The notes beneath the pieces were generated by a model that was not told the origin of the DNA, made no database searches, and saw nothing but the letters and a program-made list of their open reading frames with translations. Shown piece after piece: positions 1 to 64,000 of a DNA stretch of 64,000 nt. Position 1 is the stretch's first letter. Every line of letters starts with the position of its first letter. The stretch covers positions 22,434,213 through 22,498,212 of the forward strand of contig OZ234493.1 of assembly GCA_965153455.1 (NCBI GenBank). The letters are read 5' to 3'. The translations under genes were made by a program, and so were the position numbers. The DNA is from Sphagnum compactum. Its lineage: Eukaryota.

Positions 1-323
1 GAATTGTGATGACACTTTCTATTACTTGGTTATCATCACAATTTTTCATGGAAAAATTGTGATGACATCAAGGTAATAACAAATAATCCTTAAAATAAAA
101 AAAAATGTTTAATTTACCTTAATATTAAATCAAAATGTGTTGATACAATCTCTTTCTTCTTTTTGTTTGATGATATAACATGCATCCAACACCATCACAA
201 TTTATCCCATAAGGTTTGTCCAAAGTTGAATTATGACAACTTAAAAAACAAGTTTTGATTGTTATAGTTAAAAAAAGCTTTGTACTTATAGTAGACTAAC
301 TAGTGACCAAACACTTAAGCGCT

Positions 324-881
324 CAGGGTAGGCCGAATCCAAAAGGAGAGTTCCATTAATTTTTTATGTCCAAACAAAATTTGAATTATTCTTCTTGACG
401 CATCTGACACACTAACAATTGTCAAAACAAATTAAAAATGAAAAAATTATGACCTTTCAAAGTAAAGCGAGTGAAAAACTCAAAGAAACAAACCACTAAA
501 CATTACAAAGGCCGATTCCCAAACATAAAAAATTCTTGTATGTTGCTATTAGAGTTCAAAGCTGACTTGTAGAACTTCAGGTGGCATTTCTGTAACATTT
601 TTAATCATTTAAAATGCAAAAAAAGAGAGAGAAAGTTATGAGGTTTGAAAGTAGGAAGGGTCCAAAGAGAAGGGAAAAAAATAAATCTCATTTTGTAAGT
701 TGGAAAGATTATTTTTCTTCTTTTCATTACTCCTTTTCATTTGCACTTTCAAAATGATTTCTAGAGCTTGAGGTAGCGTTCCCATAACATTTTAAATCAC
801 TCAAAATGAAGCACATATGATGGGGATATAAATAAGTGTCCAATCATAGGCAGGCGATTGATGATGGGTCGGCCTACCCTA
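324..881. mobile_element. Non-autonomous hAT-like TIR element (MITE), ~560 bp
   Basis: Perfect 12-bp inverted termini AGGGTAGGCCGA (325-336) / TCGGCCTACCCT (869-880); CAGGG/TAGGG-type ends; flanks taagcgct / taagacta look like a decayed 8-bp TSD; no coding capacity. Confidence 0.65.
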
Positions 882-1951
882 TAAGACTAAAGAGCGTAAA
901 CTTGTTTTAAAAGGGATATCAACCTAGTTCATGTCGAAGTCTCAATTTCAGCAAGGTGCAAATTCTGCAATCCGAATCCAAATCAAGTTTCAAAAAAAAG
1001 TCAAAACCGTTGGTCCACATACCCCCAAAGCCTAACTTAAAGCATAGACTTAAACTTGCTCAATACCTTGAACCTACCAACACTACCTAGTGTTCACCAC
1101 CAAATGTGCTTGCTACTTAAGAATATAACATTTCTTGGTAACAAACATTGAATGAATATTATTAGGAAAGAGCAAGAAATATCTTCACAGGCAACAATGG
1201 AATCAAAGGTACCTAAACTCATAATTTTGCATTATCAAGTTTCAACAACAAAGGGCATAATGCCACACAAAGGGCATTTGCAAGCCTTGGGGCCAATGTT
1301 CCAGCATTTATTAGTAACTTGGGGCCAAACAACAAGCCAAAAATGCTCAAAGTTGGCCCCAAGTTTTTTCAGCCCTGACTCCTAGTGTAAAGCCTGAGTG
1401 AGCTTCATATTCATCAGATTAGAACATAAGTTGTCTTCACCAATTGCAAATTGAAGGGCGTTTGGAATTGGGTTGGAATTGGGGCATGAAAAAGGGTTAT
1501 GTAGTTGTGTAGCTTGAAAAGGATTTTAATTGAAACACCTCCGCACTTGAGGTAACTTCAATGTTTTGTATGAATCATTATTTGAGGTGGTGAGATTGTT
1601 TGGGGGATTTTGATGCCCTAATGAACTTCTCTCTCACTCCTAATAATCAGCAACTTTTGCTGGAAAATTTGTAACCATCTCAAAACAATTGGCTCCAACA
1701 GCCTCAAAATTGAACACTTCAAAATTTTGATACCTAGTTGAGTATAAGTATTAATTATACTTCAAATTCATAGCGATAAACCCAACTTACTACAAGGAAT
1801 TGCATAGAAATCTTTAAGGATTATAGTTTTTAAATCTTGAAATTTGTTTAAACCCACATGAAGGATGAATGCTAAGTGACCAGGAAACAGTATTCTGTTG
1901 GGTTCCAGTTCCCTAGCTAACCATGGTGGTTAACTTAGTTACTTTTTTTCA

Positions 1952-1995
1952 ACCTACCTACTAACAACCCACAAGCAGGTTGTTAGTAGGTAGGT
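1952..1995. repeat. Tight perfect inverted repeat (18-bp stem, 8-nt loop)
   Basis: ACCTACCTACTAACAACC (1952-1969) is the exact reverse complement of GGTTGTTAGTAGGTAGGT (1978-1995). Confidence 0.9.
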
Positions 1996-2737
1996 AGTAA
2001 AAACAGCCCTTAGCTATGTACAAACCATCTACATACTTACCTAGAAGTTGCCTATTTTCCTACCTATCTACCTATATATGAGACCTAGTATTTCCTATAC
2101 AATTAGTTACCAAGATGAAACCAAATATTAACTCAGTTGAGGTTCATCCACAACTGAGTAATAACGGACATTCAGTGGATGGTGTGCTGGTGGGCACTGC
2201 ATTCACTATGGCCCCAGTAGTTCAGACTGACAAAATGGATGAATTACAAGGTATGTAGTGACCACCAGCGGTTAATTATCGAGGTAGGTAAGTAGGTGAA
2301 GGCACTTGGTGCGTGGTTACTAGATAGGTAAAAAAATACATGTGAATGAAGTGGTTTTATACAATATAGCTAGCTAACCACTGTGGGATGATGGATGATG
2401 ATGGCAGGAAAGGAATGATTTTTTTTCTGTCCAAACATCATCCATACTGCATGGTGTGCTGGTGGTTGCTGGTTCTCACTTTTGCCCTAAAACAGAAGAG
2501 TCTCTCTCTCACAGATACAAATTCTGTTTGTTGTCCCCCTTTTCAGACCCCAATAGGAGAAGACACTAAAGTAACACTAAATACCAGCACCAATGTAAAA
2601 ACAGTTTGTAGTTGGTCACCTTATGCAAGCTGATGTTATTGTGCATGTTCAACTCAAGACCTTCTGACAGAGTCACTGATGCACTGGCTGTTCTACAAGA
2701 CACCAGTTGTCAGACTATAAGTCACCCATATTGAAGA

Positions 2738-2838
2738 TAGGTAGGTAGGTAGGTAGGTAGGTAGGTAGGTACTAGGTGAATAGGTAAGTAGGTAGATGGT
2801 GAGTACTAGGTAGGTAGGTAAGTAGGTGCTAGGTAGGT
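2738..2838. repeat. (TAGG)n microsatellite with degenerate tail
   Basis: About 8 perfect TAGG units at 2738-2770, then degenerate units. Confidence 0.9.
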
Positions 2839-3096
2839 GTGTATGTCTCTCAAGAACAACTCCCTCTTCTTTCCTTCCCCAGTCATGAAAAAGTCAAGGA
2901 AGACAAATTACTATTTGTTCTGCTTCAGATACCAAATCTGGCACTTGATTACAAACTCGAGAGTTTTCAAGAGTAACATGCACACGGACAAAACACAATA
3001 ATAAGTTCATGTTCGTTTCACGACTTTTTGAGAATTCTGTTGATAAAAATGGGTATAATTTTTTCCCCCCTGTCATGAAACATGATAAACATATAT

Positions 3097-3501
3097 TAGA
3101 GTTCTCCGTAGTAAAGTCACCCTGTCTTTGGGCATGCTTTCACCCCATATCCCCTCTTTCAGTGGTATCTATCTGCCAAGTAAAGAATGTTTTTTATTAA
3201 ATCTCAATATGAAATGCTGAAACTCCACATTTAGTGCACAAGGTTCGAGAGTAATTATAGTACCTAGTTGTACAGGTAGGAGCAGTGAAAATATATGTAC
3301 ATAGCAGCAGCACTGGAGGCGGTCAGGAAAAAAGAAAGACAGCATGAAACTGAGTTTACCACCAAAATTGCTGGAAAAACTGGTCTCGTCCCTGTTGTTT
3401 CGTTTTGTACAATTTTCATCCACACTTAAGCGTTTGATGCCTTATTATGCCAAAACTGACCATTCTTGCCCCCTAATCGCAAGACTTTAAGTATAACGCT
3501 A
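3097..3501 (+). mobile_element. MITE family 'TAGAGTT', copy A (~400 bp)
   Basis: Starts TAGAGTT, ends ATAACGCTA; body aligns by eye with 45816-46189 (same orientation) and 43785-44177 (inverted). Confidence 0.75.
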
Positions 3502-4404
3502 TTATAATTAACCCATTGTTCTTTCCATGCACTACAATTTGACAATGAGCGGGAAATGCGCCCCAAGATCATGGTAATGGGTTTTAGGTTCCACCCAGTA
3601 CGTGTTTAGGAATTAGGGTTCCCCTCGGGGATCCTGTCAAGGGAGTAGGAGATCGATCACCAGATGTGTTGTTCTATTGTTAATCTAGCAATGCCGGCCA
3701 AACCTTGGCCATCTTGGAAACCCTAGCCTTTGATTTTGTCTCATTGCGCATCATTGATCACTTCACCTTTAGTTGAACATACACACTTGTCTCCCCCAAT
3801 TCATCAATTTTTGTAGCACCCGTGTTTCCAAGCATTCGTTGGTACTTTCGATGTTGTGCGTTAGAAGTCTTTTTAGGATTAGTTGGGGATCGTCCATGGG
3901 AAGGGTAGGATTGTTTTTGGGAATCACTTCGAATCATCCGTGAAATTGAAAGATGGTGACATTGGATGAATGGTCACAAGCAAGGAGGATGGGTTTGAAT
4001 TTGGGCTTCCTCAACTCTTGAGACTTACTTCTCTTGATGGAATCAAAAGGGTGGCTCGCAAGTGTGTTGTTTTCCAATTGCATAGACAAGCATTGGAGAA
4101 GGAAGACATGCTTTTACAATACAACAACTATTTGGTATGCATTTGTGAGTGTGAATGGTGCATTTTAAGGTTAGAAGTTAGAGGTTAGAAATTCAAGTTA
4201 TGTGTGATTGAAGGCGTCATTGGAGTCCTTATGAACTCCAATGTTTTAAAAAAACTTACATGATTCAACATGGTGATATTACACTAGCCAATTTGTACTT
4301 TTAATGACGAGAAAAACCAACCTTACATAGACTACAAGTCAACAAAGGCCTTGGACATTGATGTACCAAGAAATCTATATATGAGCATTGCCATCTCATT
4401 CATG

Positions 4405-4680
4405 ATGCATGGCCATCAGAACTTCGCCCAAGCAAAATTTAAAGTTGAGAATGATGGCAAGATGGTGTGTATTAGATGCAAAGTATGTTCCAAGATAATT
4501 GTCCCCAAAAATTAGATTCCTTGAGAAAGCATAGGCTATGGTTGCTCGAGTTGGGGAAAAGTTTGAGGAACTTTATTTGAGTAAAAACGATCATCATGGG
4601 AAAATGAAAGTTTGTAGTGAAATTGGTGGGAGGGATATCGTGGTTGATTATGTCATTAGTGGTGCACTAATTGAATGATA
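4405..4680 (+). mobile_element. Degenerate hAT-type transposase N-terminal zinc-finger remnant
   Basis: Frameshifted translation ENDGKMVCIRCKVCSKI..VPK..LDSLRKH resembles the CxxC...H zinc-finger N-termini of plant hAT-like transposases. Confidence 0.4.
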
Positions 4681-4891
4681 AACAAATTAGCTTTTCAATT
4701 TGAGCAAGGGTAAATTTATAAAATAAGCAAAATGAAAATGTGATAAAAAACATTCCTAAAAAAATCCAAAAAAAATGAATGGTGTCAAAATTTCCATGTT
4801 TAGAAGGTGGGTTGGGAGATTTTTGGTTGTAATCGAGTGATTAATTGTGACAACTAGTTGTTGGCTAACATTTGTGCATATTTCATGTATA

Positions 4892-5272
4892 CTAGAGTGG
4901 CCTGTGCCGTTGGCCCAAGTGTTACCACGTCCTCAACTGATTCTTCCTTCCAATATCTCGCACACTCTGAATCCAAATCCTACCAAATAAATTCCATTAA
5001 ATCCTGCTCATCAAGATCTTTCCAATGACACCCAAGGCACATTCCATTTCCTCCAAAAATTTCAGCTACAATTTTAATTTAATTTATAGTGAAGAAATCA
5101 TTCATTATTCAAGAACTTTTGCACCACAAGTCCAAATGTCATGGAACCAAGCCCACCCTCCTCGTCAAGAGCTTTCCCAAAACACTACGAACACAATCTG
5201 AAGCACCCTGGTTCGGTGGACCTCATAACTACAAAACAAAACAAAAACAAACTGCCTTCCTTCATAGATAGA
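4892..5272 (-). mobile_element. Non-autonomous Helitron-like element, copy 1
   Basis: On the minus strand it begins TC(TATC), ends CTAG and sits between A and T, with a GC-rich imperfect hairpin just before CTAG; a second copy lies at 44253-44767. Confidence 0.6.
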
Positions 5273-8200
5273 TATGCATCCAACCAAAAACATAATTTAT
5301 TTCATCATCCCCCAAAATATTGTGTAGGCCAATAAGGTATCACGGTTGTCATCCATAACAACTATGTGACGCTAGGAGTCATCAAAATTGAACTCTTGTG
5401 CTTTCTTCTTAAATGGTTAAATATCATCCAAAAGATGAAAACATGCAAACCTAATCCAATCACTTTGCAAATTGACAATTGTTACTGGATGTTAAACTAG
5501 AAGGTTAGAAATTGATGATGCATGGGGTACCAATCTAAAACATCACTAGATTAAATCAAACCCAATAACTTAGATTTGGAATTAGGAAAAAGGTTAAGTT
5601 ATAATTAAAATAATTTGCAAATGATTTGATCCTATCCTTTGGTTGATTTTAGGGTCCAATTTTTACCACTTTATGTTATTTGCACATACCCTTTGTGAGA
5701 TCCTTAACCAAAAAATACAAAAGAAACTTGGCAATCAATTCAATTCAATTTGTTGTCCTTTGTAAAAACATAAATTTATGTAACAAGTCGACATAATACA
5801 AATAGAAAGAACTATTGCAAACATTTACAAAAAGAGAAGAATTCCAAAAAATCAATCAATGTATGTTTATGAATGAGGTTCAATATTTAGAGGTAAAATT
5901 ATGGAACGTATTTTGTGACTTAGAAAAGCCAACAAAAATTGTTGGGGATATAAAGGGATCATTAGATACCAACACTGAGTGAATGCTCCTAACATTTTAA
6001 AGCTTTCACATTTGGGGAATGGAATTTTCCCATTTTATCGGAAGAAACAAAAGACAACATATGACATTAAAACATTACCACTATGATTGAGCTTTGCTTT
6101 GCTTCACTTTATCATTACTTTGTGCATATTTAAGGAACTCAAATTCATAATGTGATGCATCCTCTACTATGATGCATCATGAAAGCCCTCCTCCCCAAAA
6201 CCCACTTCTATAGTAGAGATTGGGGGTTTTTAGTTTTAATTTTGTAATATTGAAAATTTTGCAAATTAGCAAATTTAGTCAAATTTACATTAGAATATGT
6301 ATTTTTAAATTCCAAAAATTACACAATTTTTTTGTCCCCAAAAAAAAAACCCACTAAGAGATATAGTAGAGACAGCAAAAAATCAACCTGGTTTGGGCAG
6401 AGCTAAAAAAAATAATTCTTTGGCTCTGTTGCAAAAACTGAGCAACAATAATCTGAATGGTCAGAGAGAGAGAGATATAAAACCATTTAATTAATTAAAT
6501 ATTTATTTATTTATTTAGTTAATCCACATTTATGCAATTTTCTCAGTTTTGTTTTGTCTACATGCTTTTATGGAGAAGAAGAAGAAGAAGAAGAAGAAGG
6601 GTACAAAACTGAGGCCCAACTGACACAGTGTTTTTGTTTGTCTCTCAAGTCTTTGAAGATTCCAACACACTAGTGTTAGCCCAACATTAACACTGACATA
6701 GTGAATGTCTTTAGAGGAGGACATTGGAGGTTGGGCCTCTTTATGGGTTCAATGAAACTTGAGACTTGATGAAAGCAAGTGTTGTTTGGTTCTAGCTTTT
6801 TGAGGGGGTGAGTGGGGGAAGAAGAACCTTGTGTTTTTCATTTTGTCTAATCTTTGGAATTTTGATGGAAATTTTTAATTTTAAGTCAATCATTTCTGTT
6901 GCTATTTTCTTAAAGGTCCAAGGTAGTTTTTTTTAATTTTAAAAAAATAAAAAAAATAAAAATGCAAAGTGGACTCATGAAAGTGGGACAAATTCCAGTC
7001 CCGTGCTCACATCTTTTTGTTGGAACCAGCACAAGAACTGGACATTGGAACTAGTCTTTTGCTAGATCCAGACCAAAAATTGAAAATGAGGAGTTCACTT
7101 GAAAGTTGTAGTAGCCTGATAGGTTTCTGCCTCGGTGCAGCAAAAAAAGATGTGGCCAATTGATTGTTCAAATTGGTCGCTTGAATTGTTTTGAAAGAGT
7201 TGTCTTTGTAGACCAGTACTTGTTGAATGCTACATTTGGTTTGCATGTGACCAATGCAAAAGACATTCAGAGTGCAAAAGAGCTTTGAACAGGAATTTGG
7301 AGCTTCTAACACATGGCATGCTTCTCGGATTTTAGTGAAGCATGTGTTTGTTGCACAGTTGATAATGTATACAGAATTGTTAGGGTTTCCCAGATCTGTG
7401 ATGAAACTGTGACTGAAATATCTGTCACCATTTCTCCATAGACCCACAAGTTGAATCACATCATCCTCAGAACTGAAAGAGCACAGATCAGGTGCCTACA
7501 ACCCACCAATAGGCGGAAATTCAGTCATTGCATAAAGCAAATTCTCAGGTCATCTTAGACCAAAATTGTCCAAGTAAACCAATAAACTTTTCTCCAAATT
7601 GGGTGGGGGGGAAAGAAAAAGTAATAGCACATGGAAAAGCGCACCTGGTTGAAATACAAGAAGAGCTTGTAAGAGTGAAAAATACCAGTGGTAAGAGACA
7701 TATATAGACACCCATCAAGCTATATGCACCCAATTCTGTGATGGTGCAGTTACAATCCGTTATCAAAGTGTCCTCTGTAATGAGCAATTTGGGACAATAT
7801 ACTCCAGATGTTGAACTTCACCAATGTGGTGACAACCTAACAATTCCTTTGTGATGCAGCAAATCTGCACAACATCATCACCGTGTACTACGAGAATGCT
7901 AGAATCTAGTCAGACGAAGCAAATCTACTGCCAGTCTTACGGTAAAAAGGTCAGCTTCCATAGATGAACAGAGAGATCAAGTGTGGTCCAGAAACTGCTG
8001 ATGAGGGACTCCCCCTATTGTCAAGGACCCTCCTTATTGAAAATAGCTGACCTCTTCAAGCATAACCTGGAAGGCAAGAGTAAGAAGAATTTACATTTAC
8101 AATGTAAACACCATCAGTTGAAGCACTCCCTTATTCCATATTCTCAAAGTCTTCAACACCTTTCCGTGTAGATCAAGGTGAGAGCTGTGTTGTGGGCGAC

Positions 8201-8297
8201 TACACTATAGTGAAGAAGAGCCCATGCATATCAGTTTTACCCTCATACACCTTGAAGTAGAAAGAAAACAAGAAATCTGATGTGCATGGAGTGCCAA

Positions 8298-11200
8298 TCA
8301 CCCATCAAGCCATAAAGGTGGGGCCTTGTGTGCATGCCCCAGGCTGTTCACAAGAGCTCTCCGGGTACACACATGGAACATGTTTGGATGTAAGGTATTG
8401 AGGCGGGTGAGCACATATGGAAAGCTGAGTTGGTCACGTGCCGTAAAGCGCATCACTTCGTTGAACCATGCACACATAAATAGGTTGGTAAGTGTAGTAT
8501 GCTCCCTCACAATCACTGAAGCCTCTGCAAGAGCTGAATTGGCATGCACGAAGTGCAAACTCAGTCAGCAAATTTACTAGTAATTCATATTGGAGCGAGA
8601 GAGCTGAGGTTGAAGAGAGTACGTTGAAACAGAAAATTAAATTACCTATATTACATGCTGTTGTCCTCATAGTTGCACAACATCACTATTGAAGTTAGAG
8701 GAGAGGTTGAAATGGAACAGGCTCAAATGTGGTTGCTCACCTTTGTGGCCATCAAAGAGAGCGTTTTCTGGCATGCCTTCAGAGCGATAAGTATCAAGTT
8801 GGATTGCCACTTCCGCTGGTGTGGCCTTATTCTTCTTCACAATAGCATTACCTTCCTTGTAGACACAGCTGCGTCCCCCGTGCAGAGAGATGGCAAATGT
8901 TGCACCCGGTTTCCATAGCAAAGCCTCCAACACACCCATTGGATCTCTCCGAAACTGCGACTTTGAATCCACCCAGATGCTGTACTGAGCATTTGGGAAC
9001 AGTCTGTGGCTCAACATCTGCCATTACTTCCCATGTCAGTTCTACATTGCAAATATGATGCCCCAATTCACAACAGCCATGAACTGCAGCACATGAGCTC
9101 CAGAGTTTTCTCAAACAGTCTCCTTTGCCTTCTAATTGATTACAGGGAAACTATGCCTGGAAGGCCAGACAAACCTATCCCCCTCACTTAATCCTGGGCC
9201 TCCTGTTGCTGCTTGTACATGATATTCAAACCATGCCTTGGCCTTTCTTCTCAGTAAAATACAGACATAAAGAGTCCTGATTCTTACACAAGCAGACCTA
9301 AAACCCACCAAAGAGGGAAGAAGAAAGTACCTTGGGAATCTTGCCATTCCTGCGCTGGTCAGCAAAGGGCAGGTTGTAGACGAGCACAATGTGCCACAGC
9401 CCTATAGTGCGATCAGGGCCAAGCAGCTTCCCTGCTTTCTCCTGTGACTGTTGTGTAACCTCATCCCACATTGCTACAAAGCATACCTGGTTTCCAACCA
9501 ATATGCTGTTAGATTCAGATGTAAAGTAGTACCCTGGAAACTTTGCAAGGATCCTGTACAGGTGCAGCAAACCGATGGAAAGGCGTGATGTCCACAAGGT
9601 GTGAGAGTGGACAGCCAACTCCAGTAAGAGAGAGACAGCAAGCAATGTGATGTTGAACTGGCAGCAAACTGTTCTCAGCTTGATGGGAGCTAAATACTTG
9701 TTGCTTCAAGAATGCACTTTTGTGGCTACGGGTTTAGGGTTTAGGGTATGGGCTATGATATGAACACCCGTGAACCACAGGTGCTGGAAAGATACACACA
9801 AAGGATGCCAAATGGGCCTGGGAGGCCTGGGAGACATTCTACAATTTGAAGACAAAGTTAGGGTGAACATCAATAGAACAGTAGCAACATCAAGAGAAGA
9901 GGATGTGTACCTATGTGGAAAAATGATAGCACACTTACTTTTGCAGCAGTGGCATTGGTGTAACCAATAGGCTGATACAAATCATCACCACCCCCAAATG
10001 TGCAGGTGAGAATGACCACTCTACAAGTCTCCATGAAAGCCTTGTCAACAGCATCGATGTCAAACCCACTGTTTTCACCAGAACACCAGCCACAGTGCAC
10101 ATTCATGACTTCTTGCACCTGTCACTAGACAAAAAATTGGGTCTCAGTTCGGTGACTTCCCTGCTGCCATCTGAGGGGGAACAACATTTTGACTTGTATT
10201 GTTCTTTGTGCAATCAAGCATTCATATACACTATGTGAAAACCAAACAATTCTGGTGTATTGAAATGCTCGGCAAGTGCAAGGAAACAGAGCTCAGAGAA
10301 AAAAGCTTGTGACATTGCCAAGAAAGACCCCTATAATGAGAAGCAGACAACAGCAAAACCTGGAAAGTGGTTGAGCGCTGTAACATTGTGGGTTCTCCAG
10401 CAAAATGTCGATGGTCAACCACATAGTGCAACTCCTTGATAGGTGACACTGTAGGTGCTGGTAATTGTAGCTGCTCTAACTCAGGCTCTGGAAGCAACTG
10501 CAGACATGCTGGAAATGGGAGAATTCACATTATGAGCTCTACTCGGACTGGACTGGTTTGCAGATCATCACTTTAACAAGGTGACAGATGTATAAGAAAA
10601 GGAGACAATAAAACTGAAGTTATAAATGCAGTAAAAAGGTTTCCTCAAGAAGTGGGGCAATGGAAATGGAAATGCAGAGCACACACCTTGGCGAACACCT
10701 GCTACCATGCGTGTTGGCATGTCAAGCCGATTAAGGGTGCTCTCCTTCTCCTCCACCACGGATCCTTCTTTGCCTGCTGTATGCTCCTGCTTGTCCTTAG
10801 CACTGGGTAGTACTCCTACTGCATCATCATCATCATCATCAGTATCCCCTGACATCATCAGTAAAACCAGTCATGACATGAACACAAAAAACTTTGTGGG
10901 GTTGTGAGATCTCTGTCTCTCTCCTCACATGGAGGCGACATATTACCCATGGCTTGCACAGCATTCAAACAGCCCTCCTCCTATGAGCTTGGTGACAACC
11001 CATTCCATTCACTGAATCTGTAGATGGGAACCTGCTGCCTTTTCTTTGCCTGGCGGAAGTGACACAGAGACAATGAACTTGAGGCAGGGAAAATGAGAAA
11101 GATTGGAAGAGATCTTACAGGAAGAAGAATTCCAGTGGCTTGGAGAGAGGATCATGGTCATCTCCATGATGACAAGCAGGCAGCCACAAACTGGCAGCAG

Positions 11201-11494
11201 CAGCAGCAGCATGAGCCACCACCACCGTCTGCTGCTGCTGCTGCTAGCAGATCTCCGTCGCATCCTGAAATCCATCCACGTTGATCTCATGCCATTTCCT
11301 CTACTCTTCTTCTTCTTCCTCTTACTACTTTTGCTGCTGTCATCTTCCCGCTGATAATCGACCTCCTGCAGCACAACAGCAACCGAACTACCATTCCTTA
11401 AGCCACTTTCTTGTGTGTTTTCATTCCCCAAGAAGCTGCTCTCTATGTGGGATCCATGCCGAGCTACAGAAGAAGTAGGGTACCCACTAAACAT
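8298..11494 (-). CDS. DUF616 family (MUCI70/TOD1-like) type II membrane glycosyltransferase-like protein, ~511 aa, 7 exons
   Basis: Phase-consistent GT-AG exons: 11494-11119, 10848-10687, 10508-10360, 10118-9939, 9486-9331, 9017-8741, 8533-8298 (1536 nt). Hydrophobic anchor WWWLMLLLLLPVCGCLLVIM; family motifs VHCGWC, TCTFGGGDDLYQP, RRNGKIPKMLSHRLFP, YSIWVDSK, RDQLSFPYV. Confidence 0.9.
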
Positions 11495-13852
11495 CTGCTA
11501 AAACCCTCCCTGTCTGTATGTTTGGGTCTTTGTCTTCTCTCTGTGTTCACTCTGCTCTCTCCACTCCCTTGCAATCATCTCTCTCCGCCAGCATCTCCTT
11601 CTACGTTTCAATATCCAAAAAACAAAGCTTGATCGGATTCCACCAACAAGACCTGCAGAAAAATGCCTTCTTCAGGGCTCCACCACCCATCTTCTTCAGC
11701 AACAACAAAACCCTGCAACGACAACAACTTCTTCTTTTTCAACCCTAATTGTGGACGCAAGCAAGCTCAAGACCTTGAGATCTAGAACTCAATTATTTTT
11801 CTGTAGGCAGTTGTGGGTGCAGAAACGAGAAAAGGGTTGGGTTCTCCTCCTCCGTCTCATCTTCCACTGTGATTTTCATGGCTGATGACATTTTCTTCAA
11901 TCTTTTTTCCCACTCTTTGTAACAAAGAGTGCATTGCAAAGCTAGCACTTGAAGATACCTAGCCTGCATCATCTGTCATATGAAGTGGATCTCTCCTGTG
12001 CAGCACAGATGAGAGAAGTACAGGAGAGATCAGATCCGATCCATCATCATCATCATCATCATCAACAACAAAAGTGGTGGGTAGGTCTTTCCAAGAATTC
12101 AAGATCAAGGTGAGATGATGATGGCCCCTGTTGTAACAAACAAACCACATTGTGGCTGACTGTATGGAGGGCTGACTGGCTGGCTGGCTTTGCTTGGGGT
12201 CCTTGCAGAATTTATTGTAATGTATGCAGATCATGGGAGTCTAGAATGTCTTGTTGTATTGGAGCCTGAAAATTTATGCATGTGGGTTATGTGCTGCTGC
12301 TATCTAACAAACATCTATTGCTGCTGCTGCTGCTGGCAACAGGCATCTATCTATCTCTGTGAGAAGGTTGAATGGCAGCTGGAGAGGAAAAGAGGTGTGA
12401 AGAAACAGCAGCCTGGTTTGTGGCATCTGGATATTGAGGTGCATAGTAGTGCATACATATTTTGTACTAGATGATCAAGACCAGCCTCAGATGAATTGAA
12501 ATCTGCACAACTGAAAGGGATTGTCAGGGCACATGCATGACAATGCAGGTATGTGCCATATACTGAATCTGTAGTGCATGCATGATGGTGAAGAAGAAAA
12601 GATGTAGAATTTGTGTCACCATAGCAAGATTCGACTGGGCTATGGCATTTGGGCTTCATCAAAACCACAGCTCCCTGGTACTGCACTGTGCAGTGTGGAA
12701 AAACAAAAACAAAATAAAATCTCCAAGCTTGTGAAAGATTGCCACACTTCCACAAACTTCCATTTCAAAAATTAGTTGGGGAGAGCAAATCATGGGTGAG
12801 GGATGCTGATCAATCACTTTCATCACTTTGAGGATAGGATGTGTGTTTGTTCTTGCGCAGACTATTGGTGATGATGCCCAGTATTCAATCTGTCTTGTCA
12901 ATCAATCACTGCGTCAAGTTCATTTTGTTTTGTAGCATATGTAGTGGTCGTATTATTACACACCACCATAGTTGAACGCCATCTCTGCTGTGGTACCCAT
13001 TGAAGAATGGCCATGGAGCTAGCTTCCTGTAGGTTTGATTTCCTGTCTCTACCATTTGTACCACAACAGACCAACCATATGGTGCCTCTTTTTTTTCTGC
13101 TCTTTTATGTACAAGGGTCTTCTGGAATTCTAACTGTGTGGAATTTGGCGGAACAATGACACAAAAGAGAAGAAAGCAGCATCCAAGCAAAGCTTATTTG
13201 CTCTAAAAGGGAGCTTGAAAAACAGGTGGAACCTGGGAATTCGAAATTCCTGAGAGAGAGGAGGTAATTGCCATGGAAAAAAGGACTTGATGAGCTCTTG
13301 TTATTCCTTGAGGTACGCTCTATTGGAAAAAAAAATTCTATGTTGACTTGCTTAATTCAATATAAGGCCTCATTGGGTTTAAAAAATTTGCAATCTTTGT
13401 TCATATGTAATATAGACAGAGAAAAATTCAGGAATCCACAAGCAACTATTTTGTTGGCAACCCATTTGAAGATAAATCCAGGACTTGTGAACTTAGTGGT
13501 CTAATTGTTCATACACTTGCAATGCTCTTGTTCCAAACTGCCAACTCCCCTGCTACATGTCAAAGCTTTCATCAAGGACTGCACTTATTCCTGTGTTTGC
13601 ACTAGGTGCAGGACTTCCAGTACAGGCAAGTGAGTGTACTGCAGTTAGCCCAGCAGCTGATCCATCACGCTCGGTTGAATCTTGATATTGCCTTCTCTGT
13701 GTATGTTGAAGCTGTTTAATCGCAGTGAACAAATTAATACAACAATTGTTGTTCATCAAGCACAAATTACACTGTCAGAAGAATAGAACATTGCACTACT
13801 ATGTTGAGAGCGAGTTGCAGCGACATGTCCAGAAAATGAGAGTCATCACATT

Positions 13853-14632
13853 AGTGCAAAGCAAAAACCATTACTAAAACCTCTCTTTTTATTGTGGTAT
13901 AATTATGTTTTGCTCTATTCAAAAGCCTAGAAACATACACTATTAGTTGATCACTCTTCCCTATTACATTCTGAGACATCATGCCCCCCACAACTAATAA
14001 GGATGCATCTGTATGAACATGAAACTTCACTTGCTAATTTGGTGATATCAATATTGGTGCTTCGATATTCTTATGTTTGATCAATTCCCAAGCCTTCTAA
14101 TATTCTTTTGTCCAAAGAAAAATCTTTGTCTTTTTAGTTAGTTTAGTGATAGGTGCCATAATAGCAACAAAGTTTTTGATAAAACATCTATAAAATTATG
14201 CCATCCCATTGAATATTTGAATCTATTGCGGATTGTTGGGTGTTGGCATTTTTACTATTGCTTATATATTCTTTGGATCTAGAAGTTTCCCTTCTTTGGA
14301 AACAATAAAACCCAAGATCATCCTTAAAAATATCATAAATGCACATTTGTCTGGATTCAAACTAATGTCATATTCTTTGCACTTTTGAAAACATAATATG
14401 AATTATTGCAGATGACTCTCCATATCACTATACACTATAAAATCATATAGGAATATCTTCATAAAAATGTCCAAATATTTTCTGAATGTTTTAGTAACAT
14501 CTCTCTAATATGTTGGAGGTCCATTTTTCATTCCAAATGGCATCACCTTCCATATAAAAGCCCCCTAGTTTGTAACAAATGCAATCTTGTATCTGTCCTC
14601 TCGAGTTATAAAGATTTGATGATATCTTGAGC
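13853..14632 (-). mobile_element. Ty3/gypsy reverse transcriptase-RNase H remnant
   Basis: One frame with stops: RYHQIFITREDRYKIAF...VMPFGMKNGP...IFLYDFIVYS...LNPDKCAF...FYRCFIKNF...APILISP...FHVHTDAS...NYTTIKREVL. Confidence 0.9.
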
Positions 14633-15065
14633 TGGAGTGGATCTACATCGATCCTCAATGAGATGGTGTAAATCTTCATCCATTAGCTCCATTAAAATCA
14701 TATTTTTTTGACCCTTATTCTTACCCTGATCCTTACCTTTCCCCTTTCCCTTATTGTTTTCTTCCTCTTGTGGCTTACCAACAAAGAAGCCTAATAGCTG
14801 GACGATGTTGGGATGGAAAAGTCCTGCAAGGTTATTCACCTCTTGGTGCAACCCACTGATCTCACTTGTTTCTATGATTTTGACTGCGATTTTGCATCCA
14901 AGCCAGTGTGCCTCGTGCACCAACCCATAAGCCCCCTTCCCCATCTGTTTCCCAAGCATAATTTTTCGTCTTTCTATTCGTAGATTGAGAGGGAATTCGT
15001 CCCCTGATGGTGTTCCCTTGAGCTTATCGATTACCATTGGCAGATCCTTTACTAAATCTTGCTCC
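14633..15065 (-). pseudogene. Truncated protein kinase (N-lobe only; TKL/Raf-like)
   Basis: GKGAYG glycine loop, IAVK lysine, HQEV alpha-C helix, HPNIVQLLG, MELMDEDL hinge; ends abruptly in gypsy RT sequence before HRD/DFG. Confidence 0.85.
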
Positions 15066-15069
15066 TTCC

Positions 15070-15745
15070 GAAAAAGTCTTTGCACTTGGCAAGGTTTGTG
15101 AATGTTGTTGATTGACAACTAACAATGGTGAAGCAAGTGATGTTTGCAATGCTAAAAATGGAATCACAATAGTAAACACACTCGTGCACCTTACATTGAT
15201 ATTTGTTGAGGATGACAATCCCAAACACTAGTTGGAGGAGCGACCTTATTAGAATCACTATGTATTTTTTAAAGCGTTGGTCATGTAAAGGAATGAATTG
15301 GATGTCTTTGAATGATGATGTGAAATCGACAATTGATGGAACATTAACATTGAGGAGTCCAAACATTGCTCCTCATTGTGGTGATGTTTATGGCTATGCT
15401 GCTTATTATGTTTGACGAAGTGGGTGCACACCTAATTTGAATTTGGGTCTAAGCAAACACTGCAATCCTTGCATAATAGCAAGCACATGCCATCATTACT
15501 GTTGAGAACAATGAGACCATCATTAAGGAGTAGGTTTGGTCTTTGGTAGGTGGGTGGGTCAATCAACATACCCAAAGACAATTGTATACTATAAAGTTTT
15601 TGCATGGTCATTAGGGTGTTGACTGACATTATGTAAGAGCTTTGAAGCCTTGCACAATGTGCTCTAGCATGACATTGAAGAATATCACCATGGGAAAATG
15701 TCATGAAGCAATTGTCGATGGGACAATGGAATCTGCCATTTGATG
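15070..15745 (-). pseudogene. Decayed Cys/His-rich coding fragment with a canonical C2H2 zinc finger
   Basis: FHCPIDNCFMTFSHGDILQCHARAH (15731-15657) matches F-x-C-x4-C-x3-F-x5-L-x2-H-x3-H; further Cys clusters LLCKDCSVCL, YQCKVHECVY and PCQVQRLF are broken by stops and frameshifts. Confidence 0.55.
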
Positions 15746-16239
15746 ATCAATTGATAATGGCACAGTTGTTGGAAGTTACAACTCAATAGAATGCTTGGTT
15801 AAATTATCGGTGATGTCCATGCTATGTATTATCAAAGTCCAAATCACATTGGACATAAGTGAAGCAAGCCATACAACGATGTTTCGAGAAATGTTGATTC
15901 ATTATTTTTTTCTTTTCAGGTGTGTTAAATGATGCAACATGTGAATTCATTACAAGAAATATTGTAATATATAACCATTCAATTTATAATTACACGCAAC
16001 TACATGCATTTCATTTACAATTATGTTTTATCATTTTTACAACTAGTCACCATTTTTTAAAATTTACAACTATTTTTGTGACTATGGTATGACACATCCT
16101 TCCATATTAACTAGTTTTTTGGATTTTTCATCCAAGAATAGACTCCTACCTTCATTAGTTGCAAAATTAAGTGCAATTTGGTTACTTATTATGGTGTGTT
16201 TATACATTTAATGTACATTAGGGTTTTGTGGACTACATT

Positions 16240-17546
16240 AAGAATATATTATACATATTTTATTAAAGGTATACTAAACATATATTTGCCCATATTATGG
16301 GCATATTGGATCGAAAATTTTTCATTTTGATTTTTTATGGTTCATTAAAAAATATACAATTTTTATTAAGGTATGATTATGTTACAATATCAAGGTCTTA
16401 TTAATATGACATAATTGTTGTATTAAAAATTATATATTGATAATTATTATTATCAAATAATTTATAGTTGATTTAAATTATGAAAAAAATAATTTAAATT
16501 AATAATTTAATTATATTTTAAATAATACCAAATAATCAAGTAACCAATTACTATTTATTAGTTACTTTTTAAAATCGTTAATTAATTAGACATTAAATTG
16601 TAAATTGATACAATAATCAATCATTATTCATGAATTATTCATATTATTTATCTCATAACTCAAAAAATATAAAATATAGAAAGTTAAATAAAAAATCTAA
16701 TTTCTATCAAAAAATCAATAAGTTTCTAAATAAATAATCTATATTTATTATTTATCAATGAATGATTTGTCAATAATTTATTAACTATTATGTAATATTT
16801 AGTGACAATGAAATAAATAATTATTTTGAATAATTAATCGAATAAATTAAATGTTTTTACAAATTATTCAGATAAAAATCTGATTATTCCTTACTTAATT
16901 AATCTTGAAATATATTATTATTTTTGAAATATCTTAATAATCCAATTTAATTAATTAATCAAAAGTTATAGTCAATAAGTAGAATGGCTACTAATTAGTA
17001 AATATTGAGTCAGCCAATGAATAATAAATAATAAATTCTTCACAAATTAAATTATCTACTTACTGTTAATGATTAATTAAAAATGATTTCATATTTACTT
17101 AATAAGTTAGTAAATTCACAATATATAATTTTTGTATAATAATTAAATTTTTAATCAAGTAATATTTCTTAAATATGAATTAATAATTTTTTAATAATTA
17201 TTAAACCATGTGATACTTAATATTTATTATAAATAATTAGTAAATAATAATTAGTTAAAAGCTAGTTAGTTATAATATAAAACCTAAATAATGATTCAAG
17301 AGTTAAATTATTTAATTAATATTAATGGTTTATTAAAAATGATTCAATATCTACTAATTAAGTTAATAAGTTAGAAGTTTAATAATTTACAATTAATATT
17401 CAGGAATTACCAATTATTTGAATTATTTAATAAATTATTTGTTAGATAATCCCTTAATACCTAATCTTTTATTTAATTAATTGATCACAAGCATTTTAAA
17501 AGGTTTATTTTTAGAGGTAAACAAATATTATTTAAGTAATTGAATA

Positions 17547-17580
<34 letters not shown>

Positions 17581-17900
17581 AAGTAATTTCCAAATAATTA
17601 CATATTAAATTTTTTAATGATCAATTCATGATTTGATTAATTAATTAGATATTAAATATTTGTCTTTTGAAATAATTTTTATTATTATTTAATTATTACT
17701 ATGAACTAATTGATTAGTTATTAGAAAGTATGAAATTAAAATGATCAATGTTACTTTTAAATTATTAGAATAGTTATAATATATATATAGTAGGTAGTTT
17801 TGTAAATGGGTGGGTGGGTAGGTAATTAGTTATTAGTTAATCAACTAATTAATTTTTTTTACTTATTTAGTTGTATGATTTACAAAACTATAAATAAATA
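16240..17900. other. Extremely AT-rich low-complexity tract including a (TA)n run at ~17550-17577
   Basis: Very few G/C bases; abundant ATTAAT/TAATTA; no ORFs. Confidence 0.8.
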
Positions 17901-19659
17901 AAAAGCTTGTGGGAGAATCCTTTTTAGTTGTAATTGAATTTGCAACTACAGTGCAACTAAAAGGTTTAACCATATGTTTTGTCTTTTAATGTCCTTTTAC
18001 AAGGTATATAAGAAAAGGTGCCTTTTCTTTTGATTTCACATTTAAAATCCATGTGCTATTTGGGATGAGGTCAAAAAAGCTTAACACTAAAGGCAACACA
18101 TAAAATAAAATAAAATAAAAATATTTACATGGTTACTTTTTAATTGACCTATCTTTCTCTCTTTCCTACTTAGGTAGGTAGGTGGGTAAATAAGTAAGTA
18201 GCTTAAGTAGATATTTTTTATGCACATAGTTTTACCTACCTACCTAGCCAATGTATGTAATTATCTATTTTAATTCAATCAATATGCCACATGTCAACTT
18301 TTTAAAAAGTCACATGTCACAATCTAAATACATCTAAATTGAATAACCATAATGGATGGTTGAGATCAATATTTCAATAAATATTAAATTTTCATCAAAA
18401 ATTATTCCAAATGTTACATGTCAATTTTTCCTTTGTATTTAAATGTCATCATGTTAAATGTTGAAATTGAGCCATGTTGATTTTCCTCCTTATATATTAT
18501 ATAAAATCATTTATTAAAAATTCCAAGTTTTGCCCAAAATTTGATAAGAAAATGTGCTGAAATTTATGGCCATCCGTAATGAATGGCCTAGATTAATATT
18601 TCAATGATAATAAAAGTTTGTTTAAAAATTTGTTATGTTGACAAATGGTAATTAGTGATATGGTTATTTATTAATTGTAAGAGAATGGTTAGTAGTTACA
18701 AATGTTATACAATAGTCAAAGGTTGGAAATGTATATGTTGACCTATACTTCATTCATGGGAAATGTGTTGACATCATGCTAAGTCCTCATTTACAATTAA
18801 AGGTTTAATGTGATTTCACTTATGTAATTAAGGGATTTTTTAATTGCAAAGTTGATTACAATAGTTTTTTAGTCACAAATTGTAATCACAAATTGACATT
18901 TTTTTACTATTGTTTAATGATGTCCAACATTGATTTTGCTTATATGTTTTCCATGGAAAATGCATGAAGCTTGCCTTTCAAGCACATGCAAAAGGTTAGG
19001 GGGTTGGTGGTTAGATTGAGAACCACAAGAAGGAACACCAACAAACCTAAGCTTGTAAATGTAGTAGATGTTTTAACACTTTAACATTCACACATGATTA
19101 GGGCCAACAAAAAAAACTTACTATGAAGTTTCAAAATCTGGGAAATAACATGCAAAAGCTTCACACTTATGTTTAAGTGCAAAGAAGGAAAAATCCATGA
19201 GTGTGCTTATCATAAATTCCATTAATTTCCTCACCCTAAACCCAAATTATTTTAAGGAGGAAAACCCTAGAATGGAGCATGAGTAGAAAAGGATATGAAT
19301 GGTAATAAGGTGTCAATTACACATGTCAACAATTAAAAGGTGCATTCATTTGCCTTCTTGTTGTGTTTTTTTCATTGTGTTCTAGTCATCTCCCATCCAT
19401 TCATACCCATAAACCAATTATTGGCAAAACCATCACTTGACTAATTGTACTAGTTGCAAAACATTTGCATAATGTTTAAAAATGTTAATAAAAGAAGGAT
19501 TGAAAATAACATGATTGGTGGGATCTGATCCTATTTTTTATTTTAAAGGAGGCTTTTGAACAAGAACTAAACCAAATATTGTTATATGTTTTAGGTAAGT
19601 GATCATATGGACATAATCACAAATAGAAGGGAAGATGATGTTGAAGTTAGAAAATTATT

Positions 19660-19785
19660 ATTGAAAACTACTACCAAAAATCACTAATTAGAGATTGTTA
19701 ACAAAAATCACTATTATTGAAAGTCACTACCGAAAATTACTACCAAAAATTGCTACTAGAAATCACTACTAGAAATTGTTATTGC
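19660..19785. repeat. Degenerate ~13-bp minisatellite (AAAATCACTACCR-like)
   Basis: Successive units gaaaactactacc, gaaagtcactacc, gaaaattactacc, aaaaattgctact, agaaatcactact. Confidence 0.6.
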
Positions 19786-21539
19786 AAGAAAAAGATAAAA
19801 GAAGAAACATCACCTTCTACAAGTGGGCCCCATAGGTAAAGCAAGTGGTAGCACATGAACATTCTAAAAGGTCAAAATTCCCATGGTGAAAGTGTTTTGA
19901 ACTTCACACCATCAAACCTCCTCCACCTTGTTTTAGTTTAGATTTTTTAGAGTTTTTTGTCTATTTGCAGGTAGTGGTGTGTTTGCACAACAAAGTGCGT
20001 CATTGTATGGTTGTGGTTTCCAAAACACTAGAAGCCTACAAAACCCCAAAACCTAGAAGCTTCCGCACCATGAAAGGTACCAAGGCACCATTGTTGTCGT
20101 TGTTGAAAAACAAAAGAGGACAAACAAGAAGAAATATAAGAAGAATAAACAAAATAGTAGAAGTAATAGACATTATTCCTCTTCCTCGCATGGTAAATGA
20201 AGAACACTAGATTGTCATTATGGGTCTTATTGTACCATCATAGCCTTCATTTCATGCAATGAAAACACCAAGAAATTAAAATGAAAAAAAAAAGGTTGTG
20301 AACAAAATATTTTCTTCCTCAAAACTGGGAAAAATATCACACTCGTAAGCTAGCTCCTTCAAAGGTAGCTTTCTATCCCTATTTGAAGGGTTTATAATCC
20401 TTCTTACTTTAAAAACATCTAGAAAGCATTCTTGAAACTTTGTTGTGGATATGTCGGTTAGGTTAACCAACACATATTTCAAACGCCCAACACTCATTCC
20501 TCTCGCTATGTCCCTAAATTTCAAAAGCCGATGATATAACAACATTTGACCACCTTCAAAACTTGGGTGTATTCCTGGAACCTCCCATCATCACTTTTTG
20601 TTTCTTTCTTTTGCTCTTCCACAATGGTTCCCCCCACGCTTTGCCATGGCCAGATCCATAACTTTGTTTTTTTTTTTTTCGCCCCTAGAGTTGTGGGCAT
20701 GATAGATGTAAAACCTTTTTTTGCCTTTCATGGAGAGTGAAAAAACTCCAAGCAAAAATATAGACCGAATGTAAAGCATTTCAACCTTGACATTACAAAT
20801 GGTATGCAAGCCTATGAACGTTATGCATACATAGGGCACACACATTGACATGGTCGAGGACATGTGCACTCGACATGCAGCTTATATCTATGTTTTTTCA
20901 CACTACAAAACCAGCCTTTTTATAAGGCTTATTTTTTGTTTGCATTTGCAGAGGAGGAATACGACCCTACCATCGTGTATGAGATTTGGCGCATCTTAAA
21001 AAAACAAAACACCTTATGCCTACATCAAAATTAGGGTTTTTTCAATTTACCACATTAGCTTTCAACCTACCTATCATTTTTTTGACCCAAATAACATAAG
21101 ACAAACTAAGGTGTTAAAAAACTACAAAGTCATATGGAGTCCATTCATAAAAATCACACCGAATGGTTAATAGATTTATTTAAGGAAAAAAACCCATCAC
21201 CAACAAATGGGTTTACAAAACTATGGTAGGAACATATTATCAAGTGGAAAATTTGAAGACTAGATTTAGTAGCCCATGGTTTTGAGGACATAATGACACC
21301 TATCATGAAGTGGGGCACAATCCAATTCATATGGCTTTCATCGCCCAATTATAGTGGAAGATTTGATGTGTAAATAGCAAAATCTAGGAGAAAATGGAAA
21401 GCTATTGGAGGAAATCTTTATGTAACAACCATAAGGTTTCAAATTACAAGGTCAAAAATACAAAGTTGTTTATTTTTGAAAACATGGTATGGTCTAGAAT
21501 AGGCTAAGAGCATGGTATTTATGAATGGATGCATCCTTA

Positions 21540-21945
21540 CACAATAATGGACATACTAGGAATATTGGTCACCATAACCTTTACTTCTCCATTTGTAATA
21601 GTCTATCTCAATTTCATTTTGTATGTTGATGACCTTTTCTTCACAAGTGATAAACATGAGTTGATGTTTCCAGAGGAAACATTAACATATTATTTTGAAA
21701 TGTCTCATTTTGGTATCATGACATTGTGTATAAGGATGCAATTCATATACCTACTAAAAGGAATTCTTATTTTATGATGTTGCCATGCCACAAACATTTT
21801 ACATTACTCCAATGTGTTAAATTGCCATTCTTCAATTACACCTATGAACAAAAGGGTTCAATTTTATATTGACATGGAATCGAAAAAAAATGATCCCACA
21901 AAATACCAACAACTTGTTGGGAATTTCATTTTCCTAATGCACAAA
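21540..21945 (+). mobile_element. Ty1/copia reverse transcriptase remnant (5' part)
   Basis: ILYVDDLFF catalytic motif, FEMSHFG, and YQQLVGNFIFL in shifted frames. Confidence 0.8.
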
Positions 21946-22162
21946 AGGTCAAGTGGGTGTATTCACAATCATAAAAGCCACCTCAAGAGGTGCACAATCC
22001 TTAACATTGTATTTTCATTTATTTGAAATAATGCCATAAGAACACAACAATTTGGAATTTTTTTTTTGGGATAAATTTTATAATTTGTAAAGTTTTAACC
22101 ATAGAAACTTTGTTCAAATTTATGAAATTAAAAAAAAATCTTTTTGTATGTTTTAAGCATTG

Positions 22163-23062
22163 TGATGTGCCCCCAAACTCTTTAAAAGATTGAAATGTGG
22201 GACCCAAAATGAAACAATGGAAAAAGAAAAGGTCGGGGCACATTCCTTCATTTGCAACATTTTTGGAATAGGAGGGTGTGTTGGAGCTTTGAGATGGGAT
22301 TAAGAAGAACTCACAAACGAGTTCAAAATGAAATCAATTTACAGAGTCAAGGCAAGAGGGCGGTTAGTGCAAGTTGAATGTAAATGGTTCGAAAAATTTA
22401 GTAGGGACAACTTCAAGCACAAGTTTTATATGGTTTGTAGCTTTTGGGATGAGGCTCCACTCCCCTCCCTACAGTATATTTTGTGATTATTCGCAGACAT
22501 TTTTTCTCGGGACTTTTAAATGGGAGTCCCAAAATTAGGACTCTTATTGTCTCGAAACTTTGACCATTCATATCTTTGTTAAATCAATAATTTTTTGGCA
22601 CATATGAGGGAAATAGCTTACACCCCTGAAAAAGATCTTTCCAATGGTGTATTGCACTCCCCAATTGGAAATGATTTGACCCCTGTTCTAAAGGGATTTG
22701 TGGTTGGGAGTCAAATTTTCAATTTAACTCTTGGCCCTTTTTTTAGATCATAATTCATGCATTTCAGGTTTAAATGAACAATGCAAGGCCACTTTAGGCA
22801 TCTAAATTTCAAGACCTTTCCAATGGTATCTTGGGGCCCCAATTTGATGCTTGTTTGCCCTTTTAACTAAGGATCTGAATATTCATGACTTCTACGTGAA
22901 TGCAACTCCCAAAGTGGGAGTGCACTTGAAAATCATTGGGCTCAATCTTTTGTATTTTCCCTCATTTGTGAAAGTGTATTTCACTCCCGAACACATTCTC
23001 TTGGGCTTCATGTGCCCTTGCATTGCACACTTAGTTGCAAACTTGATGTTCGGGTTGTGACA
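22163..23062. mobile_element. Solo LTR (900 bp) with 4-bp TSD
   Basis: TG...CA termini (TGATGTGCCCCC ... GGGTTGTGACA) flanked on both sides by ATTG (22159-22162, 23063-23066); no internal coding sequence. Confidence 0.65.
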
Positions 23063-23504
23063 ATTGAGTTGACACTAGTTTGTTCAAGGCCTTAAAATTT
23101 TGAACATGTTTTTTCTCACTAAAACATTCACTGAATGTTCTCAAATTTATTGTGGGCTCTAATATACTTCATAGAAGAGGCACATGTGTTGATCCTTTTA
23201 GGTGCATGTATTGTATTTTGACTTTAAATGTCATTAATGACTAAAATAACTCAAAATTTGTGACCATGGTTAAAATTGAAGTTACAAATTTAATTATAAT
23301 CTAGGACATGATGGAAAAATTTCAAATGTTTATTGTAATATTTCAAATTTCAATTGATTTTTCAGTGCAAAAATTATATTTAAAATACAAATTGATATTT
23401 AATAAACGAATACAAAATAAAGCGACATATAAAACGTAGTCCTTGGAAAGAACTCTGACTTTGGCACCCTTGCTCCTTTGAGCGTGAAAGTAGCTTAGGA
23501 TTGC

Positions 23505-24055
23505 CTACTTGGTCAATGTGGTTGCAAGATTCATGTTGGCACCCCAAGTTGAACATTTCAAACTAGCCAAACACATTTTCAAGTATGCTGGAAGGTTGAT
23601 TGAACATGGGATTCTTTTGAGGCATGAAACAAATGTTATACTCACTGGATACATGGATGTTGATTGGGCAAGAGGCTTAGAGATTCAACAATTAACACTC
23701 GGAATAATTCTTAAATTTTGGTGTACAATGGTGATGTGGAACAACAAGCTACAATCCACAATGGTGTTTTTGAACACAAAAACAGAATGTCATTCACTGT
23801 GTGATGGAGTCAAGTACATCATTTAGCTAAGATATTCACACTCAGAACTTCAATTCCTTACTAGAGAACCACAATAACATTTATAAACAACCAGAGTAGC
23901 ATGAGGCTGGTGGAGAATCTGATATTTCATGCTCACACTAGAAACACAAAAATCCAGTACCATGACATCAGAGACAAATCACAATCCAATGACAAATTAG
24001 TGTGGTTTACATCCCTACAGCCTCCCAACAAGGGGATATTCTGACCAAACCATAA
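23505..24055 (+). mobile_element. Ty1/copia RT end plus RNase H remnant (3' part)
   Basis: VNVVARFM..P...H...AKHIFKY, LTGYMDVDWA, WNNKLQSTM, NQSSMRLVENLIFHAHT...YHDIRDK, ILTKP; continues the RT that stops at ~21945. Confidence 0.85.
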
Positions 24056-24286
24056 GGAACTTAAATTTAAAGAGATGAGAAGGTACTTAAGCAACTAAAT
24101 ACGAACTTAGATTTCAGAGTTTAGTTAACTTATTTAGACATTGTAGTTTCAATGGTGGATCTAGAGTGCTGTTCCAGTGGGCACTGTTAAATTCCTATGC
24201 CTTGGGGGACTCCTCTGTATTTATTCTGTTGCTTGGTCCTCATTGAATCTACCCTAATGTACGCTACTGTTGCTTCATAATACTCC

Positions 24287-24541
24287 TGAATTAAAGTGAA
24301 TAATGAGGTGCATGTATTTGAGGTAGATGATCCAGATCACCCTCAGATGATTGAAGTTCGTGCAGAACTAAAGGGATTGCCAATGGTGAGAGTATGATGC
24401 AGGCTATATGCCACATGTAAATTTCCACAGGATGATGTGGGAGAAGAAAGTTGTTTCATTTGTATCACCATAGCAAGAAATTGGCTAATGCATTTGCGCT
24501 CATGAACACAACTCCTGATTCTCCACTCCAAATTTACATAA
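24287..24541 (+). pseudogene. DYW-domain fragment, inverted relative to the neighbouring PPR-DYW gene
   Basis: IKVNNEVHVFEVDDPDHPQMIEVRAEL...DAGY...HLYHHSKKLANAFALMNTTPDSPLQI aligns with 25700-25445 of the PPR gene; frameshifts; catalytic HSE changed to HSK. Confidence 0.85.
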
Positions 24542-25300
24542 GTCACACATGTAAATGTAAGGAGGCTCCTTGGCTCTTTCTTGCTCCCTTGTGCATCAAC
24601 TGTCACCCTGTTGAATGATGCAAGCCAATTCCAGACAAAACTTGCAAATTAGGGCTGCAATATTGAGCAGGAAAGGAGCATGGTTGATTTATGGATCAAG
24701 TGTATGGTTTGCTTGGATCCCCTGTACCAGTTATTCTCACCAAAGACTTCATTGGGGGTAATTAAACTTCTCCACCAACTGTGCATGGGGATGTAGGAGA
24801 CATCCCATCTTAAAGTATTGGTTCCAATAGTCCATACAGTGCAGTGCAGCTATGGTCTTAAGACAAAAGGTCCAACCAGTAAACTTAAGAAATATTCGAC
24901 AAAGAAAACATCAGATAACATACAAACATCACCTAAAAGCATCATTACAACTTATTAGAGATACAATGATCATTTCAAAACGACGGAGGCCCAAGACTAA
25001 TATGTCCAACGTTTGTTGGTTCACACTTAAAACTGGTCATCAATTTGAAGAGTCTAAATGTTCACTCAGTTTCCAAACTAACTCTGTCCATACATAAGAA
25101 GAAAGAGGGAGCAGACCTAAGTGCTCCAAGATGGCAGAGGCATGACACACAAAATCCTCGGAGGGAGCTCCATGGCCACCTTTCCAGTGGTACCGCATCT
25201 ACTAACAGTGTTGAACTTTGGTCATGATAAAATACCACTAGACATGCTACTGTAAATAAAATGAACTTGATCTAGTGATTGGCAAGTGGGACTAGAGGTA

Positions 25301-28098
25301 TCACCAATAGTCCATGCAAGAACAAACACCATCTTCAAAGTGATGAAAACGATTGGCATCCCGCACCATTATGGCTCTCCCAACTATTTTTGAAATGAAC
25401 TTTGTTGAAGTATGGCAATCATTGCAAATGCGCAGATTTTTTCTTATTCGAAGAGGAGTACCAGGAGCTGTGTTGATGAGCCCGAATGCAATAGCCAGTT
25501 TCTCGCTATGGTGACACAAATGAAATACCTTTCCTTCCTCTTCAACATCATCCAGAACGAATTCTGTACAAGGCACATACCCTGCATCATGCATGAGACA
25601 TGACAATCTCTGCAGTTTTGCATGAATTTCATTCATCTGGGGGTGGTCTTCATCCTCTACTACAAACATATGCACCTCATTATTCACTTCAATCCAGGTG
25701 TGACCCGGCTGTTTCTTTGCACCTTTTTCCTTTCTCTGCCGTTCAATGTTCTCACAGAGATGCCTGTTTCCACCAGCAGCGTAGATGTTTGACAGCAGTA
25801 CATAACCAGCAGCATTTTCAGGATCTATTTCAAGAATTCGTTTTGCAATGCGTTCTGCCATCTCCACATTACCATGAATTCTGCAAGCGCCAAGCAAAGC
25901 CATCCAAGCAGCCACCTGTGGTTCACAGGGCATTGCCATGAGCATATTCTCTGCCTCCTGTAGATGGCCAGCACGGCCAAGAAGGTCAACCATGCAGGTG
26001 TGATGTTCCAATTTTGCAGGAATCATGTAGTCTTTGGTCATTGAAGCATACAAGCGCATGCCCTCATCCACCAGACCTGCATGGCTACAAGCTGACAGAA
26101 GACAAACAAAAGTGACATCATCTGGCTGTATACCTTCTTCACACATCTGTTCAAAATGTTTTAAAGCTTCCTTACCATGCCCATGCATGGCACATGCTCC
26201 AAGTATAGCATTCCAACTGACCACATTTCGAGATGGCATCTTGTTGAACACACTCCAAGCATCCTCATTGCTCGCACACTTTGCATACATGTCCACCAAG
26301 CTAGTCCCCACAAAGACATCAGACTCAAAACCACTTTGAATGATCTGCTGATGAACCCACCTGCCCTCTTGAAGTGCAATCATGCTGGCACATGCATTCA
26401 GCACCCCCACAAAAGTAACAGAGTTTGGCTGCACACCTTCCTGTCGCATTTGTCGGAATAGTTCCAGTGCCTTCTGGCCATGCCCACATTTCACATGTCC
26501 CAATATCATGGTGGTCCAAGTGACCACATCTCGAGATGGCATCTTTTTGAACACTCTCCAAGCATCCTCAAGGCTCCCACATTTTGCATACATGTCAACC
26601 AAGCTACTCCCCACAAACACATCTGTATCCCATCCACTTTCAATGATCTGCTTGTGAACATGCTTCCCCTCTTCAAGTGCCTCTATGCTGGCACATGCAT
26701 TGATCACCCCAACAAAAGTGATAGAGTTTGGCTGAACACCTTCCTGTTGCATTTGTTGAAATAGTTCCAGTGCCTTCTGGCCCTGGCCACATTTCACATG
26801 ACCCAATATCATGGTGGTCCAAGTGACCACATCTCGAGATGGCATCTTGTGGAACACTCTCCAAGCTTCATCAATGCTCCCACACTTTGCATACATGTCA
26901 ACCAAGCTATTCCCCACAAAGACATTCATCTCAAAACCACTTTGAATGATCTGTTGATGAACACACCTGCCCTCTTCAAGTGCCTCTATGCTGGCACATG
27001 CATTCATCACCCCAACAAAAGTGATAGAGTTTGGCTGCACACCTTCCTGTTGCATTTGGTGAAATAATTCCAGTGCCTTCTGCCCTTGCCTGCATTGCAC
27101 ATGTCCCAATATCATGGTGGTCCAAGTGACAACATCTCGAGATGACATCTTGTTGAACACTCTCCAAGCATCCTCAATGCTGCCACATTTTGCGTACATG
27201 TTAACCAAGCTACTCCCGAGAAAGACATCAGGCTCACAACCACTTTGAATGAGCTGTTCATGAACAAGCCTGCCGTTTTCAAGTGATCCTAAACCAGCAC
27301 ATGCCTTGACTGCCTGAACAAAAGTGAATTTGTCAGGACTCATTCCTTCTTGCTGCATTTGTTGGAAAAGCTGCATTGCCTTCTCATGTTGCCCAGCCTG
27401 TACATATTTTGTAAGCTTCCGATTCCATGCAAAAGGGTGCAATTGCACAATGCCTGGTGCCATTGCAGCCATCTCTGCTGCCACCCATGGTGGGTTTTGT
27501 TGGCATTCAAGCCAGAGTGCTTCCCCTGTCGTCTTATGTTTGAAATCTGGGTACCTTTCATTTTGCTACAACAAAGATCCAGGTCAAGCTGATCAGCCAT
27601 GCATTCTCCACATCCCAGGCATAACTATTATCATAAGAACAGAAAAAGGCTGCTCTGACCTTCTTCATCAGCATATTGCATCTAATTACCTTCTCAAGCT
27701 TACTACGACTATCCCACCAGCGCAAATGATGTGAAAGAACTTCTGCGAACATTCAGCCATAGCATGATAACAACCAAGAGAGAGCAACAAAATTGACATC
27801 AACAAGACATGTGAATTCTGACAGGATTGATGTCCAGTTACCTTCTCTGCTCTGTGATCCCACCATTGTGAAGGATCCATAAAGAACTCCCGCCACCGTT
27901 TCTCTCTCGGACCTATAGGTACTGCAGAAAAAGTTCCTTTCAAATCATATAGTTTGATCACATGGAAGCCATCTCTAGGTTCTGCGTCCCTGCACAGAAG
28001 GTGTCCAATTTTCGCTTCTGACGGCTTTCAGGTCAAAATCTCTCGGCCAGTAAATCAACCACACTTACGGTGAAAAGACGCCAGTAGACACACACAGA

Positions 28099-28131
<33 letters not shown>

Positions 28132-28414
28132 GGGAAGGAATAACGCAAGAAAGCTTACAACTACCTCTTTCTCCGACTGCCGCCTCTGTTTCTACCCCGT
28201 GCGCTCTGGGAAGAAGTGCTGTATACTGCAATCTATTTTGTGGGGTAAATTGGAATTGCGGGTGCACACAGAAGCGTAGCCGCAAGCTCCTCCTGGTTGA
28301 CCTCCCTCTTCTCCATGTGGTGGTGGGGCAGCAATTGCTGCTGCTGTCGTGGTCAAGCAAAGAGTCAGATCTTGCAAATGGGAATTGCACTTGCTGCACT
28401 GTTGATGAAGACAT
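25301..28414 (-). CDS. PLS-class PPR protein with E1-E2-DYW cytidine deaminase (organellar C-to-U editing-factor type), N-terminal transit-like peptide and OSB-type PDF motif; ~864 aa, 3 exons
   Basis: Exons 28414-28165 (aacaATG; Ser/Thr/Arg-rich), 27921-27842 and 27565-25301, joined by GT-AG introns in phases 1 and 0. 15 P/L/S motifs, PG box [19 protein letters not shown], terminal CSCMDYW. The large exon is secure; the two upstream exons are hand-predicted. Confidence 0.92.
26160..27370 (-). repeat. Intragenic tandem 303-bp (101-aa P-L-S triplet) repeats
   Basis: CAATATCATGGTGGTCCAAGTGAC recurs at 26501, 26804 and 27107 (exact 303-bp period). Confidence 0.9.
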
Positions 28415-28440
28415 TGTTGCTTCGCAGAAATATTGGCAAA

Positions 28441-28442
<2 letters not shown>

Positions 28443-28476
<34 letters not shown>
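28443..28476. repeat. (CT/GA)n microsatellite just upstream of the PPR start codon
   Basis: About 17 CT units; another GA run lies in intron 1 at ~28096-28131. Confidence 0.9.
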
Positions 28477-28480
<4 letters not shown>

Positions 28481-30684
28481 GCAATCCAAGAGCATCAAAA
28501 TCCACATACAATTCCCTCTGCAGCGTCCGAAGTCGACCCAAATGCGATCTCTCTCCCACTGAGTCAAAGAACCCTAGATTGAACCAGGTTGAGCAGCAGC
28601 GGCACTAAAACCCTCCAAAACCCCGGCACCCTAGAAGGCTGGAGCAATGGCCATAAGTTGCTACTGTTTGATAAGGTGAATGTGTTATATTGTGGGGACA
28701 TCCAATTTGTATCATTTCCATGGTAAATTTTCCATTTCCGATACAGAAGAGAGAACCTAATGATGGGTGCTTGGAACAGCAAGTGAAGCCGCGATTTCAT
28801 TGTTGCCTCTTTTGCAGACTCAAAATGTATCCTATATATAGTGCAATAAACCTTGTCAATTGCAATTCTTGAGGCAAATATAATCTACCCTTCTGATAGT
28901 CCAAGCAAATCTGGACATTTAGTAGAGCAAATGAATGTGATGAACTGAAAGACAACATAAAACAGCAGCGAAAACTGGCAGTTTACAGAAGAAAGAGGAA
29001 ACTGCACCTTAGGACATCCTACTGTTACCATCTATAGTCCTGCTCAACCCATGACATGCTTGCCTAAACATCCCCAAACCAAGAGCAGCAGGAAGCTGAG
29101 CCTGTGATGAAAAACTCTCCAGTTTCTAGCTCTGATCTCTCTCTCGTCCCATCTGTAGTGAAACTTGCCAGAGAAACACAATTGTGCTTCTTATTGCTGC
29201 AGTATTGTTGTGTTTCTTACAGTAGACGGTTTGAAAACAGTTGAAAACTTTGCAAAAACGTTCACCATCATCTATCAGTTATACCAGATGTGAGTGCTAT
29301 ACCATTTTCTTATAACATTCCATCAGTTGCTTTCATGTGCATCTCGTACTTTTGTGATGTTTCCCTATGTACTCACATCTATCTCCTGGTGCATTTGAAC
29401 TAGTGAATAAACCGTTGCCCCTCAGAATGTGTCATGCTTTTTGTTTTGTCTGCAATACACTTTCCAGTTGATTTTCAGATTCTGAAAAAATTGGATCTGA
29501 TAGCTGTCTCTATTGGTACTCTGATTTTCTTACGTCTGAGGAGATTTGCCAATTTGGTAATGAAATGAGACACGGGCCAGGATGCAAAGTTTTGGGAGGC
29601 TGATGATGTTGAAGTTTGCAAGAGATATGGCAGAAATAAGAATGCAGACGACTTTCTCTCTTCACTATCTTGTTCATGCAAATGTGGTTCCAACTAGCTT
29701 TTGTTTCTTTATCAGTGCAACAAGATCTCAAATGTTCTTGGCATAGAAACTTCAATCACGGGATTTCATGCTGGAGTTTCCTTAAGAATTATTCAATCGA
29801 GGAAGAATGCTCGACTGTGGTCTGGCACTAAACCAAGATTGCAGAAGTTGGTCTGTCCAATTTACCCTGAAGCAACCCAAGCAGACATTTGTCTTTCAAA
29901 GATCATGTACTCAAAGATGAGGGGAGGGGTTTTTGAAGTTATTTGCCCACTGGGATCAGGTCCTTTATGAAGGGTTTTTGCTGATTAGGGTCACGTCACT
30001 AATTGCATCATCTTCTCTAGACACTTCACTTCAGTTCTCTATTGTCTAGCAAAGGCTCTATTGTCAGCTGCCTTGACATTACTCGAGCAGAAATGCTCAC
30101 TGAATTGCAGGTACACTCAGTCTTTTGCTCATATCCAAAATAACTAATGCGCTATGCTTGTTCTCCCCTTTTTCATGGGAAAATCTCTTCTCTGATGTTC
30201 TCCATCACTGGCAATGAGTAAATAGGAATGCATCCTTGTATAGTGAATGAAAGAGCTATGCAGCTTCAAGTATTCCATGAACACTCTCTCAACTCCTCCC
30301 ATTCAATACATGTCACACAATAACAATTCTCATGTCCCCCAAACTGCACTTGGCGGTCCTGAACATAATCTAATGTTTTGTTTGAGGCACAGGAGGGATG
30401 AATCCATCATCCACCTGAAACGCACAAAGCTTAGTTGAGTACAGTGGAGAGTGCTATGCACCATACATTCATCCTTGCTATGGTGTAAACTTTGCACAAA
30501 GAATTGAAAAGTTAAACAGCTTCTCAGTAATGGGAACTTGAAAATACTTTTGTCATGAATGTCAGAAGATGTGTAGTGATCCTAAGGAAAGTGGAGACAT
30601 ACCATTTGAACTTCACCAGCTTCAGCACCTGCTTGAGTGAGAAGGCTTCCTGAATCTTCAAGGACACCCCATATTTTATGAGCA

Positions 30685-31510
30685 TGCAATTCAAGGCTCC
30701 AATTCAAGAATCTGTTGAACAATGAATTCTCCCATCTCTGCATAACAATGCATTCTGAAAGCAACTAGCAAAGCCCTCCATGCAGCCATGTGGTTTACAA
30801 ATTGTATGTCCTTCACCATATTCTCTGCCTCCCGTAGGTCCCCAGTATTATAACAGGATGAACCATGATGAAGGGGTAATATGTTCTAATTTTGCAGAAA
30901 TCATATAAGCTGTAGATGGCAGCATCACCAACAAGGTCAACCGTGGTGCACAGTAAGGTTGCAATTTTGCAGAAATTATATAAATTGTGATCATTAAAGC
31001 ATAGCAATGTGTGCCTTCATCCACCAAACTTGCAAGCCTACAAGGTGACAAAAGAAAAACAAAAGGAATGTCATTGGCTCTACACCTTTGTCACACATTT
31101 GTCCAAAATGTTTAAAGCTCCCTTACTATACTCGTGTCTGTCACAGCCTCCAAGTACGGCATTTTCCAGATGGCATCTTGTCAAACATTATCCAAGCATC
31201 CTCCATGCCCCCACATTTTGCAAACATGTCAAACATGTTATTCTCCACAAAGAGATCAGACTTGCAACCACTTTCAGTGATCTGCTTATGAACGAACACA
31301 CCTGCCCTCTTCACGTGTGATGATGCCAGTGCATGCATTAACCACCCGAGGCACAAAGTAACAGAGTTTGGTCGCACACCTTCCAGTTGCATTCTTTGGA
31401 ATATTTCTAGTGGGAACCTTCTGCCCTTGACCACATTCACGTGTCCCAATAAAATGGCATTCCAAGTGACCATGCCACCTGATGGCATCTTGTTGAACAC
31501 TTCCCCCAAC
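30685..31510 (-). pseudogene. Decayed PLS-PPR gene fragment (S-P-L-S...P2/L2/S2-E1)
   Basis: VFNKMPSGGMVTWNAILLGHV, MQLEGVRPNSVT, VHKQITESGCKSDLFVENNMFDMFAKCGGMEDAWIMFDKMPS, YMISAKLEH, AAWRALLVAFRMHCYAEMGEFIVQQILELEP; many frameshifts. Confidence 0.85.
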
Positions 31511-34500
31511 ATCATCGTCCATCCTGGCTCAAAATCATTTTCCAATTGCTACAAACAAGGAAGCACAAATACCTTGCTTTGCAGAAAACACAATGCTGTT
31601 GTTAACAGCCCAAGCCAGCCACTCAGATGGAATTCAGTCACAGTTGCTGAACAAACTAATAACAGGGGGAGGAACGAAACTTGTCAGAGCTCAAAGGTAG
31701 CTTGTCTTTGAATGAATTAGCATTTTGTTAACAAACGTTTGCAAACTCGTACAAAAATATTGAGCTGCATAATTGGTTCACGAAGTGCGTTCTTTTTTGG
31801 TTTTGCTTTTGGGGTAAAGTGTGTGTTTTTTCAATCATGTGATAGAGTAGTTTTGTATCACAATCGTTTTGCAACTCACAATTCTACCATCATGTTTGTG
31901 GTATTGTGTTCCATCCTTTTGACTCGTGCTAAAACTTCTTAATCGGAGATCTTTATGCAACATGGGAAATTGGAGGGTTCAAGTCCTTGCAAGATCATAA
32001 TCCTTGGTATGAATAGTTCCATTATATAGTCACAATCTTGGTATTTTCATCTTGCATTGAAACATGAAACCATGTTTTCTCAAACAAGGATAGATTGAAG
32101 CGTAGTAGAATGGTGAAACAATGAAGCTTTTTTTGAACAATGAGGAATTGGAGCCTAAAACAATGGAATTCTAAAGCTTATTAAAAGAGTGAAATGTTCC
32201 CCGACTTTTGAAACCATGTTGTTCAAAGTAACATATTCATGAGTTAGCCTTGTATTTGAAAGTGAAATGATTAAGCATTTTCAGGTATGGTAATTTTGGT
32301 AAAATTTTGTATTCATGTTCTTTCTTAATGAACATAAAATAATGAAGGTTTCCCTAATGTGTGTTCTGTTGCAAGGATTAAATGTAAATGGTGTACAATG
32401 ATTGTAATGAAGTAATCTATAAATTTTTTGGTTAAAGCTAGCTATGGCAAAGTCCTGCGGATGTGGATTGATTTGTTTGTGTTGTCATGATGTCATTTGT
32501 TTATGTCAATGGGTCACAAGCTCATTTTGTCCATGTTACACCTATAGTCCATCCCTTGAAATGGATGGCCATTCTTTATATGAATGGCAAACAAGGTCAA
32601 GCCCATTTATTCAAAGGCAATAATTAGGTTAGGTTTTTTCTAAAAGGACTTTTTGTTCTTTGAGTTTCATCATTTAGAATGAAAGGTTCATTTCTTTCAA
32701 GTTGAGCTTCATGGGGTGAGACACACTCTTTCATTCATCCTACCTAAATTGTGTTTTAATCATAATGTGCTGCATTGACTTGATTTAGATTTTTTTAAAA
32801 AGGTTGCATGTGGTATAAGCATTTGTTTTCTACTTTAAAAAAAGAAGATTTTAAATCATTAATCATGGGACTACTTATTTTTATATCCATACTTTATGGA
32901 TTTAGCCAATTGTGCATGGGTTTGGTTATGATTAGTTTCAACCCACTTTCAATGTATGAATAATTGTGTGGATATATGGAAAGGTTGAGGGCAATAATTA
33001 TGTTATATGAGTATGGTTCAAAGTGCAAGTTAGAACAATGAATGAAGTGTTTTTGCTAATGTTCAAAATGGAGAGAGACAAGAAAGCATCGTGAATAATA
33101 ATGATATTCTTTGAACATCGTGCATCACATTTGACACTACATTTAATTTACACATTTAATCAATGTGTTATTAATGTCATAGGACAAATTTTGAAAGAGA
33201 TGGAAGCATTATTGAAATTCTCATAACAAATTTGTTTGGAGCGATCATTCTTTGTATATTTTAGGAAGCACTTGAAAAGGAATATTTTTTATATGTTATA
33301 AATTGATGGCATATTCTTAACATATTTTTAAAATATTATCAAATTGAATTAATTACACCTTATTTACATTTAAATAAAAAAAATTCAATAATTTGCACCT
33401 TATATTTTTTTGCACACCTTTTGTAATAAAATGGAAGAGACTTCCCCAGGCAAATTTGTCAACTTTCTTTTCCATCATTTTATCAATTAAGGACCATACA
33501 TCAACGAAATTTGATGAAGATGTGAATATGATAAACTTTACATGGTAATGTTTCTTTAGATGGCCACAAGACATTAGGTCCAATTTTTTATTCAAAGAAT
33601 CACATTGATGTTTTGAATTATGTCATAAAGTCATTTATAATTTTAATCCAATAGTGATAAATTGAAGAAGATTAATCACAATTGCTATATATAAAAAAAT
33701 CTTATGTAATTTCAATTGTGATGTCAAATCAAATGACCTTTTTTTTAATCACGTTTTCAAAATGTTATAATAACATTATAAAAATTCAAGTCACAAATAA
33801 TCATATTTTTCCATATTCTTTAATGCATTAATCCAAACATTAAAAAAAATCATATGTTTAATGATACATTTGTTTGCTATCATGAAAGGGTGCATGTTGA
33901 AAGCCATTAATAAACAAATGAGAGCCTTGTCATGTCTTTTGCAAGCATGAACTTAATTAAAGATTATTGTTAATATCTTGTCAATCAAGTCTATTATTAT
34001 GATCCCCAAAATTATTATTTTGGTCCCCAATTTTAATGAATTTAAAAAATGATTATTAAACCTTCAACCCATTAAAAACATTAAAAATGGTAGAATTGAA
34101 ACAAAAAATTCACGTGAAACCATTGTCATGATGCCATGACTCAGTAACAATAATTCCTTAAAAAATTTGATTTGCAAGATAAGAATACAATGCACACAAC
34201 CATTTAATCATAATTATATTGGACCACAAATTTAAGATGTTTTTGAATTCTAATTAATTATCAATGTTGAATAATAAAAACATTTCAAAGGTAAAATATT
34301 ATGAAGTGATACCAAGTGAAATGATAATTTATTTGACACCTAAATTATGAGCATTTGTTATCACAATCTTATGTCCAAATGACAAGAAACAAATTCAATT
34401 GTTACATTCCAAATTCATTGTTGTATTAACTTATTTGAAAAACACTCTTTTTAAATGCAAAAACAAATTAGGATATGCATTAGTTCTCATAATAGAGATT

Positions 34501-37500
34501 TACCTTGTTAAGTGAAAATTTGAATTCAAGACTTTGAGGTCAAAAAGTTCATTTACCATTAAGTTATGCCTTCATTTGTGTAAAGGACCATGTGACAATT
34601 TTATTTAAAATTTGAATATGCCCTTGCTTTTAGCTTTAAAAATGTTGACCCCTGATTCATTTTTAAATCAAAAAAACCATATGAAAGTATAACCTAGTGA
34701 TAAATATTAATGCTGGTCAAAATTGTTTTTTGAACCAACTAGTTTTAGCCTAGTTCCTAAATAATTTTGGTTGGTGAGAACTAGCAAAAGTATATTTTTT
34801 CTTATTCAACCATTTTTTAAACATGTCAATCTTCACAAATGAAATAACAAATGGTTTTCACATTTAGTTATCAAACTTTCATTCATTAAAAAATATTTTT
34901 TCGAACACTTCAAGTTAAAAGGTAAAGAGACATTAGAAATTATTGAAAAAAATACAATTTTTTTGTAAAATCCCAAATTTATATTTCACAATTTCTTGAA
35001 ATTATTTGTTAAAAATTTCATCAATCTTAATTAATTTTACTAAACAAAAAGAGGATTTACAACTTTAAGGTCATTGGATCAAAATTTTCTTAACAAAATC
35101 AATTCATAAATGACATACTTTTAACTATTTTAACTAAACAAATCTTCCTATCTGTGATCAAACAATCTTCAAAATTCGATGAACAATGAATCCGATAGTA
35201 GGATCGTGCTTCCTCAAGATTGAAAATAACATTTGATGTTTTAAAAATCTGATTGATACTATTTGAAAATCAAAGTTTGCTTGTTTTAATTATCATTTCA
35301 AATATCTGTATATATAGTTGTAGTCCTGATCAATTCTTTGGTCAACAATGCCATTATTAAATTCAACATAGGAGTGCAAATGATGATGACATTTCGTAAA
35401 TGTAAATTATAAGGACAATCTATCATAATATTCAACTATAATCTTTCTTAAAAGGATATCAAGATATTAAACAAAGATTTTTAAACCTAGGGTTCAACAT
35501 CAAGGAAAACATATTGTAAATTTTTATTCATATTTTTTTTAACAAGGAAATAAATAAATCCAAAACCTCGCAAACCTTAATTTTGTGTTGGAAGTTAAAC
35601 ATGTCAATTCAAAAGTAACATTTGCATCTTCTTCTCTTAGATTAACAAAAGAAGTTAAAGTCTCAATTTCAAACTCATTGATATGACAAAATGTAATGCA
35701 TCACTTAACAACCAATGACCTCTAAATTGAATTTAAATACAAAAAAATACAAAGAAAAGGTGGTCAAAAATAATCTTGGAAATACATCATGGTAAAATAG
35801 GTGGCACTCGTGCAATTATTTTCACAATATACTTTTGCTTATTATAATAAAAATAAATGGTTTCTTTGATTATAAAGATTTTTGAAAAAGGATGGTTTTA
35901 CTAGCAAATATATAAAGGAAAAAAAATGTTGGAATATGTTTTTGCAAGAATTTCAAAAAATGAAAATTAATTTATTTTCAATTTTTTAAATTTTCAATAA
36001 TTGTTTTGACTAGGATATTTAATTTTCTTGGGATAAGACCAAAATTAACACATGTTTTATTCAATTCTTGTTTTATTTTCCTTGATTTTTTGGGTTAAGT
36101 GATACACTTTTAAAAATTGTTTTGTATAGCTTGATAGATACATATTTCAAGTCTTTGCAAACTTTTTAGTTCTTGTAACATATTGATATGTTTTTAAAAA
36201 TGCATGACCAAAACAATTTCTTTCAAAACTTTTCAATATTTTAATGTTGTAATCATAATATTTAAATCAAACCCTTTATCTTTCCCATAGGCAAGAATTT
36301 TCTTCCTCAAGTTATACTTCTCCAATAATTCAATTAAATTTCTAACCAAATTTTATTTAGCAATGTATGTGGTTTCAAAAAATGTAAGGTTTATATGTTT
36401 TGGTAGTAATTAACCATAAAATATTTGATCATGAATGCAAAAATATCATGTTCACTTTTTGACATTTGTAAGTTAAAGGTTGCAATTGCAATGTTACATT
36501 TTGCCAAGGTTAACAAAACACACAATTGTTTAATTTTTCTATTAACTTGGGTAGCATTTCTTGTGAATATTTTTTTAATAATTATTTTTTGAATAAAAAT
36601 GCATATAAAAAGGAATTTTGGCAATTAAAAGCCCCAAATCTTTGAAAATTTATTTTTGATTAAGATCATTTTTCTTGAAAGGGTTTTTTGCAACAAAACA
36701 ATTGGAGATAAAACCCTACCAAATACAATAAACCTTTTCTTTGCTTATTTTTCTTCACTTTCATTTTCAAAAGATTATTCAATTTTTCTTCAAAATTTTT
36801 GGCAATAATATAATGATCTATAAACATTTTTTTTTCAATGTAGTTATTCCATTTATTATAATTTATAGAATTAAATTTTTTTTTGCTTTTGTTTTCGGTT
36901 TGAAATTAAAATTGGATTATTGTAACAGAAAAAAAACACACAATTTGAAAAGATTTAGGATCAAACATCTTTCTTACCATTGATATAATAAAATGCCTAA
37001 CACAATGTATATATGAAAAAGTTCAATCCAAATCTTGCACCAAAAAGAAAAAACGAAAAGAATCTTAAGCTTTACAAACCTCAAGTTTTACCAATGTTGA
37101 GGGAAAAAAAAGCTTTATAAGTTTTTTATTTAAAAAATCAACTACAAGAAGAATAAAATAAGAAAAGGAAAAGAAAATTTACCTCAAAAATAAGCTCAAG
37201 GTTGAACATGGATTAAAGCTTCAAACATTATAATACCTACATAGAGTAAGAAAGAGGGAATAGCAAATCATTGTAAATAACAACACAGTGTAAACAAACA
37301 CGACCAAGGAATATAGGAAAGGGTGGGTACTTAAAAACAAAACATCACAATGGAGTTCACAATAAGATGACAAAAACAACAATACGATGCAAAAAAGAAA
37401 GGTAGCATGAAAAACATCAAAGTTCTTTTTGTTCGTGCTCGAACAACACAATGAGAAAGAGGCTTAAAGCAACTTTATATTGTTTGGTGTTGTAAAGTGT

Positions 37501-40132
37501 GACCAATTCAATCAATCCAAAACAAGGCAAGCTATAAGGGCATATGATGTCATGTAATTTTATTTAACACCATGTGGTGTTTAGGTCAATGTTACAACTT
37601 GTAAATTGTCAAGTGCGTTATTGCATCAAAAATCAACGTGAGACTTGTCCAATGGATGACAAACTATGAGTAGCAAGATCAATTTATAGACATTCTAACT
37701 TACAACATGTGTGCAAAGTTGTGAGGAGTATGGGGATTGTCAAACAATTGTCATAGCTTGCAATGTGTATGAATGGGTATGAAAATCCACAAGGGAAACA
37801 TGTCTTTAAAACCAAAGAATATTCTAATAATAATGTGTGATAGTAATTATGTAATAAAATTTGTATTAGGGAGAAATTATTGGACCATAGATTGTTTCTG
37901 ATGTTCATTCCTAGTTTCACAAAATGTGATAGCCTTTTAACATGTTATTGATTATATTTAATAGTCAAAATATTTGTATGAAAGAATACTAAAGATTTGG
38001 AATATAATGGCATCTACCGCACATAAGTAGTTTTGCAACATGTGTTCCATTACTTCTTTTCAAACCATTTTTTGCAAATGATATCATGGACATTACTTGG
38101 TTGCAACCTATTCCAAGCATCATTTTAGTGTTGTATAATGTAAAAACAATGTTTTAAAATTTTGATTGTAGATATTGAGGTTCATTAAGTGGCTAATGTG
38201 TGGGTTGTTGAACATTTGAATTGGCCATAAAAATTAATGAAATTTATTAAGTGATGCCATGATTTTTTGGATTGGTGGATATGCCTCTTTGATGAAGTTG
38301 CTAGTGTATTTAGGATAGAAAGATAAATGTTTGAATGAAGGTTTTGAAAATTGAACAAGATGAAACAACTCAGTTATTTAAGGTAGACATTTCCTACGAA
38401 GGTAAGGCAAAAAATGTGTAGTATTTAATGTTTTTGAATTGGAGTTTGCTTAAGGATTTTTGAGTTGGAATTTCCTAGATTTTATGTACAAAAATTGTAC
38501 TTCAATGGTGAAATACAAACCAAAATTTCTTTTTTCCATTTTCAAGGTTGAATTCCATTGTGTGACAATTAGGCGTAATGAAGGTTTAATTACACTAAGG
38601 TTTGTGAGGTAGGTTTGAAAATCTCTTGGTAATTCTTTGGTTGTTTTGAGAATTGTAATGGAAATGAACATGATTGCACCGGGTTTGGATGAATTGGTTG
38701 ATCAATTTACATTGTGTTCATAATAGAGTTTGTGACATTTTACTAAGGTCCAAGTTAGGTAATGTATACCATTCAAGCCTTGAAGGACAAACTCTTTGAT
38801 TCACTCTTATATTTTGGTTGCTTTCAATATTAATAAATTAAAAAGTGTCAAATATTTTAAAGTATGATAAATTAGACCGCCATGTCTCTATCATCCATTT
38901 GGTGTGCACATTTGTCATCCATTTAAGTTCATAAAAAATAAAAAATACTTAAATATCTAATGTAGTAGGTTCATTCACTAATTTTTTTCATTGTGTTTAG
39001 AAAACTTGAAATGCGTTGAAAAAAGACCTATAATCATGAACAATAATTATCCACATCTTTACATATATAATGAGCCAATTTTTTGTCATGAACATTTTTT
39101 ATCACCTTAGAAGTCATGGATGACACTTGTTCTTGTGTTTAGATGTCGGTTACAATTTAAATACATTTCATTTTCATTAATGCAATTGCCACTATTTTGT
39201 TATATTGGGGAATTCCATAATATTATTGTCCATTGCTGTTTCTTAAATAATCCATGGTATGTATATATCTGCTGCAAATTTGTCGTGTTTTGTTTGCACA
39301 TGGAACTTTTTGATTTTATAAGTAACATTATGCACGAATATATGAAAAGGATATGTGCTACAAAATCTACAAGAAACTTTTAAACCCAAGTTGACAAATT
39401 TATTGCATTGTGGCAAATATAGCCAGGTTCATATTGGTACTATGTGAAAACCCTATTATAGCAGAATAATCCATCTTAACATAATATAACATTTTAACAT
39501 AGCATAGCATAGCACTACCCAACCATGGGAAAAACCCCAAAACCCCAACAAGTCTGCATATTCTGTGCTCAGGCTAACTTCCTCATGACAACACCTAAAT
39601 GCAATTGGAAGGCAGCTAAAACCACAAAGAATTATGAAAGACAACGATATACCACAAACCACAAAATGTGAAGCAGTGAGTTGATGGAGTTCTAAAATGC
39701 ACAAACGCAACCAAGATGTGAACAGACACAGCTTTCTCATTGGCCATCAGATCAACATAGCAATTTCATCATCCAAAATTGCACCATTTGCTCAAATTGC
39801 AGATGCAGTCAGGCATATCTTTGGATCAAAAGAACAAGATGCTCAGCTTTACATAACTGTAGATCCCAGAATTATTGGCTGGGTCCAATGTACATCTATG
39901 GAAGCCCTTGTTCATCTCTACCAACATATTATCAGACTAAAGTTCCACATAAGGGGTTCCCGGCACTTGCTGTAGCTGTGACAACTAGCAACACTCCATG
40001 TACTGTGGTGGCGTGCCACCAGAAACCAGCAGACAGAGAGAGACACCAACACACTCTGCAGAACTATATATGTGCTAGACAAATGTCATCTCAACCGATT
40101 TCATGTTGAGATACAGACATACCCATGTTTTC

Positions 40133-41534
40133 TTAGCGAGTCAAAGCACCACCTGCATCACGGTATTGCTTTCGCATCACCTTCTTGTACTCTGCAATGA
40201 TGAATTCACACATGTGGGTAAGGGTGTTGCTTGTTGTTTCCCTGCACATCTAGAAACTAGAAAAAGAAAAAGAAGCCATATTGTTTCAAAAGTGCCTACC
40301 TTCTTGATCACTCCAAAGGGCAGCTGCATAGCTGTTCAGGGGACTATCATTATTGGGTTCTGCCAACATCATCAGATCCCATAACAACAGAAACACAGGA
40401 GTACATCAGCAATCACAACATGCAAATTCAGTTCTGTTTTTGCAGAATTATGTCTGTTTGTACTCACAGAGAGAGTTTTTGGTCAAGACATCTTAGAGTC
40501 ATGCAAAGGAAAAACCAAAGTCTGTCTGCTTTGTAACTGGGTGCCAAGCCAAAGACACTTGATATATACATAAGAAGATCTACGTTTTGGAAGGATTGTG
40601 TTACTCACCACCTAATAGACTTTGGATGGAGAGCAAGATCGTTCGAACATCATATGCAGATGACCATTTATCCTGACAAAAAGGAGCATATTCTGTCAAC
40701 CAAATCTGTGTCCATGCAGAATATGTTGGCAAAGCAGTGGAGCATCATCAACTGAGCAAGCACCAGAGCATCAACTGGAAACTTGGAAAAACAAGATGGG
40801 GTGGAAAATCTACCTGCAATATATCTAGGCAAATGTTGCCATATTGATCCACATTGGGATGGAAGCAGAGTGTGTCAAATTTGACAGTGGGTGGCTTGAA
40901 GGGATAGTCAGTAGGGAACTTCAGAGTCAGCTTGTATGACAGCCCCTCATACACAGTGGTAGTGCTACCCTTGATGGTACCAATCCAAGCAAATATGTTG
41001 TCGCCCTCTGGAAATGCAGAAATGCCCGGATCTCCACATGTCTGGAAAGAATCAGAAAACCCACAACATCCACAGAAGAATCAGACCCATAACAGACATT
41101 TAATCACTTGTCAGTCACAGAGAAAACCTAACTCTAGAATATGAGTCCTGCAATGCCCATCCTGTGGTGGTGGCATCATCTGCAACACATCAATGCTCAT
41201 GGGTTGAGGTGCATACCATGAGAGACATCAACTCAGATTGCAACCTGCACGTAAAATCACACAGTCGACAACATCGGGGATTAGCTTGCAGTCTGATTCA
41301 GCAACATACAACACCAACCCAATGCGGTCCTCACCAACCAGGGCACAGAGGTACCCAAAAGATACTGGGGAGCTTGCAGAAAAGAGAATAAAGGGAGTGA
41401 GAGAGATTCACCGACCTGCGAGAGACTGAGTGGCTATCAACCGGTTGTGATGCAGGTCTCTGCTGTTTCCCGCTTGCCGGCTGCACAATACTTGCATTAG
41501 TCGTCTGCACATCTTGGGGCACGTTAGGGTTCAT
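40133..41534 (-). CDS. UBC19: Ubiquitin-conjugating enzyme E2-C type (UBC19/UBC20-like, APC/C partner), 185 aa, 6 exons
   Basis: Exons 41534-41416, 41244-41217, 41041-40814, 40672-40609, 40359-40300, 40191-40133 (558 nt). N-terminal extension, then [80 protein letters not shown] with the active-site Cys. Confidence 0.93.
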
Positions 41535-42091
41535 CGTCGCTTTCTTGTTGTTTACTTCACCTTCGTCCCCAAGCTTCGGCTATTTGAAAAATTGCGGTTC
41601 ACTCAAACAGCGCGCAACAAAAACACGGAGCAGTCAATCCGATCTCAAAACAGACACAGCATATGCCACACACGGAAGCAAGAGAACAAGGGCCCTCAAT
41701 ATCTATCAAAACATCAAACAAGAATCTCGATCCAATCCCCGAAAAGAACTCCAAACAAAACAAAACAAAAACAAAAACAGCACTCCCAAACCTACAGTAA
41801 GCTGTTCCTGTATTCTCACCTACTGGGAAGCCAAATATGCCAAACCCACAAACAACAACACAGGAGACTGGTCACTCACACGGGGCTTGAGAAATTATGT
41901 GTTGGAAAAACCAGACCTTACGACAACAGCTTACATACACAGGAAGGGGACTTTACAGAGTATTTGAAAATAGAGCGAGCCTCCGAATACATGGGATGGG
42001 GATTGGGGTGTTGAGAGAGAGGGAGAGAGAGAGAGAGAGAGAAGGAGAGGAGAGTGCGAGATGATGTTGGTGCAAGTGCGAGTCTGCCGCT

Positions 42092-42202
42092 GCAACGGAA
42101 GGCGTCTGGACTACGATCCGAATAAAAAATGACCGTTTGGGCACAACGGCTCCTTCCTTCCTTCCTTTCCTTCATTCCCTCCAAAGCGGCAACCAAACGG
42201 TG
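42092..42202. promoter_or_regulatory. Cluster of four AACGG (MSA / MYB3R core) motifs upstream of the E2-C gene
   Basis: AACGG at 42094, 42145 and 42196 plus CCGTT at 42133, within ~110 bp just upstream of a CT-rich leader. Confidence 0.65.
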
Positions 42203-42220
42203 CCTGCTCAGGTCCTGTCA

Positions 42221-42512
42221 GTAGCTAGGTAGGTAATTAGGTAGGTACGTAGGGAGGGAGGTATATTAGGAGGGTGGTAGGTAGGTAGAGAAATAAGCAT
42301 GTATGTAAGTAGGAAGGTTAGAAGGTAGGTATGTAGAGAGGTAAGGTAAATTAGGTGTGGAGGTAGGTAGGTAGGTATGTATGTAAGTTAGTAGTAGGTG
42401 GAGTAGTAGTAGGTATGTAGGGAGGGAGGTAGATTAGGAGGTAGGTAGCTAGGTACACAAATAAGTTGGTAGGTAGATAAGTAAGGAGGTAGATTAGGTT
42501 TGTAAGAAGGTA
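42221..42512. repeat. Degenerate (TAGG/TATG)n purine-rich tract
   Basis: Repeated gtaggtaggt, gtatgt and ggagg units. Confidence 0.8.
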
Positions 42513-43311
42513 GTTGTTACTTGTTTGTCAGCAGGTGCTTCACTTACTGGTCAGGTAGGTACCAGCGTCTGCCGGTTACTGAGTTTTGACCCGGATATCA
42601 TCCCGGTTATGAATAACCTAGTTAGCCAGTTGCTGAATTTTTTGATAATCACTTGATATTTCAAATTTGAAAATCTAATAACTTACCCGGGATGACCTGA
42701 TTATTTGTCTATGTAGATTTTCAATCCTTAAGCACTAATAGGAAAAAATAAAGAATGACAAATAGAAAAATAATAAAATCTGTTTTTTTATTTTTTAAAA
42801 CCATTATAACCGATGTTGAACCAACAACAGGTTAACAAACGGTTCTCAATCCAGTTTTTGATAACCTACTGGGCACTCAAGAAATAGTTCATTGGTCCTC
42901 AATAAGTTGGGCTTTCCCTGTGGATTTACATTAGGGCTTCCTTGAGCTTTACCTTTGGGTTTACATTAGGCTAGGTTTATTATTATTATTATTATTATTA
43001 AAAAATTAAATTAATTAAATTAATTAAATTAATTTTATAATTTTAAGAAATTAATTTGATTATTTAATTTCTTTATAAAAAATTTACATTAGTGTAGTTT
43101 GAGGTCACAACCCAAGTGTAAAGCATGGGTCCATTTTTTCCTTTGTATTTTGGGGACACTCCCAAGCCTCCATTTTCCTGAGAACATGAATTATTTTTTT
43201 TGGAAAAGACCTGCCGGTCTGGCAGGGGCCTTCTGGCTTCTGGAAGTTTAGTGTCCAGCCTGAAAAATAACTTCCATATTGCCAGAAATTATTTTTTAAA
43301 AATATTTTTTA

Positions 43312-43553
43312 GGAAAATTTTAAATTCACACCTTTTTTGGTTAAATTCACACCCTTTCTTCGCGCGTCTGATTTTATGCAGATTAAACTTTAAGAGTATG
43401 TTCCTTTATCAGTTCAATTACTTCTGCACGCAAGTTCTCGAGTTGTGCCCTGATTGACCACATACCCCACACTCAACTTTAATCTGCATATAATAGGAGG
43501 TGTGAAGAAAGGGTGTGAATTTAACCAAAAAAGGTGTGAATTTAAAATTTTCC
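43312..43553. mobile_element. Foldback MITE (Mutator-like) with 50-bp perfect TIRs
   Basis: GGAAAATTTTAAATTCACACCTTTTTTGGTTAAATTCACACCCTTTCTTC at both ends in inverted orientation, with further imperfect arm pairing; flanks atttttta / acttttta resemble a TSD with 1 mismatch. Confidence 0.85.
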
Positions 43554-43784
43554 ACTTTTTAAAGAAAAATCTGTTTCTTTAAAAATGGACTGGTTCTTTA
43601 CTCATGTGAAGGGTTCCCTAAATGGAACTTTTTTTCCTTTGTATTTTTTGATCCCTCACCTACCCTAAGAAAACCTCTTTTCATGGACAGCCTGAAGGAG
43701 AAACTTCATTGGCTGTGTTTTTTATGTAGGGGAAGGGTCTAGGTTTAGAGGAACAGTCCATGGCAACCAAAAAATCAAATACAG

Positions 43785-44177
43785 TAGAGTTAGGACCCGT
43801 AAAGTCTCGCGATTAGTGGGTGAGAACAGTCAGTTTGAGCATAATAAGGCGTCAAACGCGTAATTGGCAATGAAAATTTTACAAAGTGAAATAAATAACT
43901 GGGACCCAAAACTACTTCTCTCACCAATTTTGGTGGTAAACTGAGTTTCCTGTTGTCTTTCTTTTTCCTGCGCGCCCCCCACTGCTGCTGCATATATTTT
44001 CACTGCTCCTACCTGTGCAACTCCTATAATTACCGTCGAACTTTGTGCATTAAATCCTGACTTTCAGCCTTTCATACTGAGATTGAATAAATTACCTTAC
44101 TTTTGCGGATACCGCTGAAAGAGGGAATAAGGGGTGAAAGCAGGCCCAAAGACAGGGTGACTTTAAGGATAACTCTA
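43785..44177 (-). mobile_element. MITE family 'TAGAGTT', copy B (inverted)
   Basis: Ends TAGAGTTA...TAACTCTA; body is the reverse complement of copies A and C. Confidence 0.8.
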
Positions 44178-44252
44178 CTAATTATTTAGATGCTTTTGAA
44201 TTTTTTTAAAAAGGTAAAGTTAGATGGATCATGGAACAATGAATAATTCATA

Positions 44253-44767
44253 CTAGTGTGACCTGTGCGCTTTGCCCAACTGTAGAACCCGTTACAAAAT
44301 AGGGAAACTCAACATGTGAACATTGTTTTGCAATGTATGTATCGATTTTTTGAACAGTCGAATATGAAAGGAAATCATGCTCGAATTGAATGGTAAGCCT
44401 TCAAGCATTATCACTTACCACGTCCTCAACTGATTTTTCCTTCCAAAACCTGGTTTTTTAGAATTTATTTGAATTTTCAGTGGCAGAAATTACTTAAAAA
44501 TCAATAGCTCCCGCATTCTGAATCCAAATTGTACCCAAAAAATTCCATAAAACCTGGCTCATCAAGACCTTTCCAACAACATCAAATGCACATTCCAATT
44601 CCTCTGAAATTTTCAGCTATGATTATTGAATAAATCATTCAATATTCAAGAACTTTTTCACCACAAGTCCAAGTCCAAACGTCATGGAACCAAGCCCATG
44701 CACCCCTCCTTGTTGAGAGCTTTCCAAAGACGCCAAGAACACAATCTGAAAGCATCCCAGTTCGGTA
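44253..44767 (-). mobile_element. Non-autonomous Helitron-like element, copy 2 (5'-truncated)
   Basis: ACTAG terminus and shared blocks TTACCACGTCCTCAACTGAT, CTGAATCCAAAT, GCTCATCAAGA and CATGGAACCAAGCCCA with 4892-5272. Confidence 0.65.
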
Positions 44768-45815
44768 ATTCATATATCTGCTTGAAAAAAATTCCTATCT
44801 ATATTATTGTCCAATGTATTTGGCACTTCTAATATATAGGCATGAAAGGATATCCAAGCACAGGAGAGGGGCTTCTTGAGAACCTTATAGGAGTTGTTGA
44901 GCTACCTGTCCTGAAGCAGGTAGGGTAAGTGGAGGGTATGAAAATTTTGGGAGGTTTATTTGAAGGGTTTAGGGGACCTTTCCAATTTATATTTAAATAA
45001 AATTTAAGCACCCGGTAAATTATGTTGTCATCCTGGCTTGGGACCTTACAAAACATAGACTGTGTCCTCAATATACAGCAAGCAAAGTGGGTGTGCCAGG
45101 CTTAATAGTCGAGTTGTGAGCTCCATATACCCGTAGGGTATATCCATTGGCAACATATATGATGGGCATACAGATGAAATTTTCTTGACATAATGAAACT
45201 AATTGTATGGACGAGATATGCATGACCCTTTATGATGTGAAGTGAAATTGATCATGTAGATGAAAGTAGACCACAGGGATGCATCAAATATCGTTCAATT
45301 TCATTCAAATGGATGAAAGGCGACAATATTATTAATGCGAATGCCAGAGGATGAACTTGAAGCACATGGATGAGACTTGACAATTTGGAACTGACAGCAT
45401 ACATGACATTAATAATGACATGGAACAAAATATGTTCATCTGAATGACACAAATGAAGCAGACCATATGGATGAAATTTGATGACATGGTGTTGATGGAT
45501 GAAATTGATCACACCAACCTTGTTGTCCATATGGATGAAATCTTAGCAATGTGAATGAGGGTAATTTTAATCAATATTTCGTTTCGTTTCGCTAAACTAT
45601 ATTATAGTGGTCAACTTCAGGCATGTCATGAACTTTCATTGTCTGTTAATTTTCATCATCCATGTCCTCATTTTCATCCATGGGTTCACTTAAAATCAAT
45701 TGCAATTTCATAAAGTCCACACTTATCTTGCACAAATATGGAGGTGTGATGTGTTAAGAAGCAATTGCCCATTTTGATGTTTCACATGTGTAATACAAAA
45801 ATTTCCATGGGATAA

Positions 45816-46189
45816 TAGAGTTATCTGTAATAAAGTCACCATGTCTTTACCCTATCTTTAGGCCTCCTTTCACCCCCCGTCCCCTCTTTGAGTGGTATCT
45901 GCAAAGTATTGAAATTTTATCAAATCTCCCACGGTTCGAGAGTATTTATAGTAGTTGTACAGGTAGACCATAGGAGCAGTGAAAATATATGTAGCTGCAA
46001 TGGAGGCGCTCAGGAAAAAGGAAAGACAGGATGAAACTCAGTCTACCACCTAAATTGGTGGACAAAGTAGTCTGGGTCCCAATTATTTCGTTTTGTAAAA
46101 TTTTCATTCCCAGTTAAGCATTTGATGCAGTATTATGCCGAAACTGGCCGTTTTGACCTCCTAATCGCCGGACTTTTCGAATAACTCTA
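45816..46189 (+). mobile_element. MITE family 'TAGAGTT', copy C
   Basis: TAGAGTTAT...ATAACTCTA inverted termini; homologous to 3097-3501. Confidence 0.8.
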
Positions 46190-46856
46190 CCGTGCAGGTC
46201 GAAGTGCAAACATTCCCAAAATAAGGGGACTTGGATTCGGTGGTTAGCAAGTCCAGCCCACATTTTCCAAGCGTACACAACCCACGGGCTTTAACCATCA
46301 TCATAAAGCACAAGGATATTATGAACCTATACATATGTAGATTACAAGGTGTAGGAGGTGAGGGATCTTACCCCTACTCCTTAGAGAGGGAGGGATCTTA
46401 CCATAAGTAGCCATAAGATCCATCCTACTCTTAAGCAGTAGGCATAGGATCCCTCTTTGTTTCTAAGAGGCCTGTTCATGGATATAAGGTACCCCACACC
46501 AAACGCCATGTAGGAAATTTCTCCATGTCCCTTACACAAACAAGAAATAAATACTGTGTAAGAAGCTATTGCTGCTTCTGTTCAATAACATCATCACATA
46601 AGACACAACCATCAGGAATGTCAGAAAAATTAAAAACCTTCAAGAAGATCACGATAACTAAAATTCCATTCTTAACTGACAAAGGGCCTCCCTGATTTCC
46701 TGTAGTCTAGCTGCTGCAGCAGCAGCCCTCTTTCTTGTCCACTGTTGTTGGTCAAACCCTAGCATGCTTGTGTAGTAGCATGGACATTCTGGAGATCAAT
46801 TTATAAACCCTATTTCCAGATTACTCTGAAAGATTTTGTGTGCTGTATGTATCTAA

Positions 46857-49800
46857 CTAGATATTCAGAGGCTCAGATTCAGAATCTACTCCCTTCTCCG
46901 CAACCCAGGTCTCCACTGATCCTGTAAACAAGTTCAATTGGTAGTTAAACATGTGCCTTTTTCGTACTCCAGGTCTCCATCTGAATGATTCAATGATTCA
47001 ATCAGATGGAGAAATTCAGTACAGACAGTACCCTACATTCAACCTACATCTGGATTCTTGTCACAAACCTTGCATTCCATAACTGATCTTCAGTTTTCCA
47101 GGTTAGATCTAGTTCTTGAAATATCATATTGATTCCCAGACTAGACTCAGGACATCAGAACTGTAGTTCTGAAAATGCAGAGCCTAACAAATGATTTGCA
47201 ACTGAAACACAAAATGCAGAACCAAGCATAAAGAAGATGTGGTAGACAATGAGATGATACAGGTTACCGATTCCAGGGTGCCTTAACACTTACTGTTTCT
47301 GTGGATCTCTGCCACCAACATAAGCCGTCGCTGAAGAAATGCAGCAAGTAGTAAAAATACTGCGCACATCCCAAACATACCTGTGATAGGGAATGCACTC
47401 ACCTGCAATGCACAATTAAAAATCAAAAGACAAGCCAATACAAGGCGCTGAAACTGTTCTACTTCCCAAACAAGCTGTACAACTACTGGATTCCTAAGGC
47501 CATGCAACTAAGAGTATTCAGCATGACAAATCTTCACTGAGATATATTGCATTCTTACTGTGTTATTTACACTCCCTCTGTCCCAGACCAATTTGGGGAA
47601 TCTCTGCTTCACTTGTCCTCTTGATAAACAAATGTAGAACTGACAATCTCAAGAGCACATGGCACACTTCTTGATGACCACCTAACAAATTTGCTCAACT
47701 GATCAGTTATCCTGTTCCCTGGCCTTGTAAAAGAACTTGGAGATGGTGCCTAGCATTTACAAAGAACTGTATGGAAGAGTTCATTTGGCAGCCAGCAAGC
47801 TTTAAGGTTTGTTTTCACTCACATTATACAAGACAATGCAGACAAAAATATTGAGTGGAATACGGAAGAAGTTCATGATGGTGCTCCTGGATTCTTCAGG
47901 AATGTACTGTGACCGCATCTTCATGATGGATGGCCAGAATAACCCAACACAGGCCTCAAAGAGGCAAAAACCAAGTAAGTTGAAGCGACCACCAGGTGAA
48001 ATACTTCCACCCTGGGCAACTACTGGCTCCACAAAGAACTGCCACGCCAATGTCCAAAAAATGCCATCTCAAGATTAAATATAGTCAAATGTCAGGGCAG
48101 CATTTTCAGGAGCAGTAGAGTGGGAATCAATTCTGATTGAGATAAAGCCAGGGTAGTAGCACATGAAACAGACTGCCAGTGGAGGTACCACTTCTAGTTT
48201 GTATCATGCAGTATCCAGGTCCATTATATATCTTCCCAACCTAATAGCATGCTACAAGTGATAGTCACATTCATTGTTGACCATAGTGGTAACCATTGTG
48301 ACTCACTTATGCCTGACTACTGTTTCTGCAAAAGCCACACAGAGGGATGACAAAAGTTCCCAAAAACTCAAGAATGGGACTGCGGAAATAAGTTTCTTGA
48401 TGGTTCTGAAAATGAAGGATTCTGAGGAAGAAGAGACCAGGTCACATAGAGACAGTCAAGCTGACAGGGAATTCTGGAAAACTTACACTAATCAGCACTG
48501 GAAGACACAGAGAACCAGCTGCAACAAGGAAAACAGACTGCATGTAGCTTTCCACCTTCAAATCTGTACGTGCCAGAAGACGTGATGCCAGAGAGCTGCC
48601 CAACATTGAGGCTAGCATAAAGGTAGCAAAGATGAACCCATGAGGAATGATCTGTTTATTTGGACTCAGTGCAGGTGTCCAAAGGAATACAAATGTGTAC
48701 ATTGAGCCCTCAAAAAGAGACTGGATTGCACCAAGAAGAGCAATTTTCTCATCTGCACACCAACCAAGCAGCCAGGGAACATTTCATCAAGGAGGTTTCA
48801 ATACCAGCCAGTGGAAAAAAGTTCTATCCCAGGGAGAACAATATTTAGAATAATTTATCACATTTTGTTTTTCCTTCAACTGGACAGTTATCTGAAAGTA
48901 TTTCATCTTTTAAAGGCCAAAGAGAGAACTTTTATCACCCTGCAACCAATGAAATAAACTTCAAGGAGATTATACCATCTCTATAGCATTCCCCATCCAC
49001 AGACTAACCTCACACTGAAAGGAACCAAAAGGCAGTTAAGTAGGCAACATCCAATAACAGCAAATCAAAAGTGGGTGGAGTTAGAAAGCAAAGCATCCTT
49101 ACCAGAGGTAATAGCAGAAGCAGCTTGTTGAAATTGGGAAACAATAGTCTTGCCCTCTGAGGGATCCCCATAGTTTTCTGGCCATGTGTAGATAATGATG
49201 CCCATGCCTATTGCTAAAACACATGATGCTGCATCAAAAGGTGCAACAGGACCAAGGCTGAAATTGCCCACCAGTGTATTGGCTACAAGCCCCGCCAAAA
49301 TGGCAACCAGCCCATTCCCCAAGAAAATGGCCTTTGAAAATGTCAAAGATAACCACTGGGCTTCAAATCCTCTCTGTCAGCACACAGAGAAGAGATTGAT
49401 AGTGAGAGTTTCTCTTACAACACATAAATACACAAGAAAGGAGTGCACAAGCTTGTACTGGTAACAACATAGTTATGAGACTGCAGAGAAACTCCACAAT
49501 ATTGCTCAAGGGTAACTGTTGTGTCAATTACTGCAAAACCAAAACTAACATGAATGAATAACTGCAGTTGTGACCTTAAGTGTGTCACAAAAATATTAGA
49601 TCTTGACCTTCATCATGGATAGCAGTGACTAGCTGCCATGACTCCCAATTGACTTCATTGGCTCCCAGTGATGGGTGTAAATAAGTGTATAACGATCCTC
49701 CAGAATTCAGACAACTTAAAAAACTCCCAAGTTTCTGTTTCATTTCTGGAAGCAAGGCGAAGACTCATTCATCATGTTGCCTGACATCAAGAGACAAAGC

Positions 49801-51823
49801 TAGTAGAAAAAAGTCAAAAATACCCTAATTTGAGATGCAACAAGCTTCAAACTTCATTATAGCTTCCCCCTCTAAAAGCAAGCATCAAAGCCAACAATGC
49901 ACAGACAGTATCACATGAAGGGCAGTGGTTGGGGCCTCCTGCACCCCGAACATATCCTTCAAGCACATCACTGGTAACAACAATGACTTCCTGGTAACAA
50001 CAATGTTGGTGAAGACCTGGGATTGAAAAACCTCTGAGAAAATTGAAGAATAGATCTATAGAACAATGGAGCAACCACTGAATTTTCTGTTGCTCCTCAA
50101 TGCTGGCATATAATGTAGACTGTACCTTGAAGTGCTCTGCAACAAGCCAAGACTCAAAAGCTGAGAAAAGGAGAGATGTTGCAATGCCTCCCAAAATGCG
50201 TCCAAGCATAAGTACTCTGTACTGTGGAGAGTGTTTGGTAATACAGCTCAAGATGTATGTAACGCAGTATGTCACACTTGCTCTCTTCCGCCCACTGCAG
50301 GAAGGTATTGTCAACAATATCAATCAGATGCTTCAAGACCACTGGTCATCAAGGATATGAACTTTCCTGACTTGAAATCAAAGACCTGCTATGGTACCAT
50401 GCAAACAAACATCCCAAAACCACCCCAGCGACTTTTGTGCAGATTCGTGAGAATTCACATGAATTTGCACAAGTGGCACACCCTGCTCAAGGGAGTGGAC
50501 CTTGGCAGATGTACAGCCATAGTATAAGTTATGTCAGAACAAGTTTTATTCCTAAACCATTAAGGACTTTGACAATGGCAAACTCCATAGTACACATAAT
50601 GGTAAATAGAGATTGGACAGGAGAGTGTGGTACTCACTATCTGTCCCCAAGGGAGCCCACAATAGTGCCAAAGAGCATTGACGATCCAAATCCAGCAATA
50701 AAGAGTCTGCCAATATCACCTTGGCTGTAATTGTAATGCTGGTAGAGTGCATACACATATGGTCCCTGCAACCAGTCTCCCGCTGCACATCCAAACACCA
50801 CATACAGAGACATATGCACATCAGGAGAAACTCCTTGATTTCAGGAACTGTCACAGCTGTAGTATCCTGTGTATAACGATGACATGAAAGATCCAGCAGT
50901 TGGCTTATACCACTTCAAGATGATGCTGCACGCTTTCTGTAGTTTCATCACAGATCTATCCTCGACAGATCAGTGCAGCAACACAGGCCAAATAGGTTAT
51001 TCTGCTGAAACTTGCATTTGGTAGCATATTCCCCCTCCTCCACGGTGCAAGGCACTTGCATGCCTACAGTGACTGCACCGTGGACATGACTGTAAAGCGA
51101 CTACAACATCATGCTGCAGTGGGGAATGCACATTCTCAGCTGTACAATGCAGATAGGACATGGAGAAAGTCAAGTTTGCCATCAGCGGCAACTCTCAAAA
51201 TCTCCACGAGTGTTCAAAGTCTGGAAAATGCAATCTCCTACTCCATGCTTGTAGCAAATGTTTCTGTCATGGTGGCTGAGTGCAGGGTGCAAGCATGAAC
51301 ATTCAGCTAGTAATCTGCAAACGCGATGGAAATTCTTCTAAATTACTCAACCAACCAACCAACGGATCTTTCAGATTATTTCTCCAGTCAACCTCGTAAC
51401 CGAAAAAGATCCTCCCGCAAGAAGGAGGCTTAAAGGCTTGTCACAACACAGACACCAAGACTTTAACTGTGAAACAGAACCAAAGAAGAAGTTCATCGGA
51501 GCCAAAAAAACTGCGGCATTGACCTCCTATGTTCGTCCAGACGCGAATCACGTTTCTATGGATGCGAATCGTACGTAACACATGAGAGAGGGAGAGATGA
51601 CACGTAAGGAGTACATGTAAACCACGGGAAAAAAATGATAAAAGAGCAAATGAAGCATGGCGAGCACATTACCCATCATGAGCGAATACACGACGAGGTA
51701 ATTGTTTTTGAAGGCATTGAAAGCCGCAGACGTGCTAATGCGGTCCTTGCTTGACTTGCTGAACTCCAAGGCCGCCAGTACGGCCACCAGCACTCCAAAC
51801 ACAAGGTAGTAATAAGCCTCCAT
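46857..51823 (-). CDS. MOT2: MOT2/MFSD5 family (DUF791) major-facilitator molybdate-anion transporter-like protein, 463 aa, 8 exons
   Basis: Exons 51823-51673, 50782-50638, 50294-50126, 49373-49103, 48752-48487, 48038-47823, 47402-47294, 46921-46857 (1392 nt). Motifs FKNNYLVVYSLMMAGDWLQGPYVY, GRILGGIATSLLFSAFESWLVAEH, GPVAPFDAA, FVFLWTPAL, MNFFRIPLN; C-terminus EPLNI. Confidence 0.93.
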
Positions 51824-52146
51824 GACGGATGGAAAACCAACCCCGGCAGAAAGACACCTCAGCGCCGTCCCACTTCCCCCTGCTTGTTGCTCTTTTCTCA
51901 AAAACCAGAAAGAAAAACAAAAAAAAACAAAGAAAAAGGCTCAACAAAATGCCGAAAGATTCGACGATTCACAAACAGAAGAAAATGGAGTGCCAGAGGC
52001 TTACGCAAACCTCAAAACTCGCACTGCTCTCCGAGATCTGGGAACAAACAACAATGCGCACCAGAGAGCGAGAGGCACCGGGGGGACTCAGCGCAACGAA
52101 GAAGGCAGCGAGAACAGGAAGACGAAGCATTTGCATTCTGCCAACG

Positions 52147-52181
52147 CGGGCGGGGGCGGGGGGGGGGGGGGGGGGGGGGGG
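52147..52181 (+). repeat. Poly-G tract (24 G plus GGGC units) upstream of the transporter gene
   Basis: cgggcgggggc followed by G24 at 52158-52181. Confidence 0.9.
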
Positions 52182-55022
52182 CTCAATACGCACCAGAATC
52201 GTCGTCCTGTACCTGTAATGATTGACACCCGGAACATATTCCAACCACTCCCATACACATTCCACGTAGAAACAGCACGCGTTTTACGTAATACGTCAGC
52301 ACGCTACCTCGTAGTTTCCATATCACTACATCCAATGGTCATCAATGCAAGTTGACTCTATCTGACGGTCGCAGATACTGTTCACTCTTCATGCCTGCGT
52401 GGAATGATGGGTAAAGTATGTGTGTTGTGTGGGTGGTTTCTTTTAAACCCAAAAAATACAAAGAAATTTTTAAAAAAGGAAAGAAAAAACCCAAGAAAAA
52501 AAAATGGGGATAGTGAGGACTTTGGAATTCCATTTACTCTCTTTTTTTTTCTTATATGGGTTTAGGGTCTATACGAGTGTTGGATGGTTTTTATTTTCCA
52601 TAATCGTTGAGTAGGCTTTTTTTTTCTCTCTTTTTAAAAAAATAAATTTGAGTTTCGATTGGGTTATCAAATAACCAATTCATAATCACTAGTTGTGATG
52701 TTGGTTATTAGTTATTTATAGGGTTTTTTCTAAATATTTTTTTGTTTATATCATAAAATTGTTTTGCATTTTAGGATTGGTAAGCTACTTGGATGATAAC
52801 TTACCTGGTGGTCATCCGAATAGGTTATTAAATTTTGATAATTCAATATCATGCAATTAGGTTAAAAACCGATTAAGTAAAAAAAAACCAATATATAGTT
52901 AGTAGGTTATCAATACTCAAGTTGGTAATCAAATCAAACCTCCATAAGTAGGCAACAATGGTTTATACATAAATCATTAGATTGATATAACAAAAGCCTA
53001 TGGCCAATTCCAAAAAAAATTGTCCACCATTCTACTAAATGGATATGTTTCATTAATGATTTTGTTTTGGTCAATTTCCCAATATACCTAAACTCATTGT
53101 GCCCTCCCTCTTTGTTAATTCGATGTTCACATTTTCACTTAAATTTTTTTGCCTTGCCCCATTACATCTAAATATCCTCCCATTGGATTCATCCCCACAC
53201 ATTTCCTCCCTTTCTATCAACCCCATTCCTTCAATTCACATCCAATTCATCAAATTCATATATTGCCACAATCAATCTCCAAAAATTTCTTCTTTACAAG
53301 CAAAATTTCACATCTCACCTTCCTTCTCACATCAAGGATTTACAAATCCAATTCGATCATTATTAACCATCATCTTCAATAAAGATAAACCCAAATCTCA
53401 AACCCCCCTTTTGATGTTAATCCAAATGGTTGTGACCCTTCAATGTTGGCTATGTGAGTTAAGTGTAACTAACACTTGTTGTTGTGCTTTCTCCAAACAC
53501 AAGGTCTAATTATTACAAAATTATTTTGAATATTTCATTCTAGAATAATAGAAATGTTGATGTTCCCATTCAAAATGATGAAGAAGCTCTTTGTTCTAAT
53601 GGATCAACTTCGAAAGCTTCGAATGAGCCAAAGGTGATCTGCAATCAAAAATTGTATTTGTAACCCAAAAAAATGATTGTAATGAAACAAACTTTCAAAA
53701 GTGTTTAAACATATCGAAACAATATTTTGATGATTTTTAAGTTATAATGAGGCTTTTGGGTGATGCGCTATAAAAGCTTTGAAATTATCGAACTTGCAAA
53801 CAATTTGCCCACAATTGATTGAACACTCTAATTACCCTTGAGAGTTTCCTTTTCCTTCAAGGCGATTACCTAGTGCAAGATATGGGTTGGAAGGTTTAGG
53901 GTTTTAATTGCCCAAATGATTGTATGTTGGAAGCAGCAGATAATGTGATGACTTCCCCCAAAACTATCAAGATAGGTTTCCAACCCTATCCTGCAATTAC
54001 AAAGGCAATATCTGAATGGATATAAGTTCATCATTTGGCACATATATATATATATATATAATCTACCATCAATTCCATATGGGTTGAGGGGCCCCATGAC
54101 ATTATTCTCAAAATGAGATTCACCATGATGAAATTGCTTTAATGGTGTCCAGCACATTGTAGCAATCTGTTAACATTTTGGTATCTTAACTGAAAGAAGC
54201 CATCATAAGAAGAACACTACCTACTACCCATTTGTGTGGGACACAAACATGCAAAAGGATTAGGCATCCATGCAAGGAGCTTCATACCATACATACCATC
54301 GTATGGTTTGAGCCCTACCATACATGAATGAGTTTGGTGGTAGTGAAAGTGGTGAGCACTTGTGAGGCTGTGTGCATGGGTCCATCCATGGTAAATTCTC
54401 CACCGTAAGGATGGACCCATGCACAAAAGCCTCACAAATCCATACTACATGGTAAATTTACCATGCATCCATGGTAAATTCTGCTTGGTAAGGATGAGAA
54501 TTTACCATCCACATCTGGAATTTGCCATCCATACCATCCTTTTACCCCGCATGAAGAATTTTCAAATTTTTTGAAGAAAAGAAGGGGGGGTGTTGACAAA
54601 CACAAAGTGTTTTTTGGCCAAATATAAGCAGCACCCACCATTGCACCATGAAGGATGGATGTATGTATGGATGGATGAAGGATGGACTTTTTTTTTCAAT
54701 ATTCATCAATTCCATTATTCGTCAATTTGTTATCCATCAAGTTCGATTTACATTTATATTTTTTTCACCCCTAATATCTTGTAAGAATATGAATAAAATA
54801 AAATAAAATCTAATGTTGATTTTCAATATGAACCAATATCCACCAACACTAATATTCATCAAATATCCAAACATTCCAAACAACAAAATATAACAATTTT
54901 TTTTCTCCTAACATATATCAAGATAAAATGACAAGTCCAAAAATTCATTAACTCAACATTCAATACATCAAAATAAAATTTCAGGTTGAAACATTTCATA
55001 CCCAGATTTAATAAAATTTCCT

Positions 55023-55119
55023 TACTTTGCAGAGACCTCACTCAAAGAAGGGTTTGGGGGTCAAAAGAGGGACCCAAAGACAAGGTGAAGAAGACAAGGT
55101 GACTTTACAGAAAACTGTA
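55023..55119 (-). mobile_element. MITE family 'TAGAGTT', terminal fragment D
   Basis: CCCAAAGACAAGGTG...GGTGACTTTACAGAAAACTGTA matches the end of copy B. Confidence 0.55.
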
Positions 55120-55829
55120 TTATCAACCCAACTTGATACCGTAGTACCTTGGCCATTTCAACACATATCCGTCGAATAATTGATTAATTAATTGATTAAT
55201 TAATGTTGAAAAACTCATTTCAATAAATGCAATATTCCTAAATATTAACTATTATCCTTCACAAAAAATAATTTTTGAAAATTTCAGCATTTCTGAAAAT
55301 AATATAATTCGTGTCAAATTGAGGATGCCCCTATAGTTCCACCCGTTGCAGTTACCCTAGTTTACAGCTTGGCAGTTTTCCACACTAATTATATAATTCA
55401 TGGAAATGTTGGAGGGGAAAAAAAAACTCTGTCATTAATGAAATATCGGAAATTGATTGTAAGTTCATCCGTGAAGAAAAACAGTTATGATCTTTTCATC
55501 CAAGAAGCTATCTAGTTATGGAAGAATAGGTCGAATTAGAGTTAATGGTGCCATTGGACTCATGACACGATAGCTCACAACAATCTTCGGTTGTGATGTA
55601 ATTTTCATTTGGTCACACATTTTGTGAGGCCCGTCATTGAACAATGCCCCATAATTGAACAAGCAATCGAACAAGGATAGGTTGGTTAGGGTTCGATGCA
55701 TAACCCAATTAGCTATATACATATGTAGATATGAGGTAGAGAGTATGAGATATTTGCCAACCAAGAGGGGTAATTTGAAATGTAGTGAAGTAAATTTATA
55801 TATAAAGTTTGAAAAGATATAAATTCATA

Positions 55830-56580
55830 TGTAGTGTGAAGTTCTAGAATTGCCTTTACCTTTCATCTCTTTTTGCAAAGTTTTGGTAGGAAAAAATTCA
55901 TCGTATGTTGTCGTTTATGTTAGATCCTAGGTTTAAACACATGCATCCAGTCATATCATATTTAGGTCATGAGAATGTATTAAGTTTGGTTGTTGATTAT
56001 GATTTTTATTTGATATTGTTTTTATTGGTGGAATTTTTACAAATAACTAATGCCAAGTACAACTATGGAGGATACGAAAAAAAATCGTCGTATGTTGACA
56101 CTTATGTTAGGTTCTAGAATTAAACATATGTGTTTAGTCACATCATATCTAGGTCATGAGAATGCATTATGTGTGGTTGTTGATTATGATTCGCACTTAT
56201 TATTGTTTTTATTGGTAAAGTTTTACAAATAACTAATGCCACGTACAACTAAAGAGGATTAGGTGTTTAGTTTGCAAGTGGATTTTGATAATATGTTTCG
56301 CATTGTTGAAACAAATATGGACACATTAAAGAACCTTACGTGTCATGAAAGTTTGTCGGATTTCAACATTTTCTCATTGATGTGAATTGCAAATGTGTTT
56401 TGAACTAATAGTGTTTTCCAATGTTACAAAGTTGGTGAAACAGATTTTGGGCATTCCAACTTTTCAATTGAAATTGAAAAGGTTTTTTCGAGAGTTAAAA
56501 TCCTCACGTCACTTCATACATGTGGTCTTAAAACTAAAGATCTTGACAAATTAATAATTGTCCATAAAGTTTGGTCGTTA
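55830..56580 (+). mobile_element. hAT transposase C-terminal remnant with an internal 187-bp tandem duplication
   Basis: MLSFMLDPRFK...LGHEN...VVDYD is duplicated (55904 vs 56091), followed by FPNVTKLVKQILGIPT..IEIEKVFS....LTSL.....L...DLDKLIIVHKVW, typical of the hAT dimerisation domain. Confidence 0.75.
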
Positions 56581-59500
56581 AATTTGTGCATTGGTTATTA
56601 TTAATATTATAACTTGGCAATTGCATGTGTGAAACAAAATCTGACCAATAGAAAATCTTCAAGATGTATTTGATGATGAAATGGAACACAAGGAGTTCCC
56701 AAAAGTGTTGTGATGTCATTTATTTGCCCCACTTCTTAACAAAAAGGTAAAATATAACTCGAACTTTTCAATAAGGCTTTACTTCTAGGGGTTAGGCATT
56801 AGCTATAAAATGTTAACATGCATTCATTAGGGTTGTGTTGTTGTGTGGAATTTGCACTTGTGTTTACAATTTTGTGGAAATTGGAAACTTGATGGCAATT
56901 TGCAACCTCAAGTATATTTGGCATTTATGTTTAATGATATTGACCTTTGAAAATGTAATTCATAAAACACTTTGTCTAGGTTCTTTTTGTCCATTTCGAC
57001 CCCCCCAAAAGTATGTGTAATTTCCAGGTTGACTAATAATTTAAATCAAATTAAACAATGTTAGTTACACATGGACCTTCCATGCCAACATGGTGTTAGT
57101 GCCTATTCAAATGTGACTAATTTTAATCATGTTATAAATGACATGGTTTGCTACATGTCATACATGTTTTAAAATTTTATGATTTAGATTACTAATTTTT
57201 GTGACATATGTGCAAAGTGTGTAATTTTAATATTAAATTTTCTTTTAAATATATGGGATAAATTCTCATTTTTATTTTTGTATTTCCTACATTCATGCAA
57301 CCATTATTCATTTGGAGTTATACATTCTAAAAATAGAATGTGGATACTAAACCAACAAATAAATGTTTTTCTAAAAAAAAATTCAAAACTTGGATAATTA
57401 ACTTACACATAAAACTAAGTCATACATTTTTGAAAAAATAAAAATGGACTAATGTGACCCAAAAAATGGCCAACCAAAATTGAATTACCTTATGTGCTGC
57501 ATTAAAACAAATATATCATATCATGATCCAAGATTACTATGCATCTTTGGATAGGAAATGTTAATTTTTTATTGAGCCAACACACATACACATTTTTTAC
57601 ATTCATGTTTTACCTATTTTTCTATTCTAAATGAAGATGGAAATGGTGTGAAAATTAGACTTTGACTTGCACCATTTAAATATTTAGTATTTTGGCCCAA
57701 CCATTATTAAAATGATATGCCACTCTCAACAAGAATGCATAATAATTGGCATGACATTGATTAGCTTAAGCACAAACTTATGAACAATATTTCCAACAGT
57801 CTAACTCAACATAAAGTGTCCATTTGAAAGACTACAAATTTACATTACCCTACAAATGCAAGCAATATCTAACATCTCCAAATTCAAAGAATAATCATCA
57901 ACTAAAAGAATGTAACAACTACCTATCAATTTGCAATCATCTTGTATGATGCATTAATTAATTAAACAATTCCATGCATCCTCACATAACATTGAGCAAG
58001 TTTTGTCCACTAACAAGTTTGCAACTGTGTTTTCAATGCGTGCTTTTAGAAACTTTGAAAAGCACACCAAAACAACAAATTCACCAATTATAGTCACTAT
58101 GTTCCAACCAACAATTAAGTGCTTCATAGAAAATTTAAGAAAATGACACCCACTCCAAATAATGATTCCTTTATTAGCTAAAAGTTTAGTTATATTCCTT
58201 AAATCTTTGGTTTCAAAACCTTATTTACACCCAACAACTCTAATGACAATATCTCCAATTTTAAACATGGGTGTTCCTTTCAAGTTACACTATAAAGGAA
58301 TGTCATTGATATAAAATCACATAAATTTTTGTGCAATTGAAAATATTATTGATTTTCTACATCACATTAGACATAACTTCTATTTACATTAAGATCAAAT
58401 TGGCATAACACAATTAGGCCCAAGTACTCAAATAAGAAAATAACATTATAGGACATGGTTCACTTCGATTCGCTATAAACCATATCTAAATTTAAGACCA
58501 TTATAATTTTAAAGCTAACTTAATTGTCATTTTAAAGCAGCTTGACCCAACATCATTAACTAAACTATGTGGATCAATATTATTTTCATCCCTTCCATTA
58601 ATAACAACATAAACAAGATTTGTAAGTCTAAGTGCTAGACCTCCTACAATAGTGAATATTTGAATTGGTTTTGGAATTGACATTGGAGTTGGAAAAGTAC
58701 GTTCTTATCATCATTATCAATTCTAAACATATTGAAGTCCACAAGGCTAAATACAAAAATTCTTGTCCTTCGTCTCCAACATGGTTTTTTGCATAAAACT
58801 ACCTTCCAACCCCTTTCATTTGAATAATTAGAAAAAATAAATTGTTCTACATGTATTGGGAACATAAAAGATTAGTTTGAAATGGGTATCAAAGAATTGA
58901 CATGTGTGAACTCATCTCTCTTGGCTATTATATTATTCCCAATATAGTTTGTTTTAACCCACTTACGCAATAACACAACCATGTTTAGTACCCCATTCTT
59001 GAACCCTAGTATCTTTTCATCATAACTTATATATTTTAATTATGTAAGGATGAGTCTATGGTCATTTGGTTTAGATACACATTCATGTTCAAATGTAATA
59101 GTCACATTGTTATTTATTGTTGTAAGATGTTCTTCAACACTTGAAACACATATGTAGTTTCCAAATGCATACATTGGTCAATAAGTTGTGGCTTCCAAAG
59201 TGTGCAACATAAACATATGCACAATGTCCTTGTCAATTGTCTCACCATCTTTAGTAGCTAAGGATATGGTTGTCCTTATCCAAGTTGAGAAAGGACACAC
59301 TTCTATTAAGTTGTCAAGGTATATAAGATACCTTGTTCAAGACTAATCCATAGCACAAAAATTATTGCCTTTTTTGGTTTGGTTTCCCAATTTTGATAGG
59401 GTGACTCTTACCAATTAGTGCAATTTGTAATGATTACTTTGCATACCAGTTGCCAAGATGCCACAACAAAAGTCAGCAAACATACACCACATAAAGCTAT

Positions 59501-61861
59501 TAGTTCAATGTGTTTAAGATAGTCCATAATCCCATTGTAACAAATTGTTTATTTGATTAAACCCATGGCATTACCCAACACATTTGTTTCCTAGTTTTTA
59601 CAAATTTTTCCCTAATCATTAATGCAATTTATAGTGCTTACTTTGCATATCAATTGGCAATATGTTAAAACAAAAATTAATGAATCATATCCCAACATAA
59701 AGATATTAATTCAAGTTTGGAACTTAATGCAAATTTGTAACTTAGAAATTAGAGAATATTACAAGCCACAAAACCATTAGTTCAACATTTTGAAAAATAA
59801 AAGAGTGGCCATGTCACAAAGGTATACACTCAATTTTTGTGCATGCATGTTTCCTGCAAGCATTTTATCGAACATATTTGGGTCTTCTTTTTCATCCCAC
59901 ACCCATCATTTTGTCTTGCAAATATTTTGTGTAAGACCTTAATGTTTTTTATATTACATACTTTTCTAACATGTTTCCTTTTGGCCTTATTTTGTTTCTC
60001 ACGTATCTCCTCAACATCTTCATGTAACATTTAATGGGGTACATTCAACAAATATGCATTGGACCACAAATCTCTAAGTCCTCATGCATCATCGTATCAA
60101 TATTAATGTGATTACTGCATCCTTCTTAAGATTGGCCATTGCTTTAAGCAATGCCAAAATCCATGCCATCTTGGAAGCAAATGTTTTTTTATTTAATTAA
60201 CAACTTTAGTCATGAACAACTTGTCCTTCCATGCGTTTTATGTTCACCTCTTTGTTATAGATCAGTTAAAGGTGTTTGGGTGAAAAGTTTTTGCTTTCAA
60301 AACCCTTGTTTAATGCATCTTGATTCAATGTTTTTATTTTTTTCAATTTTGAGATGTCACTCAAGTGGTGATCATCCATAAATATATTTTAAAATTGAGA
60401 TTTTCAAAATATGAAAGTAAAAACTCTATACCACCTTATCATATTTTGAGCAAAAATTTGGCAATTAAAAAAACAATTATTGTTTTTTTAACTTTAAAAA
60501 AAAAAAAAAAAAACCAAAGTTGATTGAAATGTTAATCACCCCTTGAATAAACTAAGGAAAAATGTGGCACATTTGTTGAATGGGTGCTTGCAATCAAGAC
60601 CATGCAATTCAATCCATGCTACTATGGAAAAAAGATAAAAAATAAAAATTAAGAATCATAATAAGAAGATAATTTTTTTTCAACTTGTGCAATATATTAC
60701 ATTTGTAAAGCCACATAGATAACATAGTTGACTAAAATTCCATCTATAATTTTTAAAAGAATTTGGTGGTGTGTGCTTTTGGAAAGGGGGGGGGGGGGGG
60801 TGTTTACAAACTAGTGTGCACCTCCTCCTTACACATTTGGTTGTTGATTTTTGGAATTAATTAATTAAATTCATTTAGATTATTATTAGTATCATTTGAA
60901 GGGGGGTTGCATGCCAACATGCACCTTTCCTTGCACATCCAAGTTGCCAGTTTTGGAAAAGACATATTAAAAAAACTTATATTTGTTTTGGATGTGTTTA
61001 TGGAAGGAGGTGTATATGTCAACATGCATCCTTTCTTTGCACATTTGGTTGCCAATTTTTGAAATTTTAAGATTAATTTTTTAAAAAAAATATTATGGGT
61101 TCCTTGTAAATGGTGCTTGTTATTGTACATGTTCTTTGCACATTCATTTGTTGATTTCTTAAAATTTATTCTAGGAAGAAAAATACTTGCCTTAAAATAT
61201 GTGAAATAGCCACCCCCTATCCATATCCTAGAAAAATATTTTAAAAATAGTTGCCTCTTGGTAGTTATCAAAAAATAAAAATAAACCTTAAATCCATGTG
61301 GTTCCACTTTTTTATTTTTCATGAACCCAATTAATTGGTATTGAAAAAATCAAAGGTATGTCCAACAATTGTCATGACCAATGTTGGACATTTATTAGAA
61401 ACATGAATGACCCCTCATGGTTATCAATGCAATTCATGTGAATCATAAAAATAGTTTTCCAAACATCAAATTTGTTTTTGGGTAGATACAACCATAATTT
61501 TCCAAAATTTGAAAAATCAAATAATTGGCCATAAAACTCCTGATTCATGATTAGATGCCTTGTGCATGGTTGTGGAGACTACATTTGGATTTTATTTGGT
61601 GTTTATTATTTTTTTATAAAAATGGTTACGATTTGTGATTTAGACTAATGTTAGAGCAAAATTTACATGAAATCAAGATAAAAAATGAATTGAGCTTTGT
61701 AATAATCAATATAAAATAAAAACAAATATGAAGTATTGTTATCAACCTTCAAATCCAAGGATAATAGTCCTAATGTCAATATTATAAACAATGAACTTTG
61801 ATGATTTTAAATAGCATAATTGAATTGAAATTTTCATCCAATTTTCACCAACATTTGTGAC

Positions 61862-62119
61862 CATCATCATAAACTTTCCCCCTACAAGGTTTAATGTTTT
61901 TACAACACTTTAACAATGTGTTCAAGGTTGAGTGTTAACTAAGTGTTGATACAAGCATTGACAAGATGTGATTGCATTGTAACACATTATGATGATTGAA
62001 CATTGTGTTACAATGTCATGACAACATTGTGTTAATAATTTATCAACATTTAACATTATTCACATTGTTAAAGTGTTGTAAAAGCATAGATACATGGAAG
62101 GGGCAAGTTTGTGATGATG
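61862..62119. mobile_element. Foldback/MITE-like inverted repeat (~260 bp)
   Basis: CATCATCATAAACTT / AAGTTTGTGATGATG termini and a perfect inner 23-bp pair TTTTACAACACTTTAACAATGTG / CACATTGTTAAAGTGTTGTAAAA. Confidence 0.7.
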
Positions 62120-63153
62120 TTCATTAAAAAAAAGGTTGAAAGTTGAAAAAAAATAAAATTCCAAGAAATAAGAAATATTAGAACCTTCAAATTTATTTGA
62201 CGAACATTTAACCATGTTTTTAATTTGACATTGTTATATGAAGAGGTTCATGAACTTGGATCCTACCTTCATAATTCAAGGATTTGACAATAGGGGACCA
62301 CTTCTTTATCAAATTGTGGAATCATGAATGGAATGATATATTGTCATTCAAAACATGCATGTGCATTATATATATAAATATAACACCATAAAAATTGGAA
62401 TTTAACCATAACAAGTTCAAGTTTCAACAATTTGCATGTTGATAGTTTAGCACAAAGAACCACCAAAAGTGTTCCAAATAAATATGGTCTTTTATAATAA
62501 TGAGTGAATCTTGGTAAATTAGATGTAAACATATTCTACTTTTACAAGGACATGAACATATTCTTTTCAAGGACCCATCAACATCAAAACTTGCTATGAC
62601 CAACATTTTAGTGAAATTCATTGAATTCATGCAAGAGATGAGAATGTAATGTTTCATAATAAGTACAAAAATATTATTAAATCTATATGATAAAATATTG
62701 TTGTATGTTTGTATTAGTTGTTCATACCTACCTCTTCCAAGCCTAATGACCTCACTCCCTTTTCCTACTCACCTACATGGATATGAAAAAACAAATTAAC
62801 ATTGCATTTTCATATCCATGTTATGTATATTAAAATAATTTAATAATCTACTTCTTTCAAGCCTATTTACTTAATCACTTTCTCTTGTGCATCGACATGG
62901 ACATGAAAAATTTGACATAAATAATGATGAATTATGAACTACTGGGAACCATATGGGAACATACCCAAAAAGAATGAAAAAGAGTAGGGGGAGGGTCAAA
63001 TTTTGTTCAATTTGGAACCTTGCCCTTTGCGTAAGGACATTACATTTGTTGTATCAAATAATTTAGGTTGAAAATTGAAAATTTGGAATTTATATTCAAA
63101 ATATTAGTTTAAAAAATTACACACCTAATGAATAAAATCCATTATTTGATATT

Positions 63154-63228
63154 AAATCATCTAGACAATGTGGTTTAAGAAATGTAGCAAGCACAAAAAA
63201 TGGTGTGAACACATTGTCTAGATGATTT
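63154..63228. repeat. 19-bp perfect inverted repeat with 37-nt spacer
   Basis: AAATCATCTAGACAATGTG / CACATTGTCTAGATGATTT. Confidence 0.85.
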
Positions 63229-64000
63229 TATTGCCTCAATTTAAAGATATTGGGGAGGCCAAGATATTTGTATATAGTTGTTCATTTGTGTCAATAATCA
63301 CACAAATGACGATAGCATAATTGATTTAGATACACCAAAATGTTAGTGAATAACTTGATTTTCATTCATGTGAGCCTAGATAAAAATTTATGATATTAAA
63401 AAAAACAAGTAATAAATTCATCTATGGTTTTTGTACAATTAATTGATGTTTGTTTGCTTGTTGTTGTTTTTTTTTTCAATTTTTGTGATGAAGTTGAGAT
63501 GGTGATCATCCATAAGCCAATTTAGCCAACATTTGACATTAACAGTATATGAAAGGAAAAAATAATGTCCTAATGTTTTTTGGCTACCTACTAGAATCAT
63601 GTACATAAATATCTCAATTTTTAAAGATTTATATTGAATTTTGAGGATTTTTTCTCAAAAAATCAATGAATTTGTTGGATAGAACATAGATTTTGTGTTT
63701 TATTACAAGGGGAAGAGGATTAAGTAAATGCATTTATTAGAAGACAAATAATCTTTCTTTCTTTTTAAATGAATGAAATGGCATTGTGTCAATTTAAACA
63801 TTTAATAAACTTTCTTTTATGTAGGTAGACAAAGAATCAAACAAATCATGAATAAGAAATGCATTCAAAAATGAAGAAAAAAACATTGACAAAGCATGAC
63901 AAATCATTTTACTCAAATCTAGATGTGTAAGTATTCTTCTTTAAGGGTTAATGTGCAATGAGTCATATATTTTAGTTAAAATTTTAATTAGAAAACTAAC

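Follow-up and report, generated by a model that had tools for sequence, protein, structure and literature searches.

On the minus strand of the analyzed window (the whole 64,000-nucleotide stretch of Sphagnum compactum DNA), a reading of the sequence from 28414 down to 25301 gives a three-exon gene, whose product, with the exon 1 donor placed at 28159, is 866 aa long and free of stops. The parts of this gene model are as follows:

28159-28414, minus strand: coding exon 1, with the ATG at 28414, encoding a Ser/Thr/Arg-rich transit-like peptide; donor T/GTAAGC after 28159, phase 1
27922-28158, minus strand: intron 1 (237 nt), with a CT/GA microsatellite at ~28082-28143; acceptor ctttttctgcag/TA
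27842-27921, minus strand: coding exon 2, which encodes the N-terminal half of the PDF motif; donor AAG/gtaact, phase 0
27566-27841, minus strand: intron 2 (276 nt, phase 0), which splits the 50-aa PDF motif; acceptor ttgtag/ at 27565
25301-27565, minus strand: exon 3, a 754-aa stop-to-stop ORF in frame with exon 2
27482-27565, minus strand: first part of exon 3, completing the PDF motif (non-PPR PDF profile, positions 23-49)
25886-27430, minus strand: PLS-class PPR array of near-identical repeated triplets (PF13041, PF01535)
25688-25876, minus strand: E motif (ORF residues 564-626; PF20431, E 6.1e-17, profile positions 1-63)
25301-25582, minus strand: DYW cytidine deaminase (ORF residues 662-754; PF14432) and the stop codon (25301-25303)

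The frame stays open with either of two exon 1 donors, both in phase 1, giving 866 aa (28159) or 864 aa (28165). A preliminary description of this DNA had started exon 1 at the ATG at 28414 and ended it at 28165; the start holds, but the donor is better placed at 28159 according to the alignment with annotated paralogues, residues 1-83 of which match 28414-28154 at 54-60% identity (tblastn). Exon 2 is 77-86% identical to exon 2 of the paralogues, and the start of exon 3 is 76-79% identical to proteins of S. magellanicum, S. fallax and S. tenellum (P0002-P0006) and 66% identical to P0007 and P0008. Since both introns are canonical (GT..AG) and the exons align one by one with their counterparts in the paralogues, the gene model is supported. 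When used as a query, the exon 1 peptide gave eight matches, all of them intron-blind ORF calls from short contigs, including P0336, which reads through intron 1. Additionally, a degenerate copy of exon 2 lies inside intron 2 (~27686-27760, ending at /gtaatt), and three PPR-DYW pseudogene pieces are located in the window.

Evidence on splicing comes from the polyA RNA-seq of a relative (run X24), in which 20 reads (14 starts) connect exons 2 and 3 at the codon of the 27842/27565 joint, as does one X1 contig; the joint coordinates in the reads are 27563 to 27841 (X24 and the X1 contig) and 27561 to 27842. At this joint GCA is found instead of CAA, so that the reads derive from a paralogue or orthologue and not demonstrably from the window copy. 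Read depth is strand-specific, on the gene's own strand, and amounts to 13-58 on exons vs. 0-2 in wholly intronic bins. Specifically, run X24 has a depth of 13-18 on exon 1, 1.96 in the bin 27921-28047 and 0 in the bin 28048-28174, and the depth in the intron 2 bin 27667-27793 is 1.5. Unspliced contigs across intron 2 are also present (X1 record 5, X2 record 14 and X4 record 22). Of the two junctions proposed for confirmation by RNA-seq, that between exons 2 and 3 is thus backed by the reads of relatives, and no exon 1-exon 2 joint of the window copy is among the RNA-seq reads listed. One X1 contig joins ~28166 to ~27990, which is out of frame and puts a stop in the frame of the ATG at 28414; this could represent an alternative acceptor or an indel in a relative.

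The stop-free ORF of exon 3 carries the PPR repeats (PF13041, 2.1e-102 in nine stretches; PF01535, 2.6e-81 in 11 stretches), preceded by a conserved linker whose columns are nearly invariant across 33 family members, and continues through the E motif into a DYW deaminase that covers the full PF14432 profile (positions 1-93, E 1.5e-40). HSEKLA, CNDCH (CxxCH) and the terminal DYW can all be read in the sequence. The earlier claims that the motif is in frame with the PPR ORF and that the catalytic residues are intact are therefore upheld. The orthologue P0009 is identical at 702 of 723 positions with no gaps. Collectively, the locus is read as an intact nuclear gene for a PLS-E-DYW-type editing factor with predicted organelle targeting, a reading that, taken jointly with the role for the PDF motif proposed below, may be right or wrong with about equal probability.

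The assignment of the split motif was examined with an HMM built from 222 motif stretches of non-PPR (OSB-type) proteins only. The joined product of exons 2 and 3 matches positions 1-49 of this profile with 73.6 bits (E 4.6e-25, Z=1), and, taken separately, exon 2 yields 26.6 bits for positions 1-21 and the beginning of exon 3 yields 46.2 bits for positions 23-49. The in-frame, phase 0 splice at 27842/27565 that had been predicted from the letters is supported by this score as well as by the relatives' reads. When the whole window is scanned in six frames, only these two ORFs match (E 2.8e-11 and 1.4e-7; next best E 0.33). Because each half matches separately and nothing else in the window does, the motif is not a product of chance. 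Conversely, a profile of five Sphagnum motifs retrieves 974 representatives at E<=1e-3, among them proteins named OSB1, OSB2 and OSB3 from Amborella, Asparagus, Populus, Euphorbia and Anthurium (E 1e-22 to 6e-47), so that the PDF identity proposed earlier is recovered in both directions. The window peptide fits the ~50-aa pattern W..F..P..WWD.R..K..PDFKHK..ALW..P.WV and retains all nine of the columns that are invariant across 35 diverse motifs (W7, D19, R21, K24, P30, F32, L41, W42 and P49). Judged by these profiles and residues, the peptide is a genuine PDF motif of the OSB type, and it continues in frame into an intact PLS-E-DYW editor. The 2025 copy of Pfam holds no model that matches the exon 2 pieces; the ESM Atlas tags the motif with PF30937, an accession absent from that copy, which suggests that a curated Pfam model may exist. 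At E<=1, neither the exon 3 ORF nor the one that spans exon 2 matches SSB (PF00436), which is also missing from the precomputed families of all 105 PPR-linked rows listed. Lacking an SSB/OB-like domain in these ORFs, the window protein is not an OSB protein.

Structure prediction of the motif alone gives one helix, a small sheet and a short helix with a pLDDT of 90.8. In the model of the full-length paralogue P0005, the motif (block-mean pLDDT 67-87) is located between residues 1-83, the equivalent of exon 1, which are modelled as disordered (pLDDT <50), and the PPR solenoid. As shown by these models, the predicted PDF mini-domain folds as an independent compact unit. Searches with the motif model found no match at E<=0.001 in the PDB (Foldseek) or in BFVD, and a best Z of 2.3 among 48,161 chains (VIA-align), and the motif profile found none among PDB sequences at E<=1; empty searches of this kind are not proof of a new fold. 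The ESM Atlas lists a viral cluster under the Pfam label of the motif (PF30937). This would hint at phage relatives of the PDF fold, which further searches did not confirm: none of 35 motifs matches PHROGs at E<=0.1, and tblastn against 50,697 phage records gave E>=4 only.

The fusion is not confined to this locus. At least 19 S. fallax loci (row count) have the PDF-PPR layout, and the sources named comprise seven Sphagnum species, Diphasiastrum complanatum, Calypogeia fissa and Adiantum; the suggested search of bryophytes and ferns for proteins combining PDF, PPR and DYW thus succeeded and reached a lycophyte in addition. Among the 120 rows listed, 105 carry PPR families and 50 PF14432. The position of the motif is highly regular: in all 100 PPR-linked proteins of at least 400 aa, all motifs lie on the N-terminal side of the first PPR match, at a median distance of 16 aa (<=30 aa in 87 of the 100). 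A single motif is present in 116 of 134 PPR-linked proteins, as opposed to two or more in 132 of 164 non-PPR proteins, and some lycophyte and fern members have two or three. Phylogenetically, 57 of 60 PPR-linked motifs fall into one clade of 66 (FastTree support 0.79), the remaining nine members of which are fragments of 116-169 aa. Members sit in the public protein sets of Sphagnum, lycophyte, liverwort and fern as "hypothetical" or "unnamed". [quoted passage not shown] Full-text searches of the literature did not turn up the fusion, and the excerpts at hand of a 2026 OSB family paper and of a 2026 survey of editing-factor fusions contain none. The proposal of a possibly undescribed class stands with respect to the literature searched, but the fusion is no rarity of one locus and belongs to a large family in public protein sets.

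What could a PDF motif do for an editing factor? In PPR tracts, the N-terminal repeats face the 5' side of the bound RNA, and thus a PDF mini-domain on the mature N-terminus, ~16 residues ahead of the first PPR repeat, would sit where the nucleic acid exits the tract in the 5' direction. At this site its conserved Trp, Phe, Arg and Lys residues could hold single-stranded nucleic acid regardless of sequence, which would increase affinity or prevent the target from folding; site selection would remain with the PPR tract and cytidine deamination with the DYW domain. On this proposal, to which we assign about an even chance, PDF-PPR-DYW proteins would be C-to-U RNA editors with a putative PDF single-strand grip at the 5' end of the tract. 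As the putative ligand, RNA upstream of the cis-element is ranked first and ssDNA second. PDF motifs are responsible for the ssDNA binding of OSB proteins, and that of AtOSB1 is sufficient for it (excerpts of PMC4166229 and PMC6963530). AtOSB1 and AtOSB2 prefer ssDNA over dsDNA or RNA (excerpt of PMC4166229), which favors a DNA ligand over the RNA reading. DYW editors of Physcomitrium work unaided in E. coli (excerpt of PMC6397227), and no PDF or OSB domain is named in the excerpted text of a review of Physcomitrium PPR proteins (PMC9459714); hence, editing as such does not require the motif.

The ssDNA preference also underlies a different reading, which we consider possible but rather unlikely, namely that the motif is a nucleoid tether that binds organellar ssDNA in transcription bubbles, R-loops or replication and recombination intermediates, thereby concentrating the editor at nucleoids and favoring co-transcriptional editing. 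Binding of ssDNA is the one activity reported for PDF motifs, and AtOSB1 and AtOSB2 prefer it to RNA (excerpts of PMC4166229 and PMC6963530); the residues invariant in OSB-type motifs are retained in the PPR-linked ones, and the two or three motifs of some lycophyte and fern members recall the OSB proteins. However, a mere tether needs no fixed site, and the constant placement before the first PPR fits a module acting on the same strand; the prevalence of single motifs among PPR-linked proteins likewise departs from the multiple motifs of non-PPR proteins.

The motif might instead be a protein-protein module that mediates oligomerisation or recruits a partner (an OSB protein, another PDF protein or an editosome component), replacing MORF/RIP helpers, which appears unlikely. 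MORF proteins belong to seed plants and all PDF-PPR proteins named come from non-seed plants, as such a replacement would have it. AtOSB2 is a tetramer (excerpt of PMC6963530), but this tetramer is not known to depend on the PDF motif rather than on the OB-like domain, and Trp, Phe, Arg and Lys abound on the conserved surface of the motif, a composition typical of nucleic-acid binders. Less probable again is that PDF-PPR-DYW proteins work at a DNA-RNA interface in organelle nucleoids, where the PDF motif would hold the displaced strand or other ssDNA and co-transcriptional editing might be accompanied by occasional deamination of DNA. If this were true, such deamination would be a route for fixing RNA edits in, or directing mutations to, the organelle genomes of early land plants.

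That the motif exons belong to no functional protein, the models being chimeric, the copy decaying or the real start lying at MAAMAPG (as in P0009), is very improbable. P0009, P0012 and P0013 do begin after the motif, one X1 contig has the out-of-frame joint, other contigs retain intron 2, and a decayed exon 2 copy and three PPR-DYW pseudogene pieces accompany the gene. Yet models of the P0009 type come from short contigs called without introns, prokaryote-style; the second half of the motif runs into the PPR ORF without a stop, the three exons are open with canonical sites, spliced reads of relatives join the halves at the same codon, and the motif is kept in four plant lineages, in more than 100 proteins from independent annotations. 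Finally, deamination of cytidines in single-stranded organellar DNA besides RNA, which ranks as the least likely of the roles first suggested (nucleoid or R-loop tethering, co-transcriptional editing and ssDNA deamination), is hardly credible. An ssDNA-binding motif does adjoin a cytidine deaminase, and designer PPR tracts can bind ssDNA, but the DYW domain matches PF14432 over its full length in an unremarkable way and has the customary HSE and CxxCH; the E motif is equally unremarkable, and nothing in the sequence distinguishes them from those of RNA editors.

Of the sequence-programmable RNA base editors, PPR-DYW proteins are the best understood, and those of mosses serve as stand-alone tools. 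A putative extra nucleic-acid-binding module conserved on many editors of non-seed plants has hitherto gone unnoticed, partly because an intron splits the motif and common domain libraries had no model for it. Should a PDF grip raise affinity or efficiency, it could be useful for designer editors. Whether the PDF motif, the known range of which now extends beyond OSB proteins, is truly DNA-specific bears on the function of the OSB proteins themselves, and a further question is whether editing is coupled to the nucleoid in these lineages.

Among known systems, OSB proteins share with the window protein the 50-aa PDF motif, including its invariant residues, and both are plant-specific and organelle-targeted (by prediction in the present case). 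OSB proteins, however, have a central SSB/OB-like domain followed by one to five C-terminal PDF motifs, whereas the window protein has no SSB-like domain and its PDF motif, usually single in the family, is N-terminal and followed by PPR-E-DYW; moreover, PPR-linked motifs form a clade of their own. PLS-E-DYW editors such as Physcomitrium PPR56 and PPR65 resemble it in the PLS array, the E motif and the complete DYW domain with HSE and CxxCH, and are likewise encoded by moss nuclear genes with an N-terminal presequence. Those described have a targeting peptide alone before the repeats, where the window protein has a predicted folded PDF mini-domain, and the extra domains given in the excerpted Physcomitrium PPR review are RRM, LAGLIDADG, SMR, NYN, CBS and SAP, with no PDF (PMC9459714). 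Maize PPR4, with its N-terminal RRM, and other RRM-PPR fusions similarly place a general RNA/DNA-binding module N-terminal to a sequence-specific PPR tract (excerpts of PMC9459714 and PMC13386178), but the module is of another fold and family and these proteins are mostly P-class splicing or stability factors rather than DYW editors. Lastly, the MORF/RIP helpers of seed-plant editosomes may offer an analogy as accessory elements that aid the RNA engagement of PLS tracts, although they are separate proteins of unrelated sequence.

The minus-strand gene ends in a 754-aa stop-to-stop ORF (25301-27565), which carries the second half of the PDF motif, then the PPR array and E motif, and finally a complete DYW deaminase. 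The deaminase is intact in its HSEKLA and CNDCH motifs, as the preliminary description had held, and in its terminal DYW, with a full-length Pfam match. The letters given in that description for both motif halves, gtaact, ttgtag and the ATG 28414 frame were all read as described.

Features of the PDF-PPR gene
28414, minus strand: start codon ATG, opening a Ser/Thr/Arg-rich frame
27919-27842, minus strand: first half of the motif, with the donor gtaact directly after it
Before 27565, minus strand: exon 3 acceptor, ttgtag
Within 25301-27565, minus strand: PPR array (Pfam PF13041, 2.1e-102; PF01535, 2.6e-81)
Within 25301-27565, minus strand: E motif (Pfam PF20431, 6.1e-17)
Within 25301-27565, minus strand: DYW deaminase (Pfam PF14432, 1.5e-40, profile positions 1-93)

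The gene model comes from aligning the N-terminal 170 residues of five annotated Sphagnum paralogues to the window: residues 1-83 fall on 28414-28154, the first half of the motif on 27919-27842, and the rest, from the second half on, at 27565 and below. The spacing between presequence and motif is two residues longer in the paralogues than with the exon 1 donor first proposed, 28165; a donor T/GTAAGC after 28159 regains the paralogue length, encoding Leu where the paralogues have Phe, and either donor is phase 1. Thus, the ATG and phase of exon 1 stand but its donor moves by 6 nt, the one correction to observations otherwise confirmed. Joined by script, 28414-28159, 27921-27842 and 27565-25301 give 866 codons without a stop (864 with the earlier donor). 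The PLS triplets (25886-27430, minus strand) are near-identical to one another, both in this gene and among its Sphagnum relatives (consensus of the family alignment A3), a likeness that points to recent expansion or gene conversion.

Parts of the stretch are present in 23 of the 24 RNA sequencing runs listed, moss metatranscriptomes included, with sampled-word shares of 0.23 to 0.39, which indicate RNA from relatives rather than from the same genotype. In X24, a polyA RNA-seq run from a relative, depth is 13-58 on the three exons and 1.5, 2.0 and 0 in wholly intronic bins, and first mates lie almost all on the plus strand, matching minus-strand RNA in usual stranded libraries. In X24, twenty reads beginning at 14 different places pass over 27564-27840 with one letter added, as does one contig of run X1; on the gene strand the joint reads AAG/GCA AAT (..EK/ANE..), as in paralogue P0004, and a second joint at this motif-splitting intron has yet other letters. 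Because the letters differ from the window copy, the intron position within the motif is established for family members and not strictly for this copy, and the proposed 27842/27565 junction is supported to that extent.

Three observations count against a clean picture. The joint between exons 1 and 2 of this copy is absent among the RNA reads listed, and intron 2 is unspliced in contigs X1 record 5, X2 record 14 and X4 record 22. Additionally, one X1 contig (252 nt, 7 differences, 97% alike) joins ~28166 to ~27990, skipping a CT microsatellite region; its ends are consistent with gt..ag (donor at 28165; acceptor just ahead of 27989), and the joint is out of frame with ATG 28414 and would stop that frame. 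It could represent an alternative acceptor or an indel in the relative. CT/GA dinucleotide microsatellites occupy 28082-28143 (intron 1) and 28434-28484 (just upstream of the start codon), and RNA reads are cut at them. Intron 2 also holds a degenerate copy of exon 2 (27686-27760, minus strand), which keeps a GT donor (gtaatt) and has the blocks AGTTCTTT, TGGTGGGA and GAGAAGGTAA in common with exon 2. Counted from a possible acceptor, cgcag, it would be 53 nt long, a length that would not keep the frame if it were included; an exon duplication or a former second motif may have left it behind.

The Pfam copy searched has no model for the PDF motif. A profile (A1) made from five Sphagnum motif stretches matched 974 of 1.84 billion representative proteins at E<=1e-3; of these, 306 reach E<=1e-10 and 29 reach E<=1e-30, and many have 2-13 matched stretches each. 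The clusters of six of ten representatives looked up name OSB1, OSB2 or OSB3 (members from Amborella, Asparagus, Anthurium, Populus and Euphorbia), and four of ten scanned have a sub-threshold SSB domain. In the reverse direction, an HMM trained on 222 motif stretches, all taken from non-PPR proteins, scores the spliced product of the window at 73.6 bits over all 49 positions (exon 2, 1-21; exon 3, 23-49), the profile check proposed earlier; when all six frames of the window are scanned, nothing beyond the motif halves scores (next E 0.33). All nine columns invariant in 35 diverse motifs are kept. On these profiles, the assignment to the OSB-type PDF motif is sound. The motif also occurs three times in P0046 (1526 aa, with a kinesin motor domain) and 13 times in P0014 from Kingdonia uniflora (1160 aa); either could be a chimeric gene model or a further architecture.

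Modelled alone with 35 aligned sequences (mean pLDDT 90.8), the motif has a helix at 2-12, two short strands (WWD, 17-19; FKH, 32-34), another bridge at 40-41 and a short C-terminal helix. No convincing relative was found among solved or viral predicted structures, which for a 55-residue model proves little. In the full-length model of paralogue P0005, the motif (block-mean pLDDT 67-87) lies between disordered residues 1-83 and the PPR solenoid, which begins at ~residue 152. On the aligned part, the ESM Atlas places the label PF30937 on five clusters: three with PPR proteins (127, 63 and 57 members), one with SSB (71 members) and one viral. Structural neighbours of P0005 84-140 there include a bacterial Rad52/Rad22 cluster (TM 0.45) and four clusters of phage (Uroviricota) hypothetical proteins (TM by query 0.53-0.77), of which one has the PF30937 label; PHROGs, phage tblastn and BFVD gave no confirmation of a phage link.

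A word-seeded search for longer proteins, biased towards Sphagnum-like motifs, gave 189 matches at E<=1e-5 among 289 candidates. Among the 120 listed, 105 have PPR families and 50 the DYW family; the 15 without PPR families are 13 fragments of <=220 aa and two angiosperm OSB-type proteins. Named sources of the fusion comprise seven Sphagnum species, a lycophyte (Diphasiastrum complanatum), a liverwort (Calypogeia fissa) and a fern (Adiantum capillus-veneris), with at least 19 loci in S. fallax, at least 12 in S. magellanicum and, among these matches, at least eight in Diphasiastrum, for which another protein listing adds six. PPR families occur in all eight non-redundant PPR-linked representatives, the E motif in five and the DYW domain in two. 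PPR-linked proteins (n=134) carry one motif in 116 cases, two in 10 and three in 8, and 132 of 164 non-PPR proteins carry at least two. A FastTree built from 291 motif stretches (filtered below 80% identity) groups 57 of 60 PPR-linked motifs in one 66-member clade with support 0.79, whose other nine members are fragments of 116-169 aa; the three motifs left outside all belong to P0024. A single origin of the PPR-linked motifs is likely, though not proven, since 50 columns give a weak tree and most of the OSB motifs are from other taxa. The window also holds decayed PPR/DYW fragments at 12326-12868 (plus), 24290-24534 (plus) and 30694-31500 (minus), with stops or frame breaks and 36-66% identity to the intact gene; the six-frame HMM scan found no PDF motif beside them. 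An ORF at 14606-15118 (minus) with protein-kinase-like sequence (..GKGAYGLVHEAHWLGCKIAVKII..) is probably an exon of a neighbouring gene.

In PPR-RNA complexes, the place before the first PPR corresponds to the 5' end of the bound strand. In all 100 PPR-linked proteins of at least 400 aa, every motif lies N-terminal of the first PPR match (median gap 16 aa; <=30 aa in 87), a fixed place that would put it at that end, where it might give the protein an additional hold on the single strand that does not depend on sequence. Because this place goes together with conserved aromatic and basic residues, such a grip is the most economical reading, to which we give about an even chance. The main rival, that the motif tethers the protein to nucleoids or ssDNA, is rather unlikely. 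In its favour, reviews ascribe ssDNA binding of OSB proteins to PDF motifs, that of AtOSB1 being enough alone (PMC4166229, PMC6963530), and report that AtOSB1 and AtOSB2 prefer ssDNA over dsDNA or RNA (PMC4166229). A protein-protein role is improbable. That the gene is an artefact or a decaying copy is very improbable, and DNA deamination by the fusion protein is the least probable of these readings.

Literature naming the 'PDF motif', in a search of openly available full texts, includes none on PPR proteins; 'PDF domain' with 'pentatricopeptide' returned nothing, and 'DYW' with 'OSB1' irrelevant literature only. The portions consulted of a 2026 OSB family study and of a 2026 survey of editing-factor fusions (PMC13386178) contain no 'PPR' and no 'OSB' or 'PDF', respectively. 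Within these limits the PDF-PPR architecture is undescribed. The earlier interpretation of a new class of editors is therefore partly supported: profiles in both directions identify the motif and the literature searched does not describe the architecture, but such proteins are already public, in many loci, as hypothetical proteins. Compared with known systems, the gene lacks the SSB-like domain that would make it an OSB, and the extra domains of Physcomitrium PPR proteins, in the part consulted of a review (PMC9459714), are of other kinds.
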